A DNA stretch of 63,422 bases, the filler included, from Globobulimina sp. (Eukaryota), in assembly GCA_003354225.1 (NCBI GenBank). It is 21 parts of 21 records of this genome, joined end to end, with 100 filler letters (N's around TTAATTAATTAA, not from the genome) between each part and the next. Parts side by side here need not be neighbours in the genome. Positions count along the whole stretch, not along the records: positions 3,028 to 5,954 come from PIVH01004334.1; 20 more parts are not named here. One strand, 5' to 3'. Made by a program: the position numbers and the translations under genes. How positions within the stretch are numbered: position 1 is the stretch's first letter; each line of letters opens with the position of its first letter. Of this stretch, positions 1 through 63,422 are shown piece after piece. The notes beneath the pieces were generated by a model. That model ran no database searches, had not been told where the DNA came from, and was given only the letters and a program-made list of their open reading frames with translations.

Positions 1-1
1 C

Positions 2-2927
2 ACGAATGGGGAGTTTATGGTGACGAATATTGCAAATACTACATTGGTGGATGGCGACATGAGCTGTACGCTAAGTGCGCAAACCTGTGATACGTTGGAA
101 CAACTCGGTCGCGATGAGGTTGCTATACTGGTACAATCCAACGTCGATATTGACAAATATGTGTATCAAGGCTCCACAGGCGATTTGACCATATTTGGTT
201 TCAGTTTTTATATGTTTTACATGGATTTCTTTGGGCAACAGATCAACTTAGCCAATGAGCAGAGTGTAGGCAATGAGGTGGGATTTGTGGTTATTAGCTA
301 TGATGAATCGTACTTGGACAACATATACATTTCGTTTTATGCGTCGTGGACGTTACTGTTGGTCATGAAGATAATTTCCTGTTCCATTATATGTTGTAAT
401 ATCAAAACAGATCAACGGAGACGAAAATTAGTTCGATATGCTACGAGTGGCAGCATTGGGGCCGTTAGTATTGGCGCAGTACGAGGCATCCCAAAGCCTG
501 CCAATTATAACACGACACAAACAAAGATACGGACCCCGCCGGACGTGAATGATATGATTCTGGAGGAAGAGGAAAGTGCGAAATACAGCACGAGTACGGA
601 GGAAAAGGAAAATGATAGCAAGCAAAAACCAACAGCGACGGAGAAAGCAGTAATTGTGGCTGTAGCATTAGGCAATAAATCCGTGACTGTAGATACTGTC
701 ACAAATGCTGTGTTAGACGGTATTTATAATGATGTCATTGAGGAGAAAGAAATAAAAATAAATGTGGATGATTTGAGTGATAATGTGTTGAAATTACACA
801 GCAAAGCTCCGCCATTGACACCGTCCGATCCAGAATTATATGATAAACAGGATAATTATAACAAGAGTGCGGACAGTAATACCCCTTTAAAAGCAGATGG
901 TGATGGCGGAAGAACGGGTAATATGCCCGAGAGCGCTCCGCACACTGCAAAGAAAATGGTATCTTTTGATGCAGCGGAATTTACACCGGGCTCTACCTCA
1001 TTTAGTCCGATTCCGCTCGACGACGAAGATAAATCGTGCACGAATAAAATCTGTAACTGTTCGCCGATCCAACTCATCGTGATCTGCATCTTTTTGATTG
1101 GTTTTACCTTTTTAGCAGTGGTTGCCATCTGGGTCAAAGGCACCAGTCTGACCTCTCAAAACTTAATCGATTCATTGATGGTGAAACAAGAACACTTTGC
1201 AGTGAGCGACGAAGTATATAAAATATTCCACTCTTCGGACATGCTCTACGGTGTATTGTCAAAAGCGTTAAAATCGGGACAAATTAATTTTGATTTTACC
1301 GGCATGACGACTGCGGAGAGACAGGCTGCCATTCATGACGTGGATTATTTATTTACGCGACTCTTTAAAACCTTTAGCGAACCAAATGAAAAATATCGAC
1401 AATATTATATCTATGCGGGTACACCGGCGGGTTACATGCAAGGCGCACGTTGGCGAGATGGTGCTGACAGCGTGGATTTGGTGATTGGTTCGCGATTATT
1501 GACAGCAAATATGCACCCCGACCCTAGCAATGCTAGCAACTACATCCAAGACGCTCTCATACCGTGGGTACTAGGCTCATATGTCGCGTTTGCGGTGGAT
1601 CCGGCGACCGGTTTCCGCAGCGACGGCCAGGAAGAAATTAGTGAGAACACACTGTACGACCCACGCTGTAGGACTTGGTATGTGAATGCCATTAAACACG
1701 GATTTGTCGGTACGATATCGCAAGCTTTCCCTGCTGGTTTTAAGTCGTTTTATGAGGATGAAAATACGGCGGCGTTGCAAACAACGCAGTGTACGGCTGC
1801 CAGAGCGTCGTATGTAGAGATGTTTGGGTTAGCTAATTATACCAATGATGAGTATGTTAACCTAACATCGGCTGAATCGCGAGCGTTTATATTGAATGGG
1901 AACAAGACTAAGGAGGAGTTGTATGTGATCACATGGGATCGCTATGTGTTTGCTTCGTTGTTACAGCAAGGATTGACTGCGTCGGCAGTGGTAAGCGATG
2001 ATGTGACAGGCGAGCTGTTGGCAGTGGTCAGCATCGATTATACGTTGAATGATTTGTCCATTGTGTTGGCGGAAGGTGTGGGCAATGAAAGTTCGTGGTT
2101 TGCGTGGATATTTGAGACGCATTCAGCTGAGCCATATATGATCGCGTCATCGGATAAACAGGTTTTAGTGGAAGCGGACTCTATTTCAGGCTGTATACAG
2201 TTGGCAGAGACTAACGAACAAATACCGGTCTTGGCCACGGAGCACAATAACACCATGATTAAGATTATGAGCAAGGAGATTGTCAAAGTATATGGCATCG
2301 AATATATACACAATTTAAGCATCGATGCGTCGGAGCCGCAGTCGTTGAATATCCCCATCGATTTACCCAAGTTAGAAGTAGGCCGAATACATTATTATAC
2401 GGATCTGAATAAACAGATCAATTCCATCGATTGGATCATTGCCAAAACTATCGATACCGTGGAGATTGAGAGCGGCGAATCGAATGATATGACCATCTCT
2501 GTTTTGTGTTTAATGATGTTGATGACGGTGATTTTGATCACTTTCAGAGAGTTTAAGGCCGGCACTCGAGACAAAGACGACGGCGACATCGATCAAAGTG
2601 AGTATGACAGCGAGGATTTGGAGGAGATGCAGGTGAATAAAGACGACCCATTGGGTTATTGGAGGAAGATGACGAAAATGAAGCATATCGTGGAAGGATC
2701 GGCGAATATTTTATGGAAGTTAGCCTGCGATGATTTCGATGGCATTATCACCACCAACTCGGCCAAAGATTTTATGGCTCAAAGAGCGAACCAACACGTC
2801 TCGGCCAACGAGAACAACAATTTTATGTTTTTAATGTGCGCGCTGGAGTTCAAAAACAAGTGGACGCGCTTGCAATTCTTGCGGTTTATGGACAGTAATT
2901 GGTACTCGGTGCCCATGCAATTTATAA
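2..2927 (+). CDS. Multi-pass membrane receptor with extracellular dCache_1-like domain (partial at both ends)
   Basis: Uninterrupted ORF; hydrophobic segments FYASWTLLLVMKII, IQLIVICIFLIGFTFLAVVAIWV and ISVLCLMMLMTVILITF; Cache motifs YIYAGTPAG, YDPRCRTWY and GELLAVVSIDYTL. Confidence 0.75.
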
Positions 2928-3027
2928 NNNNNNNNNNNNNNNNNNNNNNNNNNNNNNNNNNNNNNNNNNNNTTAATTAATTAANNNNNNNNNNNNNNNNN
3001 NNNNNNNNNNNNNNNNNNNNNNNNNNN
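2928..3027. other. Artificial contig linker (N44-TTAATTAATTAA-N44); 20 copies, starting at 2928, 5955, 8982, 12008, 15034, 18059, 21084, 24109, 27134, 30159, 33184, 36209, 39234, 42258, 45282, 48306, 51330, 54354, 57377 and 60400
   Basis: Identical 100-nt spacer with six-frame stops recurs about every 3025 nt; contig lengths fall from 2927 to 2923 nt. Confidence 0.99.
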
Positions 3028-3029
3028 CA

Positions 3030-3881
3030 ATGATTTTCGATAAAATGTTCTGGGAAATGGGCACCATGTGTTTTGACGCATTATTTACCGGTTTAAGCAG
3101 TGTGAGTACCAAATCAGTGGCTGTGTCGAGAGAGGTGTTACGTGAAAGAGAAGCCATTACCACACAGATTGAATTGATGTCGACTGAATTAGAAGTTGCG
3201 TTATCTGAGCAGCAAGAATTGGAGAATCAGAAGAAATGGATCAAAGATCATAGACAGGAAATTAATTCTTATGCTGAGAAGCCGTATTATAAAACTGCAT
3301 ATTATTTTGAGAGAGAAGAACGAAACTCATCCATTATTACAACATGTACAGTTTGTGCAAATAAAACCTGTCATCCAGGATGTTGTGTGGATGATAAAGC
3401 ACATTGTGGCATGATGGGTGCTGGCGGGTATTGCGAGGTTTGTAACTGTCATTACAGTAAACATGAAAATCGCGGTTATGAATGGGTTAAAAAATCCAAA
3501 CAAGTACGAAAATCGGATTGGGAGGATACCCCAACAAAAAAACAAAAATATTCAGATGCCAAACTGAAATTATCACGCTCACAGATTATTATTCAGAATA
3601 AAGAAGATGCATTGCAAAATAAACAAAAAAAAGTAACTGGCATAATTGGGTTTATTCATACTTGTATTTCGAAATTGGAAAAAATCGCATTAAGACCGGT
3701 TGTAACGACTGTTGGTGATTATATTGACAAATTAATTGATGCGGAAGAATCGAATCCAAAAGGTAGAGATCAAAAGAAAATCAAAAAATTAAAAGCATAT
3801 AAAAAGCAAGAAAAATTGATAATGAAAATTGAGAAAAGTGGAAGTTTGAATATAAACGAATTATTGGATGAAACTAAATAA
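3030..3881 (+). CDS. C-terminal part of a coiled-coil/Cys-His-rich protein (resembles the tail of septin/AIG1-like P-loop GTPase families)
   Basis: 283-aa 5'-partial ORF; two coiled coils flank CTVC..TCHPGC..C..C..C.CHYSKH; GTPase domain itself not in the contig. Confidence 0.5.
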   Translation: MIFDKMFWEMGTMCFDALFTGLSSVSTKSVAVSREVLREREAITTQIELMSTELEVALSEQQELENQKKWIKDHRQEINSYAEKPYYKTAYYFEREERNSSIITTCTVCANKTCHPGCCVDDKAHCGMMGAGGYCEVCNCHYSKHENRGYEWVKKSKQVRKSDWEDTPTKKQKYSDAKLKLSRSQIIIQNKEDALQNKQKKVTGIIGFIHTCISKLEKIALRPVVTTVGDYIDKLIDAEESNPKGRDQKKIKKLKAYKKQEKLIMKIEKSGSLNINELLDETK

Positions 3882-4194
3882 ATATTAATCACTATATAAT
3901 GTAATTAGTTTTAATCACTATACTTTGTAATTAATTTTAATTTTAATAGTACAGTATTATTAAACGATGCGTTTTGATACATATTAAACCTTTAGTTTAC
4001 CTTTTCGATTATTTGTTGCGGATATAACACAAAAACAGAACAAAAATGCATTAATGTTTTGCAGCTCAAGTTTAATTATTATAAAAATATGATTTTCTCT
4101 AATTCAGAGGGTGCCGTAAAAACTGCGCCCAAAACAAGAATACTAAATAACAGTATGTGTATTAATATTAGTTTACGTGTTAGCTGTTAAACAT

Positions 4195-5954
4195 TCAACC
4201 ATTCAACATTACTCTAACAGCAATTGAAGGTATAACAGCAGCAATAACTGTAATAACAATTTTCCATTTAAAATCATTCATTTTAATACCCCATAATTGC
4301 GGTGTTATTTCTTTAGTTTCAACGTGTTGCACTAAGGCATCCATCGAATTTAACAACAATTTCAAATCGTTTATTTTCCGATTGTCACATAATTTATATT
4401 TTTCATAATTTAATAATTGTTTCATAGTTTCCGTCGATAAGAATAATTTCTGTCTTTCAACACGATTTAATTGATATTGATTTTCTTTACCAAACCAATA
4501 TCCAATTAACAATATATACGACACATAATATATACAAACACATAAAAAATATGTTTGGGACAATATAAAGCCAGAATTAATTAATATATTCAATAGCTTT
4601 TCGTCACTTTTCTTCCCTTCAATGGCACCAAATATTACAATAACCATTGTGACCAAATTAACAAATACCATAATTACTAAAAATAGCGCTTGCATCTCCA
4701 ATCCGCAAAATACCACATCGCCCTTTCTATGAATAAATGATCGCAACGACAGCCATGAAAACAAATTATTTTCATTATCTAAGCGCAAAAAATTCACACT
4801 GCCGGTCTTACTATTTATATTTTTATGATTTCTTTTTAATTTTAATGTAATTAATTCTGTGATGCCATGCACCTGTTTCCAGTATGACAATGTACGCGAA
4901 GTTATTGTATTAAATGAACAAAATAAAATATAACAAAAGCCAAACATCAATAAAGCCGCTAATATTTCAAGAATAATTGGATGAGAAATTACACTTTGAA
5001 ACAGATTTGAATTTACTGAATTAATATTTATTAATAATGGCAATCGTAACATCAATGGATAAATCGCAGCGAGAATAATCAGTTTTGTTTTATTATTTCC
5101 ATATTCAATCGGATATTCCCATGGATATTTTATCTCATTCCAACCTTTTGAGGTTGCAAAATCCGATGCCATTACATGAACAATTGAATATAACAACGAA
5201 TCTTCAAAATACATTGATACATGTTCCAGCACATGAAACTGCGGGAAAGCGACCTCGAAATCCATACAGCACCAACAACTCAGCAATTGTGTCAATATAA
5301 AATATAATAATATTGGTAACAATGCCGTAAATACAATATCAAGATTTGAAATATTTTGGATCATTGTTTTAAACAGAAAATAAAATATAATATACAATGC
5401 ATAGGATATGAAAATTAATAGAAACCGAATTAACTGATTCTCTCTGAAAGTATGATTAACAAAACACATTATAAATTAATATAGAATTATGTTATAAATT
5501 TAATATTAAAAACATACCTTATTTTTAATCTGAATGTATCATTAAAACAAAACATTGCTGCTAACAAATCAAATGACGCTAATTCTTTTGTCGTATTGTA
5601 TTTGTTATATTTATCATTTATAAATTTATTGTTATAGATTTCGATCCAAATAAATTGCAAACTTAATGTAATCGGTAAAAATAAAAATGAAAATGTTAAA
5701 TACCAATATCGTTTTCTATTCCATTTCCGTGAGACATGATGCGATAACAAATCACTTGCATCCTTTACAAATTCTAAATGTATCCTTTGTGAGCTTGATT
5801 TATTTGCATATTGATTTCCAAAACATTTCTGATTATCAAACAATTGTATCGCTTCATATGTTGCTTCAATTGAAGGAAATCGCAAATACGCAAATGGCCG
5901 CTCCCCATTCTCTCTATAGGTCACAATGCATTTTTTCCTCCACAATGCCGTACC
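4195..5954 (-). CDS. RRM + PHTF-like (7TM ion channel superfamily) multi-pass membrane protein, 5'-partial, intron 5444-5517
   Basis: RNP1-like RPFAYLRF and RIHLEF; phase-2 intron AG|GTATGT...TTTCAG|A joins the two ORFs in frame; FLRLDNENNLFSWLSLRSFIHRKG and TPQLWGIKMN resemble PHTF motifs WLSLRSYLKRRG and PFRLYGLTMN. Confidence 0.75.
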
Positions 5955-6322
5955 NNNNNNNNNNNNNNNNNNNNNNNNNNNNNNNNNNNNNNNNNNNNTT
6001 AATTAATTAANNNNNNNNNNNNNNNNNNNNNNNNNNNNNNNNNNNNNNNNNNNNTTATCCGTCTACAATCAATATTTAACAGACTAAACGAATAAATACT
6101 GAATTATATCAACGTATTTATATGTAAAAGGACATAATAAACAATTACTTACATATTTTGTAGCACATTAAGTCTTTAATTGAGTGAAACCCTTGCTATC
6201 GTTGCTGAACGAATGAAATGGCACTGAATTAGTGACTTTACTTTCTTTTCACTTAAATGACTAACTCTATAATGGAAACTATAAACAATTTGGAGATGAA
6301 TTTTTTAAACAAATATTATATA

Positions 6323-6570
6323 GATAACTGTTTGTATAGTTGGAATTTTATGATATTTGATGAGGAGTGAGTGGGATTCATGATATTTATGGGTTGGAGA
6401 TGATATATATGATTGTTGAGCTGTGGGTGTGATGGCGCGTAGCGCCTCACATCCCACAGTCTCATACGATCATTATATTCATCTCTCAACACATTAAATT
6501 CATAAAGAATCCCATCTCATCTCTCTCATTCAAATACATAATAATTCCATACTATATCAATAAAGTTATT
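6323..6570. repeat. Long imperfect inverted repeat (fold-back) with GGCGC-GTA-GCGCC apex
   Basis: 6323-6438 aligns by hand to the reverse complement of 6442-6570, differing mostly by single-T indels. Confidence 0.92.
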
Positions 6571-6588
6571 AATTGATAACGTTTTATT

Positions 6589-6646
6589 GGCGTCTTTGGT
6601 GGTGGTGGTGGGTGGCGGTGGCGTTGGCGGTGGCGGTGGTGGTGTC
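6589..6646 (+). repeat. GGT/GGC-rich low-complexity tract (possible G-quadruplex)
   Basis: ggtggtggtggtgggtggcggtggcgttggcggtggcggtggtggt in otherwise AT-rich DNA. Confidence 0.8.
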
Positions 6647-6926
6647 TTTTTATAGTGTTTTTCATTTTTATTTTGTGTTTACTGTGTGTATACTGTGTTA
6701 TCGTATGTTGTTGAGTTGGTTTTTGGATATTATAATACTTAACAGTTAGCTTTCATGGATAACAGGAAATTATGATAAACTAATGTTTTTTACTTAAGTC
6801 AGTACAGTAAACACCTCACATTTCCTTCTCATCCTTCTAAAACGTTTCTATATTGACAAAAATATCAATATACTCATTCGTTCACTCCTTTTTTTTATAT
6901 TCATCCAAATTGTCCATCATCATAAG

Positions 6927-7649
6927 ATGGCAAAAAGCGAAATGGACGCATTAGATGAAGTTACGAAACAATTCCAGCAATCAGACAGAAGCAAATCAAC
7001 ATTAGCACGCAATAAGGTGCAATCCGGTTATTTTAGCAAATATGCAATCGCTTTTTATCCAGTCGCTGCAGAAGATCCATCCATCGCATTTTTAAGAATT
7101 AACCATTATGTTCCTGTAATTTTATTAATCGACCAGAAATTAGCTGGTTTCTTGACATTTATGTATCAAACTCATGTCAAGAAACAGAATCAGGTGGAAC
7201 CAAATTTACGTCATTCGCATGGTTTTGTGGCATATTCAATTGAGAAAAATGGCAAAGACATTGTACATTATCCGCAATTTAATAGTTGCTGGGCCGGCAT
7301 TAGAAAATCCAAAGAATACAAAGAATCGATGAATCACGAGTCCGCATTAAAGATGACATTAACAGATCATTGTGTTATTAGAAATTGGCAGTTATATGGA
7401 ACGGATGGTATGTTTGACAGAGTAAATTTACGTACCCGGCATTTATATGACGTGAATTATGGCACCAGCTTACGTTCCGGCAACGTGCATGAATTAAAAG
7501 AAGCAGATGTTAAGTTAATCAAATCCTATGTTAATGGGCTCTATCGCCCCAAATTAGAAATCACTACTCACGGCACAAAAACGTGTGCATTAATACAGAA
7601 ACATCACGTTTTATGCGAGTGTCCCAGCGGTGTAGACCACGATTCGTAG
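6927..7649 (+). CDS. Hypothetical protein (ORFan); possible out-of-frame C-terminal extension to 7867
   Basis: 240-aa ATG-initiated ORF with no recognisable motif; overlapping frame encodes WQCSVCPP and a polyQ tail. Confidence 0.6.
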   Translation: MAKSEMDALDEVTKQFQQSDRSKSTLARNKVQSGYFSKYAIAFYPVAAEDPSIAFLRINHYVPVILLIDQKLAGFLTFMYQTHVKKQNQVEPNLRHSHGFVAYSIEKNGKDIVHYPQFNSCWAGIRKSKEYKESMNHESALKMTLTDHCVIRNWQLYGTDGMFDRVNLRTRHLYDVNYGTSLRSGNVHELKEADVKLIKSYVNGLYRPKLEITTHGTKTCALIQKHHVLCECPSGVDHDS

Positions 7650-8295
7650 AATTTAAAGTGTGGCAATGCAGTGTATGTCCGCCAAATATGAATCATCCAA
7701 TATTCGCACCCAATCAATTATTACCAGTATCATTACCACCTATTATCCAACAACAACAGCAACAACAACAAAGATTACGTATTCCATATCAGGGAACTCG
7801 TGGGGTTCAACATCAAGCATCAAACGCAAGAACCAAACAATATCAATCAAGAACCAATCAATTTTAATGTGATTTTTTATTTTTGTTTTTATGTTTTCAT
7901 CGTTTATTAATATATAAGTAATAAACGTATGAACTATTTGATATTTGGTTTCTTGTGCTATTTGTCTATGTTTTTTAAACACTTTGTAATATTTCATTTA
8001 TGCCTCAAGTCACAGATTTTCTATTAATATCAATTTAACTCTCAATATGTATACAAAAATTCGTGTGCGGGAAACGAAAAAACTGTTTTTTTGCTCAACA
8101 AAACGTTATCACTTTATCAATCACTGACATTCACTGTGTCAATTTGCTGATTTTAATCTATATTCTTATTGATTGCTTGCCCTACGTTTGTCTAACATTT
8201 TAATTTTAATATTGTGTAAGTAATACATTAAGTCATTACTAACGAATCATTATTATCGTTCGATCCTTTAGAAAGACCTTGCATTGTGCATCAAA

Positions 8296-8700
8296 TTAAC
8301 AATGAATCATTATGTGATTGATTGCGTTTAGCAGTTGAATCTTTAATTGATTCTTTTTTTTTTTATTCATGCTCCAAATCTGCTTTGCATTGAGTCTTTT
8401 TGTCGAATCTTTTATTAACAATTTTTGTATTAAATCATTTGCTTTTTTTTGATCGATGCTCCCAAAATGGAGACTAAAACGAATATTGTGCTGCGACAAT
8501 TAATTTGCATGGATAAATGTTTTAAATTATTTGTATCATCAAAAAATGGTGTACTGCCACACAATAATAAATATATTAAACATCCTAACGACCACATATC
8601 AGCAGCTTGATTATGGCCATTATGCGGCGCTGACTCAATTATTTCAGGAGCCGCATATAACAATGATATGCCATATGGCCTATCTTTACATGAACCTTTA
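8296..8700 (-). pseudogene. Degenerate CAMK-group Ser/Thr kinase C-lobe
   Basis: YAAPEII and ADMWSLGCLIYLLLCGSTPF in one frame, DLIQKLLIKDSTKRLNA (subdomain XI) in another; no intact HRD/DFG upstream. Confidence 0.65.
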
Positions 8701-9758
8701 TTACAATCTGCAGCAAATTATTATCAAGTTCTAAGACTACTTTATCAAGTTTTTTCTATTATTATTTAGCCGTTCTGAAAAGTAATGGCAAAGTTAAATA
8801 CTCGGCTGTCCATTCTAATAATGATACTCATCTCGTGTTGGATTATACTCACACTCGCATTTGGATAAATGATATACGAATCGTTAAATATTCACCAGAT
8901 TTACTCATTCAAAATGGATTGCTGTTAAGTTTACTTTTCTTTTGTGATACAACAAATCGCCAACAATTATTATTTATTTGTNNNNNNNNNNNNNNNNNNN
9001 NNNNNNNNNNNNNNNNNNNNNNNNNTTAATTAATTAANNNNNNNNNNNNNNNNNNNNNNNNNNNNNNNNNNNNNNNNNNNNTTATTATTATTATTGTTTT
9101 TATTAAAGAATCTTCTAAAATTTAATTCATTTTTCAAGCTTTTAATATCCATTTTATTTTTATTTTCATTATTTAAATGGATTTCCCTTTCAATGGATTT
9201 AACAGATAACATTTAGAGCCGTCCAAACCTAAAAAATGCATCACATCGCCGGTATTATAGTCCTTTTTGATGCTTTTTAGAATTAATGCGAATTATAATA
9301 ATTTTTCTTCATTAATAATTTCTCTCTCGTCCTCGTTTTAAACTGTCTGTTGCTATTTTTCCCTCTTCCACATTTACCAACGTATGGAATGCCACAATTG
9401 TCGCAAATAATTATGTAGACATTTTATTGATTGTCCGGTAATTCCGGATTTCCATTTTCTGCATGCGCAGTCATCTCTGCCTTTTGTTGCACCCATTTCA
9501 CTCAACGTATTGCAACAAATAAATCGAACTCATACTATTTTTGATATATTATTATTTGTAGAATGGAAATATATTCTGTGCAATTTACTACATTTCATAA
9601 TCTTACATAATTCGCAAATTTGCAGCTTTTCTAAATTTGCTGTACAAATTTAGCTATAATTATCTAATTTTAAACCAATAAAACATCGCATCTTTCTAAC
9701 TAAAGTTTAATACTAAACTGACACAGATTGAGAAAGAAATTAAAAGTGCAAACTACCA

Positions 9759-11828
9759 ATGATTACAAATCAAGTTCATCAACTGTTATTGTTGATTTTT
9801 TTAGCAGTATTGTATGGTGCAATTGCAAGTGGCACGAATGTGTATGTTTCAACCGAAACTGGTTCAGATGATAATGACGGCAGTGAGACGAAACCATTCA
9901 AAACATTGAGAACAACAGTATCACACATTTGGACTTTAAGAAATAAACAATCTGTTCAAGATACAATCAATGTATTTGTTGGTAGTGGAACATATGATAT
10001 TTATAATGAAGCCACAAATGATAAAGCCATAAATGATATCTATAAATACAAATCATTATTAGATCTTTGCGGCTCAGCCAACGATAAAACAAACTGGATT
10101 GGATTGGGTGATCAAGTCATTTTCAATGGTGCTGTAAGAATCAACCTAAAGGATCTAATACAACACAAAAAACGCACAAATCAATATTATTATTATTTAA
10201 ACGGTGCCATTTTCGATGAATTAGGTTTAGGTGAAATACAAACTCAAGGTTTAGGTGAATGCAACAACGTTAAATCAGAAATTGCTGTAAATGGAGTTCG
10301 TTTGGAATTAGCCAGATATCCAAACCTTGCAAATACTGCAGACCCAGTATACAAATGGTTGCATATCGATGAAGTAATTGGTACATCCAATAACATGTTT
10401 ACATTCCACAGCGCAGACGGGGCAGAATATTCAAACATTGTAGAAGGCGGCATTGGTGATCTGTGGTTACATGGCTATTTCCATGGTCCTGAAAACGAGT
10501 GGGCTGATAATTTTGTCAAAGTAGAATGGATAAATATGCAGAATCGTACAGTAAAAATTGATGATACCACACCTCCTCTGTATGGATTAAGTTCAAATGC
10601 CAGGTATTATTTGCTAAATACTTTCAAAATGTTGGATCACAAAAATGAATATTTCATTAATAGAAATGATAAAATATTGTATTTATATTTTGACGAAGAT
10701 GATTATAATACTGCAGCAAACAACAATTACGCGATTGAACTAAGCATCATTGATTATGGAATCCGCGTATGTTCACGGAACAATATCAAATTTGAAAATA
10801 TAAAACTAATAAACTTTCGCGAGTCTGCCATAGTAATGAATAAGGCAAATCATATAACAATGGATAACATCAATGTACAAAATATCGCACAACACGGCTT
10901 AATATTGCAAGGTGACAATATCATATTGAATAACAGCAAAATACATAATATCGGTTGCATTGGGATGTTTGAGAAAGGTGGGGATTTTTCCACTTTAGCA
11001 GAAAGCAATAATATTATTGAAAATAATGAAATTACACATTGTGGCAAATGGCAAAGAACCTATACCGGCGGCATTAAATTCCAGAGTGTTGGCAGTATTT
11101 ATCGCAGCAATTTTGTCGCATATGGCCCGCATTCAGGCATACATGGTGCTGGAAATAATAATATATTTGAGCATAATACTCTGGATTCGTTATGTAGAGA
11201 GACTGGTGATTGCGGTGCTTTTTATATTGGTTCAAGTTGGACTTTTAGAGAAAATATATTGCGCTATAATTATTTTACGAATATTAATCGTCGTGATCCA
11301 GCAGCATACAGATACGCAGACAAAAGCAAACTGTGGACAGTTAAAGATGTAATGGCAATATATTTTGATCTCTTTTTATCCGATCAACAAGTTTATGGAA
11401 ATACCTTTGAAGATTGCCAAGTAGGCGTACAGATTAATGGAGGAAATAATGTTAGGATTCATGATAACATATTTATTGGTGGTGAACAGGTTTCGTACAG
11501 AATGTCGCATCTTGGATCTTTTTTTTCTGAGCGGTGTACGTATGGTGGTATTCTGTGGAAGAAATTGGAGAAGTTCAATTACAAAAAAGCCCCATATTCA
11601 ACTGAATATCCAACGTTATTGTCATTAACAAAATTAAATGCATGCAAACCAATGGATAATACAATCAAAGATAATATATGGTGTTGCGATTCCTTACCAT
11701 CAGATGAATGTGTATTGACAACAGATAAATGGGATGCTAATACTCTCAATGAATGGCAAACTGTTAAGAAAAACAATACAGCTTTGTTGGCCACAGATGA
11801 ACGATGTCTGGCTCGCCGCATTCATTAG
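9759..11828 (+). CDS. Secreted right-handed parallel beta-helix protein (pectin-lyase fold; GH141-like with DUF1565-type N-terminus)
   Basis: Signal peptide; VYVSTETGSDDNDGSETKPFKTL, LARYPN, Asn/Gly-rich PbH1-type repeats, DCGAFY, AIYFD; no introns. Confidence 0.8.
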   Translation: MITNQVHQLLLLIFLAVLYGAIASGTNVYVSTETGSDDNDGSETKPFKTLRTTVSHIWTLRNKQSVQDTINVFVGSGTYDIYNEATNDKAINDIYKYKSLLDLCGSANDKTNWIGLGDQVIFNGAVRINLKDLIQHKKRTNQYYYYLNGAIFDELGLGEIQTQGLGECNNVKSEIAVNGVRLELARYPNLANTADPVYKWLHIDEVIGTSNNMFTFHSADGAEYSNIVEGGIGDLWLHGYFHGPENEWADNFVKVEWINMQNRTVKIDDTTPPLYGLSSNARYYLLNTFKMLDHKNEYFINRNDKILYLYFDEDDYNTAANNNYAIELSIIDYGIRVCSRNNIKFENIKLINFRESAIVMNKANHITMDNINVQNIAQHGLILQGDNIILNNSKIHNIGCIGMFEKGGDFSTLAESNNIIENNEITHCGKWQRTYTGGIKFQSVGSIYRSNFVAYGPHSGIHGAGNNNIFEHNTLDSLCRETGDCGAFYIGSSWTFRENILRYNYFTNINRRDPAAYRYADKSKLWTVKDVMAIYFDLFLSDQQVYGNTFEDCQVGVQINGGNNVRIHDNIFIGGEQVSYRMSHLGSFFSERCTYGGILWKKLEKFNYKKAPYSTEYPTLLSLTKLNACKPMDNTIKDNIWCCDSLPSDECVLTTDKWDANTLNEWQTVKKNNTALLATDERCLARRIH

Positions 11829-12339
11829 GTGGCAAAAGATGAAAGCACTGATTTTTTTTGTTTGTGTTTCTGTTGTATATAAAAAAACACATATTATATT
11901 ATATTATATTATTTTACTTACAAACATCCATAAAAAGCATTATAAATGCATGCTATAATATTTTACTCACAGCATAATATATATCCTTGCAATCTATAAT
12001 TGTTTGTNNNNNNNNNNNNNNNNNNNNNNNNNNNNNNNNNNNNNNNNNNNNTTAATTAATTAANNNNNNNNNNNNNNNNNNNNNNNNNNNNNNNNNNNNN
12101 NNNNNNNTAATGATACAATAACATATTCGACTGGCAATGGGGATAAATTTAGAAAAAATTTAAACTATATAACGAAAGTTATAATGTAATGTAACTTTAA
12201 CACCTTTGTATTTTAGTATGTCTGTGTTAGGGTTGACATATATTCTATATTCTATATGTTAGTATGTTAATATTTTAGTATTTTTAGTATTTTACTGTGT
12301 CATTGTTATATTTATAAAGCTTAAATGAATAATTTTAAA

Positions 12340-13697
12340 TTATGATACAACGAGCAATTGGCTGAAACTGCCAATAGTTATTCCAGTTATGAGTGAAAAT
12401 GATAACAACGCAGCGCCGGTTTGTTGTTGCTTTGGATTCAATCGCTTTGGTAAGTTTATAAAACACAAACATCGGAAATAACCATCAGACATTGATAGCA
12501 ATGAAAGTATTAAATATAAGAGCACATCATTAGAAATCCATGATTTCCATAAACAAAAAATAAATGGATACAGACCAATCCGTAAAATACATAATTTCCA
12601 CAAATGATTATATGAATAAAATGGTAAACATTTGCTAATAAATTCCCTTCCAATAAAATCACCGAACACAAATACAAATGTTAAAATTATTGGCATCCAA
12701 ACATGTTCATTTACATTTTCATTATTTTTACTGTTAATATGTACCAACATTGATGGCCACATGAAAAATGTAATAAATGTGACAAAAAACAATGCAATGC
12801 ACAACTTATACATTTTATTAAATACATTGAATATATACTTATGATTTAATGATATTGTTTGTTTGTTATAATAATATGGTTTCAAATAACGTTCTACAAA
12901 TTTATTTTTATATTTTATCATAAATAAAATGAGAATAATACACAACAAATTAACCACACAACCACTCCCAAAATATATTATAGATTTGTGTTGATAATAT
13001 ACCATTTTATCATGTTTATATTGGTGATTATGATGATTTATAGGTTCATTCTCTTTGAATATTGCTCTTATGCCGCATATAATAACTCCACCAATTGCTT
13101 GACCTTAAAATCATTACAGTTTCAGAAATAAATTTTGTACTTGAAATCTGAGAAAAAAGTGCGGTTGTTTGCTGTTTCTGAATTTCTAAAACTGTAAATG
13201 CGATCACCTGAAACAGCAATGCGAATATAAGGTTTAGGCAAAAAATTTAAAAAACCAAATATTGAAACAGTAATAATCGAACCGGAGATTCCATTCAATC
13301 CATATAATATTAGTATAAATTGCACGGATAAATCAACATTTTGTTTAAATATTGCATTCATACAAATTGGTAATAATATCAATGTAATTAATGATATAAT
13401 ACAGCCAAATATAATACGACCAAAAAATGATGTATGATTAGAATATCTGATGATAAATAACAATGCAAATAAATCACTTCCACTGTAGATTAACGAAACA
13501 TATAACATAAAATAATTTGAATAATACGTTGGATATATCATTTTGAAATATAATCCAGAGCCACTGATTAAATGTTTACTAAATAAAGATGTTATCCCTA
13601 ACAACAATGACACAACAAACACTTTATTGTATTCATCCTCCGCTGGTTCTTTACTGTTTAACGGTGCTGATTGCACATTACCGCGTTCTATAGACAT
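12340..13697 (-). CDS. Equilibrative nucleoside transporter (SLC29 family), intron 13104-13207
   Basis: About 11 TM segments; splicing restores SGQAIGG; motifs TFFMWP, FVFGDFIGR, SDGY and GITIGS. Confidence 0.85.
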
Positions 13698-13843
13698 GAT
13701 CGCATTTCTTGACTAAGTCTTAATAAAAGTTAAAAACAGGAACAGAGAGTTCCACTAATAATATAAATATAGCACCAAAATTATTTGCTATGATACAATC
13801 ATTCTACAAAAAAAAAGAAAGAATCAAGAATCAGTTACAATTG

Positions 13844-15033
13844 TTAAGGACAATCAATTGGCCAATTCGGATATCCCGTACATATTTCCGTTTGTGGACT
13901 ACAATGATTCATAATGCACGTTTCGCAACTTTGCGGATTAAATCCTTTCAAACACTGTTTAACACAGACACCCATCGCACAGTCATTCAACTGCACCCAG
14001 CATAGTGTACAATTGCTACTAAACCCGTAGCGACTTTCAAACGCATTTGTTTGACACTCATCCTTTCCATTACATTGCACCCAAATGGCAGGTGCCTGAG
14101 ACGCAAACCCCTTACAATTCTCACGCAATATTTTGCTATCATAATAATTACCGCATGCCCCAATTTCCGCTGTTTGCGCAAATAAATAGCTCCAATCCGA
14201 CAAACCATATTTATTCCTGCTCCGTATGCGCAAATTATATGGTATACCAGCTAATAAATTAGTAATTTCTACAGATTTCGATAAGCCATCAAATGGCAAA
14301 GAAACATTAAAATATCCGAGATTTTGCCAGAAATCCGTTCGTTGTAACTCGTAGGCAATAATTGGTATGGAATCGGAACATGTTTCATCAAACCACGACA
14401 TGCCAATGGAGTACGGGAATATGTTTAAATTAATTGCACCGTTTGTTAATGGCCGGGGTGGGCCGAGTTGCAAACACATGAAATATTGAGGAGCATCGGA
14501 CGGAATTATACATGGTGTTATGTGCGAATATAACGAGGAACCTACAGGATTTGTGCAGTTTACTTTGAAATTAAATAATAGCGACAAGTCGTTTGCGGTT
14601 AGAATACCAGTACAATTTGGATGTTCCCATTCATGTAACGACGCGGTTACGGATGCATTTACACTGCAAAATAGTGCATATTGCGTATCGTTGCTATAAA
14701 TACCGTAATAAACAGAGTATTGGGAGATTGGTGCACCGCCGTTTGAGTTTGGTGAAAATGCAATGGTGAATTCATAGTTGTTATCTTATCAATAATTATT
14801 GAAACGACATGCTTTTGTAAGTTCATTTTGAATGTACTCAAATTAATATACAATATTAGCGTTGTTGCTGCTGTATATTTATTTGAATACATTCAAAATG
14901 CAACATCGTTTTTATCCAATTTTAAGGCAGATTTTGTTAACTTACTTACCTGTGTTTTTGTGTACGTTTATTGCAAATGGATCGGATGGCGGCTGTGGTA
15001 TCGTTGGTGGATTGGTAGTGTGTGCAATGCTGC
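13844..15033 (-). CDS. Fibronectin type III repeat protein with Cys-rich C-terminus (5'-partial; intron about 14785-14949)
   Basis: FN3 motifs NGGAPISQYSV and LLAGIPYNLRIRSRNKYGLSDWS; GTAAGT donor at 14949. Confidence 0.75.
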
Positions 15034-15399
15034 NNNNNNNNNNNNNNNNNNNNNNNNNNNNNNNNNNNNNNNNNNNNTTAATTAATTAANNNNNNNNNNN
15101 NNNNNNNNNNNNNNNNNNNNNNNNNNNNNNNNNCAAAAATTGAAAGAATAGAAATTATGGAATTATATATGCATCAATCAACAGAACAAAGACAAAAAAA
15201 AACAGAAAGAAGACAGAAAAACAGGCGAAAAAAAAAATGATACAAATGATCGATAGAAATCATAGTAAAAACAGCAAAAAATATAGATACAAAAAGTAGG
15301 CAGAGTGTTTTCTAAGTTATTAATTTATTTACTAAAACTAAAAAAACAAACAGATAAAATATGATGCAAACATACTCGATAAAGTAATGTAAATAATAC

Positions 15400-16648
15400 T
15401 TAATTATTTAACCATTTACATTTCTTAATTTCTTCAATGTTTATGCGTTTATCTTCATTTTGAAAGAACTCATCAAATAAATCCATCAAATCCGCATTTA
15501 CATAGTTTTGCCGATTCATTTTCTGTAATAATATTAATAAATTACCATCCATAATATAATTGAAACAGTCATCATTTTTACTGGCCTCAATCCACGGAGC
15601 ACTGCCAATGATTAACATAAATAAAACAACGCCTAACGAAAATATATCATTTTTTCGGGCATCAAATGCTTTGCTTTCAGATACACATTCAGGTGATTTA
15701 TATGCTCTCTTTCCTGTGTCATTTACATCAAAATCAAAACATAGACAAACAAATATGAATAAAAAAAGCAGTCAGATTCGGAGATAGGAATAGTTGTTGT
15801 TTATGTTGTGCAGTGCAGTCAGATGGTGTGCAACCAGTCATATGTTGCCTTTTTCTGACACATTATAAAAAACCACGTATACGTACAGTATATATATAGT
15901 ACTTAACCACAAAATTTATTAGTCGTAAAAGCTGAGTCTTTAAAATATTCCGCAAGGCCAAAGTCGCACAGCTTGCATTCAATATTATTTGTATCGCATA
16001 TTTTTAATTTTCCATTCTCGTCATATTGGATATCGATTTTATTAATTAAGAAATTTTCCAAACTGATGTCAAAATGGGAAACGTTTTTAGAATGAATGTA
16101 TTCAACACATTCAAGCATTTGTTTAAATATAATTTTCACCATTTTATGCCAATCGGATATCGAAATTAATCCTAATTCAATGTATTGGTGAAGAGTTTGC
16201 GTAAATTTAAACAACGAGGAACAGCCATCTTCCATCACTAAATAATATGTATTTTGACTTTCGAAATGATTTAAATATTTAGTTAAAGAATTGGGAGACA
16301 ATGGGTCATTGGTTAGGTATTTTAAAATTATTGCTTCGGTTTGAATATTTTCATAGATGTTATACGTCTTATCGTTGAATATTCCCATTGCTAAATTATG
16401 TAAAACTTTATTCGATGTTTTGATGACTACGCTCGAATCAGTAAAAGGTACTAACGATCTCCATATATTACCTGTACACATTATTCGATCGGTGATATAT
16501 ATTTGCATTACACGCAAAATCAAATCAAACTGCATAGGCAGGCCATACCTTGCATTGATTGAGCGATTTGAATTGAACGAGTATATCCTGCATCATTTAA
16601 GGAAGATTTGATTTCATTTGCGTTTAAAAGGGGCATGTTGGTTGGCAT
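15400..16648 (-). CDS. Ser/Thr protein kinase (CAMK-like, HFD catalytic loop); introns 16472-16548 and 15714-15907
   Basis: VVIK, YLVMEDG, SHFDISLENFL, LCDFGLAE, spliced FCGKRAYKSPE; both GT-AG introns keep frame. Confidence 0.9.
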
Positions 16649-16805
16649 GGTGTTAAAAACAGAAATTGTTGATTTTAAAGAAAATAGTAAATGTCAGAAA
16701 GTTACAGTACGTCTGTACGTGGCTGCTATAAAAATAAACATTTAAATAAGATGGCAACTTGTTGGTACAATATTATGTAAACAATTTGCAAGCAATCAAC
16801 CATTC

Positions 16806-18058
16806 TCATTCATTTGTTTGCAAACTTCTGTTTACATCCTCTTCCAACACAAAATATGATGGATTTTTTGTAGGACTCACAATTTCCGGTTGTTCAAATG
16901 TTTTCAAATTTTGTTCAATCTTTAACGCATACTTTAATTGACAAAAATCATGCAATCTCTCGCATAATTTATAATATACAAATTTACCAAATTTAAAACT
17001 CATATAAATCACCATACAATTCGTTATAACATCCAATGGATACAACCCTGCAATCACGATATACATTGAATAATGTACAAACACATTTTCATTTTCATTC
17101 AAGTCATATAAATATTGAATTAAACCAATCACAAAAAATGATAAAAATCCCAGTTGTGAGGTAATCATTGTTATTATATTTAAAATTGTATACCGTGTCA
17201 TTGCATCCATTATTGTCATATCGCCCGTGTCCAAATTATTGGACCGCAGTGACACTTCTTTTTTGTATATATTATTACCACTCTTTCCGTTTTCGTTTTT
17301 GTTTTCATCGTTTGATTTCACAGTAAAACTTGTTTTTGTTTCTGAATATTCCAATATCGTCGATGCTGAATAGCTAAACCCTGAAAACCCAGCAACAGCG
17401 TTCTTGCCATAATAGGCATTATTTGAAGCATATTCTTTTAATGCCAGACCCGACGGTGACATCGGAGTCAATGAACGCGATAACTTCCACCCAAAACCTG
17501 TTCCACTGCCATTGTCAGTGATCGATGAAACTGTGGAAAGTGTTCTCAGTGCTTTTTGTTTATCAATGCTTTTCCATATTATTGTTCTTCGACGATTAGT
17601 AATTAACAAAAACAATTTCTTAAGAAATAAGTACAACATTACAGTGTAGCTTGTGATATCACAGAAAACAAACAACGCAAAAACAATGATAAATTGTGGT
17701 TTGTATATAATGACATTTTCATCTGATTTTAAAATATATCTCTGAAGTAACAGCACATTCCACCAAATCACGCATAGAAAGAATATTATTAATAACATTG
17801 TTATGGATTGCATTATTTTGGTAGGGACAGCTTGTGCGCTGTCACAAAAGGTAAAGTATAATCGGGATAGAAAAGTAATGTAAATGAATAATTTGGCACA
17901 TAATATAGATGTGGCCAATGCTGAGGATATTAATGTTAATTGTAAATTATTCAGCTTTGTGTTGATGTTTGGTGATAAATGCCATGCAAATATAAGATAG
18001 AAAATACAACTTAATAAATAAAATGCTGATTATAAAATCGGTGGTATTTTGTACCATT
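16806..18058 (-). CDS. Divergent 7TM GPCR-like protein (5'-partial)
   Basis: Several hydrophobic helices, long Ser-rich third loop, C-terminal LDVITNCMVIYMSF followed by a Cys-containing helix. Confidence 0.65.
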
Positions 18059-18191
18059 NNNNNNNNNNNNNNNNNNNNNNNNNNNNNNNNNNNNNNNNNN
18101 NNTTAATTAATTAANNNNNNNNNNNNNNNNNNNNNNNNNNNNNNNNNNNNNNNNNNNNAAAAAAAGACATTATAAGTTGCATGCAATGAAT

Positions 18192-18488
18192 TTACAGAGA
18201 GGGTGATTTGAGATTATGTGCGCGGACAAATAATAAAAAACCAACAAATAGGGAATTAACTTTTGTTTTTGTTTCATAGAGGATAATCCCACCAATAATG
18301 ACATAAATACCAAATAAAAGCAAATGGATTGTTGACACAATGGTAGGTCTCGTGCAGATTGAAACGACCCATAAAAACACAAATGCTACATTCAAACATG
18401 AATGGATGTCAATAATAGTTCTTCCCCCGATCTTTTCTTCTTTATTTTTTTCTTTTGTTGATCCGTAGTATGGTTGCGATGCATTCAT
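18192..18488 (-). CDS. Small membrane protein, first exon (probably truncated by contig end)
   Basis: ATG-initiated ORF with 2-3 hydrophobic segments, divergent from the kinesin gene. Confidence 0.45.
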   Translation of the reverse strand: MNASQPYYGSTKEKNKEEKIGGRTIIDIHSCLNVAFVFLWVVSICTRPTIVSTIHLLLFGIYVIIGGIILYETKTKVNSLFVGFLLFVRAHNLKSPSL

Positions 18489-18638
18489 GCTTGCGACGGT
18501 GACAAGTGGCTTTTTCTTTTGAACAGACAGCTTGAGTCAATGTATTTCATTAATGTGAACAAACTATGGGAGCCATCTCTTGCTGCAAAAAGTTTTTCAA
18601 AGTAACTAAATAAACGTTAAGTCACTCACAGACACACA

Positions 18639-20249
18639 ATGCCAAAAGAGAACGTTCGTGTGATCATTCGATTTCGACCTAAAAATAAACGTGAAAAAAA
18701 AGAGGAAAGAGAACAAAAGGTAAAAGATAAACCAATAATATTTCAAAATAATGAAGAACAAAGAATAGCAGCAATAGAAATATGTGGCACAAAATCCAGA
18801 AATCATGCAAACACTTTTACATTTGATCATATATTGAATTCAAAAGACTCTCAAGCAAATACATTTTATCATGTTGCAGAATCTGTTTGTGATGATGTAT
18901 TGGATGGGTATAATGGATGTATATTTGCGTACGTTATATGCATAAAACCTATACAATATAAAATAATAAATATAACATACACTATACAGATATGGACAGA
19001 CGGGTTCTGGTAAAACATATACGGTATATAATAGCAGATATATTAAAATTTAAATAACACACATAATTATATACAGATGTTTGGTCCAGAAGATGATCAT
19101 TCCCATCCCCAGAAAATGGGCATTATTCCTCGATCCATCTCCTACATTTTCAGTGAACTTGAGGAAGATCCGGCTATTACGGAAGCGCGCATTAAAGTGA
19201 GTTTTGTTGAAATATACAAAGAAAAATTGCGCGATTTAGTTAATCCCAGCTCTAAAAAAGCATTATCAATCCGTTTGCAACCAAGTGGTGAGACCAGGAT
19301 AGCGAATGTAACAGAAACGCATGTATGGACCTTATTGGATGTATTACAGTTAATTGAAGTGGCAAATTCGTATAGAACCAAAGCAGAAACATCAATGAAC
19401 CATTCCTCGTCCCGCAGCCATATGTTAATGACATTGACTGTGGCGTTACGAATGGATGATGGCTCCATATCTGTTGGCAAACTAAATTTTTGTGATTTAG
19501 CTGGAAGTGAGAAAGTCCGTAAAACCAATGCAACGGGAAACAGGTTGAAAGAAGCCCAAAAAATAAATTTATCATTGACTATATTAGGACAAGTTATATC
19601 CGCTCTCGCTCAAAATAAAGCACATATTCCCTTCAGAGACAGCAAACTCACGCATGTCTTGAAGGATTCATTGGGCGGCAATTGTAAGACGACATTGATT
19701 GTGAATTGCACCAAATCTATGTTCAATCGGGATGAGACTATAAATGCATTGCGCTTTGGTTCCCGATGTAAATTAATTACAAATAATGTGAAGGTGAATA
19801 GAATCTATTCCAATGCAGAGTTAATGGGAATGATTACCAAATTACGCCGGCAAAATACACAATTAACGGATATGTTGAAAAATAAGGGCTACGCAGAGGA
19901 TATTTTAACTTCGCCCAAAACGAATTTGTTATTTAGCAAAAAAAAGGGTGGCAAAAAACAATCAAATTATGATAAATATAATACGCAGGAAAGTGCTAAA
20001 TTAAAGCAAGAAATTAAACAACTTAACGCTCAGATCAATAAATTAGATGATAAGAATCATTATTTGCAAGTGCAGAATCATAAATTGCAGGAGAAGATGC
20101 ATAATGTAAATGATACGTTGCAAAATAAAGATAAAGTATATACACTGTTGAATTCCAGACTCACTGGCTATCAATCACGAGCACAACAAATGAATAAAGA
20201 TATTGCCTTTCTCGAAAATGAAACTCTAGAGTTACGTTATATATTTTAA
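18639..20249 (+). CDS. Kinesin motor protein (kinesin-1-like); introns 18929-18989 and 19024-19076
   Basis: NVRVIIRFRP, FTFDHI, spliced IFAYGQTGSGKTYTMFG, NHSSSRSH, DLAGSEK, HIPFRDSKLT; short coiled-coil tail. Confidence 0.96.
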
Positions 20250-20275
20250 ATAGAAGTTTGAGCCTTGTCACGCAC

Positions 20276-21083
20276 TCAAACTACACAATTGTTAAACAAT
20301 TTGCCACTTTCCACATAACCGAGTCTACCTAAAGTTTGTCCAAATTGTTGAATTTGTTTCTTATCATCGTCACTCATCGTATTTATTCCACGTTTTATGG
20401 CCTCTTTCATGATTTGTATGGCTTTCTTTGGTTCAGCTAATGCTAAATAACAAACAGCAATCATTGTGAAGCTTGAATGATTGTCGTTGTTATTTATTAA
20501 ATTGGATTGTTGAAAACATTCAAGACTTTGTGCATAATTATTTAAATGAAATAGGGATTGACCTGCTTCAGACCAAAATAAATAGGAGTCTGGGTAAAAG
20601 ATAATTGCATCAAAAAATGTTTGTAATGATAGTTTATATTCATTTGTATTTTGATACATTTTGCCTAAATTATATAATGCTAATTTATCGATAATTTGAG
20701 CCACATTCGAGTCTGCTTTTGCTGGTAATAATGACTCTGCAGTTCCTGGCAACAATTGTAAATGTTTGATATATGATTGTTTTGCTTGTTGTTTTTTATC
20801 TGATTCATACTCAATATGTCCTCTAATTGCATATAATTGAGGCAATTCATCATTGATTTGTATTGCTTCGTTTATTGATGCCATGGCTGTTCCATATCGT
20901 TTTGTTTCTAAATCTAACTTTGCATGATTTATATGGAAATTAATATCAATTTGCTCAAACTTTTCAAACATATGCAAAATAGTTGAAATAATTTCTACGC
21001 ATTTTAGTTGGAATAATGCATCAAATTGATGGCGGATCTGATTATTTGATAATTTGATTGCTTTTTTAAAATTTATATTACTT
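20276..21083 (-). CDS. TPR repeat protein (5'-partial)
   Basis: TPR-type helices ALYNLGKMY, FWSEAGQSLF, IAVCYLAL. Confidence 0.8.
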
Positions 21084-21442
21084 NNNNNNNNNNNNNNNNN
21101 NNNNNNNNNNNNNNNNNNNNNNNNNNNTTAATTAATTAANNNNNNNNNNNNNNNNNNNNNNNNNNNNNNNNNNNNNNNNNNNNACATATATAGTAGTCGG
21201 GTTTATTATGTCCGAAAATATCACCTGGAAGTAGTTTCGATAATGTCTTAGTAGGAAGTATGTCCGTACAGCGGAAAAATCAATAATTGGCCGCCTATAC
21301 TTTGTACACTAGGAGCAAAATGGGGCGGAGCCAGCTGCCCTCCTAGGCTCCTAGTGCTCCTAGGAGCCGAAAAATTGAACATCTGCTAGAGCGTCCCTTT
21401 TTGCCTCTCTCATGATTGATGATGACAGGTGGCCATTCTGGG

Positions 21443-21730
21443 TTGGTCGACGATGGTTATCGGAGGGTTCGATCCCGGCTGGAACCACAAATTTTTTATT
21501 TAATTTTTTCTCTTTTATAATTTTACTTTTGGGCATCGGCGAAGGTGGCAGAGGGGTTCGGACCTCACTAGAAGCATTTTTTAAACTCGGTCGGTCGACG
21601 GTGGTCATCGGAGGGTTCGATCCCGGCTGGAGACATTTGTTGTATAATTTTTTCTCTTTTATAATTTTACTTTTGGGCATCGGCGAAGGTGGCAGAGGGG
21701 TTCGGACCTCACTGGAAGCATTTTTGTTTA
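21443..21730 (+). repeat. Tandem ~145-bp duplication of two alternating tRNA-3'-half-like units; a further diverged unit at about 23100-23144
   Basis: Two copies each of tcggagggttcgatcccggctgga and ttttactttttgggcatcggcgaaggtggcagaggggttcggacctcact, each followed by a T-tract. Confidence 0.85.
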
Positions 21731-21949
21731 ATTTAAACAACAAAAGTAACATTTTAATTGAGCACATTTATAAGATTGGAACCAGAATTACATAATAAAA
21801 CATAAACAAAACAATCAGTTATCCAAAATGTTTTCTTCTCCACTCCCTAGCCATTCGTGATCCTTTATTCTTTTGTCGATTTTGGCCCGTTTGGCTGCCA
21901 TTACATAACTTAAATCAATCGTTGACATAATAATTACCTTACATTATAG

Positions 21950-22495
21950 TATAAATTGTTTACCTGTCCAACAGGATCAACAGTTCTGGGAGTTCACTTT
22001 CGTTTAGTCGCTTTTGGACCATTTGGTCAATATTTTGGCCCTTAAATGTAGTGGTATCAATAATTGTTAATTGTAAAAATTGTTTACCTGATCAACAGTA
22101 TCAACAGGAATCGTTGGTTTGGCCAACTTGTATGCAATGGGTCCAACAATTTTGTGCGGTTCACTTTCGTTTGGTCGCTTTTGGTCCGGTTGGTCGATAT
22201 TTTGTGCCTTAAATCAATAGACATCCATAATAATGATAAATTATCGTACTTTACAGTATAAATTGTTTACCTGATCAACAGAATCGACAGGAATCGTTGG
22301 TTTGGCCAACTCGTATGCAATGGGTCCAACAATTTTGTGCGGTTCACATTCGTTTGGTCGCTTTTGGTCCATTTGGTCAATATTTTGGCCCTTAAATGTA
22401 GTGGTATCAATAATTGTAAATTGTAAAAATTGTTTACCTGATCAACAGGATCAACAGGAATCGTTGGTTTGGCTAACTTGTATGCAATGGGTCGA
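21950..22495. repeat. Complex tandem repeat with four copies of aattgtttacctg(a/t)(t/c)caacag and shared internal blocks
   Basis: Core at about 21954, 22078, 22261 and 22428; block tcgcttttgg..catttggtcaatattttggcccttaaatgtagtggtatcaataattgt is repeated. Confidence 0.85.
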
Positions 22496-22665
22496 TCCAT
22501 TTTGTGGGCTTTGACCATATGCGAAACAAGATTGCCCATTCTTTTGATCTGTTTATAGCAAGTAGGACAATGATAGATCTTTTTCGGTTGGTGAATATCT
22601 TTATTGTGGCGAACCATATTACCTTTCTGGGAAAATTCTTTTTCGCAGTTGCTACATTTAAACAT
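22267..22665 (-). CDS. Two-finger C2H2 zinc finger protein; 3' end runs into the tandem repeat
   Basis: FKCSNCEKEFSQKGNMVRHNKDIH and YHCPTCYKQIKRMGNLVSHMVKAH. Confidence 0.75.
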   Translation of the reverse strand: MFKCSNCEKEFSQKGNMVRHNKDIHQPKKIYHCPTCYKQIKRMGNLVSHMVKAHKMDRPIAYKLAKPTIPVDPVDQVNNFYNLQLLIPLHLRAKILTKWTKSDQTNVNRTKLLDPLHTSWPNQRFLSILLIR

Positions 22666-24362
22666 TTTAAAACGTTTTAACAACTCTTAGACACTACAAG
22701 AGGGGTAAAAGAGGCAAAATAAGTTATGTGGTAAAACATCTGCCTCCGCGTCAGTCTTCGAGCCCCCTACTGTGATGCATCTGCACTGCATTTAATTTGG
22801 TCCATAATTTTGTAACTATTGTTTGAGGGAGGCATACAATTGGTCTCTAACCAACTAGGGTCGATCACTGGGATCGTATACTATTAAATTACATCTTACT
22901 CTCAACTAGAGTGGTTGTTAGTCATGCATTCTCAAAAAATTGTACATTATACCATGTATTTTGCTGCCAATCGTTTGCTTTCTGGGTGGAGGGTGCTTTA
23001 CATATAACTTTTTCAATACTTCTTGTAACATTACAAGTTATAACCATGGCATTAAATGGCAGGCACCTATTTCTTATCAACTCGTTGCAGAGTTTACTGT
23101 CTATCGGCGAAGGTCGCAGAGTGGTTCGGACCTCTCTCGAAGTACTAATTTGGTCGTTTTGGTTTTGACATGGCCATTATCAATCGACTATGACTTAAAT
23201 GAATGTCAAATTAAAATGTGTTGTTAAAATACTTGTTTTCTTTGCCGACTACTCAGATGTTATAAAACGTTTATTAACCTTGGCACACTTATTCGAGGAT
23301 AAAAACATAGGGAAAGTTTTACAATAGAAGAGTGGCACTTATTTTAATGAACAAACAACGAAAACAAACTATCCGAAGTAGATATTACTGCAAAAGGATA
23401 ACCATTAGCTAGCACTTCCGCAGTAATATCAGTAAAACACACATATACATCTAATAAACAGAACAAAAAGCATTAACGAAAGCATCCAAACGATAAGATT
23501 TTGCAATTTTCTTGTAAAAACAAGTGAGATCTTTGCGAATATGTGATATTTCACGCACAAATATAGCTAATAGTATGTAAAAGTGGAGCAAAAGTTTTGG
23601 TTTTACTGTAGAACTATGCATAAAATAAAGAAACCTTCAACAATTTGTTTATTTTTGACAAAAATATTCTCCTTTTTACTCAAAAGCAACGGTATTTTAC
23701 AAAATTGTAGTCTTAAAATTTTAGTTTTCTTGTAAAAACCATCCGAAAATGCAAATTTTTCGCACAATTTAACATTTTCACTCACATTCAGGCAGAAATG
23801 TACAATAAAAGCGCAAATTTCGCAGAAGTTTACATTTATTATGTAAAATTGTGACAAAAAACAACAAAGTTTCATGAAATATGACATATTTAAAACAAAA
23901 TTGTAACTTTCTCCATAACTTTTTCAATATTTTCTGCAAACGTTTCAGTTTTAAGTCAATGTTCTACAATTTCTAGCATATTTTTGCAAATTTGTGATAA
24001 ATAAACGACGTTTTTAGATTTTTCGTTGACAAAAATTGACAAAATTCGTTGTTTTAGTGAATAAATCATCACATATGAGGATTCTCATGCATTAATCCTC
24101 GTATATAANNNNNNNNNNNNNNNNNNNNNNNNNNNNNNNNNNNNNNNNNNNNTTAATTAATTAANNNNNNNNNNNNNNNNNNNNNNNNNNNNNNNNNNNN
24201 NNNNNNNNGCAATGATGCCCCACAACAAAGCAATCCGGATCCACCATAAATACTGAGGTATCTTAAAATTCGTGCAAAAGATTTGGATTCCATTGCTAGA
24301 TTGAACTGTTTATGGCCGATGAGGCGATGACTTAGTAGCGATAAAGGAGACGAAACTTGACA

Positions 24363-24396
24363 ATGAGGTGATTTTAAGATTTTCTTGAAGTGAGCT
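24363..24396 (+). mobile_element. Remnant of the terminal inverted repeat found at 63252-63422
   Basis: ttaagattttcttgaagtgagct (24374-24396) is the exact reverse complement of 63252-63274; preceded by atgaggtga, also in that TIR. Confidence 0.7.
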
Positions 24397-24440
24397 CTCG
24401 TTATTTGAAACTTTCACATCGAGGAAACAGGTTTAGTACA

Positions 24441-25523
24441 ATGACAGATTCAATTCCTCACAGAAGTCCAGATTGGGTTCCACCGCAGCTTAGTATTGGT
24501 ATCATTGAATGCATTGTATGCCTTAGCTCTCTATGTTATTCGTTATATGTTTATCATACATATCGTATTGTGACTCGTATTAAAACTAATCAATTACCCA
24601 AAACATTAAAATTTCTTAATTTATTTGGTGTTTTATCATTTTTATCATGCTCAATATCACAAAGTATCAATGTATATTATTATAATACGATATATTGGAA
24701 ATATACCAAAATTCAAACGATGACATGGTATTTTACGTGGTTTTTTTGGAGTTTTGGACAATTTATATCTTACTCGTTATTTTTAAATCGGATTAAAATG
24801 GCATTTAAAAATTCTGCGTATGAACCAACAAAATACACAATTTATGGATTACAGTTATTATTAACCATATATATCATCATATGGACAATAGCAAATTTTA
24901 TACCATTTGCATTGTATACACCATATGATATAACATTGAATGAGATATTAGAAATTGAATTTTATTTTTCTTTCCCCGTTGCCGCTGTTGATATATTGGT
25001 TACAATATCAATGACATATATATTTGTATCACGATTATACCAATTAATTTTAGCACAAACTACCAGTAATTATGATGAAAGAATGAGCATTTCATCACCA
25101 TCCACTCCGTCAATATCATCTGATTATTCTGATAAATCCAAACCATTGTTATTAAATAAACAGCATAAAAAAATGATTAAAGTATCAGTCAAAATAACTG
25201 TATTAAGTGTAACTTCTTTATTTTCATCATTGATATTAATAACACTTCGTGGAATATCAAATTTTATGACATATCAAACTGTTTTGGGCAAATGTAATGC
25301 GATCTGGTTGCAAATTGATACAATGATAAGTTGTGTATGTTTGGTATTATTTTTACCAAAATCTGAAAGAGCATTCAAAATATTTTGCTGTTGTTGCAGA
25401 GCCATTTTATACTCAATCATGAAAAAATCTGTTTCCAGATCAACCATAGAATTAAGCAAAAAAAGATATAATAAGCAAAATGCAAACTTATATGATAATG
25501 ATGTTTATGAGGATTCCATATGA
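24441..25523 (+). CDS. Divergent 7TM GPCR-like protein
   Basis: Seven hydrophobic segments, LFLNRI after TM3, IDTMISCVCLVLF in TM7, FCCCC juxtamembrane cluster. Confidence 0.75.
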   Translation: MTDSIPHRSPDWVPPQLSIGIIECIVCLSSLCYSLYVYHTYRIVTRIKTNQLPKTLKFLNLFGVLSFLSCSISQSINVYYYNTIYWKYTKIQTMTWYFTWFFWSFGQFISYSLFLNRIKMAFKNSAYEPTKYTIYGLQLLLTIYIIIWTIANFIPFALYTPYDITLNEILEIEFYFSFPVAAVDILVTISMTYIFVSRLYQLILAQTTSNYDERMSISSPSTPSISSDYSDKSKPLLLNKQHKKMIKVSVKITVLSVTSLFSSLILITLRGISNFMTYQTVLGKCNAIWLQIDTMISCVCLVLFLPKSERAFKIFCCCCRAILYSIMKKSVSRSTIELSKKRYNKQNANLYDNDVYEDSI

Positions 25524-25637
25524 AAAAATAAAATTGATTGTTTGTACAGTGTGCATGTTACAATTTGTATTATAATGTAATTACAAAGTGTCACTTATAT
25601 CATTTTATTTTTTAATCAGTTTTCATTTTTAGTTGCA

Positions 25638-27133
25638 TCAATTAAAATATTGATTCATTATTGTATTTACTTTGTCATATATTTCATCAGAAACTTCTTG
25701 ATTTGATTGTAACCGTTTTAAATACGCCACACCTCCACTTTGTTCAACATATTTGACAAACTCATTTGGTTCACTCCTAAAATACTGTCTTTTTCCTGCA
25801 GCTAAAATATTTTCAATAGCTTCTAAAAGTACCAACATCACTTTAAAATCTGCTATTTGACAAAATATTTGTTTAAAAAATCCACACAATGCTTGTATAG
25901 CGCCGTGCTGTACTAAATATCTAATTTGTCGATCAGCACCCGATGTTGCATTCGATATAGTCCATAATGCTTCTTTTGCCACCTCATATTGGTCATTGTT
26001 TAAAATATGAATCAACGCTGGAAACACATTGCCTGCAATAACACATTCAATCTGCGCATTCGAACCAGCAGCAATATTTGATAAAGTCCAACATGTTTGA
26101 CGTCTAATCTCTGATTTGTCGTGTTTTAATAATTGATATAATTTCCCCACAACACCTAAATTTATAACATGCTGTGTATGTTGATCCGAACCTGTGACCA
26201 TATTACCAATAGTTTGCAATGCCGGAAGACAAATACCACTGTTTTCGTGAGTCAATAACTGCATTATTCGACTCAATATACCACTGTTTATAATTCGTTG
26301 ATGGTTTGTTGCTACAGATAAACCAAAGAATGTTCGACATGTATTTTGTAATGTTTCTGTATCAGTGCTTGTAATCATAACCTCCAACGCTTGCAGTGCT
26401 ATGTCAGCATACTTAGATTCAAGAGCTGGCTCACCACAAATGTTTCTTAACGTCCATGTTGCAGTTTGTAAAAAATCAATATCTTCCAATTCTCCCTGAG
26501 TTTCAAAATAATGCACTATACGCGAGCATAAAGAAGGAAATACATCATATGATAATATTAAATCTCTATATTCCGCACAATCGCGCGCAATGTTTCCCAA
26601 CGCATGAATTGAATATGTCAGTACTTCAACAGATATACTGGTTGGACATTGTAATGGTTTAATGCCATCCACTAAAAGTGGTATTGCTCCATTATCAATG
26701 ATATATTTAATAGCTTGTGATGTTTTGGATGATATATTTATTAATACCCATCGGCCTTCTTGTTGTAAGAGGTCATCAATCCAACAATCCATGCTACAAA
26801 TTGTTGAAAGGTAATTGATTATTCCAGCTGGTATTTCAAAATTGAAATGGAATTCACGCACATATCCAGCGAATAGCATTTCAAAGTTATAATTATTATT
26901 TTCCAATAATTTCAGGATTTGAGCAACAACGCCACTGTCAATGACATGCTTAAATGTTGTATAATGTGCACTTATTTTTCTAATGTTTCTGATGGATTGT
27001 AATGGATAATCAGAATAACAACCATTAATTGCCCATTGTGGTAATTTATCCAATTGAAGTTCAAAGATTGTGATTAAGCGACCGATTTTTTGCAAACATC
27101 TAAGCGACATACTTCGCAGTGCAGACTGAAAAC
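25638..27133 (-). CDS. Importin-alpha-like armadillo repeat protein (5'-partial)
   Basis: ALGNIARD, ATWTLRNIC, PALQTIGNMVTGSD, CWTLSNIAAG, KEALWTISNATSG, LEAIENIL. Confidence 0.92.
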
Positions 27134-27434
27134 NNNNNNNNNNNNNNNNNNNNNNNNNNNNNNNNNNNNNNNNNNNNTTAATTAATTAANNNNNNNNNNN
27201 NNNNNNNNNNNNNNNNNNNNNNNNNNNNNNNNNATCATTTTTAACAAAGAAACCGAATAAAAAAGTTTGAATGTTATAGCACCAATAAATCCCGAGATAT
27301 CGCATTTCAGCTTTTTTAAAGTTTGGATTTATTATAATAAGTATATATATTAATTTTTGTTGCATTTTGTTCAGTTTTTTTTAGTATGACGCCATGCTTT
27401 GAACTTTGAAAGAGAATTGTTTTGAACTAATATC

Positions 27435-29807
27435 ATGTCAACAACAGAAGCTAACAACAGAACTTCATTGAAGAGAAAGTTGGAAGACTCAGAAGCAGAG
27501 TCCCCCAACGCCAAAAGACAACGTTTAAATGAAAATAAAAATGAAATTAATAATGAAAATAAAAATAATGAAACTAAACAAGAAGAAAAAATGGAACACC
27601 CCAATGATGAAAAACTACTACAATCAGCTGCGAATATTAATGAATCATCAAATAATCAAATATTAACAATCAATGACCATACACTCTCACCATTATCCGA
27701 GATACAATCAACAATGTTATTACATTTATTATCAAATCTACGAACAGAATTAAAAAATAAACATAACATTCCACATTTACATGATATATTTACAGACATT
27801 CAAATGTCTCAACTCTCAAAATATGCGCCAATATCATTGGATAACGTATCTCACTTTGACGGATTTGACGAACTAAAATTAAATAAATACGGCAATGATA
27901 TTGTTTCTGTCATCGACGAGTATCTAAATGCAAACTCATTACACACTCCATTCAATATTCTACCACAGCCACAAAGCAATACAGACACAAATGGAGAATT
28001 GCCCTTAAATCCAGACGTAAAAGAAGAGGAAATCGCTCCCAAAATAAAAAAAAAGAAACGATTTGTTGATTCAGATTCGGACTCCGATGATAATGATAAT
28101 GCAACGCCATCCAAAGCGAAATTTGTGTATGGACATAGTGTTGAGACCATTGGCAAAGAAATAAACGAAGAAGAAGAGGCTGTGGATGTGGATGAGGCAG
28201 AGGAGGAAGATAACGATGTAGATTTAGATGGATTTATAGTTGATGACGATAGCAATGATGAAGAAGACGAAGACATCGATCACCAAATGATAACACGGAT
28301 ATTAACCCGCAACCATACCTTTACACAGTTGAGATATTGCCATTGGTGTCAATTTGTGCAAGGATATACTTTTATAATTACATAGGAGAGATTTGGAGGA
28401 GGAGGAGGAGGAAGAAGAGGAGGATGAGGATGAGGAAGATGATGTATATGAAGATTATAATGACGCACTCGCAATAAATGATAATTATAATTTGGAGGAA
28501 GAGGAAGAGGAGGAATTGGATGATGATGGTGAAGATATTGAAAATTCAGATGGTGAGTCCATTAATTCCATTGATGCGGAGATAGAAAAAGAGATTTATG
28601 GCCGGGATGATACCTCTTTGGCGGATTTAACATTTATCAATGCCATAAAACGCAAGTCGTTGATTGATATGATTAAAATATTTGAGCAGGGAATAGATAT
28701 TAAAGAGACTTGTTTTTTTACCCATTTTGGAGGTTTCGTTAAAGCATTTAATGAGAAATCGACTAAAGCATTGCGATTGTTGTACCATTTGCTTCCGTTG
28801 GGATTTACTGATCAGAAATTTAAACGCAACCAGAATGAGATTGGACTGTATGATCCTGTGCTGTTTGAATTGATTGAAAAACAGCATGTCAATGACATTC
28901 CTGTCGATAAAGAACTGTATCCCGTATGTGCTTGTTATGTTTTTTATGTGTTTCTATGCGTTTTTCATATATATAGCAAGAATACGAGTTTTTGCAGTGT
29001 TTGGAAAATGAAGAATGGCATCGTATGCCGGCCATTTTAGAAGATGGTGTTTCGGCGACTACGATACCAAAATTCTTTATGTTGATGGAAGAATTCAGAA
29101 TGACAATTATTAAGAAATGGTTTGAAGCGATTACCTATCAAAACATTGAAATCATCCGCGAATATCATAATTTATTTGGTATAGACATCGATCATCAGAT
29201 TCCGCGGAAATTAATCAAACAAATCTTGGAAACGGAAGATGAACACTTGGACGGTGCCAATGGACTAATCATAGCTTCCTTAGTTGGCTCATTGCAAATT
29301 GTTCGATATTTTGTGGAGAATGGAGCCGATATTGAATATAAATTAAAATTTGGTAATGAAACTGCTTTAATATATGCCACACAAAGGGGGAATCTGTCGG
29401 TGGTTAAATATTTGTTGGATGTGGGTGCGAATATAAATGCGATCACTATGCAATCGGAAGCATACTCAGACACGCCGTGTCCAGTTGCGTTTGAAGCAGT
29501 GATTCATGGAAAAGAAGAGGTATTGGAATATTTAGCATATTATGGTGCGGATTTATATTTAATTGGACCGAACAATATGAGCGGAGAGACAGTGAGTGTG
29601 ATGAAGTTGTGTTTGATGGAGGAGAATGAAGAAATAACTCTTGCGATAAAAAATGGATTAAACAAACGATTTTCGTTAATTAAGCAATGTTTATCGACCC
29701 ATTTCCTCTCCGGTATGGATATTGTGAATAATATTGCGTTTCTTATTTGCGATGACTTTTTGAATGCAATGCAGAAAGAGTTCCTTAAGTCTGGTTGTGA
29801 CATTTAA
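27435..29807 (+). CDS. HRDC domain + acidic tract + ankyrin repeat protein; introns 28328-28385 and 28924-28976
   Basis: HRDC-like LRTELKNKHNIP..IFTD....LSKYAPIS....FDGFDELKLNKYGNDIV; ankyrins ETALIYATQRGNLSVVKYLLDVGANIN; both GT-AG introns join three ORFs in frame. Confidence 0.8.
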
Positions 29808-30502
29808 CAAATATTGCATAGCATTGTGTGTAGTTCCAACACTCCCAACTGAACCATTCTTATGACGTGTTTCAATGAACGAGAATTATATTTCAGAGAA
29901 CAGCATAAAGTTACAACAAAAGTATATAACAGTTGTTCAATTCTCAGACAGTTGTTTTACGATATGAGAGCCCAAGAAACCATTCCCGCCAATAACTGCA
30001 CAAAGTAAACTCCTAAATTTTTCATCGATTTCTCAATTCTTGCTCGCTGTTTCTTATTTTGATTGCTGTTTGCTTATGTCTTGTTTTTTATTATTTGTTG
30101 ATTGTCGGATAAAATTAGAAATAAGTTACTTGTTAACACATTTATGGGTACACCAATTNNNNNNNNNNNNNNNNNNNNNNNNNNNNNNNNNNNNNNNNNN
30201 NNTTAATTAATTAANNNNNNNNNNNNNNNNNNNNNNNNNNNNNNNNNNNNNNNNNNNNATCCAAGGATTGGGAAAAAAATCTCACATTAATTTTGTCAAA
30301 AATTGCGAAAAAATTTAAATTTATTGCTAATTAACAATCAATTAACAATCAATGACAAAGTTATTGACAAAACAAATGCGGTGAAGTTTGGTGAATTGTT
30401 ATCATCTGTTCCTCCAATTGCCATCATTAAAATTGTTAAGTGACACATAAATAAATATATATCAAATATGTATTTTCTCATTCAATTATTTAAATATATA
30501 CA

Positions 30503-33139
30503 GGAAGAACAAAAATTTATTATTATTATTCATTGTAACGATAAAACATTTGAATATAAACTAAAAGCAAACCTTAATGAATGGACTAACAATAATTATG
30601 TCGATCTGATTGCTTCAATTCGCAAACAATTTAACATAAATTCTGATTTTGATTTATATGAAGATCTTAAAGGTGATAATGATGATATTGTTGATATTGA
30701 CGATATGGATGATATTAAACATGCAATCACTGCAACCGGGCTTGACACAGACACTGACGGTGAAAATGATGACAATAAAGAAGCGCCCGGATTCTTGCCA
30801 TCCAGAAAACCGTTACATCTCTATGTCAAAGTCTATAACACTGTTAATGTTATACTCATACTCATATAACGTATTATTAATGCAATTAAAGCGTTAGTAA
30901 TGGTATCAAACGTTGAATAATATACAAACTGCAATTTGATATCATTACAAACGTTTTATTTGACAAACAACAAAAACAGAATGTTGCATATCATGCATAT
31001 GATGACATGAATGACTTCGAAGGTGATATTAAAGCTAATGAGTTTAAAGATATTATTAATGAGCTTAAGACTGAAATGTATGCAATCAAACAACAACTAA
31101 GTAATGTTAAACAAGCACAGAAACAATGTGCACATTCAGATAATGACGCAAACAAAAACCAAGACAATAAACAACAGCAAACATTCATTGGTCAATGTAA
31201 CAAATGTAATGAAAATATAAAATATTCTGAAAATGAATTATTTAATTTTAAATTGATAAATAATAAATGGCAACATATTGACTGTGGCTATTCACCAAAA
31301 GGTTTAAGTTTAATTAATAAAATTGATGTATGGAGTCCAATTAAATACAGTTTGATCCAATTAAATCAACGAAAAGCATCAATAGATATCGCATCGCCGG
31401 CAGGATGGCATAGTATATTCGGGCTAAACACTATAAAGCGCGGAGATGGTATTATAAAATGGACGGTAAAAATAAATAAGTTGACAAATAACAATTTTTA
31501 TATCGGAATAATTAATTCAACAAAAGTACGCCAATCATTGTCAGGTAATGGGCATACAAATGGTATAGCATTGAGGGGGGATGGTTATATTTATTGTTTT
31601 AAAGAACATTATGGCACTCCTTTTAAATGTAATCAAGATGATATTGTTTGTATTATATTAGATATTCAAAATAATATATTATTTTTTAAAGTGAATGATA
31701 TTGCTATTAATGTTCCTGTGAATGATTTAAATGTTGATTTAAAATCAATGAGTTGGAAATTATTTGCTTCATTATATAATCCAAGTGATGAGATTATGAT
31801 ATTAGACAATGATAATCCTTACGATGATCATAAAGATGAAAGTAAAGAAAATGAACTGAGTGCGCTTCGATGTAGTAACTGCAACAAACCTGTTACCAAA
31901 CGAGACAATGATATTTTTAATATCCAATGGTCAAACAAAGCGCAATGCCAACATGACGATTGCGGATTGAGTGTCTATCAAATTCCTAAATTAGACGCAT
32001 TATCCGCCAAAGATAAATTTAATAAATTAACAGCGTATAAAGCCTCGGTTACATTGAACAACGCAGCGGACGGATTTACTACAAACAAACAAAATGTACA
32101 TCAAACAGTATTTGGTGTGATAACCATTGCAAAAGGTATTAAAGAATGGAATATTCGAATTGATAATGGTTCTGCAAATATGTATATTGGTATTATTGAA
32201 ACTGGCAAACAGAATCTTGTCGCTCCAAATACTGTACCCAATGCTAACCAGGGCGTATATCACATTTCCTGGAATGGGAAAATTAGTGGAAACGGTGTGA
32301 ATTTGCAATCAAATTTATCATACACAAAGAATGATATTTTGAGTGTTGTGCTTGATTTAGATAACAATACATTGGGATTTGGTAAAAAGAATAAATTTGT
32401 GTTGGCGAATGGTGCTCAATTAAAAAATAAAGCATATAACTTATTTGTTTCAATGTATGCTAAGGATAATGGTGTCAGCATTGTGGATAATCGTAACGAA
32501 GAACAAAAATCAAATATTGGCGACAGAGGCAAAATATTATATAATTGCGGTTCTTGTAATAAAGGAGTATATGAGTTGGATTTTGAGATTAATAATACAA
32601 AGTATGATGCGAATGGTTGGGTTCATGTTGATTGCAGTTTTAGAATTGCAAATTTGTCACCAAATGCAAGAGATGAGTGGGACAGAAGAACCTCATGTAA
32701 TGGAAAATTTATTATTAATCGATATGATGCAACCTTGACAGGAACTGGTGGTTATAGTAATGTGTTTGGTATCATTACAATTAGCAGAAATACAAAACAA
32801 TGGAATGTCAAAGTGGATAAACAACAGTCGTATGTGTATATTGGCATTATTGATTCCACCAAATTACAAGGAAAGAAGACAGGACAGCCATCAGATTCTT
32901 ATTTTTTAGCAAACAATGGTTGTATTCAAGGCAGTGGTTTTAGTATTAACACTGCAGTTGGTTTCAAGACCGGTGATGTTGTGAATGTTATATTGGATTT
33001 GGAAAAGGGTGTGTTAAGTTTTGGTATCAATAATGCCAATTTTTCTTATGCAAAAGGTGCAATTATTAAAGGAAGATCATTTAATTTATTTTGTTGTATT
33101 TATAACTATGTAAATACAAAGGTTACAATTCAGCCTTAA
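30503..33139 (+). CDS. Protein with PB1-like N-terminal segment, coiled coil and three (CxxC..HxxC)-SPRY/B30.2 modules; intron 30831-30979; start uncertain
   Basis: Three repeats of W.VKI...YIGII...GDVV.VILDL..G.LSF; each preceded by CxxC...HxDC; phase-0 intron joins the ORFs. Confidence 0.75.
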
Positions 33140-33331
33140 ATATTATTAATTATTATGTTTGTAATACTTTGTACGTAAACTACNNNNNNNNNNNNNNNNN
33201 NNNNNNNNNNNNNNNNNNNNNNNNNNNTTAATTAATTAANNNNNNNNNNNNNNNNNNNNNNNNNNNNNNNNNNNNNNNNNNNNTATTTGGCATTTATTCA
33301 TCACAATGCATGATGGAAATCGAATTTCAGA

Positions 33332-33736
33332 ATGCCTTTCACTAAAGAAACTTCAAAAGCTGCACTCAAAAAACGATGGGAGGATGCAAATGCAGCAAGA
33401 AATGTTCGCAAAGAAGCAAGTAGCATAGCAGTGCAGATGAAACATCTTCAAAACTTAAATTATGATGATTTGAAAAAAATCTTTACTGGGGCTATAACAT
33501 TAAAGTCTCATCAAAATTATCCAGATCCACCTTTTGCTGAAATTAAAGCTGGAAAAGCAAGTACTGTTAGCAGCTGGGCAACAAAACCGACTTGGTGTGA
33601 CGGACCAACAGCAAGCCAAGCAGAGCAGGAAATTATTGCAAACTACGGATGTGGGCTTAAGGTGTTGAAAAAGAAAAGAGTCAAAAGAAAAAGATTTCAG
33701 TCGTCGCGCAATTTCAGACAGAAAAAACCAACATAA
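33332..33736 (+). CDS. Hypothetical basic protein
   Basis: 134-aa ATG ORF with NLS-like KKKRVKRKR. Confidence 0.45.
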   Translation: MPFTKETSKAALKKRWEDANAARNVRKEASSIAVQMKHLQNLNYDDLKKIFTGAITLKSHQNYPDPPFAEIKAGKASTVSSWATKPTWCDGPTASQAEQEIIANYGCGLKVLKKKRVKRKRFQSSRNFRQKKPT

Positions 33737-34313
33737 TCAATTTCATATTCATTGATATTGTTATTGTAATAATAGACCATTCCATAAAACCTATCTCTCT
33801 CTCTCCGTCTCCAAAGTCCAAATGCCATAACAACATAAATATCTATTTAAAAACAAGCACAATACAAAATTTGAGTGCAAGGATATTTTAACTGCGTGGT
33901 GCAATTAACTCTCGACAAACATGCTGAATCCATGCCAGATATTTTCCGATAAACCTACATAGTCTAAAACATATCTGTTCAAAATACATAAACAAAACAT
34001 AACATAAACATAAACATAAACAAAACATATCTGTTCAATTCAAACATTGACATGTCTTGACATTTCCATGGCAATGTGATCACTTTTTTCTTTGCGTTGT
34101 TCCTCGGTTCTTGTTTCTGTTCTTGTTCTTGCATCGATCGCGGAGGTTTGTTTTCATAATAGACTGACATATAAACATTCACAACAAATATGGGAGATCT
34201 GAGCGATGAAACAGAGGTCTGGGTACTAAACTTACACGCAAGACGGGATGAGGATGACTCGCGAGGTTTTCGTTTTATTTGTAAAGTAACATGTTTTTTT
34301 AATTTACATTTCA

Positions 34314-36208
34314 ATGTCGCAGCAAAAACATGTCGACGCCCAAATAAACATTCAACTGTGGACACGTTGGTTAAAATTATCACGAAACAATAGAAAATGT
34401 CTATGGGACACTCATTCAAAAGAATACGTGGACAAAGCCAATTTGCTAAACAAATACGTGGACCATCCAGAAAAATACGGAGGAAAATTTAGGCGATTAG
34501 AACAAACGCTACCAAACGATGCAAAGTATTGTAAATTCGCACAGTCAGTCCGCTCCATTGTAAATTTATTACCAACGCTTTTCGTGGACCAATTTAACGT
34601 TAATAAACCACCAAGAATACGCACAGCAGTATCATTAATGCGGCATGATATGAGATTCTCTTTCAATCCATATCAATTGCAACATCAACCATATCCAAAT
34701 ATATTATATCCACATAGCGGAATGTACCCATCATGTCCACATATTACATATCCAAATATATTATATCCACAGTTTACCTATTTTTATAGCAATCCGGCCA
34801 ACAACAATCCGGCCAACAACAATTCGGCCAATACAAATTCCAACAATTCCAATAATTCCAACAACAATCCGGCCAACAACAATCCGGCCAACAACAATTC
34901 GGCCAATACAAATTCCAACAATTCCAACAACAATCCGACATTAACAGTCGATAACACCCAAATAAATATGCATGTAGAGTATGATGCGAATATCGCATTG
35001 GATTATGATGAAAATATTGGTTGTAATGAGGAAGACATGGATATATCGGATGAAAATAATCAAAATATTGATATAACCCAACCGAATAACGATGACAGTA
35101 ACCATGAGTTGACAGTGTCGGAAGTCATGGAAAAACATACGCTCTTCAACCGATCAAGGCAAATCATTTTGGTACATCAAGCATCGAAAGATAAAATATT
35201 ATTATCCTCGCGCATAGTGTCAACAAGCGAGTCTGTCGGGGATATGAGTGGCTTATTATTTGTAAATGAATCGTTGGAAGCACTACAACCACAATGTAAC
35301 GACGATGAATTAAAAGAATTTGATAATAATGAGGATGAATGTTATATTTGCCATAAGGTGGGAACATTAATGGAATGTGACGCTTGTACTAAATGTCTCT
35401 GTGTAAAATGTGTTGAAACCGAAAATGTTGTATTTAGCAGTGATGAACAGCAACGTTGGTTCTGTCCGGATTGTTTGTCGCTCGAGAATCCCGACGTAAT
35501 TAAATCGTATCCAATCAATCTCCAAGTGACGATGGCACATATCAAATATAACAATACAAAACCAGGCGACACAGATGGTGGTAAACGAGATCGGTGTATA
35601 ACGTGTAAAAGAAAGATGAAAAAATGGCAAGCTCGCGGATGCACTAACACAATGTGCCGTTCTTATGATGGGCGAATCGTATTAAATCAATGTGCAGAGC
35701 ATCTTCTACAAATCGACGGATGGGACGTATGCCATATATGTGGATTTATATGGTGGATGAAACGGGATGGTTTTGTTTTGGCTTCCGGGAACACGTTCGA
35801 AGATGAATTAATTACAGAACGCACACCCGTCCCATCTGCGAAAAAAGGTAATTGGAAATGTAGAGAAATTATTAAAATCAATGAAAAACTATATTTCTTT
35901 TTGGTGTTCGTCAATATCGAAAAATATACCAAGCATTATTATTTTTTGGGATTTGATCAATTATTATCGAAAAATGCTTCATTTATATTGGTTGCCATTA
36001 ATGAGTTCGTTTCAAATTATCCCAGCTTACCGGATCAAGGGAAATTAAATGCACAGTCAGCTACTATCCGAATTAAAGGGTGCAACGAACCTGTCACTGT
36101 TCATTTAAAACAGAGATATAATGGTTCATATCTCCGAGCACTTCATATCGAAAATATCGCGAATTACGTGCCAGAACAAAGAAAAAGAATCAACAGAATA
36201 TTTTTTAA
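34314..36208 (+). CDS. PHD finger protein with Asn-rich repeat and a second Cys cluster (3'-partial)
   Basis: NEDECYICHKVGTLMECDACTKCLCVKC...WFCPDC (ADD/PHD-like). Confidence 0.75.
34791..34936 (+). repeat. Coding tandem duplication (~75-nt unit) encoding NPANNNPANNNSANTNSNNS
   Basis: Two near-identical nucleotide copies. Confidence 0.9.
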
Positions 36209-36428
36209 NNNNNNNNNNNNNNNNNNNNNNNNNNNNNNNNNNNNNNNNNNNNTTAATTAATTAANNNNNNNNNNNNNNNNNNNNNNNNNNNNNNNNNNNN
36301 NNNNNNNNTTATGTAAAATTATAAATGTACAAATCGCACTCACACAAAATCATAATCTTTTTTAACCCAATATGTCGCCGTGAAATCATTACGATCATAT
36401 TTGGTTATTTTAACAATACAATTTGGTG

Positions 36429-37427
36429 CTAAATATTCATTTCTTTTACTGTCATTCCTTGATTTTGATATTTGTTTAAATTTCTTTTTTGAATATTCCC
36501 TTTTTGGATATTTTGCCAATCTCCAATAGTAACATATGAATATTTATATTTTGAATATTTGTCTGACTTTGAATATTTATTATGTTTGTAGTCGCAGGAT
36601 TTCTTAATTTTCTTTGATTTAATCAGATCTTTGGATCGTTTATTTTTGTAATCATAATCATATTTATTTACCAAACACCCACCATCTTCAAATGAACTCC
36701 ATGGTGAACTCCATCCGCGTATATCTTCAAAATCATCACAAATATTGTCAGACATTGAGTTTCTGTCTGATATCAATTCTGTAAGCTTAGGACCATCACA
36801 ATCGGACCGATTGTGATCAATATCTGTATCATATTCTGTATCACAATCAGAATCATTGTGATATTCAACAATTTTCATGTCTTGCAACCACTTTCTTACA
36901 GTACCCAATTTTATGCATGGTTGACCCCTATATTTTGGTGTAAATATATTATATAAATATTTTTTAGGAGTAATATAATTCTTGAAATGGTCCATATTAT
37001 CATAATATTTGAATATTAAATCATTTAAAACTGCTGGGAATTGATAACAAGAATGTTTTCTGATGATTCCATTGGTTAATGATCTCAAAATGTTTTGCTT
37101 TTTATACTTTAATTTCATATAAAAAATACCATCAAACGTAAGTTTATCCTTTTTTGATCTAATTGGATAAACACAATATGTTTTCTTATATTCTGGTATA
37201 TTCAATGGATACCGTAATGGCTCAAATATTCTTGTCTTTCTTCGTGGCTTTTTTGATGATAGATCACGAACAGTGACGTGAATGTGGATAAATTGTAAAT
37301 ATTGCGATTCGTCGCAGTCAATTTTAATGAATGTTTTATGTTTTATATTGTTTGCTGGATCAAGATAATGAAATTCAATATTTTTCTTTTCAATATCCAC
37401 ATTGGGTTTGTTTGTTGTATGCTTCAT
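36429..37427 (-). CDS. Hypothetical protein
   Basis: 332-aa ATG ORF; contains GIIR...FPAVLNDLIFKYY motif. Confidence 0.6.
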   Translation of the reverse strand: MKHTTNKPNVDIEKKNIEFHYLDPANNIKHKTFIKIDCDESQYLQFIHIHVTVRDLSSKKPRRKTRIFEPLRYPLNIPEYKKTYCVYPIRSKKDKLTFDGIFYMKLKYKKQNILRSLTNGIIRKHSCYQFPAVLNDLIFKYYDNMDHFKNYITPKKYLYNIFTPKYRGQPCIKLGTVRKWLQDMKIVEYHNDSDCDTEYDTDIDHNRSDCDGPKLTELISDRNSMSDNICDDFEDIRGWSSPWSSFEDGGCLVNKYDYDYKNKRSKDLIKSKKIKKSCDYKHNKYSKSDKYSKYKYSYVTIGDWQNIQKGNIQKRNLNKYQNQGMTVKEMNI

Positions 37428-37528
37428 AAACTGGAGAAAGATGGTGCCTGAATGCAGGAAATATTAATGTTGAACACAGTCATATATAAAACCTTCTTAA
37501 CAATCCTTGCACATTTCAGATTTTTTAG

Positions 37529-38158
37529 TCAGTCTTCGAGAAAATCAAGTATTTTGCAAGTTTCTTTTTCTGTTTCCCACATTTGTGTTTCGAGTTCTTT
37601 TGTTGATTTGTTTTTATTATTGTTTGGCTGCTTGGTTAAAATTTCGATATTTTGTAATGAATGTTTCTGTTTCTCTCGCCATTCCCGTTCAAAATCATTT
37701 TGTTTAAGGACATTGCGATCATCATCACTTAAATCAATATCATCATCATCATGTTTGGTTCCTTTGTATCCTCTGTGAACACCAATTGTTGATAAAAGTT
37801 CATCGTTTTTACATCTCCATAATTTTTGAGAGAAAAACTTTTGTAAAAACGTATCTTGTTCGCTATCATTTAATTGTTTAATCCATGGGTATTCATTATC
37901 ATTTACATCGCTATCTTGGGTGTTTTCTTTGTGTTCAACGAAATTATGATTAGGATCATAGATCGAGGAGTCATCATTTCGTAGAGCATGTAAACCAGTT
38001 TGAATATCATAATCTAGTTTTGATGTTAATAAATAACCATCATCATCCTCACATTCCTCCTCTCCATCTGATTCATTAGGTACTTGAGCTAATTTGCGCT
38101 TTTTGGAAACAGGCTCGTTCATAGATGGTGCTTTGGACAGTCTTCTTTTATTGGACAT
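37529..38158 (-). CDS. Short KRI1-like protein
   Basis: ALRNDDSSIYDPNHNF, DTFLQKFFSQKLW and NDFEREW resemble the three conserved Kri1 blocks; much shorter than canonical Kri1. Confidence 0.55.
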   Translation of the reverse strand: MSNKRRLSKAPSMNEPVSKKRKLAQVPNESDGEEECEDDDGYLLTSKLDYDIQTGLHALRNDDSSIYDPNHNFVEHKENTQDSDVNDNEYPWIKQLNDSEQDTFLQKFFSQKLWRCKNDELLSTIGVHRGYKGTKHDDDDIDLSDDDRNVLKQNDFEREWREKQKHSLQNIEILTKQPNNNKNKSTKELETQMWETEKETCKILDFLED

Positions 38159-38261
38159 GATAATTGACAGCGAGCTCACTTCAAAAAAACAATTTTGCGA
38201 ACGAAAGATTTAAAAAACTTTTTTTCAAAGCATCCTGTCTTTCATCGATATCTATTCAACG

Positions 38262-39233
38262 ATGATGCTCAGGAAATCAAAATTGCACAAACAACAAACT
38301 AAACGCAACAAGCGTTGCGGGTCTCTATCCCAATTATGTGTTATTTTATTATTCCTTCTGGTGGTATTTTATGTGACCGTCGCATCCTATCTAATCCCAT
38401 CATCTTCAAACTATAAGCACAGATTCGATGATGATGACATTGATCATAGCTTTATTCGCTTAGTGCCAGTCGCACCCAAAATAGATTCATATAAAATCCC
38501 AACTCCACCACAAAACAAATATGAAGACAAAAAATACGCCCCACCTCTCACAAAAACACATAGCAACAATATTATTAATAATAGCCTCCCACAAAACGAC
38601 TACAGTGATTTGAACAAAATTGAAGCTGACTACAGAGCCAAATGTCCGGAGAAATTCCCAAAGAAAATCCCAGAAATAAATGAATTGCGATACATCTGTT
38701 CCAATTTGGAAAGTTTTGATGTTCGATATCATGCTTCCTGTTCCATTGAAACCTGCGCTAAATGCATCCCTCCGACACACACTCGAATGCATACTGAAAA
38801 TGAGCAAACTGCGACGTATCAAAAACAGTTTGAGTCAGAGATGGAAAGTCGGCGTTCGACTATAAAGTCAATGATTGGTCACCTTAAGCCCGGCATGGAT
38901 GGACCGATAGTTTTAATGGTGTTTAACTATGGCTATGCCTGGTTATTCTACAATTTTTTATGCAGCTTAGAATATAACGACATTTCCATCCGTAATCGAA
39001 GCATCATTGTGACCACTGATCGCGAGTCAGAATCATTGGTCAAAGAGACTGGTTTCAACGCTTTTTATCCTCTGTGGTTAGGGGACTCGCTCTTAAATCG
39101 CATCACAAGCAAAGCAGCCGCCTCCTTTGCGTTAGGTGGACATAAATATATTGTTTCCATTCAGATTGCTTTGATGAACGATTTGGTCCACATGGGATAT
39201 GATGTGGTGATGCAGGACATTGATATGATTTGG
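38262..39233 (+). CDS. Type II membrane nucleotide-diphospho-sugar transferase (GT77-like), 3'-partial
   Basis: N-terminal TM anchor; FNYGY...NFLCS; LVHMGYDVVMQDIDMIW (DxD). Confidence 0.85.
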
Positions 39234-39333
39234 NNNNNNNNNNNNNNNNNNNNNNNNNNNNNNNNNNNNNNNNNNNNTTAATTAATTAANNNNNNNNNNN
39301 NNNNNNNNNNNNNNNNNNNNNNNNNNNNNNNNN

Positions 39334-42257
39334 AGATTTACATATAGCATCTGATAAATTATTATTGCATCATCACAATTATATAATTAATTGTGTAGCT
39401 AATAATGCTTCAAAATATTGTATCTCTGATCATTATATAATTTTTACTATTTTTGATACACATAAACCGAACCAATCAGCAACTTCACGTATTAAAAATG
39501 ATATATTTATTGCAAATAATGTAAATTACCGCTTTAAATCACCAAAACATTTAAATTTGTATAAAATAAATACGATATATGCACTTCAACAATTACAACA
39601 TCATATAAATGCTCTCCAAAAGACTGTAAAATCAGAAATTGATAATAAATTAAAATCCGAAATTGATGATATCGCACATCAATTTTATTGCATTATACAT
39701 AAAAACGCTGCAAAATATATTGGTACCATAAATAAACACAGATATAAATATCGCCAAATATGGTGTACTGATAAAATCATTGATCTTGGTAACAAATTGA
39801 AAGTATTAAAACGTGATTGGTTGACATGTTTGAATCTGGATCTCAAGCAATCTAAATTTGATCTGTATAAACGCCAAAAAAACATATTAAAACATCTATG
39901 TACAAAAGCAAAAGAGAATAAATTACGGAAAAATGTAGATTTAACAGTAGCAGGCAACCGTGATATATATGCTTCGATGCGTTATTTACGAAAAATTGGT
40001 AAAAGTGGCTCGCGTAAACATAATGTACCATACCTCATACATAAGGAAACTCTGAATAAAACCCATAAAATTATACATAATGATCACATCAAAGCTAATC
40101 TGTTTGCAAATAAATTCTGTCATCGAAAGATAAATGATATCAAATATAACAGTTTGGACCGCTTGAAATTCAAAACAATTCCATTAAATGATGATATTTA
40201 TCCATGTACCTCAATTATGCAAAATATATCAAATGATATTTTATATGCAAACCAAGTCCGAAATCCCCGCTTAATTCAACATGACAATCATTATCGCAAT
40301 GCACGATATACTTTAAATAGCCCAATAAATGCACATTTATTGCAATATATATTTAAAATCGTTAATAAAAAATGTAATCATGGGATCGGAATACATATCC
40401 AATTGCTATTGTTTCTCGATCCGTATATTATTAATTTTATGGTTACTTATTTAAATTTGTTTTATAATACAGGATATTTTCCACGTATACACAAAATAAC
40501 ATATATCACTGCGATACCAAAACCAAAACGAGACCCACATTTTGTTAATAATTACCGTGAAATTTCTCTTAATGGATGCATTAAAAAGATATATGAACTA
40601 TGCTTATTACATAAAGGAATTGAATTTGTAGTGGTTTGTGATTCCATCCATCCAAATAATACAACCAATATGAAGGGAAAATCAACGCGCGACATAGTAG
40701 CATTGCTAATAAATGATGTTTATACGGGATGGAATCAGCAAATTCCAACATATGCCATTTTCTCTGATATATCCCAAGATTTCCCATCAGTTTGCTATGA
40801 TATCCTCGTTCAAAGATTACATCGCTACTACGGATTCTCTATAAAATATGTACAAGTTATATATGATTTATTTATTAATTGTTGGTGCGCTGTGGTTGTA
40901 AATGGCGTTCGTTCCAAGTGGTTGTTACAACTCATTGGATTGGCACAGGGTCGGCCTTTGAGTCCATTCTTAAATATGTTATATTTAGATCCATTGTATT
41001 ATGCTATTCCCACACATTTGCCATTAAAATTGTACATATACGTCGATGATTTAGTGATATGGACCGTCCTTAAAGCTGTATTTATGTATGACATTGAGAT
41101 TGATTTACAATATGCGATTGATAATATTATCAATTGGCTCCGTATAAATGGCATGCAATTATCTGAAAACAAAACAAAATATATTATTTTTTATACAAAT
41201 CATATGAAAAAGCATCGTCATGTCTGTATACCCAAAATTACTATACATAATATTGTAAAAACAGAACCCGCGAAATATGTTAAATATGTCGGATATTATT
41301 TAACATATAACCTTTCCCCACATATTCACATGAACCATATCGTTAAACGGATATATTTGGATCTTAAAGATATCAAAAACGTTCGTTTTTACACTCAACA
41401 GTTTCGCACAAAAAAATTATTCCACTATTTATCATCGGTGATATTATCTAAAATCGAATATCCAGTGTTATTATTTGCATGTTCATCGACAAAAAAAGAT
41501 AGTAAATCATTGAAACAAATGTATTATCGTATAATTAAACTATTATTTAATGCTTTATATACGATACCATTGGATATTTTAATTATTCTCACTCCATTCC
41601 TGCACTATGAAAATTATATTCATATCAAATTAATAAAAAATTGGATAGGTTTATTATATTTGCATGATCGTAATATTTTATATAACCTCATTATTAATCA
41701 TTGGATGCCCAAATGGAATGATTATATGTTATCTTCTGTTAATATAAAAACACAAAAATCAAAATTGCGGTACATGAAGACTTAGATCGCCGCAATCCGT
41801 TATTTCGAATATTTCTATTTGCCAAACAATATAAAATTATGCATTATATAAATTATAATTGGCGCTTTGATATGAATATGAATGGCAGAAAAATGAAGTT
41901 TATCCCATCCTTTGTAACTAAATGCAAATATATCGAATTTGTACATGATTTATATACAGAAACAAATATATGCAATAATACACATAATACATTGTTTGCA
42001 TTTACAGATGGCTCTATATTTCAAAATTGTGCAGGGGTCGGTATGCTCATTGAAATCCATCAAATACATCATCATTTGAATAGAAATAAGTATAATGTCA
42101 ATAATGTAAGATATATTTATGATAAATATGGACAAAATCATTGCTCAGACACAAACATTGATGTTTACTCTGAAATACATACACATTTACAATATAATGT
42201 CATTTCAATACATCAAGATTTGCTATCCATTGGCTATGCATTTGATATTAATATTGT
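39334..42257 (+). mobile_element. Non-LTR retrotransposon pol: end of APE endonuclease, reverse transcriptase, RNase H; one frameshift near 41760-41785
   Basis: ISDH; IPKPKRD...NYREISL...KIYE; DISQDFPSV; GLAQGRPLSP; YVDD; KYVGY; AFTDGS in the next frame. Confidence 0.93.
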
Positions 42258-42357
42258 NNNNNNNNNNNNNNNNNNNNNNNNNNNNNNNNNNNNNNNNNNN
42301 NTTAATTAATTAANNNNNNNNNNNNNNNNNNNNNNNNNNNNNNNNNNNNNNNNNNNN

Positions 42358-45281
42358 TTATTCACCATAGTATTGCCAGTATTATGCTTCATAATATTTG
42401 CCAAATTTAAGCTAATACTTTGTGACGCACTGTGTTGATTTGCTGGTAACTCGTTATTATTTTGTTGCCATTGTAGACATTGATAGGTCAACAACCGCAA
42501 TGCCGCCCATTGTGCTTGAAAATAGATTTCCATTAATTTCTCATTTGGTTTTTTAATCTCATTCGACGGTAAAAATGAATACCTATTGGTGGCAAATACG
42601 GATAATCGATGTTTTATATTCCTTCCTCTCCGATAATTGTGACCATAATCACGCCTCGATCTTTTCGAGCGATGTCTGGATCCGCCACGGCCGCCACCTC
42701 TTATGCTCCGACCAAAATTACTAAATATCTGATGTTGCGGTGCTTGGTTGGTTAAAATCTGAAAATCGTGCTGTAATTGTTTCTGATAAATGGCATGAGC
42801 GTAGGCTTGTTGTTGTAAGTATGCATGTTCAGCGGCTAACGCCTGTTTGGCCTCCCAGGCTTCGATTGGATTAATATGGGATAATATACCACCATTAAAG
42901 GAGAAATCTAACAATTTAGTGTCATCTTCCTCAATGATATCAACATCTTGTTCTTCATCATCCTCATTATCATCTTCCTCCTCATCTTCTTCATCGTCAT
43001 CGTCATAATCATCGTAATCATCCTCCTCATTATGTTCGTATTGTTCTAATTCCGCAATTTCATTTTGCATTTGTTCAAAAGCTTCGGGGTTTTGAATCAT
43101 AAATTGTTCGAATTGCTGTTGTAATTCGACGGGATTAAATGAACCAAACTCAAAATCAAAATCTTGAGGGATGAAAAACGATAATGTTCCATCCTTAGAG
43201 GCTGAGTTTAATGATGGCGATATCAATGGTAATAATACATTATTTGATTGTTTATCTTCTTGTTTTGGAGCCTGTTTTTCCTCCCGTTTTGGTGGTTGTT
43301 TTTCTTCGAGTTTTGGTAGCTGTTTTTCCGGTGACTTTTCCGGTGACTTTTGCGGAATCGGTGGTGATTTTAATTGTAGTAGTCTTTCCGGCGATTTTTG
43401 AGGGGATTTACTCCGTATCGGTGATAATGGCAATGTTGGCAATATCATCTGCGTTTTCTTAATAAGTTTAAAAACAAATGAAATTAATTGTTGATTCTTT
43501 ATTAATTGAGCTTGATCGATGTCAAATGTCAATCCATAAATATCAGATAATAAAATAATTTTGGTTAACATGGAGGTATTATAATGTTTATTATTTATAA
43601 GCTTCAATGAAATTGCAATAAATTCTGATAACTTTAATTGCACCGATTTTTTAATTCGAATATCACAGCAACCCAAACCATCATAAATATTAAAGCATTT
43701 CGAGACCGATAATAATTTTTTGTTAAAGGAACGTGCAGAATTTCTCAATGATTCAGATAATACCCCAACTAAATTAATTCTGGCCACTTCAAACTTTGAG
43801 CTTTTTAACAATTGACTGAGATATTTCAATCCCATTTGCCGGTGTAAACCACGCAATTGTTGCGATCTCGCCGCAGTGATCAAATCATGATAATCCAAAT
43901 GTTGTTTAATTAATTCAATGATGGCTTGCAAAGGCGATATCTTCTTATTTATTTCAGGTGATTTATCTTGCCACGATTTCCATCGTTTATACGTTCCAAT
44001 CCAATTTCGTAAGCCTTGGACCCGTTTATTTAATCCAAATCCAATCTCCATCTCTTTCTTTCGCTTTTTTGATATTACATCATGACTTATTGACTTTGAT
44101 AAGACTGGTTTTGGCGGTGCTAATTCCTCCTCATTTATATCATCATCATTACCATCGCCATCCTCGTTGACTTGCTTATTATTGCCAGCCTCAACATGAT
44201 GTTTAAAGTCATCCACATCATCAAAAACCTCAATATCTTCGGCAATTACATCTTTGCCATATTTCAATTTTGATGACTCTTTGGATGCAAATAATAACTC
44301 GGCAGAATGGCACGATTTAAATAATAATAATTGTTTGCAAATCGATGTAATATAATCACATAAATCTACAGTTGGATTTTTTATTGGTAAACATGGCGGT
44401 GTTTGTACTGTTGATGCAGTGTCTTTTCTGTCTCTTTTATCTTTCTCTCTTTCTTTTCTCTTTTTACTTTGTTCATATTTCCACTGTGCTTTCGTATTTG
44501 TAATAATTTCATTATATTCTTTATTATACACTTCATACAATCTTTCAATGCACGGTAGAATATTATTTTCATCATATTTTATTCTGGTTAATGTGCATAA
44601 CGCATATAATGTGGCCTTATTTTCATTATATTCATTCTCAAATACAACATGCGGTATTTTTTTTAATAACATCGGCTCAAGTTCTTCTAACTCGTCTTTT
44701 GAATCATCCTTTGACTCATCCTCGTCGTCATTACCATCGTCCTCCTTTTTCTTTTCTTTTGCTGCATCTTCGCCGCCTTCAACCTTTTCATCGTCTTTTT
44801 TACCATCTTTTGGTCCTTCCGTATTTTCCATATTTCCATCAGTTTGCTCTGGTTGCTTTTCATCGTCATCTTCTTTTTTATTATCATCACTGTCAATAAA
44901 ATCTAAATTAGCTCTTTGGTGATCCGTCAAGGACTGTATATATGTATTGATTTTTGTGAGTACATCATCATTATTGAACCAATACCGCCAGTTTTTCGCC
45001 GTTTGATTCATAAAAGTCATCCAATCAATCAACGGTTTAATTTGTTGTTGGATCATTTTCAAGCCTTCTTTAAGAATATTTAAATCGGTTTGAACCAATG
45101 GTTTATTGTTATTATCGTCACAATATTGCCGCGCCATAGTCGCAATACCACCATGTTTCAACATCGCAGACTGAACCGCACGAATTGATTTTTCATAGGA
45201 ATCTTTTGCATTTCTCATTAATATGATTTCTTGAATTGCAGATTTTTGTGGTTTGATCCCAATAAATAATTCTTGCAATGC
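42358..45281 (-). CDS. Internal fragment of a very large protein with acidic and Pro-rich tracts (possibly giant HECT/HERC-type ligase)
   Basis: ORF open across the whole contig; AARSQQLRGLHRQMGLKYLSQLL loosely recalls HERC1/HECTD4 segments; no catalytic domain visible. Confidence 0.55.
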
Positions 45282-45577
45282 NNNNNNNNNNNNNNNNNNN
45301 NNNNNNNNNNNNNNNNNNNNNNNNNTTAATTAATTAANNNNNNNNNNNNNNNNNNNNNNNNNNNNNNNNNNNNNNNNNNNNGATGCTAGGAAATCTTCAA
45401 TATTTACAAAATTCGATGCAAGTGAAATTCCATTGTACGTAATATGGATAATATCTGCAAAATAGTATCTGTTGGTCAATATAGCCAGGGATAACATTAT
45501 TGCATGTTATTTATAACCTAAAAAAACATTTTTTTTTAACCATCCTTCCGAGTTTTACTTTAATTCGAAAAATACAA

Positions 45578-46954
45578 ATGAATAATTTATGCACATTTTC
45601 AAATTTGAAACAAAAATTATATTTTGATCAATTCGAGTCTTCATTGGTCGAATCTATCCAAACCCTGGCCACCACCAAACCAATTAGCAAAGCACCAAAA
45701 CAAAGTGAATATCGGTGGTATTACAAAGACAACGAAGATGAGTTCGAAATGTACGGCTTTGATGAAACAAACGAATTAGAAGAGAATTGGAAAAATTATC
45801 TTTCAGGCAACGGCGACCAAATCCAAGCCGCAACCACTGGATATTTTGCAAATTGTTATGACAAACATTGCATTGACTTTTCTCAATGTACGCAATATAA
45901 TGTTGACTGTAAAGAATCGCGGCAAATTATTCGTGCTGTTTCCAACCAGGAATTAAATAATAATTTCCTTCAAATTAACTGTACAAAAGCCATCAATGTA
46001 AAAAAAATGAGTTGTGTTGGTAGCACTTGTGTGAACAGCGAGAAAATGAATACTTTACAAACTGATTTATTCAAACAAGAGGCTCGCGGCGGAGATGCAG
46101 TGACTATTAATATCGCAGCTTTTGCAAATAACATTATATACAATACATTGTATGCGCAGTATAAAAATAATGATATTCCCATTGCAACATATATTATTAA
46201 TAAAAGTACGCATAAAAATGTAGATAATTTGTTGAATACTTTCATAAATTATCAACAAAATATGGATATCGTTAAATTATACGATGTACAATGTGAGCAA
46301 AACAAGAAAATCAAAGTAAATTCATCCATGATTTCGTATTTAATTTCGCAGCAAAAATGTAATTTTATTTTATATGACACAGATTTCCAATTATTAGCAG
46401 TTGGAAAATATAATGCTTCGTATATTTATAATCATAATAATGATAAGAATATCAATCCATATCGTTATCAATCATTTATTGAGTTTCATAATTTATTGAC
46501 TTCATTCTATCAGATTTCATTGAAGAGTGATGTTGAAATTGCGTCGGTGACATCTTGTTTTAATAAAAATATTCGCTCATTTTTAGCGTATGATGGTGAT
46601 AAAAAATGTGCGCTTTGGACTCCAGCCATTGATAATAAGCAAATATTTGCACAGATTGTATCAAATAAGATATTAATTAATGGTGAATATGATAATGATG
46701 AGGAGAGAGAGAGTGATTTTGATGATGGCTATGATTCAGCGATTGAATCGACAGAGATAGAGACAAAAAGTATGTGTGATACTTTAGAGTGTTCTGTTTG
46801 TTACGAAAATATAATTTTAAATGAATGTGATGTTAATTCCAATATTAATCATAAAGATTTGTGTCATTCATGTTTGAAACAATGGAAAGAAAGTGGCCAT
46901 GATACCTGTCCAAAATGTGGGGTGTCTCATGTTAATGCAACGCAGCGTCAATGA
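45578..46954 (+). CDS. WWE domain + C-terminal RING finger protein
   Basis: YRWYYKDNEDEFEMYG...ELEENW...IDFSQCTQYN...RQIIR; CSVC...HKDLCHSC...CPKC. Confidence 0.8.
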   Translation: MNNLCTFSNLKQKLYFDQFESSLVESIQTLATTKPISKAPKQSEYRWYYKDNEDEFEMYGFDETNELEENWKNYLSGNGDQIQAATTGYFANCYDKHCIDFSQCTQYNVDCKESRQIIRAVSNQELNNNFLQINCTKAINVKKMSCVGSTCVNSEKMNTLQTDLFKQEARGGDAVTINIAAFANNIIYNTLYAQYKNNDIPIATYIINKSTHKNVDNLLNTFINYQQNMDIVKLYDVQCEQNKKIKVNSSMISYLISQQKCNFILYDTDFQLLAVGKYNASYIYNHNNDKNINPYRYQSFIEFHNLLTSFYQISLKSDVEIASVTSCFNKNIRSFLAYDGDKKCALWTPAIDNKQIFAQIVSNKILINGEYDNDEERESDFDDGYDSAIESTEIETKSMCDTLECSVCYENIILNECDVNSNINHKDLCHSCLKQWKESGHDTCPKCGVSHVNATQRQ

Positions 46955-47248
46955 ACAAAAACTTGACTTGCAAGAAAAGAAAAGAATAAAATTCATGATA
47001 CAAATGAAAATGTGTTTGAATGCATGAGAGTTTACAAATGGCTCTGTGTGTCTTGTTTGTTGTTGTTAACGTATTGTCGAATTTTGTTTGTATTTTGAAT
47101 TGTATTTTTTTTAGAGCAATTTTTTCTGAAATCAAATGTTTCCAGCTATACTGAAACGTTTTTGTATACAAAGATTATATTGACACTCAATTATTTCCAA
47201 CATAATGTTTTTTACTATTAAACTATTAAAGATTATCATCCTTGTGTC

Positions 47249-48305
47249 ATGAATATTGGTTCCTCACCGCAAGCACCAAAAGATATTATTTCATATTTAT
47301 CATCATTCGAAGACGGAACATTGGTAAGTTTGTACGTCGATGAATTTACCTCCTTAACAGTCTTCCGTTCTTTGCGTGGTTTGGCCAAACAATACGTAAT
47401 GAATTTGGTTTTATGCTCCAAAGCCATTCCAAAAGCAATCATGGAAAAATGGCCGTTGCCATCGGCCATTTCACACCACAAAGCAGCAATGTTTAAGCTG
47501 GAAAAGCTGAAAATCATCGAATTGGTGGAAAATGGCAGAAAATTAAAATTAAACGACAACTTCCAGTCTTGTTTAAAAAAAGTAATATTCGGAGCCTCCT
47601 CAAAGGAGATAATGTGTATCGGTGCCAACAATCACAAATCGCGGCATCCGCCGCCAGATAAAATCGCGCGACATGCAAAGTTGCGGTGGGAGACCATCTT
47701 AAATATCTTAGTCGGTGTTGGCGACAACAAATCGATTGGCGATTCCATCCAAAACCGAGCCACTATCAGTTTGCTAATAAAAGTCGGCCTAATCGGCAGA
47801 AACAGCGGCAACGGCAACAACTTACAAATAACAGCGCAAGGCTTCAAATTTTTATTCCAAGACATTCACTCTCAAATTTGGCAGATAATCATCGCGTATT
47901 TGCAGGGCGTGGAACAGCGCAAATTGTCGCGGAAACAGGTCCTAATGTTTCTGTTTAAATTATCGTTTCTGTCCACTGCGGGCATGGCTTACTCGACGAG
48001 CAATTTCAACGACGATCAGAAATGTGTGGTGGTGGACTTGTGCGGAATGGGCTTATTATATCAGAAGAAGTCCTGTTCGCTGCTCTTTTATCCGACGCCT
48101 TTATCCAAGCACTTGTCCTCCGGCAAGACTTTGAGCAAAAAAGAGCGCGATTCCTTAGGTTTCATCATCGTTGAGACCACTTTCAGAGTCTACGCGTACA
48201 CAAACTCACATTTACAAATCAAATTATTATCGAAATTCATCAAATTGGACTACCGATTACCAAACCTCATCACTGGCAAAATCAGCAAACAGTCGGTAAT
48301 GGAGG
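47249..48305 (+). CDS. GTF2H4: TFIIH subunit p52/Tfb2 (3'-partial)
   Basis: VFRSL..LAKQYV, RWETIL, ITAQGFKFLF, FLFKLSF, FYPT, GFIIVETTFRVYAYTNS, RLPNLITG. Confidence 0.95.
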
Positions 48306-48724
48306 NNNNNNNNNNNNNNNNNNNNNNNNNNNNNNNNNNNNNNNNNNNNTTAATTAATTAANNNNNNNNNNNNNNNNNNNNNNNNNNNNNNNNNNNNNNN
48401 NNNNNAACACAAATATAAATACATATATAGGTGTCCCAGCCACCATTCCTGAAAACCAGGTTGCTCGAAGTCGTTTGGACAGCAGCGGTACTTTTGCGAG
48501 CAGCGATGGTGGGCTTGTTTTGTTTAATGAGCTGCAAGAACATGGGGATGGATTTGAATTCGATAATATTAATATTGTGGAAGATCTAGAAGAGCATACG
48601 CCAGACATTCAAGATCAAGCTATACAAGTTTAGTTGGTATCTTTTATTGTATTTAATTTAAAATGTATATACATGATTTTATATGTCTATATTTTAGCGC
48701 AAAGAGTTAATTTATGACATTACA

Positions 48725-51329
48725 TTGGATGGAATATATAAGCATTTATCAGAAAATGATGTGTTTGAAAAAATGATTTTGGACTTACACATATTTATTC
48801 AGGAAGAAGACTTTGATACAGAGTCACTTGTATATGATATAATTGGCGATTCAAATGTTGCCCAAAAAGTGGATTATGATACTTTTGATTTGATGACAGA
48901 ATATATGTTGAAAGACTTTAAAACAGATATTTTAAATGAATTGAAAGACAGTCGTTATGCTGCATTGTTGGCTCAATTGGAGATTCTAAATTGTAGTCAA
49001 CAACAGATTTTATGCATTTTACGTTGGCTCTACATTCAGTTTACTCAAAATGCGGTTCACTTTAACGATTTGAATGAGTCGTTGCTCAAAGTATTATGTG
49101 AACAAAATAGTGAGATATTACCCGCAGACGGTTTAAAACGGTTAAATATCTGTGTTGAAAATATTAGACATATTCATATGATGGATACATTGAACGTAAC
49201 TGCAGCAAATGTGACCAAATGCGATATTAAAACCTGCAAATCGCTACAATGTATGATCGAGACTTTGCTATATTTTGATGAGAATGAGAAAAATGAAGAT
49301 ATGTTTATCATCGATTATTTTGAAAACATCGATTTTGTTGGCAATTATCTTCATTTATTGTGCGAGCATTTAAATAATCCAACTCAAAACGAACAAGACT
49401 TTCAATTTATGTATAAACAACTTTTGCATTTGAAGAAACCATGCAAATTGGCAAAATGTGATCGATTTAAAAGGAAACATGAAACAAGAAACAGTGAGCT
49501 CAGTTGTACGGACACAAAGATAAATGACTGGAAAGTTAATTTTTACAAAGGGTTACTTGACAGTATGCATGTTTTCTTTGTACATTCATACGATATGGGT
49601 TTGAGATTGAATTGGTTTAAAATTGAAGATTTAGTTTGTGGTAAAATTAGCAATATTTTATACACGCACATCAAACAAAAACAGAAACAAAAAATATTTG
49701 GCTCTTTGACAGGAAATGTCATGCTGAATAAAGGTAAATTCTGTTCGTTGGGGTACACTGTATTTGATACTCATGACAGTGAAATTGAGGAAATAAGACC
49801 AAATCACGTGATTTCTTTTGGTCATAGACATTATTATTGGAAATACTTTAAAAATAACCATAGAATCGAATCATATGAATCGCCAAATAAGGGACGAAAA
49901 TATTCAGATTGGTACATTCAACCAAAATATGAAAACCTTAAACATGAATTATTGCATAATAACGCATATAAACTTGGTATAAATGCATTTAACGATGCGG
50001 TTGTATCAGGTATTCAATTGTGTGCAGTACATTATTTCAAACGAATTTATTGTCAAAAACAATATCATTTTATGGATATTAAAATCAATGACCCATTCAA
50101 TTTAGCACATCTTTTATCTGTTATTTTCCATTGCAATTACCCCGCATTGGCATATAATTTAAGAATGTGCCATTATGCAACCACCGAAGAAATTAAATTC
50201 AGTCCAACCACTATAAAACAACGGAACAGTGAATATTATTATTTATCGAGACTGCTGCGAGAAACAGTCGATTGTTTTGGAACAGCTATTATTGATTCAA
50301 ATATTCCATATTTTTATCATGGAATCGATACTCAATTAGCATTTAGTTCGTTTATTTCATATTTCTGTGGTCCGACGTCGACATCAACAAAATGGCCAGT
50401 TGTCGTCAATTCGCTTCCCGATGATGGCACTGGAATGGTTTTAAAATTACAGAAAGACAATGAATACGGAAGAAATGTAAGATATTTTGATTGTTGTTGG
50501 ATATCACTGTCCCCTGAACACGATGAGAAATTATTTTTTGGCGGCACTGGACCGTTACAATTATATTCACTGATTTTAACAAATACAATTTCAGGGATTA
50601 AAAATTATTCATTCAATACTTTTAAATTACTTCACGAGATATTACAAGGAAAACAAATGAAAATCACCACCGACGTTGACAAGAAATTTAAAGTGATTAA
50701 CAAATATATGGAGTATTTTATTTACAGTCATAGATATTATAAATTTTTGATAGATCCTAAATTGTATCAAAACCAAAAAATAGATTGGTACGGAAACAAA
50801 CTATTCACATCAATGTGTAAAACTATTCGTGAAATTAAAATTGATTTAAGTTTAATGACTCAACAATTTAAACCATATTTTTTATTCGATAATATACCCA
50901 ATTTATTACGATTTGATTTTATTGCTGCGGTATTCAACAATTGTAAAGTTATAAAAGTTTATGAAACTGGAATTTTAAAACAAGAGTTTATAAATAAATT
51001 AATATTAAATATTCAAAAAATTATTAAATTGAAAAAAGAAATAAATTGCAAGTTAACTACAATTCAATTATATTCCGTAAACATTCCATTTGGTGTATTT
51101 CTATCAGTATTTGATGACAATAACATTTTTGTAAAAGTTAATGAAATGGAATTTCGATCGGATTTAATTATTCATTTGGATTATCATGAAAAAATGATTG
51201 AATTTGAAGAAGAAGAAGACGAAGAATTCGAACAACAAATATTTGAAAATGATATTCCAGTGTCGTATTGGACTCATTATCGGCAAACTGAATATAAATA
51301 TTTTTGTCAAGCAAAATATAAAAATATCA
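48725..51329 (+). CDS. Large lineage-specific protein with ADP-ribosyltransferase-like domain (partial; probable upstream exon before intron ~48628-48697)
   Basis: YFYHGI ... GPTSTST ... GMVLKL ... CWISLSPEHDEKLFFGG. Confidence 0.6.
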
Positions 51330-51429
51330 NNNNNNNNNNNNNNNNNNNNNNNNNNNNNNNNNNNNNNNNNNNNTTAATTAATTAANNNNNNNNNNNNNNN
51401 NNNNNNNNNNNNNNNNNNNNNNNNNNNNN

Positions 51430-51696
51430 GCCCCGATTGTACCGTCCCCGGGTATTCCTTGATCGCCAACAAAGCCCCAACACATGCCAACAATCCTGGC
51501 AACATTGGAGGCATAATGATATATAAAAAAAGACATCTGAAAAATAAAATAAAATACATACAAAAGACCAGAGGAATGAACACCATCTGGCTCTCCATTG
51601 ACTTCACGGGGCAAGAAAAACCCACATATTTATCAATCAACTATGTCCGACCACACAGCGCCAAATCCCCAGACCGCAGCACAAAATTCTATAACA
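51430..51696 (+). mobile_element. Fragment of an APE-type endonuclease from a non-LTR retrotransposon
   Basis: VPGYSLI...GGIMIYKK...TIWLSI...INYVRPH follows the LINE endonuclease pattern GY...GGVAIY...IW...YRPP. Confidence 0.55.
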
Positions 51697-51753
51697 CTTG
51701 TGACAGTGTTATATGGCGGCTTGTGACAGTGTTATATGGCGGCTTGTGACAGT
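51697..51753 (+). repeat. 23-bp tandem repeat, 2.5 copies (cttgtgacagtgttatatggcgg)
   Basis: Exact copies at 51697 and 51720, partial copy at 51743. Confidence 0.9.
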
Positions 51754-52610
51754 TTGATTACATCTGTTTGCGTCTTTTGCTTTTTTGCGTGCGGTGAGAA
51801 GTTGTATTACTTATTATGTGGTCCGTGTGATAGGCGATGCAAAGGATTGTGCCGAGAGATTGCACATAAAACACTTCTTAGTTGAAATATATATTATATA
51901 TTGCATATTAATTATTAAATTATAATTTATGTCCATGTTTTTTGTTGTTTGTGTTTGTATTTCTGAAATATACTGTTTTTTTTCTCTGAAATATGTTTCT
52001 GAAATAGACACTGTTTTACTTTGATTTTCAATGTGGACAAAAACAGTGAATCTTTTTTTAATTCACACATCTTTTAATTTATTGTAAGTAGAATATAGAT
52101 CAATATAAATAATTTTTTTTTTGTTGACAAATTCTGAATTGAATAACATTCAGATTGATCGATCAAAATCCATTGTATCACTATTGACAGACGAGCCATA
52201 CAAATACTTAAACGTTAGACCAATGAGATCATTCTGAGATTGATTTCTTAGTGTTTTGAAGAAGAGTATCTTAGTGTTATTTGTGATGTTATTTGAATGT
52301 GAAAATCCTTTCAGTTGTTGGCTACACCTCACATTTTTCCGTTGAAAAACTGAAAAAAAGCATTTACCTTTCTTAAAGATTAGTTTTTGTCAAACGGATG
52401 ATTGAAAAAAAAACGGACTGTACAAATAACGGACCAGAACCCAACAAGAACGCAAACAAAAACGAACAAAAAACGGATTTGAAGATTTATTTTTGATGAA
52501 CAAGAAATCGAACGAGGTTGAGTTTAAAAATAAAACGAAAATAAAAGAAAAAAAAATCATTAATTAATTTGGTTGCTATTTAATCATTTCTTTCTCTTTA
52601 ATAAATATAT

Positions 52611-53465
52611 CTAAATTTGTGAATATTCTTTCTTAAAACTATTAATATATCGACATATTCCACAAAATATGACAAACACCAATATCGCAGCAATTACATA
52701 TATCCAAAATGATACTTGTGAAATAAAAGTATTTTTCGCTGTTGTACCATTTATTACCATTGGTTTTATGTTTGCTCTTTTTTTGGGTGCTAACATCGGT
52801 GTAATTGCTTGCTTTCTCATTAAATTTTTAAGAAATCGAGCATCTGTTTTATGTGAAAAAACAGATTTTGATGTATATGATACAGGTTTATTACAAGTGA
52901 CTTTATAACAATCATTAATACCGACATAATATTCAAATGTATATCTCTCCGATTTACATAAACAATCTGTACAATCAGAATAATAATCAAAATATATCTC
53001 ATTTTTATTACAACCTAAAATCGAAGAATATCCCTCCATTTTGGATGCAATACATTCATCAGTTACATAAGAACGTGAATAATAATCTGCTGTTTTAATA
53101 TTTGGATCACATTCATCCATCAATTCAGAATACGAACCTTTTACTTTAATGTCAACGGTGTTACAATTACTTCCTGAACCTGGTGTTTGCACATTTAAAT
53201 GATGTATTTGCATCATAATATCATCCATCTCATAAGATTTATACCATTTTTCACAATTCGAATCCGTATAATAGTTCCACTGTAATTTATTATGTTCTTC
53301 ATCAAATGTATAATCAGATGAATATGACATTAATGTCGTTTCTGACATTGAATACACGGAGCAAGAATCTAAAGGTGTTGCGATCATTCCCATTGCTGCA
53401 TAAGCACAAGAGTCTGAATCGCCACTTACAAACACAATTGATACAAATAATAGCAATATAATCAT
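52611..53465 (-). CDS. Cys-rich single-pass cell-surface protein
   Basis: Signal peptide, two Cys-rich repeats (C...YYTDSNC / C...YYSDCTDC), C-terminal TM helix. Confidence 0.75.
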   Translation of the reverse strand: MIILLLFVSIVFVSGDSDSCAYAAMGMIATPLDSCSVYSMSETTLMSYSSDYTFDEEHNKLQWNYYTDSNCEKWYKSYEMDDIMMQIHHLNVQTPGSGSNCNTVDIKVKGSYSELMDECDPNIKTADYYSRSYVTDECIASKMEGYSSILGCNKNEIYFDYYSDCTDCLCKSERYTFEYYVGINDCYKVTCNKPVSYTSKSVFSHKTDARFLKNLMRKQAITPMLAPKKRANIKPMVINGTTAKNTFISQVSFWIYVIAAILVFVIFCGICRYINSFKKEYSQI

Positions 53466-53520
53466 TATAATTGTAAATAGTTTTTTGAGTAAATAGTTTT
53501 TTGAAGCGTGTTTATGTCAA

Positions 53521-54353
53521 ATGCCGTTTGCAATCCTTTTGTTTGCCGTTGCTGTTGCAACAAATGTAGTAATTGGCGGTGATTTATGGTCCAATGAAGT
53601 GACACATGATTTGAATACAATGAGCGCAATCAGTTTTTTGTCCGAATTCAAAGCATGGAAATTGAAGTTCAATGTAAATTATGCAAACACTGTGGAGCAG
53701 GCATACAGATTAAAGATATGGCGCGCAAATTGGAAAATGATCAATGATTGGAATTTGCAACAAAATATCTCCTATACACTCAAAATGAATCGTTTCGGTG
53801 ATTTAACATCAAAAGAATTTGGAGACCGTATGTTATCAAAAAATGCAGCAAATACACATAAATCACATAACAACGATTTGAAAAACAATAATGTTCCTTC
53901 TTCCATTGATTGGACCAATTATAATGGCGCTAATTATGTGACGCCTGTCCAAAATCAAGGTACGTGTTTTTGTCCTATTATTCTACATTTTATATTTATA
54001 TATTTGTGTATAACTACACAGGAACTATGGGTTCATCCGTGGCCATTTTCGGTACTGCTTCCATTTCGAGTTTAGGTGCGATTGCCACGCAAACGGATCC
54101 ATTGCTGTTATCTTCACAAGAATTGGTGGAATGTGTGGCAAATTTCTCAGCCTTGACCACTGTTGAAGATGTGTATCAATTCGTTATTGAGAACAGAGGA
54201 TTGTGTAAAGCGTCAGAATATAATTCCGTGAATGGACAATGCGGTAAAGATAAATGTACAGCGTATGATTGGATAGACTCTTATGTAGAGGTTGGGAAAT
54301 ATGATGCTTCAGCATTGGAGAATGCAGTGGGCGGATTTTGTCCTGTTGTGGTT
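53521..54353 (+). CDS. Papain-family (C1A) protein with I29 prodomain and substituted catalytic Cys; intron 53960-54021; 3'-partial
   Basis: Signal peptide; LKMNRFGDLT; PSSIDW; VTPVQNQ; spliced QGTMGSSVAI; LSSQELVEC. Confidence 0.88.
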
Positions 54354-54504
54354 NNNNNNNNNNNNNNNNNNNNNNNNNNNNNNNNNNNNNNNNNNNNTTA
54401 ATTAATTAANNNNNNNNNNNNNNNNNNNNNNNNNNNNNNNNNNNNNNNNNNNNCAAATTAAATAATTATTAATTTTTAGTGTAAGGATAAAATAAATTCT
54501 ATAA

Positions 54505-55671
54505 TCACAAGTGACTTAATATATCTTCATCATGTTCCATAATATCCTCATCATCGCGAATAATTGGCAAATACACTGAGGATATGCCCAATACCTTAAA
54601 TGGACTTTTTCCCTTCAACACGTCAGTGATATTCGGTATAGTATCCGTCACATAAAACGTATGAAACAATCCTGCATTTTCACCATTTTTAGTGAATCTC
54701 TTCCATGCATTATTAGGAAAAACCGAATGTGTACAAAAACAACTCACCGATTTACATCCATTTGATTTCATTAACATTCCGCATTTAGCCAATGTCCCTC
54801 CAGTCTGTACCAAATCATCCACAATTATAATATTCCTGTCCTTCACTGCACCTTCTTTTAATTGTATGACCCTCTTATTGCCGTCCCTTATTTTTGTACA
54901 TATTATCTGCGGATAATGCTTAAATATGCGATGATATCTTTTGTGTGCCCCTTCGTCTGGGAATGCGACAGAACAATCTTTTACATTTTTCATTTCGTTT
55001 TTTATTAAACCTGTACAGGTTTCCAGTCGGACCAAGATATTATCACTGAAATAGAAATGGTTTTGTAAAGTATGAATGTCGCATATACATATTTGTACTG
55101 GTCCATGTGCTCCGGTTGGGATCGATGACAATAAGCGGGCCAATGTTTTCGCAGTGGCGACTCGGCCGTATTCCTCCACTCTCTCCATCGTTCCTTAGAC
55201 AATATAATTAATATTAATTATAGCAACACAAACATGCAGAGCGGAATCGAATTATTGTATACCAGTTGGAAAATATCCGACAAATATTTTGACAGATTTG
55301 GCTAAATAACGGGGTAATGCGCACATTATTGCGTATTGTTCAAATATGTTTCTTGGATCAGATAAATCAGCTAAAAATGCAACATGCGCCCAACGGATAT
55401 TAAACGCTTTATGAATTTTTAAGTTTGGAAAGCCGTCTTTGAATAAATCCCATGTTATATCGCCAAGTAATATTGTATTGTTTGATTTCTTTTGTATTTC
55501 TATTGCTATTTCTTTCATCGAATCACAATAAAACAGCATGCATTTATCTTTTAAATATTCTTTTAAGTCTGCTTGAGAATGAAATGATAAACTTGTTGAG
55601 AGTCGACTTGTGTTATCTTTGACCTCTGTGTTATCTTTTGCATCTGTGTTATCTTTTGCTTCATGTGCCAT
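54505..55671 (-). CDS. Ribose-phosphate pyrophosphokinase, class II (plant PRS3/PRS4-type); intron 55194-55262
   Basis: FKDGFPNL, spliced YFPTGTMERVEEYGRVATAKTLAR, DIHTLQNHFYF, AFPDEGAHKRY, IVDDLVQTGGTL. Confidence 0.93.
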
Positions 55672-55729
55672 GGTTTGTAATTAAATTAAACTAGTTTTTG
55701 TAGTTCTGAGAAAACTTTGTGTAGCACAT

Positions 55730-56095
55730 ATGTCACAGGAAGTACAAGAGTGGTGTGTCTCCACTTGGCACAGTATTTTGAACGCAATTCCAATGACAAC
55801 ATGCCTCTATAAAGTACAATGTAAAAAGAAGGGAACGCATACAAATGATGAACGCGAACAAATTATGGTTGCGATACAATATGTTCTTTCACATAATAAA
55901 GGGAAAATATCTATGGTTAAAATACGGAAAAGGTTACACGAGAAAGGCTTTGAAAAAATTTTAATTATTAATGAAACAAAAGATAATGATGTTCAGAATA
56001 ATATATGTAACTTTGGCATCAAATCTTGTCATCATTCGGTATGGAAAACAAATTACGAACAATATTGGATTGTCACAGATTTAGAATTAAAATAA
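55730..56095 (+). CDS. Small hypothetical protein
   Basis: 121-aa ATG ORF filling the space between two genes. Confidence 0.5.
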   Translation: MSQEVQEWCVSTWHSILNAIPMTTCLYKVQCKKKGTHTNDEREQIMVAIQYVLSHNKGKISMVKIRKRLHEKGFEKILIINETKDNDVQNNICNFGIKSCHHSVWKTNYEQYWIVTDLELK

Positions 56096-56277
56096 TTCAA
56101 AAGATAATACTATGCATTGTACATTATTGTTTTGGTTTCTTCCCATAATTTAAATGATAATACTATGAAAAATCCGTTTCTCCGCAGTTACAAAAAAGAA
56201 GTAAACTTTGTGTATTTGTGTTGTTGAAGTAAACCTTTTCTCTCAAAAACCCTTAAAAAAGAAATAAATAGTCTTAA

Positions 56278-57376
56278 TCACTTTTGTTGGTTAGGATTAT
56301 TAGCAACACCAACATTAAGTTCATCTCTCAACGCATCTCTCAATATGGATTGTAAATCATTACATTTATGTCTATTAAACGCATTTATCATATCTTTATA
56401 CCAAATCCTAAATGTTATACTCTGTTTACCTGTCTGTTGATGCACAAATTCATTCAAACATTCCACTTTAAACACAATATCATTGCCTAATTTATCATAA
56501 ACAAATTCATCAAAGGTGTGCTGTTTCATATACATATCCCATTTACCACTAATCCAAAAGGAAATATCTCGAAAATATATCATTGGATACAATTTATGTA
56601 CCACCACACTTCCATAATCATTCAACATATGCTTGTCTCGAATAAAAATATGAGTTAATGACAGATCCATTAAAAATGTTTTATCATTGCCCCTTCTTCC
56701 GGTCTGACTATAATATAAAAAACAAAATATATTCCAATAAAATGGTCGAACATCACATAATATCATATTGGAATAACTTGCCATTTCCACAATTTTCCAA
56801 CTATTCTCAAAATCTCTAAGCTTGATAATTTTTGCTTTTTTAATTATTTTATTCCCAAAGTTGCCGTTAAATTGTAATCGCACACTCTTATCACTGTTAT
56901 ATTGTTTATCCAACCTCAATGATAATGGAACACATTTAGATTCTCCATTCTTTATCACATGCGTCAATATTGTATGCTCCATATTAGTGCCGCCTTGGCC
57001 AAAGCACAAACGCACCACAATGATACCATTCTGACTCAAATAATGTACTGCGGATTTAAAGAAGTTCTTTAATAACTTTCGATTTGTATCTATGTGCCGA
57101 TAACTGTTTGAATGAGGAAAGTTCCATATTATTTGATCAAATAATAGTTTATTTTCCATTTTGTTCGGATTTGGAAATAAAGTTTGTTCCAAGTTCGTGG
57201 CATCAACACCGAAACGAATCTTGCAAAAAGGATACAATTTATTGATTTTTTGAATGTTATGAATTGATGACAGATGAATTTGAGACAGAGATTGCATGTC
57301 TTTGCATAATGTTGATGTGATTATAACACGTTGTCGTTGTATTTTACAGATAGGACAGTAATGGGTTGCGGGGAGA
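56278..57376 (-). CDS. DUF2431/Bmt5-like methyltransferase + FDX-ACB domain protein (FDXACB1-like), 5'-partial
   Basis: FGVDAT, FDQIIWNFPH, NRKLLKNFFKSA, GQGGT, SWKIVEMA; C-terminal RDISFW and TGKQSITFRIWY. Confidence 0.85.
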
Positions 57377-57476
57377 NNNNNNNNNNNNNNNNNNNNNNNN
57401 NNNNNNNNNNNNNNNNNNNNTTAATTAATTAANNNNNNNNNNNNNNNNNNNNNNNNNNNNNNNNNNNNNNNNNNNN

Positions 57477-57941
57477 TTTAAATTGGCGTTTCGCCGCATC
57501 TTCAATTTGTTCACCAATCTCAACAAAGCCACCAACAGTGGCTAAACCAACGGGTTCTGCTTCTCTGTCCACTAAAAGTATACTTTTCATGTCTGGTGTA
57601 AATGCAATAATCCGTAGCCCACATCGACAATAATTATCCTTCCCACATAAACAAACAGCCTTTATATTATCTACTAAATCCCACTGGATTTCCTTCATGA
57701 TCAATAACTTATTTTCAAAGTTACAACTATTATAAGATATGGATTGTGCAGCATTGTGATGGTCAGGAGAATCATAATTAGTTAGAATTGTGGAGTCTGT
57801 GACAGAGAATAACAGAAAATATAAGTTGAATATTAGTGATATTATAAGTGACAATATAACAAGTTGACGTGATTGCGTTGTCGCAAATGCCATGTTAGTC
57901 AATCTTTGCAATATGTGTGATTTATCTTTGTCTCCCATCAT
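57477..57941 (-). CDS. Membrane-anchored Nudix hydrolase (3'-partial)
   Basis: N-terminal TM; ILLVDR..P.GLATVGGFVEIGEQIEDAAKRQ (Nudix box, RE replaced by RQ). Confidence 0.8.
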
Positions 57942-58022
57942 ACTCAGTTTATTTCAAGAAATTTCACTGGTGACTTCGCTAAAAAACCTCTTTTTTTTTA
58001 GTGGAGCTGCTAAAAAGAAAGC

Positions 58023-59507
58023 ATGTCAGTGTACGCTGCTAAAATAGATGCCATTAGGCCAAAATACATCATTCCATTATCCCAAGTTCATGTTATTCGT
58101 CGAGGAATGGTGAAAGATATGAAAATTGGACTAGCGACAGAAGGTCGAGACTCGTCATGTAAAATGTTACCATCGCGCGTAAAATTACTACCAAACGGAA
58201 ATGAAAAAGGTGTATTTTATGCAATTGATTGGGGCGGAAGTAATGTTCGTTTTATTAGAGTCAAATTAAGTAAAAATAGTAAACCGGATATCAATTTTGT
58301 TAAAAAAAAAATCCCAAAAGAATTGGCCACTTGCGATGATGTCACCAAATTATTTGATTTCCTTGCTCAACAATTTAAAAATCACATGATAACACATAAC
58401 GAATATGACACTAAAAATAAACAATTCTCGGTTGGTTTTACCTTTTCATTCCCGGTCAGAGTGCCACAATTAAATAAAGGCATATTAGTGCAATGGACCA
58501 AAGGTATTATACAAATATATAAATTTATATTTCTCCATGCTCCATATAACAAATTTATAATTAATAATTGTGGATAAATAGGATTTAATATTGGCGGTGT
58601 TGTCGGCAAAGATATCGCAGGTTTAATGAATAATGCATTTGCTCGCTATGATATTCCCGCAGTGGTCGACGCCATTTGCAATGACACGGTCGGAACATTA
58701 ATATCGTGCAGTTATGATCATCGAAACACAATGATTGGAATAATAATTGGTACCGGTTCAAATGCAGCATATTATGACTCGGAGGTAAATGAAGTGATTA
58801 ATATGGAATGGGGTAATTTCGATGAAAAACAGCAATATTTGCATAAAGTGTATGAAACGGATGTTTTTATGGATGAATATACGCCAAATAAAGGCTTGTA
58901 TGTGGCAGAGAAGATGTTATCGGGTATGTATTGTGGTGAGATATGTCGTTTATTAATGAATCAGATATTTGCAGATAAAATGCCAAAAAATAATAGTATT
59001 TTATTAGATAAATTTGGCAAATTTAGCGGTTTAGCGGTCACTATTTTGTTGAGACATTATTATAATAATAATAAATATTATGGAACCAAAGAAATATTAA
59101 AAATATTGCATAGTAAAGAATATAATTTAAAATTATTTAATGAGGATGATGTGTCTGATATGATTGACATGTTTCAAATGGTATTGAATCGGAGTGCAGA
59201 TCTCGCCGCTGGTTTATTATTGGGCGTCTTGCAAAAAATTGGATTTTTTAAAGAGACTGGAAATGGAAACACATTTGTATTATGTGATAAATATAAACAT
59301 GATATTGTCTCTGTTGGTATTGATGGCGGAATGTTTTTAAATATGCCGCAATATCCACAGCGAATCAGCAAAACTATGGTTGATTTAGTTGGGGAGACCA
59401 TTGTGAATCGTATTAATATCGTACATGCTGAAGATGGTTCTGGACGGGGCGCCGCTTTATGTGTTGCAGCGTTGCACAGAGATGATAATATTCAATCAAA
59501 ATTATGA
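58023..59507 (+). CDS. HXK: Hexokinase; intron 58504-58581
   Basis: KMLPS, AIDWGGSNVR, GFTFSFP, spliced QWTKGF, NDTVGT, IIGTGSNAAY, INMEWG, EKMLSGMY, IDGG, EDGSGRGAAL. Confidence 0.97.
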
Positions 59508-59638
59508 ATATTAACTTGTCAGTGATTGCAACTTTTCATCTGATATATGTTATTTTTATTTGTTGCTTGCAAGGATATTTTCGCATTTCAACGTAAAAAC
59601 AAAGTGACTAAAAAACCTGTTCCAAGTGGAATCTACTG

Positions 59639-60399
59639 ATGAAGCCTACATCTTTATACAGAGAGTGGTCCGGTGAGTCTGATAGTTCAAGTGATGGGGA
59701 AGATATGTTTAATACATTAACTGGATATGTATCATTAACACGTATGCCGCAGAAAACGCATACACAATTATCATGGATAAACAATGAAAATTTACAAAGA
59801 TCGACTACTTATGGCAATGCTCCAAAACACTTCAATCCAAATCAAAAAAAGCACAAATTACAATTTAAAAGAAGAACAAAAATCGCAACTAGAGGATACA
59901 TTTCATTATTTCCAAAATTTGATTTGTTAATATGGTATCTGCCAACATATATTTTTCGAAATAGACCCAACAAATGTAAACATTATACATTATTAACTGT
60001 TTGTATTTTCTTTGTGTTTTGGACAATATATTGTGAAATTTACACCGTTATTCTCGTATGGTTCAATCACAGCACTTATAACAATATTTCTCGTGGCATA
60101 TTTTATTTAATATTATATCTGAATCCTTTCATTGGATCATGTCTTCGATTTTATTTTTTTTATTACAAATTTGATTGGAATATATGGCATAAAACAAAGA
60201 AAATAGAAAATAACGGAGAGATGAGCTATATATTAAGTGAGAGCAAAGAATATAAAACAAGATTGCGTAAATTAATACGTATCTATTCATTCATATTAAT
60301 ATTTACAATTTTATCAAAATATATATTTGTTGTTTATGTTTGGTGCCAAATTGTATTGTCAGAGATTGACAGACAAGAGAATTTCAACCTCATTTCATA
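59639..60399 (+). CDS. Multi-pass membrane protein (3'-partial)
   Basis: ATG ORF with at least three TM segments. Confidence 0.6.
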
Positions 60400-60509
60400 N
60401 NNNNNNNNNNNNNNNNNNNNNNNNNNNNNNNNNNNNNNNNNNNTTAATTAATTAANNNNNNNNNNNNNNNNNNNNNNNNNNNNNNNNNNNNNNNNNNNNA
60501 TTTCTTTAA

Positions 60510-62249
60510 CTTCAATATTATTATCAATTAACGTTTGAATACCATCAAAATGATCATAGTGTTGGATTTAAACCGCATAATAATAATAATAATAATAATT
60601 ATAATAATAATCGGGGATATAATAGGAATTATGGTTATAATCGGAGAGGGAGAGAGAGAGTGAGAGGGAGAGGGAGAAGGGGCTATGGACAGAGAGATCG
60701 TAATAGGAATTATAATAATAATAATAATAACAATAATAACAATAATTATAACAGAAATAGGAATTATCAGAATCAGAATCGGCAGTATCGATCCAATCGG
60801 AATCGAGGCATGGATCATAATGCAGGATATAATAATAATAATTATTATTATCGGACTAATAATCAATTTCAAAAACGGCACGTCCAAGAAAGAGAAGGTG
60901 AGATTATTACTGCAGAGAAATATAAAAATATACATTTAACTTTACCCAAATGGTGTAATCATAGTTCGATAGAAACCTTATTTGGCGGCGGTGGTGATCA
61001 TCAATTATTGGATGATAGTTTGTATTTAAATTTTTTATTATCGCGAGCGAGTGATGGTGTTTTTGAATTTGTAGGATTTAAAGAGATAATATTTTGTGGC
61101 TTGTCTTATTTAAATAAGGCAATGTATGCGCGGCTACATGACACGGCACCGATATTTAATCGCTTATATATAAATGATTGGAATTTAGAGTTAGATGTTG
61201 GACGCGACCGCTTCATTAAATATATTGGTGGTGGCCATGTATTCAACAAAAAAGGCTTATTTGCATACAAAAATATCTATGGTTTACGCGAATTTATAAT
61301 TTCTTACAGTACTTCGTTAACGGATTGGTTGTATGCTGTGCCTTGGGACGAATTGAAAGAATATTTGCAAAATGCAAAGAATTTGGAGACTGTAATAATT
61401 GGCTCCTTGAATAATAATAATAATAATAATAATAATGGCAACAACGAGGATAATAATCAGGACATGAATAATAATGAATTAATGTCGCCGTTAATTAGTT
61501 TATTTTCCTCGCTGGTTGCAACCAAAACATTTATTGTAGAATCCACTCCATTTAATATCACCAGTGATTTTATTACCAATTTGAGTCCAATTATCACCGA
61601 TTTACGTTTGTTTGATAAAAAAATAGTTTGGAATGAAACTTTATTGTCGACCATCAAGGCACGTTTTGGTAATTTAAAAAGATTTGGGTTTCCCGCAAAT
61701 TGTATAAATATGCCATCAATGATATCGTGTATTGAAGATTTATGCCATTCCGGCGAATTAATCATAAAAAATACAAATACAAAACAATTATTACAAAAAC
61801 AAGACTTAGCAATGTTATACCAACGATTTGATAAAATTGAGATTGATTCATCCCTTATTCAGCAATATCCGTCCATTAAAAATCAAACTAAAATCAAACA
61901 ATTTACCATCAATGCAGATACACATAATTTTTTTGTTCCATTATTGAGGAATATACAGTCTTCTGTCCAACATTTAATCATTAAAAATACTGCATTTTCG
62001 ACCAATAATATTATTATTGATATATCGCAAAAATCAAAGTATAATACGGCTAATATTACACAATTAACAATGATTGGATTTGATAATCATTTAAAAGAAA
62101 TGCAAAATATTTTAAATCATAATTTATTTCTCAATTTAAGAAAATTAAATATTCTGTCTTATAATAATAATAAATCCAATATTTTTCAATTAAAAAATAA
62201 AAATAATAAACTTACAATAACATTTTCAAAGAATTATAATAAGTATTAA
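60510..62249 (+). CDS. Protein with RG/Asn/Tyr-rich disordered N-terminus and degenerate leucine-rich repeats (start not seen)
   Basis: RGRGRRGYG and polyN tracts; NLETVII, NLKRFGF, SVQHLII, NITQLTM, NLRKLNI. Confidence 0.6.
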   Translation, partial: LQYYYQLTFEYHQNDHSVGFKPHNNNNNNNYNNNRGYNRNYGYNRRGRERVRGRGRRGYGQRDRNRNYNNNNNNNNNNNYNRNRNYQNQNRQYRSNRNRGMDHNAGYNNNNYYYRTNNQFQKRHVQEREGEIITAEKYKNIHLTLPKWCNHSSIETLFGGGGDHQLLDDSLYLNFLLSRASDGVFEFVGFKEIIFCGLSYLNKAMYARLHDTAPIFNRLYINDWNLELDVGRDRFIKYIGGGHVFNKKGLFAYKNIYGLREFIISYSTSLTDWLYAVPWDELKEYLQNAKNLETVIIGSLNNNNNNNNNGNNEDNNQDMNNNELMSPLISLFSSLVATKTFIVESTPFNITSDFITNLSPIITDLRLFDKKIVWNETLLSTIKARFGNLKRFGFPANCINMPSMISCIEDLCHSGELIIKNTNTKQLLQKQDLAMLYQRFDKIEIDSSLIQQYPSIKNQTKIKQFTINADTHNFFVPLLRNIQSSVQHLIIKNTAFSTNNIIIDISQKSKYNTANITQLTMIGFDNHLKEMQNILNHNLFLNLRKLNILSYNNNKSNIFQLKNKNNKLTITFSKNYNKY

Positions 62250-63251
62250 CGTATTTTGACTTGACATGTTGTGTATATTTGGTTTTTACAGAATGGAGTG
62301 TAATTTTAGCTTTTTTTTTTAATCCTTATTTTAATTTGTTTTAATTTATTATGTGTTTTTTTTAATTCTTTTTTTTTAACGAACGTTGTCAATCACACTC
62401 AAATATTTTAGTTATGTTCTTCATATTTTTTACATCCATTGATATTATATTTTTTGTCTTCTTTTTACGACTTTTTTTTTAATTTTGTTACACATTTTTT
62501 GATTGATTTGCCTTTTTTTTTCCATCACACAGTTTAAATACATAACATTTTAAATTCATCCTTTTGTTATTTGTTACATGTGATCGATAGATAATCTTTG
62601 TGCGCAAAGTACTAGAAATCCTAGAAGGAAATCGAAGTCATATTCTCACAGAATGACGTACTGTGGTACTGGTGATGCTGGTCAACACTTAAAGCTTTTA
62701 CTAACGCAGTTTATCTTTCCAGTATATTGTCATCAAAATCATAATCTTTTCAGTTTATTTATTTTCCGTTCCTTTTCATTAAATATAATTATATTCGCTT
62801 GACACAAATTCAAAGTTTCGATAATTTTGTGCTGGCGCAAAATGAAAGTAGGAGCATCCTACTTTTTTTTTCAAGAGGAAGGATGGATCCTACTTTGCTT
62901 AGAGGTGCATAAAATTATCGAAACTTTGCAATTTAATTTTCCAATCAACATCAAACTTCCGATGACGTGGCAATTCTCGCACAATCACATCATCCTTAAA
63001 TTTTCATTTTGCAGCCATGTTGTCATATCCACGGAGTTACAACTTAGGAACAGGGAGCGGAACAGCAACACAAACTGTAACAGAAGAAGGCGTAGCTACA
63101 CAAACACCAACAGCAAAGCAAAAGGAACCATAGCAGCAGCAGTAAAAGGCAGAGAAGGAGGCAAAGCCACTGCTACATTTTATTTTATTTTCTTCGTCAA
63201 AAAGTTAACTTGTAAAAACATTTTGCGGAGCTGTATATATTATCGATGACT

Positions 63252-63422
63252 AGCTCACTTCAAGAAAATCTTAATATCAGGGTTCTCACATCATAGACGA
63301 CAATGCAAGGATAGATTTTTCCAGGATTCTAGCATATGAAAGAAGAGACAAATCTATGCAATAAAGGTAAAAATTTGTCGTCTATGAGGTGAGAACCCTG
63401 ATATTAAGATTTTCTTGAAGTG
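63252..63422. mobile_element. MITE-like fold-back element with TIR of at least 48 bp (right end cut by contig end)
   Basis: 63256-63303 pairs with 63375-63422 with one mismatch; non-coding 71-nt spacer with inner IR atagattt/aaatctat. Confidence 0.8.

What the first reader, a model, noticed from the sequence alone, without database searches (positions are those of the whole stretch)
4195..5954. RRM domain fused by splicing to a PHTF-like 7TM ion-channel domain
Seen: two ORFs listed separately are joined in frame by a 74-nt phase-2 GT-AG intron (…FRLKIR|ENQLIRF…). The first carries an RRM; the second has WLSLRSFIHRKG and TPQLWGIKMN plus a terminal helix. Established: these match conserved PHTF blocks, and PHTF is structurally related to insect OR/GR 7TM ion channels. 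Inference: a protist 7TMIC-like protein with a cytosolic RNA-binding domain, an architecture I do not know to be described.
Basis: partly seen in the sequence, partly recalled or inferred. Interest (0 to 1): 0.72.

Follow-up and report, generated by a model that had tools for sequence, protein, structure and literature searches.

The report
Foraminiferal RRM-fused multipass membrane protein gene
This is the 3' part of a spliced gene, most likely from a foraminifer, that joins RNA-binding (RRM) domains to a seven-helix membrane domain; the domain looks channel-like, but its fold could not be tested here.

Summary
Observation confirmed. On the minus strand, two ORFs (5518-5954 and 4198-5443, stop 4195-4197) are joined in frame by a 74-nt phase-2 GT-AG intron (5444-5517). 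A contig of another public run skips exactly these 74 bases, while the best DNA run keeps them. Homologues run colinearly across the joint. Of 40 listed strain differences, 30 are synonymous.

The gene is cut at its 5' end by the end of a ~2.9-kb contig. The window is 21 short contigs joined by linkers.

RRM: supported. The window holds only beta2 to beta4, including RNP1. Homologues from Nonionella stella and Reticulomyxa filosa carry the whole RRM directly before the membrane part, and the Nonionella protein has further RRMs.

PHTF/7TMIC: not shown. No sequence method links the membrane part to PHTF, OR/GR or DUF3537. Predicted topology and the conservation pattern fit a 7TMIC.

All named members of the family are foraminiferal.

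Verdict: a real, unusual domain architecture; the 7TMIC claim stays open.

The parts
5518..5954 (-). Exon A, 5'-truncated by the contig end. It encodes the RRM fragment, a basic juxtamembrane stretch, hydrophobic segment TM0 and a loop. Its last two bases (AG) start the split Arg codon.
   Evidence: colinear with P0003/P0004; covered by contigs of X1, X6, X8
5766..5954 (-). RRM fragment (63 aa): beta2 CIVTY, RNP1/beta3 RPFAYLRF, alpha2 SIEATYEAIQLF, beta4 RIHLEFV. Beta1/RNP2 and alpha1 lie beyond the contig end.
5643..5705 (-). TM0: hydrophobic segment WYLTFSFLFLPITLSLQFIWI with a Pro conserved in 15 of 15 aligned rows. Proposed re-entrant hairpin.
5444..5517 (-). 74-nt phase-2 GT-AG intron (GTATGT...TTTCAG), 15% G+C
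   Evidence: (joint 5443|5518 in X6 record 7)
4198..5443 (-). Exon B: 415 codons plus the last base of the split codon. It encodes TM1 to TM7.
5275..5430 (-). TM1 (5371-5430) and TM2 (5275-5337), separated by an 11-residue loop in the window protein (6 residues in P0003)
5023..5085 (-). TM3 (KLIILAAIYPLMLRLPLLINI), the weakest hydrophobic segment
4909..4983 (-). TM4
4720..4767 (-). Family-wide conserved block NLFSWLSLRSFIHRKG just before TM5 (N 34 of 36 rows, W 36 of 37; R, K and G each in 26-29 of 34)
4495..4704 (-). TM5 (4624-4704, with E conserved in 33 of 35 rows), a short acidic outer loop, and TM6 (4495-4578)
4450..4503 (-). Conserved block after TM6, GYWFGKENQYQLNRVERQ (G 32 of 36, F 31 of 35, first Q 31 of 33)
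4276..4305 (-). Conserved hinge TPQLWGIKMN before the last helix (P 29 of 30, G 27 of 28, D/N 29 of 29)
4204..4272 (-). TM7 (FKWKIVITVIAAVIPSIAVRVML), the terminal helix. Conserved positions K, T, S, P fall at i, i+4, i+8, i+11, with strongest periodicity at 90 degrees per residue.
4195..4197 (-). Stop codon TGA, inside an 8-nt tandem duplication (4192-4207)
   Evidence: (table 4)

Best explanation
The locus is the last two exons of a gene, most likely foraminiferal, for a large integral membrane protein. Its cytosolic N-terminal region carries RRM domains. The last RRM lies directly before the first hydrophobic segment; the window keeps only that RRM's beta2-beta4 part.

The C-terminal ~490 residues form a membrane domain. 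It has one hairpin-like hydrophobic segment (TM0) and seven transmembrane helices, with the N-terminus inside and the C-terminus outside. The outer loops are short and the inner loops are long and basic. The most conserved blocks sit on the cytosolic side of TM5 and TM6 and at a Pro/Gly hinge before the terminal helix.

Shown: the splice, coding constraint, membership of a family known so far only from Foraminifera, and the RRM-membrane fusion on single open reading frames in relatives.

Inferred: the RRMs bind RNA at a membrane. The membrane domain has the architecture of a seven-transmembrane ion channel of the OR/GR/PHTF superfamily (7TMIC, PHTF-like class B). The protein would therefore tether RNA to an endomembrane or the plasma membrane, or couple RNA binding to a channel-like oligomer. 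I put about 0.55 on the 7TMIC fold, about 0.35 on membership of the PHTF-like clade, and about 0.75 on RNA binding by the RRMs.
For: Splice and coding.

Family: an exhaustive HMMER search of 1.84 billion representatives gave 24 hits at E<=1e-3. A profile word search gave 17 hits, 12 of them new. All 11 members that carry an organism name come from Nonionella stella, Bolivina argentea or Reticulomyxa filosa; 25 proteins were listed. None were found in prokaryote genomes.

Fusion on one frame: P0004 (1377 aa) has a Pfam RRM_1 hit at 479-520 (E 6e-9) and a complete RRM (VYVSGL...RPFAYLRF...RIHLEVV) directly before TM0. P0006 (R. filosa ETO23099.1, named 'RRM domain-containing protein' by UniRef) and P0008 show the same.

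RRM: in a profile search with the membrane-proximal domain, 13 of the 17 PDB sequences at E<=10 are RRM proteins (cyclophilin E/Cyp33-type, ELAVL1, hnRNP R, U2AF65, an 'RNA-binding protein'), best E 0.01. Pfam RRM_1 matches 3 of 5 members, best 19.4 bits. The same profile finds the Pfam-verified RRM of P0004. RNP1 keeps its aromatic residues: P-F-A-Y-x-R is invariant in 5 of 5 rows.

Topology: eight hydrophobic segments. Loops assigned to the outside are 6, 21 and 13 aa with K+R of 0, 1 and 1. Loops assigned to the inside are 61, 63, 65 and 74 aa with K+R of 8, 7, 8 and 13. The 20 residues before TM0 hold a median of 5 K+R.

Conservation peaks before TM5, after TM6, and at the hinge and terminal helix. 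The Himmel et al. preprint reports this pattern for the 7TMIC anchor domain and pore (passages).

Weak lead: a DUF3537 'gustatory receptor' cluster ranked 23rd of 30 language-model neighbours, at 0.81.
Against: No sequence link to any 7TMIC family. Pfam shows no 7tm_6, 7tm_7, Trehalose_recp, DUF3537 or PHTF hit in 27 members at E<=10 or in 10 more at E<=0.1. PDB profile searches with A1, A3 and A4 return no OR/GR/Orco chain. A profile search at E<=1 returned only family members, none with any precomputed Pfam domain.

The GR TM7 motif (T/S)Yhhhhh(Q/K/E)(F/L/M) is absent. PHTF's long IL1 (>300 aa) is absent: it is 63 aa here, with a family median of 93.

The Atlas scores are all below 0.9, which the tool calls leads only. 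The best three hits are unnamed clusters, two of them mainly ciliate.

The fold itself is untested. The topology comes from hydropathy and the positive-inside rule, not from a dedicated predictor or an experiment. TM0 could be a full transmembrane helix, which would put the RRM outside the cytosol.

The membrane-proximal RRM scores below Pfam's cut-off (19.4 against 20.7 bits), and the window piece alone gives no Pfam hit.

No RRM signal was found in the largest subfamily: hhalign probability 0.6% and no Pfam hit. RNA binding is untested.

Confidence: 0.5

Rival explanations
1. The protein is a membrane-anchored RRM protein, but its membrane domain is a lineage-specific multi-pass fold unrelated to 7TMICs. 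The resemblance in topology and loop lengths is generic for polytopic proteins. The domain serves as an anchor or transporter, not as an OR/GR-type channel.
For: Every sequence test for a link to 7TMIC families was negative. The best Atlas neighbours are unnamed clusters (two mainly ciliate), and a TMEM39 cluster ranks above the DUF3537 cluster. There are 61 residues between TM0 and TM1. I recall, without a call, that in Orco the re-entrant loop lies close to TM1.
Against: 7TMIC families are known for having almost no detectable sequence similarity to each other (PMC9998090 and the Himmel preprint, passages), so negative sequence tests weigh little. N-in/C-out topology, seven helices plus an N-terminal hairpin, short outer loops, a terminal helix with a 3-residue tail and a Pro/Gly hinge before it together match the published list of 7TMIC features.
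Confidence: 0.35
2. The RRM-like domains no longer bind RNA and act as protein-protein interaction modules, as UHM-type RRMs do. The protein would then be a membrane scaffold or channel regulated by protein partners.
For: The membrane-proximal RRM is divergent and falls below Pfam's cut-off. Gly at RNP1 position 2 is replaced by Pro. PHTF1's N-terminal region is reported to bind a protein, FEM1B (PMC9998090, passage).
Against: The aromatic RNP1 positions (F and Y) and the basic first position are invariant in 5 of 5 rows. The RNP2 Tyr is kept in the three homologues that include beta1. P0004 carries another RRM that passes Pfam's cut-off (36.1 bits). The RNP consensus used here is recalled, not taken from a call.
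Confidence: 0.2
3. The two ORFs are not one gene. The joint would be a chance in-frame GT-AG pair, or the locus a decaying pseudogene.
For: No run on record as RNA holds the stretch. X6 is only guessed to be RNA.
Against: The exact 74-nt skip stands in an independent contig. Three homologues are colinear across the joint. 30 of 40 differences are synonymous, including 7 of 10 in exon A. Neither exon has an internal stop.
Confidence: 0.02

Closest known systems
PHTF proteins / class-B (PHTF-like) eukaryotic 7TMICs (Benton & Himmel 2023, PMC9998090; Himmel et al. 2023 preprint, 10.1101/2023.08.30.555482; passages read)
   Same: A predicted seven-helix membrane core with N-in/C-out topology and an extended cytosolic N-terminal region. 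IL1 between TM2 and TM3 is longer than in OR/GR (63 aa here, family median 93). The last helix lies at the extreme C-terminus. Conservation is concentrated on the cytosolic extensions and the last helix.
   Different: There is no hit to Pfam's PHTF model in 37 members scanned. IL1 is far shorter than PHTF's >300 aa. The N-terminal region carries RRMs, which those passages do not mention for PHTF. The fold comparison was not run, and no PHTF sequence could be fetched for a direct alignment.
Trypanosomatid GRL1 (MORN repeats + 7TMIC) and GrlHz forms with an N-terminal WD40 propeller (PMC9998090, passages)
   Same: A long cytosolic N-terminal globular or repeat domain fused to a 7TM core, in a unicellular eukaryote.
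   Different: The fused domain here is an RNA-binding RRM (several in the Nonionella homologue), not a protein- or lipid-binding repeat. The lineage is different (Foraminifera). Membership of the 7TMIC superfamily is not shown.
Reticulomyxa filosa ETO23099.1 / UniRef X6NBF0 'RRM domain-containing protein' and ETO20300.1 (hypothetical, partial)
   Same: Same family (E 3.8e-31 and 8.5e-55 to the A1 profile). ETO23099.1 shows the same RRM-TM0-TM1 junction.
   Different: These are paralogues or fragments, about 42-55% identical in the overlap (and by eye). Neither record covers the whole protein or is annotated as a membrane or channel protein.
Canonical RRM proteins (Pfam PF00076), e.g. the cyclophilin E/Cyp33 RRM, the best PDB profile hits
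   Same: The order of elements beta1-alpha1-beta2-beta3-alpha2-beta4, and RNP1 with its aromatic residues.
   Different: Soluble RRM proteins have no membrane domain. Here the RRM is followed within about 20 residues by a hydrophobic segment.

Membership tests
RRM (Pfam PF00076 RRM_1) | Score at or above Pfam's gathering cut-off (20.7 bits) | tested here: not met
   The window exon A gives no Pfam hit at E<=10. The membrane-proximal domain of homologues scores 19.4 bits at best, in 3 of 5 members at E<=10. A different RRM of the same protein in P0004/P0028 passes with 36.1 bits.
RRM (Pfam PF00076 RRM_1) | RNP1 octamer on beta3 with aromatic residues at positions 3 and 5 (consensus recalled) | tested here: met
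   R-P-F-A-Y-L-R-F at 5877-5900; P, F, A, Y and R are invariant in 5 of 5 rows.
RRM (Pfam PF00076 RRM_1) | RNP2 hexamer on beta1 and the full beta-alpha-beta-beta-alpha-beta unit | tested here: inconclusive
   Beta1 and alpha1 lie beyond the contig end in the window. They are present in P0004, P0006 and P0008 as (V/I)Y(V/I)SGL. The fold was not modelled.
RRM (Pfam PF00076 RRM_1) | Profile similarity to solved RRM domains | tested here: inconclusive
   13 of 17 PDB sequences at E<=10 are RRM proteins, but the best E is 0.01. The profile finds the Pfam-verified RRM of P0004 at 13.8 bits in a one-sequence search space.
7TMIC superfamily (OR/GR/GRL/DUF3537/PHTF) | Seven transmembrane helices with the characteristic packing | tested here: inconclusive
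   Hydropathy gives seven helices plus one N-terminal hydrophobic segment.
7TMIC superfamily (OR/GR/GRL/DUF3537/PHTF) | Intracellular N-terminus, extracellular C-terminus | tested here: met
   Met by the positive-inside rule only. K+R is 0, 1 and 1 in the three short loops and 8, 7, 8 and 13 in the long ones. The stretch before TM0 is basic. There is no experimental support.
7TMIC superfamily (OR/GR/GRL/DUF3537/PHTF) | Extracellular loops shorter than intracellular loops | tested here: met
   6, 21 and 13 aa against 63, 65 and 74 aa in P0003. Family medians are 6, 15 and 14 against 93, 56 and 68. This depends on the topology above.
7TMIC superfamily (OR/GR/GRL/DUF3537/PHTF) | Long TM4-TM6 helices forming a cytosolic anchor domain, and a split TM7 (7a/7b) | not testable with these tools
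   This needs a structure model. Two things are compatible with it: conserved blocks on the cytosolic side of TM5 and TM6, and an almost invariant P...G hinge 6-10 residues before the last helix.
7TMIC superfamily (OR/GR/GRL/DUF3537/PHTF) | N-terminal re-entrant loop (TM0) | tested here: inconclusive
   There is a 21-residue hydrophobic segment with Pro in 15 of 15 rows. It must be a hairpin if the RRM is cytosolic and the C-terminus is outside, but it lies 61 residues before TM1.
[not shown]
   No model could be made, so fold search was never run.
Animal GR/GRL | TM7 motif (T/S)Yhhhhh(Q/K/E)(F/L/M) (PMC7746228, passage) | tested here: not met
   The last helix reads FKWKIVITVIAAVIPSIAVRVML, and the family consensus is K..xT...S..P(T/S)I. 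At most the first position fits.
Animal GR/GRL, OR, plant DUF3537 | Match to Pfam 7tm_7, 7tm_6, Trehalose_recp or DUF3537 | tested here: not met
   None in 27 members at E<=10 or in 10 more at E<=0.1.
PHTF | Match to Pfam's PHTF N-terminal model (accession recalled as PF12129) | tested here: not met
   No such hit in 37 members scanned or in the window pieces.
PHTF | Long first intracellular loop (>300 aa) between TM2 and TM3 | tested here: not met
   63 aa in P0003; family median 93, range 63-201 in a partly unreliable alignment.
   No PHTF sequence could be obtained from any tool. A degenerate motif scan of metagenome and prokaryote contigs returned only one family member and 36 chance hits. 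The string is in no paper of the library.

The most novel reading that the evidence does not exclude
The membrane domain is a true OR/GR/PHTF-type tetrameric channel, and the fused RRMs make it RNA-regulated. RNA binding at the cytosolic face would gate or localise the channel, or the channel would report or control local mRNA load in the reticulopodial network. This would be the first ion channel of this superfamily, or of any, built with canonical RNA-recognition domains. It would also place an expanded class-B 7TMIC family in Foraminifera.
Probability: 0.12. Interest if true: 0.85.

Novelty: new variant of a known kind. Interest (0 to 1): 0.55.

Why it matters
RRM domains are almost always found in soluble proteins. 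A family that welds them to a conserved seven-helix membrane core is a rare architecture.

If the core is a 7TMIC, three things follow. It adds an RNA-binding module to the few known cytosolic fusions of that fold (MORN, WD40). It puts Foraminifera on the map of the superfamily. And it gives a concrete handle on what PHTF-like proteins, whose function is unknown, might do: act at a membrane together with RNA.

If the core is not a 7TMIC, the family is still notable. It is an expanded set of membrane-anchored RNA-binding proteins specific to foraminifera, with at least four subfamilies and 42 database proteins. These are giant single cells that must position mRNAs over long distances.

Tried and rejected
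No model exists and no fold search was run.

Complex prediction: I sent four copies of residues 345-593 of P0003 with alignment A3. It gave 'no usable answer'. No result of any kind.

ESM Atlas: one search ran.

No whole genome is held for the window.

RNA evidence: no RNA holder is listed. Three runs are only guessed to be RNA.

Sequence bridges to known families all came back empty:
- Pfam on the window pieces, P0003 and 37 family members.
- PDB profile searches with A1, A3 and A4. The only hits were TPR-CHAT at E 0.62 and an 'Ion channel' chain (3wkv) at E 0.14, both taken as chance.
- A word-indexed profile search with A4 at E<=1.

Attempts to fetch PHTF-like or further relatives as DNA:
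- The search for related loci failed on A4 and A1 because no conserved stretch was available.
- With A5 it found 0 relatives in metagenome contigs (312 pattern matches) and 0 in prokaryote genomes (97 pattern matches).
- A degenerate pattern for the pre-TM5 block gave 26 metagenome loci, of which 1 was real (L010, the P0015 gene). It gave 11 prokaryote loci, none real; L033 at 12.9 bits was taken as chance.

RRM in the large Bolivina/Nonionella subfamily: hhalign of A2 against their N-terminal regions gave probability 0.6%. The idea that the fusion is ancestral to the whole family is therefore not supported.

Paralogues elsewhere in the window: none by tblastn.

Rfam and tRNA scans of the window found nothing. 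A suspected inverted repeat at 6360-6520 was not found by the repeat finder.

Literature searches returned 0 papers for 'Reticulomyxa' + 'gustatory receptor', 'Foraminifera' + '7TMIC', '7TMIC' + 'RNA recognition motif' and 'WLSLRS' anywhere. Two broader searches gave nothing relevant. 'Reticulomyxa filosa' + 'RRM' gave 2 unrelated papers, seen as a listing only.

They may list foraminiferal hits that I could not see.
Full report
WHAT THE WINDOW IS. The 63,422-base window is not one piece of chromosome. The string TTAATTAATTAA, flanked by runs of N, occurs 20 times at about 3,025-base spacing (0.07 matches expected by chance). The window is therefore 21 short contigs joined by six-frame-stop linkers. 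The finding lies on one contig of about 2.93 kb (about 3028-5954). It is A+T-rich, at 26-39% G+C in 500-base windows. No whole genome is held for the window.

THE OBSERVATION. The gene is on the minus strand.
- Exon A runs from the contig end (5954) down to 5518.
- A 74-nt stretch (5444-5517) starts GTATGT and ends TTTCAG, with 15% G+C against 29% in the exons.
- Exon B runs from 5443 to 4198, with the stop TGA at 4195-4197.

Three independent results support the joint.
- Reads: I laid four public runs on the stretch. Contig record 7 of run X6 (3322 nt) joins 5443 directly to 5518 and skips exactly the 74 bases. Run X1, the 99-100% identical DNA holder, runs through the intron without a break.
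- Homologues: P0003 (593 aa, 63% identical) and P0004 (1377 aa) are colinear across the joint, with one alignment column left for the split codon.
- Selection: of the 40 base differences that one search lists between the window and contigs of X6, X7 and X8, 30 are synonymous in the proposed frames. 19.9% would be expected for random changes (binomial p about 1e-13). Seven of the ten in exon A are synonymous. One search did not show four further differences.

Caveats. X6 is only guessed to be RNA and belongs to a different organism code than X1. Its intron-less form could therefore be genomic. X7, the guessed-RNA run of the same organism code as X1, does not cover the joint. Exon A has no start codon and is open to the contig end. 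Record 7 of X6 continues 2483 nt upstream of 5954. The window therefore holds only the 3' part of a much longer gene.

THE FAMILY.
- Word-indexed searches of 5.8 billion proteins found one relative, P0003.
- The exhaustive HMMER search of 1.84 billion cluster representatives, using a profile of P0003 plus the two window pieces, found 24 proteins at E<=1e-3.
- A later profile search added 12 more, and cluster look-ups added 5 near-copies. That makes 42 database proteins in all.
- Of the 25 proteins listed in the two look-ups, 11 carry an organism name. All 11 are Foraminifera: Nonionella stella, Bolivina argentea and Reticulomyxa filosa.
- No relative was found in prokaryote genome contigs. Only one was found in JGI metagenome contigs (L010).
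- A maximum-likelihood tree of the TM5-TM7 region shows at least four well-separated groups. It used 27 of 40 rows; 13 rows shorter than 150 residues in this region were dropped. The window clusters with P0003, the Nonionella protein P0004 and the R. filosa fragment P0005. Nonionella appears in two groups, so the paralogy is old.
- The window's exon B still matches a Bolivina member of the most distant large group at E 1e-16 over 218 residues.

THE RRM. On its own, the window's exon A gives no Pfam hit. Homologues explain what it is.
- P0004, P0006 (R. filosa ETO23099.1, which UniRef names 'RRM domain-containing protein') and P0008 carry a complete unit directly before the first hydrophobic segment: (V/I)Y(V/I)SGL, a helix, CI(V/I)TY, RPFAY(L/V)R, a helix, and then (I/V)xLE(x)V.
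- The window keeps beta2, RNP1/beta3, alpha2 and beta4 (5766-5954). The rest is off the contig.
- In a profile search with this domain, 13 of the 17 PDB sequences at E<=10 are RRM proteins, though the best E is only 0.01.
- Pfam RRM_1 matches 3 of 5 members, the best at 19.4 bits, just under the 20.7-bit cut-off.
- The same profile picks out the RNP1-alpha2 part of two upstream RRMs of P0004. One of these passes Pfam at 36.1 bits.
- The aromatic RNP1 residues are invariant in the five aligned rows.

I conclude that the domain is a divergent but real RRM. The full protein of this subfamily has several RRMs followed by the membrane part; by eye, P0004 has about four. For the largest subfamily I could not show an RRM (hhalign probability 0.6%; no Pfam hit).

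THE MEMBRANE PART. Hydropathy shows eight hydrophobic segments.
- Suppose the first one (TM0, with a Pro conserved in 15 of 15 rows) is a hairpin and the other seven cross the membrane. Then the N-terminal RRM region is cytosolic and the 3-residue tail is outside.
- On that model the three outer loops are short and nearly free of Lys/Arg: 6, 21 and 13 residues, with K+R of 0, 1 and 1.
- The inner loops are long and basic: 61, 63, 65 and 74 residues, with K+R of 8, 7, 8 and 13. The same holds for family medians.
- Eight full crossings would put the basic juxtamembrane stretch and the RRM outside, against the positive-inside rule.
- Family-wide conservation peaks in three places: a block just before TM5 (N, W, RKG, then E in TM5), a block just after TM6 (G..F..E...Q......Q), and a hinge I.P...G...D six to ten residues before the terminal helix. 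In that helix the conserved K, T, S and P follow a helical repeat.

Himmel et al. (preprint 10.1101/2023.08.30.555482; passages read) list the defining features of 7TMICs. These are seven helices; N-in/C-out topology; short outer and long inner loops; long TM4-6 extensions forming an anchor domain; a split TM7; and an N-terminal re-entrant loop. They also report conservation concentrated in the anchor and pore. For the PHTF-like class B they report a longer loop between TM2 and TM3. What I can measure fits this list.

WHAT DOES NOT FIT, OR IS MISSING.
- No sequence method connects the family to PHTF, OR, GR or DUF3537. Pfam is negative on the window pieces and 37 members. So are PDB profile searches with three different alignments and a profile search at E<=1 in which no hit carried any Pfam domain.
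- The GR TM7 motif (PMC7746228) is absent.
- IL1 is 63 residues here, not over 300 as in PHTF (PMC9998090).
- The only hint from a similarity tool is a DUF3537 'gustatory receptor' cluster at rank 23 of 30 language-model neighbours, at 0.81. It ranks below unnamed clusters (two mainly ciliate) at 0.85 and a TMEM39 cluster at 0.83. All of these are in the range the tool calls leads only.
- The decisive test is a structure model compared with Orco/OR/GR chains.
I share that recollection, but it comes from no call. I could not obtain a PHTF sequence by any tool, including two degenerate-motif scans. The claim is therefore untested, not established.

HOW IT MOST LIKELY WORKS.
- Shown: one reading frame links RRMs to a conserved polytopic membrane domain in several foraminifera, and the window's copy is under purifying selection.
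- Inferred: the RRMs face the cytosol and bind RNA, because the RNP1/RNP2 aromatic residues are kept. The membrane core is a 7TMIC-type unit (probability about 0.55), most likely of the PHTF-like class (about 0.35). PHTF1 is reported to sit in the endoplasmic reticulum (PMC9998090, passage).
- The simplest mechanism is a membrane-resident RNA-binding protein that holds or positions RNAs on an endomembrane. A bolder version has RNA binding regulating a channel-like oligomer.
- Main rival (about 0.35): the membrane core is a lineage-specific fold and merely an anchor.

KNOWN OR NEW. Members of the family are in public databases as hypothetical or fragmentary proteins (R. filosa ETO23099.1 and ETO20300.1; EukProt entries). 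I found no paper that describes them.
- Searches for 'Reticulomyxa' + 'gustatory receptor', 'Foraminifera' + '7TMIC', and '7TMIC' + 'RNA recognition motif' each returned 0 papers.
- The Himmel et al. preprint's main text contains none of the words Reticulomyxa, Foraminifera, Rhizaria or RRM. The eLife 2020 paper's main text has neither Reticulomyxa nor Rhizaria. The eLife 2023 paper has neither 'filosa' nor Foraminifera and names Rhizaria only once, in spelling out SAR.
- Fusions of 7TMIC cores with cytosolic MORN or WD40 domains are in print, so an N-terminal fusion as such is not new. An RRM fusion would be.

I file this as a new variant of a known kind, conditional on the fold, with interest 0.55.

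Noticed in passing
window 1-63422 (linkers at 2972, 5999, 9026 ... 60444): The window is 21 contigs of about 2.9-3.0 kb in descending length, joined by N runs around TTAATTAATTAA (20 linkers). Neighbouring 'genes' across a linker are not neighbours in the genome.
   Followed up: yes
window 4192-4207: There is an 8-nt tandem duplication (CATTCAAC twice on the + strand) spanning the stop codon. A contig of run X7 has one copy only (table 4). By my reading this changes the C-terminus from ...MLNG* to ...MLNV*.
   Followed up: partly
window 3028-3881 (+): A convergent neighbour ORF, 5'-truncated by the other contig end. It is Cys/His-rich in the middle and Lys-rich at the C-terminus, and ends 313 nt from the finding's stop codon. 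It has no Pfam hit at E<=0.001 and no PDB sequence hit at E<=1.
   Followed up: partly
window 39290-41782 (+): An ORF with a reverse-transcriptase domain (RVT_1, E 2.3e-15), probably a retroelement on another contig.
   Followed up: no
window 30917-33136 (+) and 9744-11825 (+): Long ORFs with a SPRY domain (E 1.1e-15) and a right-handed beta-helix region (E 3.4e-10) on other contigs. Three other long ORFs (5-2971, 42309-45329 minus strand, 60510-62246) have no Pfam hit at E<=0.001.
   Followed up: no
window 6552-6752: A simple-sequence tract that reads as poly-Pro/Thr on one strand and W/R or G/W repeats on the other (ORF list).
   Followed up: no
L010 2-598 and 3219-3674: The metagenome contig that carries the P0015 gene begins and ends with nearly the same coding sequence (...CCSPKAIGTAFLFLFYSPNARKECISDGI...EKFDLEPLTRMCRSCMELPPD). 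This suggests head-to-tail gene copies or a circular assembly artefact. The upstream parts of that gene sit in other frames, so it too is probably spliced.
   Followed up: no
P0023 481-504, P0019 about 430-445 (subfamily of Bolivina/Nonionella): A short ...(I/P)xD(I/C)xALWR... block lies after the first hydrophobic segment in this subfamily. A similar ALWRKKC block lies before that segment, inside the RRM, in the window's subfamily. This could be chance or a rearrangement.
   Followed up: no
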